Assembly: GCA_051382335.1 (NCBI GenBank)
Contig: JBBCAX010000231.1
Coordinates: forward strand, 1-22,760
DNA: 22,760 nt
Direction: 5' to 3'
From: Deltaproteobacteria bacterium TL4
Lineage (GTDB): Bacteria > SAR324 > NAC60-12
Position numbers and translations under genes: made by a program. Positions within the stretch are counted from its first letter, which is position 1; every line of letters starts with the position of its first letter. Positions 1 through 22,760 of this stretch are shown here, one piece after another. The notes beneath the pieces were generated by a model. It did no database searches. It was not told where the DNA came from and saw only the letters and a program-made list of their open reading frames with translations.

Positions 1-488
1 GACAGCTCAATGAAAAATTTGCGGAAACGAGCCGTATCGTCAAAGAATTGTCAAAAAATATCGGAGGCTTGAATAACAAGTTTGGTTCCTTCACCGAAGG
101 GATGGCGTTTCCCTCCATCTCGAAAATTATGACAGAACGCTTTGGGATGGATACCTTTCTGACCCGTCTCCGCAAACGAAAAGAGGGAAAGAATATGGAA
201 GTGGACGCGGTGGCCTATACGAATGGGACGGTCAATGAGTTGTATGTGATTGAAATAAAAAGTCGTCTGGAACAACGGGATTTGGACCAAACGCTGGAGA
301 TTCTGAAAAACTTCCGGATGTTTTTTCCGGAGTTTTCCGACAAAACCATCCGGGGAATGGTTGTCTATGTGGATACCGAGTCTTCCGTGAGAGAGGACGT
401 CCTGCAATCGGGTCTGTATCTGGCCGCCATCCATGATGAAGTCTTTTCCCTTGAAACTCCCGCCAACTTTACGCCCAAAACCTTCTGA
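1..488 (+). CDS. 5'-truncated PD-(D/E)XK nuclease-fold protein (DUF3782-like)
   Basis: The frame is open from the window edge (QLNEKFAETSRIVKELSKNIGGLNNKFGSFTEG...), so the TTG at 48 is probably not the true start. EVDAVAY...YVIEIKS is a D...ExK motif following a coiled-coil-like segment. Confidence 0.65.
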   Translation, partial: QLNEKFAETSRIVKELSKNIGGLNNKFGSFTEGMAFPSISKIMTERFGMDTFLTRLRKRKEGKNMEVDAVAYTNGTVNELYVIEIKSRLEQRDLDQTLEILKNFRMFFPEFSDKTIRGMVVYVDTESSVREDVLQSGLYLAAIHDEVFSLETPANFTPKTF

Positions 489-532
489 TGGGTCTGTCCT
501 GGTCGCGAGACTTTCTACCGTGTTTTCTCTTT

Positions 533-681
533 GTGGCGCGCTCGCTTCGCTTAAGCGGCACCCTACCTTGAGTGGCGCGCTCGCTTCGCTTAAGCGGCAC
601 CCTACCTTGAGTGGCGCGCTCGCTTCGCTTAAGCGGCACCCTACCTTGAGTGGCGCGCTCGCTTCGCTTAAGCGGCACCCT
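533..681. repeat. Tandem array of a 39-bp REP-like unit (3 identical full copies plus a 32-bp partial)
   Basis: GTGGCGCGCTCGCTTCGCTTAAGCGGCACCCTACCTTGA at 533, 572 and 611, partial copy at 650-681. Contains the palindrome CGCTTAAGCG. The minus strand reads GTAG-GGTGCCGCT...GCGAAGCG...CCAC. Confidence 0.9.
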
Positions 682-756
682 TTCTACAAACCCGCTAAAA
701 TCCAGCGTTTATTTAGGAAAGATGTCTATTTAATTCTTGTTCCTATGCCTGTTCGG

Positions 757-2112
757 TTAAGGTCTGGCTCTTATTTCCCGTTCCAACCACTTATTAGCGT
801 TTCGTCCGGCTTTTTGATAGTTTTCCAGAACCTGATCTGCGGGGGTTCGAGCGTTTTTGGTGTATTTTTCAAAAAAAGGCAGTAACCAATGTTCGCCCTC
901 GGATCCCAGAGCCTCTAAAATCCACTCTGTCATTTCTATAACCATTTTTGAAAAACTGAGCCAATTCACTTCTGCTTGCAAGCCCTCACGTGCGGCGGCT
1001 TTTAGGAAAAGGGGATAATCTTCCAGAGGAAACTCCATCACCCGAGATTGGATTTTTTCAAAAACGGATTCATTGTAGACGAGGGCCTGAATCAACGCGG
1101 GAATCGCCATAAAGTCTTCAGGAGGAACGGTGTCAATGGCTCGTACTTCTATAATCTTTTTAATCCGTATTTCCGGAAAAAGCATGCCCAAATGCTCAGC
1201 CCAGTCGTCTGGCGTCACTTGAATTTGGGGATGTACGCCTTCCATCAGTTGAGCAAAAGAGGAATGAGTCATTTCGAGCATTTCCCCATTTCGTTGGAGA
1301 TAATAGGGCGGGGCTTTTAAGGCCCAATCGATGTAATCCTGCAATTGAAACGTAGGTTCCAGAAAAGGCAGAGGAATTCCCGCACGACAAGAATCGGTGC
1401 TCCTCCAGATTCTGCTTCGAAAGGACTTGTAACCTGTGGGTTTTCCTTCATACAACGGGCTATTGGCAAACATTGCGGTCAGGAAAGGCGCAAGGCGATT
1501 CAACAGGACAAACTTCCGCTCCAAATCTTCAATGGAAAAATAATCAATACTGACTTGAGCGCCCGCGGTTGCTTTCATCATGAGTTGACCATGCGTTCCT
1601 ACTTTTTTCATATATGGGAACATAATATGGTATCGCTTTTTACCAATCATGGGCAAGGCGGACAGAGGAAATAAGGGCTGAACCCCATGAAACAAAATAC
1701 TTCCCGAAAAAGGGCTGATTGCCAGCGATAAATAACGGAGGTGTGTTTCGATGGCATGCTCAATACTTGCCAAGGTTTGTCGGGGCGCATCAGAAAGCTC
1801 AATTTGTCCTCCTGGCTCAATCGTCAGACTTTGACCTGAAGCCTCAATGATACTGATGGTTTTATGATTTTCATATTTCTTTTGATAAAAATGTCCTTCT
1901 TGTTGGGCGCTGTCGCAATAATTATTTAATAATTGCTCCACATCGGGAAAACCCTCCGTGGGCAGAGGACGATAAGTGGTACGCCCAGGAATCGTTTTAT
2001 TCGGAAGAATGACGAACTTCTCGTACTCAATTCCCAAGTACTCATTCGCAGGCGTGAAGGTTTTACTTTGAACACATTGAATAAAGTAATCTTTGAGTAT
2101 AGAATGATTCAT
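757..2112 (-). CDS. gshA: Glutamate-cysteine ligase, GCS2 family (GshA/EgtA-like)
   Basis: 451 aa with motifs LGIEYEKF, TIEPGGQIELS, AMFANSP, FPEIRIKKIIEVRAID. Confidence 0.85.
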   Translation of the reverse strand: MNHSILKDYFIQCVQSKTFTPANEYLGIEYEKFVILPNKTIPGRTTYRPLPTEGFPDVEQLLNNYCDSAQQEGHFYQKKYENHKTISIIEASGQSLTIEPGGQIELSDAPRQTLASIEHAIETHLRYLSLAISPFSGSILFHGVQPLFPLSALPMIGKKRYHIMFPYMKKVGTHGQLMMKATAGAQVSIDYFSIEDLERKFVLLNRLAPFLTAMFANSPLYEGKPTGYKSFRSRIWRSTDSCRAGIPLPFLEPTFQLQDYIDWALKAPPYYLQRNGEMLEMTHSSFAQLMEGVHPQIQVTPDDWAEHLGMLFPEIRIKKIIEVRAIDTVPPEDFMAIPALIQALVYNESVFEKIQSRVMEFPLEDYPLFLKAAAREGLQAEVNWLSFSKMVIEMTEWILEALGSEGEHWLLPFFEKYTKNARTPADQVLENYQKAGRNANKWLEREIRARP

Positions 2113-2307
2113 GGCATAGTGACTGCTTATGTGATTTAAGAATACCGATGGCCTTCAAACCGGACAAAACACACTCTGTTTTTCATCCCTCACCAACAAA
2201 AACATCATTCCAGGTGGTTGTTCGAGTATGGGGCGGTAGAATGGGTCAACGAAGTGACGCCCTTCAAAAGGGCTGGCAAAATGAGAGTTTTCAGACAGCC
2301 AACCAGA

Positions 2308-2414
2308 CCATAGACTTTCAGCTAAGTCTTTCCTGGGAAGGCAGACATCCTGCCCGCAAAAGCAGACAGGACGCCTGCGCTCCCAGCCCAAAATACTTTT
2401 CTGAAACACTATAG
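2308..2414 (+). mobile_element. ~107-bp MITE-like repeat, copy 1
   Basis: Aligns without gaps to 8760-8866. Imperfect terminal inverted repeats (TAGACTTTCAG... / ...CTGAAACACTA) and an internal GC-rich palindrome. Confidence 0.8.
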
Positions 2415-2488
2415 ATTGTAAGAGATGGAGAAGTATAAGAATTTTGTAGGAATACGCAAGCAATAACCTTTTTCTCGTTGCAAATGAT

Positions 2489-3394
2489 ATGTCCCCTTTG
2501 ATTACACAATTCATGGATCATTTATCCTCAAAAAAATACTCGGAAAATAGCCTTCAGAATCATCGTCTGGACTTGTTTAAATTTGAAAAATGGCTTTCAG
2601 GTGAAGAGGAAATGACTTTGATCCGTCTGCAAAAATTAAAAGCGCCAGACATCAAAGCTTATTCTGAGGAGCTGCTGCAAAGGATGAAACCTCGTTCGGT
2701 TGCCAGGCATCTTTCAACGTTGAAGTTGTTTTTAGACTTCTGGGAAAGTCAAGGACTCCTCATTTCAAATCCCGTGTATTTGGTGCGTTTTCCTGAAATT
2801 GTGCCGGAACCTCCGGAAATGATTTCGTCGCATGAAATCGTGGCCTTACTGGAAGCGCCCTCAAAAGAGCACTATTTAGGTATCAGGGATCGAGCAATGC
2901 TTGAACTCGCTTACTCCTGTGGACTCAAAGTCCACGAATTAACAGCCTTGAATGTAGGCGACCTTTTTTTAGACTTAAAATTCCTGAAAGTTCGAGGCAA
3001 GCGGGAACGAATGGTTCCCATGACCTCAAAAGCGGTTGAGATTCTGATGGAATATTTAGCGCAAACGCGCCAGGAACGCTTGGAGAATAAGGAGGATCCT
3101 TGTCTCTTTGTGAATCGTAATGGAAAACGGATCACCCGGATTGGTTTTTGGAATATCATTAAAAAACACGCACGTCGTGTGGGAATTACCAGTAAAATCA
3201 ATCCACGTATTCTTCGCCACTCTTTTGCCATCCATTTAATACAGAATGGAATGGACTTGACGGGAATTCAAGCGTTGTTCGGCTATGTCGATTTAGATGC
3301 AACGTTACAGTATGCTCACATCAATCGTCCGGATTTTCATGAGGTGTATCATCGGTGTCATCCTCGTGGAAACGCAAAACTTCCGACGCAATAA
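2489..3394 (+). CDS. XerD-like tyrosine recombinase with altered catalytic residues
   Basis: RDRAMLEL, LRHSFA, TRIGFW and C-terminal HPRG resemble XerD. Catalytic positions read K147, R240, R243, Y266, Y275 instead of R-H-R-H-Y. Confidence 0.85.
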   Translation: MSPLITQFMDHLSSKKYSENSLQNHRLDLFKFEKWLSGEEEMTLIRLQKLKAPDIKAYSEELLQRMKPRSVARHLSTLKLFLDFWESQGLLISNPVYLVRFPEIVPEPPEMISSHEIVALLEAPSKEHYLGIRDRAMLELAYSCGLKVHELTALNVGDLFLDLKFLKVRGKRERMVPMTSKAVEILMEYLAQTRQERLENKEDPCLFVNRNGKRITRIGFWNIIKKHARRVGITSKINPRILRHSFAIHLIQNGMDLTGIQALFGYVDLDATLQYAHINRPDFHEVYHRCHPRGNAKLPTQ

Positions 3395-3508
3395 GAGGGA
3401 AGCCAAACATGAAAGTCTTGTGTTGTATAGATAAAATATGATAAGCCTTCCTCAAACAGGACTCAGTCGTTATTTATTTATCTATTTCCAAGAGAGGAGG
3501 AAAACTCG

Positions 3509-4285
3509 GTGAGTATCAAAATTGCAATTATGTCCATGAAAGGAGGACAAGCCAAAACCGGATTGGCGATTAATCTTGCGGCTCGAATTGCGAAGGCCAA
3601 GCGAGATGTGTTACTGATTGACTCTGATGTTCAAGCTAACGTAACCACTGTTTTTCAACGAGACCATCAATGTAATTTAGCCGCAATCCTTCTTGGGAAT
3701 GCCAAAAATTTTGAGTTCATTAAAATCGCACCCTATCTGCATTTCCTCCCGTCAGGAGGCAAAGACATGGTTGAAGCGGGCCGGTACATCAGTAATTCCC
3801 GCTTTCGTGAAACCATCTTGAAAAATTTACTCGATCCCTTAGATCACAGTGTGATCGTAGTTGACTGCGCGCCCAGTTGGAGTGAAGTTAACGAAAATGT
3901 ACTCATGTATGCCGATTATGTCATCATCCCTGTGGTTACCGATTATTTAGGATTTAGTGGCTGTGATCAAGTCATGATGTATATCGAAGAATTGAGAAAT
4001 GAATCGAAAGGGATTTGTAATGTGAAGGTTTTGGGAATTGCGATAACACGGTTTAACAGCAGAACCAATATTTCGAAAACCATTGTCCAAGGATTAAAAG
4101 AGCGTTGGCCGGAATTAGTCTTCAAAAATATGATTGAAGAATCGGTTTCGATTCAAGAAGCCCCTGCTTTTCATCAAAGCATTTTTGATTATAAAGAGGG
4201 AAAGACGAAAGGGGCGATGATGTATGATGCATTATGCAAAGAAATTTTGTTGCGTATTGCGGAACAGCAAAATGAGAGGGATTAA
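3509..4285 (+). CDS. parA: ParA/Soj/MinD-family ATPase
   Basis: Deviant Walker A KGGQAKT, LIDSDVQAN, Walker B VVDCAP. SD AGGAGG at 3495-3500 before a GTG start. Confidence 0.85.
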   Translation: MSIKIAIMSMKGGQAKTGLAINLAARIAKAKRDVLLIDSDVQANVTTVFQRDHQCNLAAILLGNAKNFEFIKIAPYLHFLPSGGKDMVEAGRYISNSRFRETILKNLLDPLDHSVIVVDCAPSWSEVNENVLMYADYVIIPVVTDYLGFSGCDQVMMYIEELRNESKGICNVKVLGIAITRFNSRTNISKTIVQGLKERWPELVFKNMIEESVSIQEAPAFHQSIFDYKEGKTKGAMMYDALCKEILLRIAEQQNERD

Positions 4286-4287
4286 TC

Positions 4288-5043
4288 ATGGCAAGAGCAC
4301 TTAAATTCAATTTACGATCCCAATCACAAATTGTTAAGGAAGGGGATATTCCGGTTGAAAAAGAACGCGTGATTCCTGTGGGAATTCGGAAAGCTACTTT
4401 TTTCATTCCTGACCTGGAAGAGGCGTTAGAATTAGGTTTGGAAAAGGGAGCTCCCAAGATTCAAAAAGTGGTTGACCAGATCAATCAGTACATTGAAAAC
4501 ATTGCGGATGATTATTTTTTACTGGGATTGCATTTAATATCGCTACACCATGTCTTGAAAAAATCAGGCCTGACCACAGAGCAAGTCAAATCCTGGTATA
4601 CGGAGAATATCAACATGCCCTATTCTTCGGCAATGCAATGTAAAAAAGTCGCTGAAGCCTATCGGGAGCAACCAGATCTCATTGGTAAATATACGGCCTC
4701 AGGAGCCTATTTATTGAGTTCTTGTTCTCAAGAAGAGCGAGACGAAATCTGGAATGAAGCCCGGAGAGACAAAGACACCGCTACCGTTCGTGAGCTTCGG
4801 GAAACCTTAAAACGACGAAGAGAACAAGTGGCGCTTGAAGAACCTGTTGTTGAGGATGTTGTCAAGGAAGCACTTCCGACCTTTCGAATGACGGAAGTGC
4901 AAATTCATGAGTCCTTATTGCAGTTAACCAGCTACTCCAAAAACCTGACTCAATGCGCAAATCCTGACGAGCAGGTCGAAATGAGGCACGCTTTAATTGA
5001 AGCCATCCAAGATCTGATCACGAAAATCGAAGAGACGGTTTAG
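4288..5043 (+). CDS. Hypothetical helical protein, probable ParA partner (resembles DUF3102 / chlamydial pGP6 / Borrelia PF49 types)
   Basis: Starts 2 nt after the parA stop. Segment YFLLGLHL...VKSWYTENINMPYSSAMQCKKVAE resembles the 'IG..L...F..W.......S.A..YM.IA' pattern of these families. No ParB GxRR motif. Confidence 0.6.
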   Translation: MARALKFNLRSQSQIVKEGDIPVEKERVIPVGIRKATFFIPDLEEALELGLEKGAPKIQKVVDQINQYIENIADDYFLLGLHLISLHHVLKKSGLTTEQVKSWYTENINMPYSSAMQCKKVAEAYREQPDLIGKYTASGAYLLSSCSQEERDEIWNEARRDKDTATVRELRETLKRRREQVALEEPVVEDVVKEALPTFRMTEVQIHESLLQLTSYSKNLTQCANPDEQVEMRHALIEAIQDLITKIEETV

Positions 5044-5051
5044 GGGTTCTT

Positions 5052-5936
5052 TTATTTCCCTAAACCCTCCATAATGGCACAAGCCTCCTTGTGGTGCTTC
5101 TCACAGGCCGTGGCAAAAGATTGTTTTGCGAGAGGGGATTGCTTCATTTTTAATAAAATGTGGCCTTGTAAATAATACAAATTCGCGTTTTCCGTGTCCT
5201 TCTCTAACGAAACCTGTAAATCTTGTAACGCCTTATTGTAGTTTTTCGCTCCATAAAAGGCGGCTGTGCGCAAAGTATAAATATTCGGATCATCAGGATG
5301 CTGTTCTTTGTATTTTGAAAAATCCGAAACCGCTCCCTCATAATTAAGAACATTCAAAAGAGTGACTCCTCGATTGAAATAAAAATCCATTTCCTTGTCC
5401 TTTAAAGTAATTGCCTGCTCGAAATCCTGCAACGCCTGAGGATATTCATTACTTGCGGCAAGAACGACCCCTCTGAAATTGTGAACATAGGGACTATCTT
5501 TTTGGATCAAAATCAGCTTGTTCAATTCGTCCAGAGCCTGTTTATGACGTTGGCTATGGTAATACGCTTGAGCGCGTGCTGAAATGATCGCGACATCATT
5601 GTCGAGGGTCTTCGACGATTCCATTAAATCAGTGATCGTTTGAGCGTATTGCCCCAGTTTCAAGTAAGTCAGTCCACGGTTTTTATAAACCTCACCTGCC
5701 GTCGGAGCCTTTTCAACCGCTTGGTTAAATTCAACCAGTGCCGCCTGATAATTTCCTGAATTGTAGGCTTGGACTCCCCGTTGATTGAGTTCTCCTGGAC
5801 CATCTAACGTCAGTAAAAAGGCGAAGGCTCCATTGAGTCCCATTAAGACTAAAATAACCACCAAGAGGATTATTTTAGCGGAACCACTGTTTTTTTTTCT
5901 TGAGAGTTGAATCTGAGAACGCTTTCCTCGTTTCAT
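5052..5936 (-). CDS. Membrane-anchored tetratricopeptide repeat protein
   Basis: Basic N-terminus, hydrophobic helix IILLVVILVLMGLNGAFAFLL, then repeated TPR motifs (YKNRGLTY, HNFRGVV, YFNRGVT). Confidence 0.85.
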   Translation of the reverse strand: MKRGKRSQIQLSRKKNSGSAKIILLVVILVLMGLNGAFAFLLTLDGPGELNQRGVQAYNSGNYQAALVEFNQAVEKAPTAGEVYKNRGLTYLKLGQYAQTITDLMESSKTLDNDVAIISARAQAYYHSQRHKQALDELNKLILIQKDSPYVHNFRGVVLAASNEYPQALQDFEQAITLKDKEMDFYFNRGVTLLNVLNYEGAVSDFSKYKEQHPDDPNIYTLRTAAFYGAKNYNKALQDLQVSLEKDTENANLYYLQGHILLKMKQSPLAKQSFATACEKHHKEACAIMEGLGK

Positions 5937-6057
5937 GATGCATCCTTTTCATTGAGCATGTTAATCATAAGTTTAGGGAAACAAACCCCTTGTTTTATGA
6001 GGTAACACGGTAAATCGAAATCAGCAACGAAAAAATTTCGTTGGAGTGGTGCTTTCG

Positions 6058-6405
6058 CTATTTATTGGAGTCGAGAACGGTCAGGGTTAAGTTCGGATAT
6101 TTGATCTGGTAAGGTAAGGACACCTCCAAAGTCTGTTGAGCCGAGTCAGGTACCATTACATGAATACCGAGGAAATCGTCATGAAAAGTAAGAGCAATTT
6201 CCATATTTGGAGTTTTGAGCTTTAAGGTAGTCTCCTCAAGTATTCGGGAACACAGGTTTAGAGCGTAGATTTCGGTGACGTAACCTCGAAACTGAGCACG
6301 TGTTTCCGATTCCTGAATTAATATTTTCTGCCCATGTTGCTGACGGAAAAAATGAACTGTAGAGGATTTATCCCATTCCATAGTTTTCATCAATAGAGAA
6401 TTCAA
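6058..6405 (-). CDS. Hypothetical protein, probably co-transcribed with obgE
   Basis: 115-aa ORF beginning 16 nt after the obgE stop. AGGAGG overlaps the obgE stop codon. Start codon uncertain. Confidence 0.6.
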   Translation of the reverse strand: MNSLLMKTMEWDKSSTVHFFRQQHGQKILIQESETRAQFRGYVTEIYALNLCSRILEETTLKLKTPNMEIALTFHDDFLGIHVMVPDSAQQTLEVSLPYQIKYPNLTLTVLDSNK

Positions 6406-6421
6406 TTACCAGAAGAGCCTC

Positions 6422-7459
6422 CTAACTTTGGTGTTGGGAATCAACCTCTGCCCTTTTTTGGCGCGCGATCTTTACCATTTTCGATAAAAAAGGCAAAAGT
6501 TCATCCAAACCTTGTCGGGTCACCGCGGAAATTTCAAACACGGTTTCCCCAGCCTCTGCCAGTTGCGATTTTAATTGTAAAACCTCACTTCGATCACTTA
6601 CCGCATCCAGTTTATTAAGTACCACAACATGCGATTTTTCCATCATAGTCGGTGAGAATTTGGACAATTCATGTTTCAATATTTTATATTCTTCCCAGGG
6701 AGGATGCTCTGCAAAGCCAGAAACATCCAACAGGATGAGTAAGGTTGCGGTTCGTTCGATGTGTTTTAAAAAACGATCCCCCAGACCAACTCCCTCATGA
6801 GCCCCTTCAATGAGGCCTGGAATATCCGCGACAACGAAGGCTTCAAATTGATCCATTTTGACCACCCCCAGTTGAGGGACTAACGTCGTAAAAGGATAAT
6901 CCGCAATTTTAGGATGCGCATGAGAAATGGCGCTGATTAACGTCGATTTTCCTGCATTAGGGAAACCCACTAAACCCACATCAGCCATCAATTTTAATTC
7001 CAGACGAACCCACATCTCGACCCCGGGTAGTCCGGGTTGATGATATTCAGGCGCACGGTTTGTTGATGTTTTAAAACGGGCATTTCCCCGGCCGCCAATA
7101 CCTCCCTTTAAAAAAACATACGCTTCATTGTCTAAAATTTCCAACAGCGCTTCTCCGGTATCGACATCCGTAATAACGGTACCCAGTGGAACAGAAATGA
7201 GGACATCTTCCCCGTTTTTCCCGTGCTGTTTGCTCCCTTTGCCGTGACCCCCATTTTTTGCGTGTTGATGTTGTTGGAAAGACAAATCCAGCAAGGTATT
7301 TTTATTGGGATTTCCCTGAAACGTAACATTGCCACCCTTACCTCCGTCACCACCATCAGGACCCCCCAAAGGGACGTATTTTTCTCGACGAAATGAGGTA
7401 CATCCGACTCCGCCGTCACCTGAGCGAATATGTATTTTTACAGAATCTACAAATTTCAT
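6422..7459 (-). CDS. obgE: GTPase ObgE/CgtA
   Basis: MKFVD start, glycine-rich Obg fold (FRREKYVPLGGPDGGDGG), G1 GFPNAGKS, YPFTT, DIPG, NKLD, ISA. Start placed at ATG 7459 by family consensus. Confidence 0.97.
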   Translation of the reverse strand: MKFVDSVKIHIRSGDGGVGCTSFRREKYVPLGGPDGGDGGKGGNVTFQGNPNKNTLLDLSFQQHQHAKNGGHGKGSKQHGKNGEDVLISVPLGTVITDVDTGEALLEILDNEAYVFLKGGIGGRGNARFKTSTNRAPEYHQPGLPGVEMWVRLELKLMADVGLVGFPNAGKSTLISAISHAHPKIADYPFTTLVPQLGVVKMDQFEAFVVADIPGLIEGAHEGVGLGDRFLKHIERTATLLILLDVSGFAEHPPWEEYKILKHELSKFSPTMMEKSHVVVLNKLDAVSDRSEVLQLKSQLAEAGETVFEISAVTRQGLDELLPFLSKMVKIARQKRAEVDSQHQS

Positions 7460-7614
7460 TAAAGTCTTTACGCTTAAAGTCAAAATAAGTCACACAGACC
7501 GAAAGTCCTTGAAACAGAGCTTTCTCTGTGCCTTTGCCGTAATAAGGAAGAAGTGCCCTTTACGTTGATAATGGAAGCGAAGATACATGAAATTAGAAGA
7601 GGAGTCCAGTTTCT

Positions 7615-8736
7615 TTAAATTTGAAAAAACTTCAGGAAGCTTTCGGGCAGGTTAATTTGCAAATGCCGGTTTAAATGATGGACAAAGGGGAAGAGCGCTT
7701 CCTTCAAGCAATTATGATATAAGGTCTTGTTTGACGCGCTATAAGAAGTCAGTTCCTTGTAAGTCTGGTTTGTTTTCCGCATGAGGATTTTTGCATGCAA
7801 ACTGGTGGTTGCTTCTCCTTTTTTTAAAGCATCCGTGATACATTGATCAGAAAATCCACAAAGGAGATAGGTAAAGGAGTTATCAAAACGAAAGATGGTA
7901 CAGGGTCGGTTTTCAGGGTAAGCACTGCGGATTGTTTGAACAAACTGAATAAAGGCGTCACGGTTTCCATCCGTTTTCCAAAAGTCCAAGGAATCTGAGT
8001 TGAGCTCTTTGTGGGGTTCCGCATTAAAAAAGCGGAAAAATTCCTGATCTTTGTATTTCAATACCTCAGGGTTCCCTTCAATTTGCGGTTTTTGCTCTTG
8101 CAGGGCTCTCATTGACTCATTCAATTCTGTATCCCCGAGAGGCAAATAATTAGCCTGACCATGATTGACGTTTTGCTTCTCAACCCAATCTTTGACAAAG
8201 CGTTCCTTTAAATGGAGATAGGTTGAAAACAGGTGAGACAGTGTGATTTTCAAAACTTCACGTCTTAACGCCATAGCGGGGAGATTCGCTGGAATTTTAG
8301 AAACGCGTTTGCCTAATTCTTCCAAATCGAGGTTATCAGGGTAAGCTTTCCTCAATTCTTTGAGGTTGAGCAGGGTTCTCTGAATTCTTAAATTGGTTCG
8401 TTTAATGAAAGCCCGCTCACGGCAGCTTTGGACCGTACCCGGATTAAAAACCTCGCAATGCAGTTGACTTTTGTTCTCGCCTTGTAAGAGTACGGCTTTC
8501 TGAGCATCCACAGGTTGGTTTCTGAATAACCGATCCACAAACCTGGTTTGAAGTATTTTAAGCACAGGTTTTAAAACATCCGCATGAACGATACGTTGTT
8601 GAAGGGAACGGAGTTCCTTTGCAACACTCAAAGCTTCACCGCGGGCTGCTTTCGCAATATCTACAGGAAGAGTCACTCCTCGTTTTAATCCCGGACGAAT
8701 GGTCAGTTTTAATTTTTCATCAGGAATATTCAGCAT
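7615..8736 (-). CDS. Hypothetical protein
   Basis: 373-aa uninterrupted ORF filling the intergenic space; no motif recognised. Confidence 0.7.
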   Translation of the reverse strand: MLNIPDEKLKLTIRPGLKRGVTLPVDIAKAARGEALSVAKELRSLQQRIVHADVLKPVLKILQTRFVDRLFRNQPVDAQKAVLLQGENKSQLHCEVFNPGTVQSCRERAFIKRTNLRIQRTLLNLKELRKAYPDNLDLEELGKRVSKIPANLPAMALRREVLKITLSHLFSTYLHLKERFVKDWVEKQNVNHGQANYLPLGDTELNESMRALQEQKPQIEGNPEVLKYKDQEFFRFFNAEPHKELNSDSLDFWKTDGNRDAFIQFVQTIRSAYPENRPCTIFRFDNSFTYLLCGFSDQCITDALKKGEATTSLHAKILMRKTNQTYKELTSYSASNKTLYHNCLKEALFPFVHHLNRHLQINLPESFLKFFQI

Positions 8737-8759
8737 GACTTACCTGTGTGATGGTTTTA

Positions 8760-8866
8760 ATATAGACTTTCAGATAAATTTTTCCTGGGAACGCGGGCAT
8801 CCTGCCCGCAAAAGCAGGCGGGACACCTGCGCTCCCAGCCCAAAATACTTTTCTGAAACACTATAG
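8760..8866 (+). mobile_element. ~107-bp MITE-like repeat, copy 2
   Basis: TATAGACTTTCAGATAA...TTTTCTGAAACACTATA ends; 25-4-25 internal palindrome at 8785-8838. Confidence 0.85.
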
Positions 8867-9115
8867 TACAATGAGACGATCCGGAAAGGAAGACAGGAAA
8901 AAAGTGTGATGAGTCCACACGTGAAGGTTATGAGCAAAACACATGCCGACTTGTTCTCATGGCCTCTATTTCTCAAAAGTAAATTGAGAAAACCCCTTTC
9001 TCTCAGGACTTTTCTCAAAAAACATGAAAAAGTTGAAAAAACACTAAAAACTTTTAAGCTCTCTTTGCGTGCTCTGCGTCTTTGCACTAATTCACTTCTT
9101 GGGGTGAAGGGATTT

Positions 9116-10213
9116 TTAAATCTGATAATCCATAGGCACAGCATGTTTAACCTTTTCTTCCAGAAAAAATTTAACCCGACGTGGCAGGACAAACACGATT
9201 TCTCCCCTGCGTAATTTGAGACTCTGATAATCATCCCGACTCAAGATGGCCTCAAGGGATTTCTGATCCATGGTTGTTTTGAGTTCCAGGCGGACTATCG
9301 GACCAATCGTGCTGATATCCTGAATTTCAGCAGACAGACTATGTTTCGCATCTGTGGTACGACTCACTACCATGTCATGGGGACGCACATAACCCACGAT
9401 AGGAGCAGAAGGAGCCTCTGAATATTCAGGAACCTCAATTCTCATAATGCCGATATCAACCTGTCCCTGATGCACCCTGCCATGAAACAGATTCACATCC
9501 CCCAGAAACTGATACACAAAAGGATTGACCGGGTGTTCATAGACCTCATCAGGAGTTCCAATCTGTTCAATATTGCCATGATTCATGACGACAATCTGAT
9601 CAGCCACTTCCATGGCTTCTTCCTGATCATGGGTCACAAACACACTGGTCACATGCAAATCATCATGCAAGCGACGTAACCAGCGTCGAAGTTCTTTGCG
9701 CACCTGGGCATCCAGTGCCGCAAAAGGTTCATCGAGAAGCAACACACGAGGTTCCACAGCCAAGGCTCGGGCTAACGCAATCCGTTGTCGTTGTCCGCCT
9801 GAAAGTTGCGAAGGATAATGGTCTGCCAGCCAGTCCAATTGCACCATTTCCAGCAGTTTTTTGACCTTGTCCCTGATTTCCAGACGTGAAAGACGAATCG
9901 CGCGCTGTTTGACCCTCAAGCCAAATGCCACATTTTCAAAAATGGTCATGTGCCGGAACAAGGCATAATGCTGAAACACAAATCCGACCTGCCGGTCCTT
10001 GACACTTTGGCAAGTGGCAGATTCTCCCTGGAGAATGACTTCTCCAGAATCCTGTTGTTCGAGTCCCGCAATAATCCGCAGCAAGGTTGTTTTTCCACAG
10101 CCTGAAGGACCCAGCAAAGCCACCAGTTCACCATCGGGGATGGTGAGGTTAATCTCGTTCAATGCCGAAAAATTGCCAAAACGTTTGTTGATATGATGTA
10201 ATTCAATGCTCAT
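9116..10213 (-). CDS. cysA: Sulfate/thiosulfate ABC transporter ATP-binding subunit
   Basis: [37 protein letters not shown]-terminal TOBE-like region; operon context. Confidence 0.96.
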
Positions 10214-10226
10214 CGGTGTCTTCCTC

Positions 10227-11099
10227 TTATAAAACTTTTTGTTGTTTTGCTTTCCACTCCACCAGACTTTTACTGATCAGGGTCACTAATGCCAGAATCA
10301 CCAGAATAGAAGCCACAGCAAAGGACGCTGTAAAATTATATTCATTGTAGAGAATTTCCACATGCAGGGGGACGGTGTTGGTCATTCCGCGAATATGTCC
10401 TGACACCACAGAAACAGCGCCAAATTCTCCCAGAGCACGAGCACTGGCCAGAATCACCCCATAGAGGAGGCCCCACTTGATATTGGGTAAAGTAACTTTG
10501 GTGAAGATTTGCCAACCATTCGCGCCTAAGACCAGCGCTGATTGTTCTTCTTCAGTTCCTTGGGATTGCATCAGGGGAATCAGTTCACGAGCCACAAAGG
10601 GAAATGTAATAAAAATGGTTGCCAGCAGAATCCCTGGAATTGCAAAAATAATCTGAATATCTCGTTCCATCAGAAAGGATCCCATCCATCCTTGAGCTCC
10701 AAATAACAAAACAAAGATCAACCCGGAGATCACAGGAGACACAGCAAAGGGAAGATCAATCAGAGTGATCAGGATACTTTTGCCACTGAATTCAAATTTG
10801 GTGATACACCAGGCGGCAACCAGTCCAAATAGCGTGTTGGCAACCACAGAGACCAGCAGCACCTGCAATGACAGTTTCATTGCGGCAACCGTGTCTTCAT
10901 GACGGATCGCCTCCCAGTAAGCTATCAACCCTTTTTCCAGCGCCTGCACAAACACCGCAATCAAGGGCACCACCAGAAACAGTGTCAGAAAACCGATGGC
11001 AACTCCGATCAGTAACCATCTGAGCCAATATGGCTCTGTGACCCCTGAACTTTGGGTGGTATCGTTCCAGTATTTTTTGTGGGGATTTAATTTTCCCAT
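10227..11099 (-). CDS. cysW: Sulfate ABC transporter permease CysW
   Basis: [37 protein letters not shown]. Confidence 0.96.
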
Positions 11100-11121
11100 A
11101 GAGACTCCTTTAATAGTTCGA

Positions 11122-11946
11122 TTAGTGGCGCTTGTCCCACCACTGGAGCAGGTTAAAGACCAGCAACATTGAAAAAGAAAGCAAGAGCATCACTGTGCCA
11201 ATGGCGGTGGCACCTTCATAATCATACTGTTCAAGACGGGTGATGATCAGCAAGGGGACAATCTCTGTCTTGAACGGCAGATTACCAGAGATAAATACTA
11301 CCGAGCCATACTCTCCCAGCCCACGGGCAAATGATAGTGAAAAGCCTGTCAGCAAAGACGGTAGAAGATGAGGCAGGATGATGCGTCTGAAAATTTGTAA
11401 GCGACTTGCCCCCAGGCTGGCAGCCGCTTCTTCTGCCTCGGTTTCCCACTCTTCCAGGACGGGTTGTACTGTGCGAACCACAAAGGGCAGTCCGATAAAA
11501 ATCAGCGCCACCGTGATTCCAATCGGAGTAAAGGCCACCTTGATCGCAAAACGTTCTAAATACTGACCAATCCAACCGTTGCTGGAAAAAATCGCAGTGA
11601 GCGAAATTCCTGCTACCGCGGTTGGCAAGGCAAAGGGCAAATCAACAAGTCCATCCACCAGTCTTTTAGCTGGAAAAGAATAGCGAATCAGAACCCAGGC
11701 GACAATACCGCCAAACACGGTGTTCACCAGTGCGGCAAGCAGAGCGGTGGTCAGACTGAGCTGGAAGGAGGCCATTACTCTTTTTGAAAAAATAACGTTC
11801 ACAAAAGCCCCCCAATCCATACTCAGCGTTTTGAGCAGCATGGCAGACAAAGGAATGAGAACGAGCAAGGTCAGGTAGGTCAGGGTGAGACCTAGTGTCA
11901 AGTGAAACCCCGGCAGTAGTCTCCGGGAAGGTGTAAGACCATTCAT
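11122..11946 (-). CDS. cysT: Sulfate ABC transporter permease CysT (CysU)
   Basis: DLPFALPTAVAG, PFVVRTVQPVL, EEAAASLGAS, GEYGSVVFISGN. Confidence 0.96.
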   Translation of the reverse strand: MNGLTPSRRLLPGFHLTLGLTLTYLTLLVLIPLSAMLLKTLSMDWGAFVNVIFSKRVMASFQLSLTTALLAALVNTVFGGIVAWVLIRYSFPAKRLVDGLVDLPFALPTAVAGISLTAIFSSNGWIGQYLERFAIKVAFTPIGITVALIFIGLPFVVRTVQPVLEEWETEAEEAAASLGASRLQIFRRIILPHLLPSLLTGFSLSFARGLGEYGSVVFISGNLPFKTEIVPLLIITRLEQYDYEGATAIGTVMLLLSFSMLLVFNLLQWWDKRH

Positions 11947-12079
11947 GGGCTATCCTTATTATTTTTATTTTGTATCCATGCCCTAAACGCCGTTCCATTA
12001 ATGTGGCGATTGGTGTAACCCCCACTGACATCGTTGAGCATTTCGTTTTTTGTTGAGTTCTCTGTCACACAACTACAAC

Positions 12080-12184
12080 CTATAGACTTTCAGATAAGTC
12101 TTTCCGGGAATGCAGACATCTTGCCCGCAAAAGCAGTCGGGATACCTGCGCTCCCGCTCAAAATACTTTTATGAAACGCTAGAG
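12080..12184 (+). mobile_element. ~105-bp MITE-like repeat, copy 3, followed at 12185 by a second left-end stub TATAGACTT
   Basis: Homologous to copies 1 and 2, 2 nt shorter; lies between sbp and cysT. Confidence 0.8.
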
Positions 12185-12220
12185 TATAGACTTGAGACGT
12201 TTAAAGAGCCGCTCCGACTT

Positions 12221-13225
12221 CTAGGGTTGATAAATCTGATCAAACACGCCTCCATCGGCAAAATGGGTATCCTGCGCTTTTTGCCATCCGCCAAAGGTAT
12301 CATCAATCGTGATCAGATTGATTTTAGGAAACTGAGAACTATAGAGGATTGCCGTTTTTTCCAGCCTGGGCCGATAATAGTGTTTTCCGGCCAGTTTTTG
12401 TCCTTCTTCAGAATAGAGGTATTCCAGATACGCTCTTGCCAATTCCTGGGTTCCATGTTTGATGGCATTTTTATCCACGACGGTAACAGAAGGTTCCGCC
12501 AGAATACTGAGTGAGGGAACCACAATCTGGACTTTGCCTGCGCCTAATTCTTTCACGGCTAGGAAGGCTTCATTTTCCCAGGCCAGCAACACATCTCCAA
12601 TCCCACGTTGGACAAATGTCGTTGTAGAGCCACGTGCGCCAGAATCAAGAACCGGGACGTTTCTAAAAAGTTGTCCCACAAATTCACGAGCTTTTTGCTC
12701 TCCACTTCCATATTTTTTAAGGGCATAACCCCACGCTGCCAAATAGTTCCAGCGGGCTCCCCCAGAGGTTTTTGGATTCGGGGTAATTACAGAAATACCC
12801 GGTTTGATCAGATCATCCCAATCCTTGATGTTTTCAGGATTTCCCTGACGCACCAGAAATACGATGGTGGACGTATAGGGAGCACTGTTGTTCGGAAGTC
12901 GTTTGATCCAGTCTTTTGGAATCAATGCTCTATGCTGATATAAAGCCTCCACATCATAAGCCAGAGCCAGAGTCACAACATCTGCCTGAAGTCCGTCAAT
13001 CACGGATCTGGCTTGTTTTCCGGAGCCTCCATGCGACTGATTGAATTTGACATCAACCCCTGTTTTTGCTTTCCAATACTTACCAAACAAGGTGTTGTAC
13101 TCAACATAAAGTTCACGGGTCGGATCATACGAAACATTTAAAAATTCTATCTGCTTCTGCGCTAACGCGAGGGAAGCAAATCCCAATAAAACGACGATGA
13201 GCACATTCCAAAATTTACGAAACAT
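12221..13225 (-). CDS. sbp: Periplasmic sulfate-binding protein
   Basis: Signal peptide, [41 protein letters not shown] upstream of the ATG. Confidence 0.96.
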
Positions 13226-13455
13226 AAGTCTCCTTTGAAAAAATGAATTAACAATGAATGGAAAAAATCTCGTGTACTGAATAACTGGTTTTTAGACGTC
13301 AGGTAAAACAAAACCACCAGAAAATCACATGAGCTACTGAAATCAGGACGAGCGAAGCCGCACCACAGCTTAGCAAGCCTAAACACTTGACAAAAATAAA
13401 CGCTAGATTGAAATTAAACCTGTATGAATTTTTCCAAGTAAAAAATCTGAAAGGT

Positions 13456-13581
13456 TCAGCAGCAACAGAGGCAACAACAAGAGGGGCGCATGAAAAGAGA
13501 AATAAGGGGAGACTTTACTTGTGGCATAGGACGCCGTTCCCGCAAATAGAAACTCGAATGAGCGCTATTTAAGTGATTCAT
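13456..13581 (-). CDS. Putative cysteine-rich leader peptide (41 aa) of the sulfate transport operon
   Basis: Manual translation: MNHLNSAHSSFYLRERRPMPQVKSPLISLFMRPSCCCLCCC-stop. GGAG lies 7 nt before ATG 13581; further in-frame ATGs at 13527 and 13491. Absent from the supplied ORF track. Confidence 0.8.
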   Translation of the reverse strand: MNHLNSAHSSFYLRERRPMPQVKSPLISLFMRPSCCCLCCC

Positions 13582-13633
13582 ATTTCAACTCCAGAAAGGG
13601 TTTGAAAATAAGCATTTGAATAAACTGGGGGCG

Positions 13634-13662
13634 ACCATAGCGAAGTGAGAAATCAAAAGCAA
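13634..13662 (-). promoter_or_regulatory. Sigma70-like promoter for the leader and the sbp-cysTWA operon
   Basis: TTGCTT (13662-13657), 17-nt spacer, TATGGT (13639-13634), with AT-rich sequence upstream. Confidence 0.55.
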
Positions 13663-13693
13663 GATATTTTTCATAAATGACGGGCTTCTTAGG

Positions 13694-13739
13694 GACCAGG
13701 CCAATCAGAACCAGAACTTCAACCAGAGGTGCGATCACA
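13694..13739 (-). pseudogene. Relic of the 3' end of an acr3 gene
   Basis: 13698-13739 matches 16283-16324 at 38/42 nt. Translates VIAPLVEVLVLIGLV versus [15 protein letters not shown] in Acr3. Confidence 0.75.
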
Positions 13740-13748
13740 AAAGAACCT

Positions 13749-15473
13749 TTATTTCCAAGGTTCCAGAACGACTCGCTCTGAGTGTTCCATAATCTCCCTG
13801 AGATATTTGATTTCCTGTCTTTGGCGAGAACGAAGTACGGGATCCTTTATTTCGAGAGGTGTCAGACTTTGGTTAATGACCCAGGCGAAGGGCTTGATTT
13901 GCGCTCGTTTCAAGTCTCGTTCAAGCCGCGTCGTCTCGTGAATAGGCGTAGACTCCGGAAGCGTGATGAGAAGGACTTGAGTGCGAGCTGGGTCACGCAG
14001 ACGTGGCAGAAGACGTTGAACTGCTTCAGGACTGCCGCTGGATTTGCGAAGTACCTCGCGATGGTAGGCTTCCGCGGCATCGAGCAGGAGCAGTGTGTGC
14101 CCTGTAGGTGCCGTATCGATGATAATGAACTTGTCTTCTCCCTCCGCTACGGTGTTGGCAAAAGCACGAAAGACAGCAATCTCCTCGGTGCAGGGAGAGC
14201 GCAAATCTTCCTCAAGGAGCGCTCGTCCATGGGCATCCAATCCTTGTCCCGCTACAGCAAGGACCTCCTCGGTGTAACGTCTTGTTTCAAGTGCTGGATC
14301 GATTCGTGTTACCTTCAAGTTGGGAAGTCTCTGAAGTACGGCCTGTTCCACATGAGCAGCCGGATCTGTTGTTGTCAGCGTCACCTGGTAACCCATCCGC
14401 GCAAGTTGGGATGCGATACGAACTGCCACTGTTGTCTTTCCAACGCCGCCTTTTCCCATCGTCATCACCACCCCTTTTCCGCGAAGCGCAATCTGCGCAA
14501 TCAGTGCGTCCAGGCCATCGTAGTCCAGGAGATTGGAAGCTATCGGATTGGAAAAAGCTGGCACTTCATCAGGATCGCTCATTTTTCGCAGGGACTCAAC
14601 CCCAACAAGTTCGAAGGCCAGAAGTGGAACATCAACACGGGATAATGAGCGGAGTCCCTCCGACATGGACTCAAGTGATTCGATTCCCCTTGCTTCCATA
14701 GCGACAGCCGTTGCGTCGTTTAAATCTCCAGCCCGAAAAACGCCATTGAGGATCATCCGCATGTTACTCATGCCAAGCTGAGACAATTCGTTCCGTGTGC
14801 GCTCCGCCTCAGTGAGTGAGGGTCGATCTGGACGAGCCACTAGCACGATCGTCGTTTTCCTGGCATCGCGCAACGCCTTGTTGGAGGCAGCATAAAGCTC
14901 CTGTTGAGCCTTCAGCCCTGATAGCGGTCCCAGACACGACGTTCCTCCTGAATTTGTTTCGATGAAGCTCGACCAGGCTGCGGGCAATTCAAGCAAGCGT
15001 AACGTGTGTCCTGTTGGGGCAGTATCAAAGATGACGTGATCGAATTCTTTGGTGAAAGCGGTATCCCCAAGCAGCTTGGAAAATTCGTCAAAGGCCGCAA
15101 TTTCCATAGTACAGGCGCCTGAAAGTTGCTCTTCAATACTGGCGAGCGCAACCGCAGGCAATAGCCCGCGATACGGGGCAATAATTCGCTCCCGATAGGC
15201 ATGAGCAGCCTGTTCGGGATCAATGTTCAGGGCAAAGAGACCGGGCATACGGGGTACAGCTTTTGGCTTACTTGTAAGCTCTACACCAAGCACCTCGTCG
15301 AGATTCGACGCGGGATCGGTACTGATGAGTAAAACCTGCTTGCCCGCATCCGCGAGACCAATCGCTGTAGCGCAAGCTGAAGATGTTTTTCCGACACCTC
15401 CCTTACCCGTAAAAAAAAGGATCCTGGTCGCATTATCGAGGAGTTTGGATAGTGGCGTTCCTTTCAGCAACAT
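13749..15473 (-). CDS. arsA: Arsenical pump-driving ATPase
   Basis: Two GKGGVGKT P-loops, two DTAPTGH motifs, metalloid-binding Cys in SGACT, SCLGP and SPCTEE. Start at ATG 15473 (SD AAGGGGA), overlapping the end of arsD. Confidence 0.96.
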   Translation of the reverse strand: MLLKGTPLSKLLDNATRILFFTGKGGVGKTSSACATAIGLADAGKQVLLISTDPASNLDEVLGVELTSKPKAVPRMPGLFALNIDPEQAAHAYRERIIAPYRGLLPAVALASIEEQLSGACTMEIAAFDEFSKLLGDTAFTKEFDHVIFDTAPTGHTLRLLELPAAWSSFIETNSGGTSCLGPLSGLKAQQELYAASNKALRDARKTTIVLVARPDRPSLTEAERTRNELSQLGMSNMRMILNGVFRAGDLNDATAVAMEARGIESLESMSEGLRSLSRVDVPLLAFELVGVESLRKMSDPDEVPAFSNPIASNLLDYDGLDALIAQIALRGKGVVMTMGKGGVGKTTVAVRIASQLARMGYQVTLTTTDPAAHVEQAVLQRLPNLKVTRIDPALETRRYTEEVLAVAGQGLDAHGRALLEEDLRSPCTEEIAVFRAFANTVAEGEDKFIIIDTAPTGHTLLLLDAAEAYHREVLRKSSGSPEAVQRLLPRLRDPARTQVLLITLPESTPIHETTRLERDLKRAQIKPFAWVINQSLTPLEIKDPVLRSRQRQEIKYLREIMEHSERVVLEPWK

Positions 15474-16111
15474 GAAGTCCCCTTGCCAGACGTTTTTTCT
15501 GAAGTCTTCGATGGTCCACATCCACAACTCGTCTTTGGCTTGGGAGTTTCCTCCGCTGCTGTTGAAGTTGACGTTTGCGATGTTTCCTGATGCAGGTACT
15601 TTTCAGCAAGGGCAAGCATGGCCTTAGCTGGGGCTTCTTTGACATTTTGAGCGGTTATGACGGCACGCCACATATCTTCGTGTGATACTCCCATTTTTCG
15701 GGCTTTGTCATAGTGATATTTGAAACACGGCTCACAGTTGGATGCGATAGCTGCCCCAATCGCAACGAGTTCAGCGACAGCTTCCGTAAAAATACTCGGG
15801 TTGGGTGCGCTGAGGCCCGTCCACACAGCAAGCTCGGTGCGTGAGGGATAAACTCCGCTACTCTTGACCTCATCATTCACCTTGATGAGAGGCAAAGCGG
15901 ACTCCCCTTTTGACTCAAGAGCTGCCGTTACAGATGCGTCCGCGGCAAAGACACCAGGCTGTTGCGAGAGGGAAAAGCGCTCAATGGAAACTCCCTGACT
16001 CTTCAGCCAGTCGAGATCAGCCGCAAAGTGTACGAGCTGCGGATCAACAGAAGGTCCACAGATTCCTGTGGAACAACACATGGCAGGATCGAATACACGG
16101 ATACTGGTCAT
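15464..16111 (-). CDS. arsD: ArsD metallochaperone fused to a CMD/AhpD-like domain
   Basis: N-terminal DPAMCCSTGICG; second domain ELVAIGAAIASNCEPCFKYH; Cys-rich tail SCGCG...SCC. Confidence 0.9.
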   Translation of the reverse strand: MTSIRVFDPAMCCSTGICGPSVDPQLVHFAADLDWLKSQGVSIERFSLSQQPGVFAADASVTAALESKGESALPLIKVNDEVKSSGVYPSRTELAVWTGLSAPNPSIFTEAVAELVAIGAAIASNCEPCFKYHYDKARKMGVSHEDMWRAVITAQNVKEAPAKAMLALAEKYLHQETSQTSTSTAAEETPKPKTSCGCGPSKTSEKTSGKGTSCC

Positions 16112-16233
16112 AGCAACTCCTTTTTATAGTTTATGGATGAGGGTTTATAACTAAGGCCGAAGGCACTCCTTTTTCCTGATTATTCAGCCGGATGAGCCTT
16201 ATGCCCCATTTATGGAGACAGATTCCTCGTAGT

Positions 16234-17292
16234 TTACTTTTCTCCAAAGTAATTTTCCTTGAATTTCAGAGAAACATGAACGAGGCCAATCAGAACCGGA
16301 ACTTCGACCAGCGGTCCGATCACAGCGGCAAAGGCGACTCCCGAGTTTATCCCGAAGACAGCAACCGCGACGGCGATCGCAAGCTCAAAATTATTGGAAG
16401 CTGCCGTGAAACTTAAAGACGCTGATTGGGGATAAGTGGCTCCCATCTTTTTTGAAAGATAAAAAGATATCAGAAACATGATCACAAAGTAAATACACAA
16501 CGGAATGGCGATGCGGATTACATCAAACGGCAGCTTCACAATATATTCGCCTTTTAACGAGAACATCACAAAAATGGTGAAGAGCAGAGCAATCAGGGTC
16601 AGAGGACTGATTTTGGGAATGAATTTTTTTTCATACCATTCTTTCCCTTTCGTTTTTAATCCAACAAAGCGAGTCAGCATCCCTCCGATGAAAGGAATTC
16701 CCAGATAGATAAAAACACTTTCAGCAATTTGTCCTATCGAAATATCAACGACAGACCCTTTTAACCCCAACCACTGAGGCAACAGAGTGATGAAAATATA
16801 GGCGTACACCGAGAAAAACAAGACTTGGAAAATGGAGTTAAACGCGACCAGACCCGCACAAAATTCTCTATCGCCCCGTGCCAGATCATTCCACACAATG
16901 ACCATCGCGATACAACGTGCCAAGCCAATCAAAATAAGTCCTACCATGTATTCATTGTAATCGGACAGCAACGTAACCGCCAGAAGGAACATTAACACGG
17001 GGCCAATGATCCAATTTTGAATCAGGGAAAGGAACAATAATTTGACGTTTCTAAAAATCTGTCCTAACTCTTCATACCGGACTTTGGCCAAAGGCGGATA
17101 CATCATCAGAATCAAGCCAATGGCAATGGGAATATTAGTGGTTCCCGATTTGAATTGATCCCAAAATCCGACAATGGAAGGAACGCCATAGCCAATCAGC
17201 ACCCCGACAAACATGGCTGAAAAGATCCACAGGGTTAAATAACGATCCAGAAATGACAGTTTTTTGGTTAAGGGTGACATCCGGTTTCTCAT
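16234..17292 (-). CDS. acr3: Acr3-family arsenite efflux transporter
   Basis: [46 protein letters not shown]. Alternative start at 17280. Confidence 0.96.
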
Positions 17293-17345
17293 TTTATAAG
17301 GGTTATTTCAACATCAACGGGAACTGACTCTTTCTCCGCCTTTGA

Positions 17346-17732
17346 TTAAAGATTTTCAAGGGCCGACTTGACCTTGTTACCAATGAGATCTCGAACAACA
17401 CGAAATTCATCAGGGCCCATGTTCCTGGGGTCTGGAATATTCCAATCTTCCCTTTTTTTGGCACGAACGAAAGGACATTTATCTCCACATCCCATCGTGA
17501 CTACCAAATCGTATACTATATCGGGAATTTCATTCAGCGATTTTGAGGTATGTTGACTCAAGTCATAACCCATTGCTCGCATCGCCTCAATCGCCTTGGG
17601 ATTGATACGTCCTGAGGGAGCAGAACCCGCACTATACACTTCAACCGTATTGTTGCCATAGAGACGCGCAAACGCCTGTGCCATCTGGCTACGGTTAGAA
17701 TTTTCGATACACACAAACAAGAGGTTTTTCAT
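17346..17732 (-). CDS. arsC: Arsenate reductase, LMW-PTPase fold
   Basis: CX5R loop CIENSNR, SAGS, resolving pair MGCGDKCP, WNIPDP. Confidence 0.88.
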   Translation of the reverse strand: MKNLLFVCIENSNRSQMAQAFARLYGNNTVEVYSAGSAPSGRINPKAIEAMRAMGYDLSQHTSKSLNEIPDIVYDLVVTMGCGDKCPFVRAKKREDWNIPDPRNMGPDEFRVVRDLIGNKVKSALENL

Positions 17733-17762
17733 AGTTTTCCTAGAAGAAGAAGGTGAGTCGTC

Positions 17763-17993
17763 TCATAGCCATTCACGAATCTTCGCGGGGGTGGGAACCG
17801 AACCAGAGTGAACCACTTTTTCATCCACAACCACTCCCGGAGTCGCCATCACGTGATATTTCATGATTTCTTCAGGCGTTTTTACTTTCACCACTTCCAC
17901 CTCCAAATGTCTGTCCATAATTTCTTTACGAATCAATTCTTCCGTTTTGAGGCACTTGCTACAACCTGTCCCCAGTATTTTGATAGTTTTCAT
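17763..17993 (-). CDS. Small thioredoxin-like redox-active disulfide protein
   Basis: IKILGTGCSKC...VMATPGVVVD. Start at ATG 17993 with SD AAGGA. Confidence 0.88.
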   Translation of the reverse strand: MKTIKILGTGCSKCLKTEELIRKEIMDRHLEVEVVKVKTPEEIMKYHVMATPGVVVDEKVVHSGSVPTPAKIREWL

Positions 17994-18017
17994 TGTTCCT
18001 TCTCGAAGCATAAAATT

Positions 18018-19001
18018 TTATAGGATTCCCCAAAAATAATTGAAGAACCACCCTACCAACGTAAACGCGACTAATAACACCCCAAACAAAATCCCCAGAA
18101 GTTTCCATTCCATGACCTGTTTGAGCAGCATGAATTCAGGAATACTGGCAGCGATGGTACTCATGGAAAACGCGAGCGTGGTTCCCACAGGCAGTCCTTT
18201 GGCAAGCAGGGTTTGCATCACAGGAATGATCCCTGTCGCATTGGAGTACAGGGGAATTCCCACCAAGACAGCCAAAGGAACAGACCACCATTGCCCCGCT
18301 CCCAACGTATCGGTAATCCAGACTTCAGGAACCAATCCGTGCAATCCGGCTCCCACACCCACACCAATAATCACCCATTTCCAAACACGACTGAAAATTT
18401 CCTTCATCTCAGTCAGGGCAAAGGCATGTCGTTCCTGAAAGGATAGCTTCACCGCAGTCAACGCGTTATCGGGAAGATTATCCTGAGGAATCGCCTGACG
18501 CAAAAAAGGCAGCAGGAAACGTTCTGTTTTCAGAAGATCCATGACCAGCCCACCGACAATCCCTACCGTCAATCCGGCCGCGATATACACCAACATAAAA
18601 GTCCATCCCAGCATACTGCCAAGCATCACCACGGCGACTTCATTGATCATGGGCGAGGTGATCAGAAAAGCCATTGTGATTCCAATCGGAATACGGGCTG
18701 TGGTGAAGCCCATAAACAAGGGAATGCTCGAACAGGAACAGAAAGGCGTCACAGATCCAAACAAGGCGGCCAATACATATCCGGACCACCGCCCCTTTCT
18801 CTGGAGGTAATCTCTTATACGTTCGGTGTTCATGGATGCCCTTAGAAGGGCGATCCCATAGATCATGATGACCAGCAATACCAATATTTTGGTAGTATCC
18901 TCGATAAAAAAATGGAGGCTTTGTCCCAACCTGGATTGCAGCGAAATTTTCATAATATCTTCAACCAGCCAAGTCGCCAGTTGTGTGAATACCTGGAACA
19001 T
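18018..19001 (-). CDS. ArsP/DUF318-family permease
   Basis: TPFCSCSSIP, FLITSPMINE, GIPLYSN, ASIPEF. Start at ATG 19001 with SD GAGGAG. Confidence 0.88.
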   Translation of the reverse strand: MFQVFTQLATWLVEDIMKISLQSRLGQSLHFFIEDTTKILVLLVIMIYGIALLRASMNTERIRDYLQRKGRWSGYVLAALFGSVTPFCSCSSIPLFMGFTTARIPIGITMAFLITSPMINEVAVVMLGSMLGWTFMLVYIAAGLTVGIVGGLVMDLLKTERFLLPFLRQAIPQDNLPDNALTAVKLSFQERHAFALTEMKEIFSRVWKWVIIGVGVGAGLHGLVPEVWITDTLGAGQWWSVPLAVLVGIPLYSNATGIIPVMQTLLAKGLPVGTTLAFSMSTIAASIPEFMLLKQVMEWKLLGILFGVLLVAFTLVGWFFNYFWGIL

Positions 19002-19012
19002 AAGAACACTCC

Positions 19013-19402
19013 TCATGATTGGCAACTTATCTGTTTTTCCTGCTGAATTGTATTGATGGACTCAATGTCCTGTTGCAGCAGGGCATACCTATCCGGCAAG
19101 GCATCCAAAATACAATGAATCATTTCCTGAATTGAATCGGTCGCCGGTTTGAGCGAGTAGTAAATCCACACCCCCTCCCTGCGCGCCTGAATCAGAGCAT
19201 TCTGTTTCAGATAATTTAAATGCCTTGAAATTTTGGAATTGCCATACCCTGTCACCTGCTCAATATGACAGTTGCACAGTTCGCCCTTAGCGCCCAGCAG
19301 ATTCAGGATACGTAACCGTGCGGGATCAGACAACGCCCGAAACAAAAACGCCAGAGATTCCAATAATTCTTCAGGTTTTTCTAAATGTTTGAATACAGGC
19401 AT
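19013..19402 (-). CDS. arsR: ArsR/SmtB-family repressor
   Basis: FRALSDPARLRIL, ELCNC metal site, ISRHL, RREGVWIYYSL. Confidence 0.93.
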   Translation of the reverse strand: MPVFKHLEKPEELLESLAFLFRALSDPARLRILNLLGAKGELCNCHIEQVTGYGNSKISRHLNYLKQNALIQARREGVWIYYSLKPATDSIQEMIHCILDALPDRYALLQQDIESINTIQQEKQISCQS

Positions 19403-19455
19403 AATCCGTTTATTCTCACGCGACAGAAAAATAGTTAATGAAAAATTAGAATTTC

Positions 19456-19484
19456 ATATTTCTGCATAAGCAGAAATAAGGCAA
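19456..19484 (-). promoter_or_regulatory. ars promoter with inverted-repeat operator
   Basis: TATTTCTGC-ATAA-GCAGAAATA at 19457-19478 fills the spacer between TTGCCT (19484-19479) and AAATAT (19461-19456, 17-nt spacing) and overlaps the latter. Confidence 0.7.
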
Positions 19485-19642
19485 GCTTTTTCTGGTTGTA
19501 ATTTTTTTGGAAAGGGGAGACAGATCGATAAAGTTCATGGAAAATCGGTTTTACTTTGAGGCTGAGGATCTAAAAATGGAACGATTCATTCCTGACCTGT
19601 TCCAGGCTCGAGTTTTGGGGACTTCTAGGAACCTGTGTTGAA

Positions 19643-21664
19643 TCAACGGGAAATCGGGGATTGGAGTAATCGGTGAATGGTCTCGCAAAGATGTTTGATT
19701 TCAACAGGCTTGGTAATGTACTCCTGAATACCGTACTGTTTGGCATTGGCCTTGGAAATCACTGGATTGTAACCGGAAGTCAGAATGACTGGAAGTTTGG
19801 GGTTTATTTTCAGTAACGCTTCTGCTAATTCAAGCCCTGTCATCCCAGGCATCGCCTGATCGGTAAACACTAAATCAAATTGACTCGGGTTTCTGGAGAA
19901 AGCGTCATAAGCCATTTTCCCATCACTAAAGATACTGATTTCATAGCCAGCTCTTTCTAGTGCCCTACGAAAAAGTTCCTGTAATGAGACGGCGTCTTCA
20001 ACAACCATGAGACGACCTTTTCCGCCGGCAAATAAAGGAGGTGAGGCAACAACGTCAACTTCTGGAGCTTTCAGGATCTCAGCCACAGGCAGATAGACCG
20101 AGACAACGGTTCCTTTGCCCAGTTCACTTTCCACAAAAATAGTTCCTTCATGCTGCTGAATGATGCCCAGCACAACAGAAAGCCCAAGACCTGTCCCTTT
20201 ATCCACGTCCTTGGTAGTGAAGAAGGGTTCAAAAATACGTTCTATATTCTCAGGTGAAATCCCGTGTCCTGTATCACTGACCGTAAGTTTTAGATGATCC
20301 CTGTGTTTCAAAGTAGAGGAAACAGGCACGGATTCATAGGGAACTTCTTCCAATTTAATGGAAAGCACTCCCCCTTGGTCTTCCATCGCATGAAAAGCAT
20401 TGGTACAGAGGTTCACCATAACCTGATGCATTTGATTGGAGTCTACCTTGATTGATGAGGCCTTTGGGCTAAGATCCTGTTCTATTTTAATCGTCAACGG
20501 CATAATAGAACTTAGCATTTCAATCGATTCCCGAATGATAGGCGCAAGGGATTGAGTGTAAAGTTCCTGCTCTCTTTTTCTACTGAATGTCAAAATTTGC
20601 TGTACCAAATGAGCAGCGCGTTTTCCGGTGGAATGAATGCGTTGCGCATAGACTCTTTGATTCATCTCTTCTGTCAACTCATCCAGCAACAACTCTGAAT
20701 AGCCCATAATACTGGCCAGCATGTTGTTGAAATCGTGGGCAATCCCTCCCGCGAGGGTGCCTAAGGCCTGCATTTTTTGGGACTGGCGCAATTGTTGTTC
20801 CAACTGGACTTCGTTGGTGATATCGAGTTTCACGCCTATGTAATTAACAATCGTTCCCTGGTCGTTGCGGACAGGAGAAATGGTGAGTTTTTCCTCATAA
20901 AGGATTCCGTCTTTCTTTTTGTTAATAATATTTCCTGTCCAAACATCGCCTCTTTTGAGAACCTGCCACATTTCCTGATAAAAGGAGGCCTTATGTTTTC
21001 CACTTTTCAAGAGCGCCTGTGTTTTACCAATAACATGTTTAGCAGAATAATGGCTGATTTTCTCAAACGCAGGATTCACATATTCGATGACGCCCTCCGC
21101 ATTGGTAATCACAATGGACTCTGCCGCTTGTTCTATAGCGGTAAAAAGCAACTGCTGCACTTCTTCGGCCCGTTTTCTGATGATGATTTCCTGCTGGAGT
21201 TGATCATTAGTTGTTTTCAAACTGACCGTGCGCTCACGTACACGTTCCTCAAGTTCCTCTGCATGTAAGGCCAGTAATTGTTTTTGTTGATACAACTCAA
21301 GGAAGATCTTTACTTTCGATTTCAAGATATAGGGCTCTATCGGTTTGAACAAATAATCCACGGCGCCTGATTCATATCCCTGGAAAACATAAGTATGTTC
21401 CTTACTGATGGCTGTCACAAAAATAATGGGAATATAGCGTGTTCTTTCTACGGAACGAAGTAATTCCGCCGTTTCGAAACCATTCATTTCCGGCATTTGG
21501 ACATCCAATAAAATCAGCGCAAATTCATACTCGACACTGAGTCGTAGCGTTTCTTTTCCAGAATGGGCCTTGATGATGTTTAAATCCAAATCCCCTAGTT
21601 GATCTTCCATCGCCAACAAATTTTCAGGTCGGTCATCAACTATTAAAACATTGGCTTCTTTCAT
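19643..21664 (-). CDS. Cytoplasmic hybrid histidine kinase (REC-PAS-HisKA-HATPase-REC)
   Basis: LIVDD/LLDVQMP receiver, PAS (IEYVNPAF), H-box GIAHDFNN, FEPFFTTK..GTGLGL, second receiver TDQAMP. Confidence 0.93.
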   Translation of the reverse strand: MKEANVLIVDDRPENLLAMEDQLGDLDLNIIKAHSGKETLRLSVEYEFALILLDVQMPEMNGFETAELLRSVERTRYIPIIFVTAISKEHTYVFQGYESGAVDYLFKPIEPYILKSKVKIFLELYQQKQLLALHAEELEERVRERTVSLKTTNDQLQQEIIIRKRAEEVQQLLFTAIEQAAESIVITNAEGVIEYVNPAFEKISHYSAKHVIGKTQALLKSGKHKASFYQEMWQVLKRGDVWTGNIINKKKDGILYEEKLTISPVRNDQGTIVNYIGVKLDITNEVQLEQQLRQSQKMQALGTLAGGIAHDFNNMLASIMGYSELLLDELTEEMNQRVYAQRIHSTGKRAAHLVQQILTFSRKREQELYTQSLAPIIRESIEMLSSIMPLTIKIEQDLSPKASSIKVDSNQMHQVMVNLCTNAFHAMEDQGGVLSIKLEEVPYESVPVSSTLKHRDHLKLTVSDTGHGISPENIERIFEPFFTTKDVDKGTGLGLSVVLGIIQQHEGTIFVESELGKGTVVSVYLPVAEILKAPEVDVVASPPLFAGGKGRLMVVEDAVSLQELFRRALERAGYEISIFSDGKMAYDAFSRNPSQFDLVFTDQAMPGMTGLELAEALLKINPKLPVILTSGYNPVISKANAKQYGIQEYITKPVEIKHLCETIHRLLQSPISR

Positions 21665-21724
21665 GCGATACCTTTAAACATTTCAATTCATGCGTACAAT
21701 TATCAACCCCAACACACCATGCAA

Positions 21725-22582
21725 TTATATATCCGGACTTTCCAATTTTTTCTGATAGATCTTCGTCTTACTTGAAAAACAATGAAAGGCCCCTTTAAAC
21801 GGAGCCAATTTGAGATTTTCCCGACTCCCCAAACAAAGAAAACCGTCACGACACAGACTGTGATGAAACAGCGAAATCACCCGTTTTTGTAATTCATGAT
21901 CAAAATAAATCATCACATTACGACAAGAAATCACATGCATTTCATTAAAAATCTCGTCGGTCACCAGGTTGTGTGTCGCAAAAACGATATTCCTCCGCAA
22001 AGACTGGTCCATAATCGCCGAATCGTAGTAGGCGGTATAGTAATCAGAAAAAGACATAGCCCCCCCCGCTTTCTGATAGTTTGCCGTGTATTTTTTGATC
22101 AATTCTGTGGCGTAAATGCCAGCTTTGGCCTTCTGCACCACCGTATCGTTAAAATCTGTCGCGTAAAGTTGAGACCGTTCAGACAACCCTTCTTCCTGCA
22201 AGATGATACTGAGGGAGTAGACCTCTTCTCCTGTCGCGCATCCGGGAATCCAGATTCTAATGAAAGGGTAAGTCCGCAAGTAGGGAATGACGTCTTTGCG
22301 AAAATCACTAAAAAACGAGGGATCGCGGAACATTTCAGTAACATTGATCGAGAGATCCTGGAACAAGGTATAATAAAATTTTCTGTCATAAAGGACCCGT
22401 TGAGTCATTTCTGAAATATACTGCATTCCCGAAACAGCAAGACGATGTAAAACTCTCCGTTTTATGGTCGACCTTGCATAGTTTCTGAAGTCATATCCGT
22501 ATTTTCTGAAAATTGCCTCCAATAGCAAGTCCAGCTCAATTTCCTCATTTTCTGTTTCTGTATTCATAAACACCGGAAGCAT
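21725..22582 (-). CDS. cheR: CheR-type SAM-dependent methyltransferase
   Basis: YGYDFRNY, INVTEMFRDP, RIWIPGCATGEEVYS, CRNVMIYFD. Alternative start at 22567. Confidence 0.92.
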   Translation of the reverse strand: MLPVFMNTETENEEIELDLLLEAIFRKYGYDFRNYARSTIKRRVLHRLAVSGMQYISEMTQRVLYDRKFYYTLFQDLSINVTEMFRDPSFFSDFRKDVIPYLRTYPFIRIWIPGCATGEEVYSLSIILQEEGLSERSQLYATDFNDTVVQKAKAGIYATELIKKYTANYQKAGGAMSFSDYYTAYYDSAIMDQSLRRNIVFATHNLVTDEIFNEMHVISCRNVMIYFDHELQKRVISLFHHSLCRDGFLCLGSRENLKLAPFKGAFHCFSSKTKIYQKKLESPDI

Positions 22583-22603
22583 TCATCGTATCGCGGCTAC
22601 CGC

Positions 22604-22633
22604 TTACTGCAGCCAAACACGTAACAATGAAAG
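22604..22633 (-). pseudogene. Severed C-terminal codons of an upstream receiver-domain / hybrid kinase gene
   Basis: Reads LSLLRVWLQ-stop, the typical C-terminus of the receiver-domain gene that precedes this kind of cheR. It abuts the putative IS end. Confidence 0.6.
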
Positions 22634-22760
22634 GGGCGCATTCCCATTTTCCGGGTTAAGCATTCAAGATTGAGAGATGAGAATTTGCCAACTGTTTCAA
22701 TAAGTTCCATCGTCCTGCTTTATAATATGACCGTAGCATAAGTATCTTTGCTGCATTTTC
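22634..22760 (-). mobile_element. Right end of an insertion sequence (ISKra4/ISLre2-like), with transposase C-terminus at 22656-22760
   Basis: Minus frame ENAAKILMLRSYYKAGRWNLLKQLANSHLSILNA-stop resembles Mutator-like DDE transposase tails (A..ML.LR....SGRW). Candidate terminal repeat GGGCGCATTCCC begins at 22634. Confidence 0.6.

Follow-up and report, generated by a model that had tools for sequence, protein, structure and literature searches.

The sulfate transport operon sbp-cysTWA in the analysed stretch of DNA (22,760 nucleotides, hereafter the window) is preceded by an open reading frame of 41 codons that ends in a run of cysteine codons. Sequence and genomic context indicate that this frame is, in all likelihood, a Cys-tRNA-sensing leader for the operon. 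Cysteine sensing had been proposed for it in an earlier, sequence-only reading of this DNA, and the proposal is supported by the uniqueness of the run in the genome, by similar leaders before a sulfite-reductase-type gene in five genomes of the same family, by cysteine leaders before sbp operons of another phylum, and by the lack of CysB and CymR.

Leader ORF and its position

The features of the locus, all on the minus strand, are as follows.

9116..10213, minus strand: cysA (TIGR00968 above cut-off)
10227..11099, minus strand: cysW (TIGR02140 above cut-off)
11122..11946, minus strand: cysT (TIGR02139 above cut-off)
12221..13225, minus strand: sbp, sulfate-binding protein (NF008022 and TIGR00971 above cut-off)
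13226..13455, minus strand: 230-nt spacer, predicted zone of premature termination, no intrinsic terminator
13456..13581, minus strand: leader ORF (uORF), ATG-led, 41 codons and 41 aa, stop TGA
13459..13479, minus strand: Cys run CCCLCCC abutting the TGA, predicted sensing codons, sequence unique in the genome
13480..13524, minus strand: C/U-rich, G-poor tract inside the ORF, candidate Rho-loading site (17 C, 4 G and 13 YC in 45 nt)
13589..13592, minus strand: leader Shine-Dalgarno (SD) GGAG, 7 nt before the ATG at 13581
13634..13662, minus strand: weak promoter candidate TTGCTT-17-TATGGT (7/12)
13742..13764, minus strand: hairpin of terminator type across the arsA stop, predicted to part the ars operon from the leader

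The transporter genes were identified by the NCBIfam sulfate-ABC cut-offs, and sbp has its own SD, GGAG at 13233-13230. The 3' end of the leader ORF reads TGT TGT TGC CTC TGT TGC TGC TGA, and Cys occurs nowhere else in the frame. Re-reading of the letters thus bears out what had been described earlier: a minus-strand ORF of 41 codons ending in CCCLCCC-TGA, a GGAG at 13592-13589 with 7-nt spacing, and a distance of 230 nt from the leader stop to the sbp ATG (13225) on the same strand. All of this was read from one assembled sequence, contig C231 of a 6.6-Mb assembly. The position and strand of the leader fit the first ORF on the sbp transcript, with a weak promoter candidate ahead of it.

The leader peptide is absent from a collection of 15 billion proteins, and phmmer returned no hits among the 1.84 billion representatives searched; the lack of protein homologues fits the expectation for a leader. 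Positions 13000-14000 of the window have no Rfam match at the gathering score, and the one match found there is a chance match (13.7 bits against 70). Reading of the leader TGA as selenocysteine was considered, as the genome encodes tRNA-Sec, and set aside as unlikely: the leaders of a related genome (G017) stop at TAA, and no more than an AU-rich weak stem was seen behind the window TGA.

Uniqueness in the genome and missing regulators

Among 35,688 intergenic short ORFs with distinct stops in the genome, only the window leader has six Cys in 8 codons, and an independent-codon model expects 0.004 such frames. When short ORFs with both an ATG and an SD are counted (n=1,746), one has six Cys in 8 codons, none has four or five, and 11 have three. 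The leader is not a shifted frame of any long ORF, and the other Cys-rich, stop-terminated frames examined in the genome lie inside long ORFs, for example as shifted poly-Leu. One of these, a 7-Cys frame 630 nt before cysK (G000:C80:10510 region), was discarded as a candidate leader, being a shifted poly-Leu frame of a long ORF with no start codon; frames of this type are a trap for pattern scans.

About 2,025 genes of the genome have free upstream DNA, and few sulfur operons are among them. A role for the frame is argued first by the position of this single six-Cys outlier before a sulfate transporter. If the leader were vestigial or without function, or the frame a product of chance, with sbp controlled otherwise or constitutive, this would account for the missing orthologue, the weak promoter and the lack of a conserved RNA structure. 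Such a reading is nevertheless improbable in view of the chance expectation given above, the intact ATG, SD and stop, the position before one of the few sulfur operons, and the recurrence of the architecture before sulfur genes in related genomes.

The remark in the sequence-only reading that no cysB is present in the window extends to the whole genome, where the single LysR-substrate match reaches 71 bits and the cut-off for CysB is 402. The three Rrf2 proteins of the genome all score far under the CymR cut-off. Rho is encoded at full length (TIGR00767, 706 bits; cut-off 509), and there is one tRNA-Cys.

A point against the proposal is that Cys-run short ORFs were not found at other sulfur genes of this genome: there is no Cys leader before sir, cysH, sat, the three cysK/M genes or a second sbp operon. 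The latter is a complete sbp-cysTWA operon (L002, G000:C240) with an Sbp 66% identical to that of the window; it is divergent from a gene labelled by eye as a sigma-54-type activator.

Cysteine leaders in relatives

The sbp gene was not found in 40 relatives, nor in the 87 other genomes of the phylum, which is presumably SAR324; its absence from these 87 leaves the window leader with no direct orthologue. Conservation, to which the sequence-only reading had looked, could be followed in the phylum only away from sbp, where Cys-run leaders recur ahead of a gene of sulfite-reductase type. The 88 phylum genomes were scanned for a six-Cys pattern, and the true-stop matches listed outside G005, a repeat-rich 12-Mb genome, were taken; the 55 six-Cys matches of G005 and 10 unlisted matches were left out of the count, and a relaxed Cys pattern was too unspecific. 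Seven true-stop places were found among the matches listed outside G005, of which four lie in long ORFs and three are intergenic. All three intergenic places precede sulfur genes: the window leader and two in the same-family genome G017.

In G017, two tandem Cys-run leaders stand before a 749-aa gene of the nitrite/sulfite reductase family. The gene passes no equivalog cut-off; it is called sulfite-reductase-type here because its homologues adjoin PAPS reductase and cysK in G006, G015, G028, G033 and G007. The two leader units (G017:C25, L046:1501-1838) are each followed by a similar hairpin and form a candidate tandem attenuator. Seven same-family genomes have a reductase homologue of at least 67% identity with upstream DNA present, and in five of them (G017, G045, G051, G004, G048) a Cys-run leader precedes it. 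These kin leaders are frames of 30-41 codons that end in a Cys run, 140-195 nt before the gene. In G045, G048 and G051 the pattern CC-x-A-CC is invariant, and the codons upstream of it vary. Beyond the Cys codons, the window leader cannot be aligned with the kin leaders (p 0.05-0.83 for five of six); the exception, the second G017 leader (G017b, p<0.005), is probably due to the shared Cys codons. As the leaders of G045, G048 and G051 are alignable and the G017 copies are a duplication, the kin are not independent and represent about three events, with the window in addition.

Degenerate cases can also be observed, and they count in favour of a vestigial element. In G050 (L234), the promoter region is kept and about 160 nt including the leader are missing. 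In G048 (L235), the ATG misses the frame of the Cys run by one base and only a TTG just upstream is in frame, which makes this case ambiguous; the frame may be a degenerate allele, have an alternative start, or contain an assembly error. G044 has no leader before its reductase homologue, and more distant homologues, located mid-operon or behind an Rrf2 gene or rpsT, showed none. In the phylum, 30 loci of cysK-like genes and 29 of PAPS reductase yielded no convincing leader within about 1.5 kb.

In several other genera of the phylum, an Rrf2-family gene heads the sir or cysK-sir cluster (L246, L248, L256, L261, L272, L274, L275, L279), and no Cys leader was seen there. This suggests that the leader and an Rrf2 repressor are alternatives across the genera of the phylum.

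Genomic neighbourhood

An ars cluster (13749-19402; arsR-like, permease, arsC, acr3, arsD and arsA) lies directly upstream on the same strand, and the leader ORF begins 168 nt behind arsA. The frame might therefore be thought to belong to the ars operon and to encode a short thiol-bearing peptide, either a binder of arsenite or metals or a sensor of them on the ribosome. The latter would resemble CruR, a copper-responsive uORF that has a Cys motif and a rut inside the gene, as described in the available text of a review (PMC12360218). This origin is very unlikely, since a terminator-like hairpin closes arsA, no homologous peptide exists in the collections searched, and the six kin leaders precede the sulfite-reductase-type gene with no ars-like gene among their upstream neighbours.

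Other observations were made in the window. GC content is 0.52-0.54 at 14-16 kb and 0.43 around it. A glutamate-cysteine ligase-like gene is located at 757-2112. An ORF-like stretch with four near-identical repeats of 13 residues (39 nt) lies at 433-885 between two convergent genes, and a similar piece occurs on contig C228.

Promoter, spacer and RNA structure

The promoter TTGCTT-17-TATGGT named in the sequence-only reading is present as letters at 13662-13634, 52 nt upstream of the leader ATG, and is the only candidate. As a promoter it is unsupported, because it scores 7/12 and 24.7% of shuffles of the region yield an equally good site; a consensus promoter scan of the region found none.

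No intrinsic terminator was found in the spacer between leader and sbp. A hairpin with a 5-bp stem overlaps the leader stop and is followed by U6 at 13445, so that the Cys-stalled ribosome could act by blocking a weak intrinsic terminator or pause hairpin at this point. The hairpins over the stop in the first G017 leader (G017a) and in G048, both with U-rich tails, are significant (p 0.016 each) and agree with such a route. That of the window, however, has only -2.9 kcal/mol (p 0.67 against shuffles), and five of the seven leaders have no significant one; the hairpin was rejected as a common feature of the leaders, and this route is improbable. A long-range helix suggested by folding, 13463-13455/13341-13333, was no better than shuffles (p 0.42), and no conserved RNA structure was found for the window leader.

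The same cysteine-sensing leader could also act through RNA structure on sbp translation, as in the mycobacterial leader Ms5788A. Inside the leader ORF, 37 nt before the first Cys codon, a stretch of 8 bp does complement the region of the sbp SD, and masking of the Cys codons lowers the computed SD-opening energy by 1.4-2.1 kcal/mol in G017a, G017b and G051. Yet 72% of 600 control RBS regions pair with the leader ORF equally well or better, and no such switch was computed in G045, G048 and G004. In the window, the energy for opening the sbp SD is 6.5 with the leader released, 7.6 and 8.3 with the ribosome stalled, and 6.2 with a queued ribosome. An anti-SD switch was thus rejected for the window, as the sbp SD becomes no easier to open when the Cys codons are masked; the long-range helix, no better than shuffles, does not help it either. 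Control by sbp translation is unlikely, though less so than the hairpin route.

The sequence-only reading had drawn on the trp/his attenuators and on the mycobacterial systems. The run of cognate codons, the core of that analogy, is retained; a terminator attenuator of the trp/his type and an SD-sequestering switch are not.

A different element lies within the ORF itself. Among 4,768 intergenic 45-mers, the C/U tract immediately before the Cys codons belongs to the top 1.0% when ranked for C/G skew and to the top 0.4% when ranked for YC, and the region after the leader stop is not C-rich. When the leaders are ranked for the richness of this tract, five of six fall in the top 7%, and G048 at 20%. 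Comparable C-richness before the Cys run is seen in leaders of another phylum, many with terminator-like hairpins, so the tract does not single out Rho. Slowing at rare Arg codons in the manner of speFL was discarded, since CGG is not rare in the genome (7.5 per 1000).

Cysteine leaders at sbp loci of other phyla

At distant sbp loci (21 of 22 genome loci and 12 metagenome loci examined), no Cys-run leader was found within 900 nt; a porin gene is directly upstream of many of them. G091 and 11 further sbp loci of its phylum likewise showed none. In Halopseudomonas-type sbp loci (L010:1334, L011:1344, L035:395, L036:1344), an AGGAG-led ORF of 26-34 codons with a conserved HQxCRMC stands before sbp, preceded by another ORF that we take to be oscA-like. 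The HQxCRMC ORF may be a leader with two Cys, or may be related to the CRxMC motif of the family described next.

Genomes of another phylum (centre G088; the Sbp of one member is labelled 'Deltaproteobacteria bacterium') were among the best Sbp matches, and that phylum was searched for this reason. The sbp gene occurs in 32 of its 93 genomes. Of 31 sbp loci retrieved, 20 have Cys-rich short ORFs, 21 in all, immediately ahead of an operon start; five other script matches were left out, of which two belong to another phylum, two are overlapping frames and one is distant. In all 21 leaders, a GCCGRY arm 7 nt after a Cys codon pairs with RYCGGC 55-86 nt downstream. When the leaders are aligned with MAFFT, pairing holds in 91% of cells, and two-sided changes are seen in four of the eight pairs; these counts are inflated by relatedness, and none of 500 shuffles reached them. 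A terminator-like hairpin is present in 13 of the 21, and the second arm overlaps it in about eight.

A model built from these leaders (R1) matched 31 places in 23 of the 93 genomes at 27-90 bits. Nine new matches were examined and eight have Cys-rich short ORFs; two weaker matches add two sbp loci, bringing the phylum to 22 of 31 sbp loci with a Cys leader. In most leaders a TTGAC box lies 24-40 nt ahead of the ATG, and an SD is usually lacking. They precede porin-sbp operons and also XRE-cupin regulators, a FAD/NAD-type protein and a beta-barrel gene (L071-L073 and L106-L129, with new matches L155-L157, L160, L161 and L163-L165).

This family is a candidate new cis-regulatory RNA family and a candidate trp-like cysteine attenuator. 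Judged by its letters, it places Cys leaders on sbp operons outside Actinobacteria, as an analogue and not as the family of the window, which has no GCCGRY arm and scores 6.1 bits (E 1.2) against R1. The phylum was also considered as donor of the operon and rejected: a quick Sbp tree does not nest the window there and gives it no starred clade, so that no donor is claimed.

Comparison with known systems

Experimental proof of cysteine sensing by the ribosome is known only from mycobacteria, where it is translational and occurs on leaderless ORFs. The polyCys sORFs described in the available text of 10.1101/834739 (Ms5788A and others) are demonstrated translational attenuators, and uORF attenuation for cysteine is stated to be previously undescribed. 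In Ms5788A, the vacated leader sequesters the downstream SD, and the spacer is 97 nt (same source). The window resembles these systems in its unannotated short ORF with consecutive 3' Cys codons before cysteine-related genes. Sensing of charged tRNA-Cys, shown for the mycobacterial sORFs, is only presumed for the window. The window leader differs in being SD-led, with no -10 box at leaderless spacing in its sequence, in its longer spacer of 230 nt, in the lack of a computed pairing switch, in its sulfate ABC target and in a host outside Actinobacteria.

Seliverstov et al. 2005 predicted cysteine leaders in Mycobacterium, P. acnes and B. longum; in the available text of that paper they have a Cys run near the stop, no conserved terminator and pyrimidine-rich tracts, with Rho proposed (PMC1262725). 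The window likewise has a Cys run by the stop, no terminator and a pyrimidine-rich tract, here inside the ORF. The actinobacterial targets are cys/cbs operons, whereas those found here are sbp-cysTWA and, in the kin, a sulfite-reductase-type gene, in a different phylum. A later paper of the same group reportedly covers Actinomycetales only. A search of mostly open-access literature turned up no paper on Cys leaders outside Actinobacteria. This agrees with the statement in the sequence-only reading that no description of such a leader was known in a genome of this type. Because Cys-run leaders near the stop, terminator-less and possibly dependent on Rho, had already been predicted for Actinobacteria (PMC1262725, available text), the novelty here is in the lineage and the target operon.

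A third comparison is provided by speFL, a 34-codon uORF with a 257-nt spacer, in which ribosomes stalled at the uORF end mask a rut that overlaps the ORF (10.1101/604074, available text). A 2025 review of Rho names tnaC, speFL, cruR, mgtL and hisL, and its main text, as available, contains no instance of the word cysteine (PMC12360218). The window shares with speFL, tnaC and cruR a short uORF, a long spacer, a proposed stall near the stop and a candidate rut overlapping the ORF. Those systems stall through a conserved nascent peptide that senses a ligand, whereas the window peptide is unconserved and the proposed stall would be at hungry Cys codons; no conserved arrest peptide was found in the window leader, which has no homologues, and Cys alone is common to the kin leaders.

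The classical trp/his attenuators carry a run of cognate codons in a leader peptide before the pathway operon, as the window leader does before its own. They depend on an intrinsic terminator and a competing antiterminator, neither of which was found in the window. In the present proposal, uncharged tRNA would serve as the signal, as it does for trp and his, in the geometry of speFL. The window leader would thus work like known systems, yet it misses at least one defining feature of each.

Proposed mechanism and significance

The frame is very probably a functional cysteine-codon leader. Attenuation gated by Rho was chosen as its mechanism because computation disfavoured the other routes and because of the analogy with speFL. 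When cysteine is scarce, the six Cys codons just before the stop would hold up a ribosome that lacks Cys-tRNA. Together with the ribosomes queued behind it, this stalled ribosome would mask the C/U tract and keep Rho off, allowing read-through into sbp-cysTWA. When cysteine is plentiful, the ribosome would finish and leave, the exposed tract would load Rho, and transcription would terminate in the spacer. Sulfate uptake is thus predicted to rise at cysteine shortage. Translation of the leader, stalling, co-transcription with sbp and the part played by Rho are steps that we infer from the letters, and for the whole chain, in which the Cys-stalled ribosome prevents Rho-dependent termination before sbp-cysTWA, the chances of being right or wrong appear equal.

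A broader reading, to which slightly less than an even chance is given, is that Cys-codon leaders are a widespread, unannotated substitute for CysB and CymR in deltaproteobacteria-like phyla. They would have at least two independent designs, one terminator-less and Rho-gated in the family of this genome, the other structured and trp-like, with its covarying helix, in the G088 phylum. Under this tentative reading, the Rho-gated form would have moved between operons, standing at sulfate ABC in the window and at sulfite reductase in the kin, there once as a tandem pair. If it is true, the window contains a cysteine attenuator that works by hungry codons and Rho, the first of its kind outside Actinobacteria.

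That Rho-dependent attenuation responds to cysteine has long been predicted, and a fragment of 440 nt makes the prediction testable in E. coli; the set contains natural controls in the G050 deletion and the G017 tandem pair. The locus and its kin point to a cysteine signal that is read in Gram-negative lineages without CysB and CymR. Its targets would be sulfate uptake and the reduction of sulfite, with control probably exerted on transcription.
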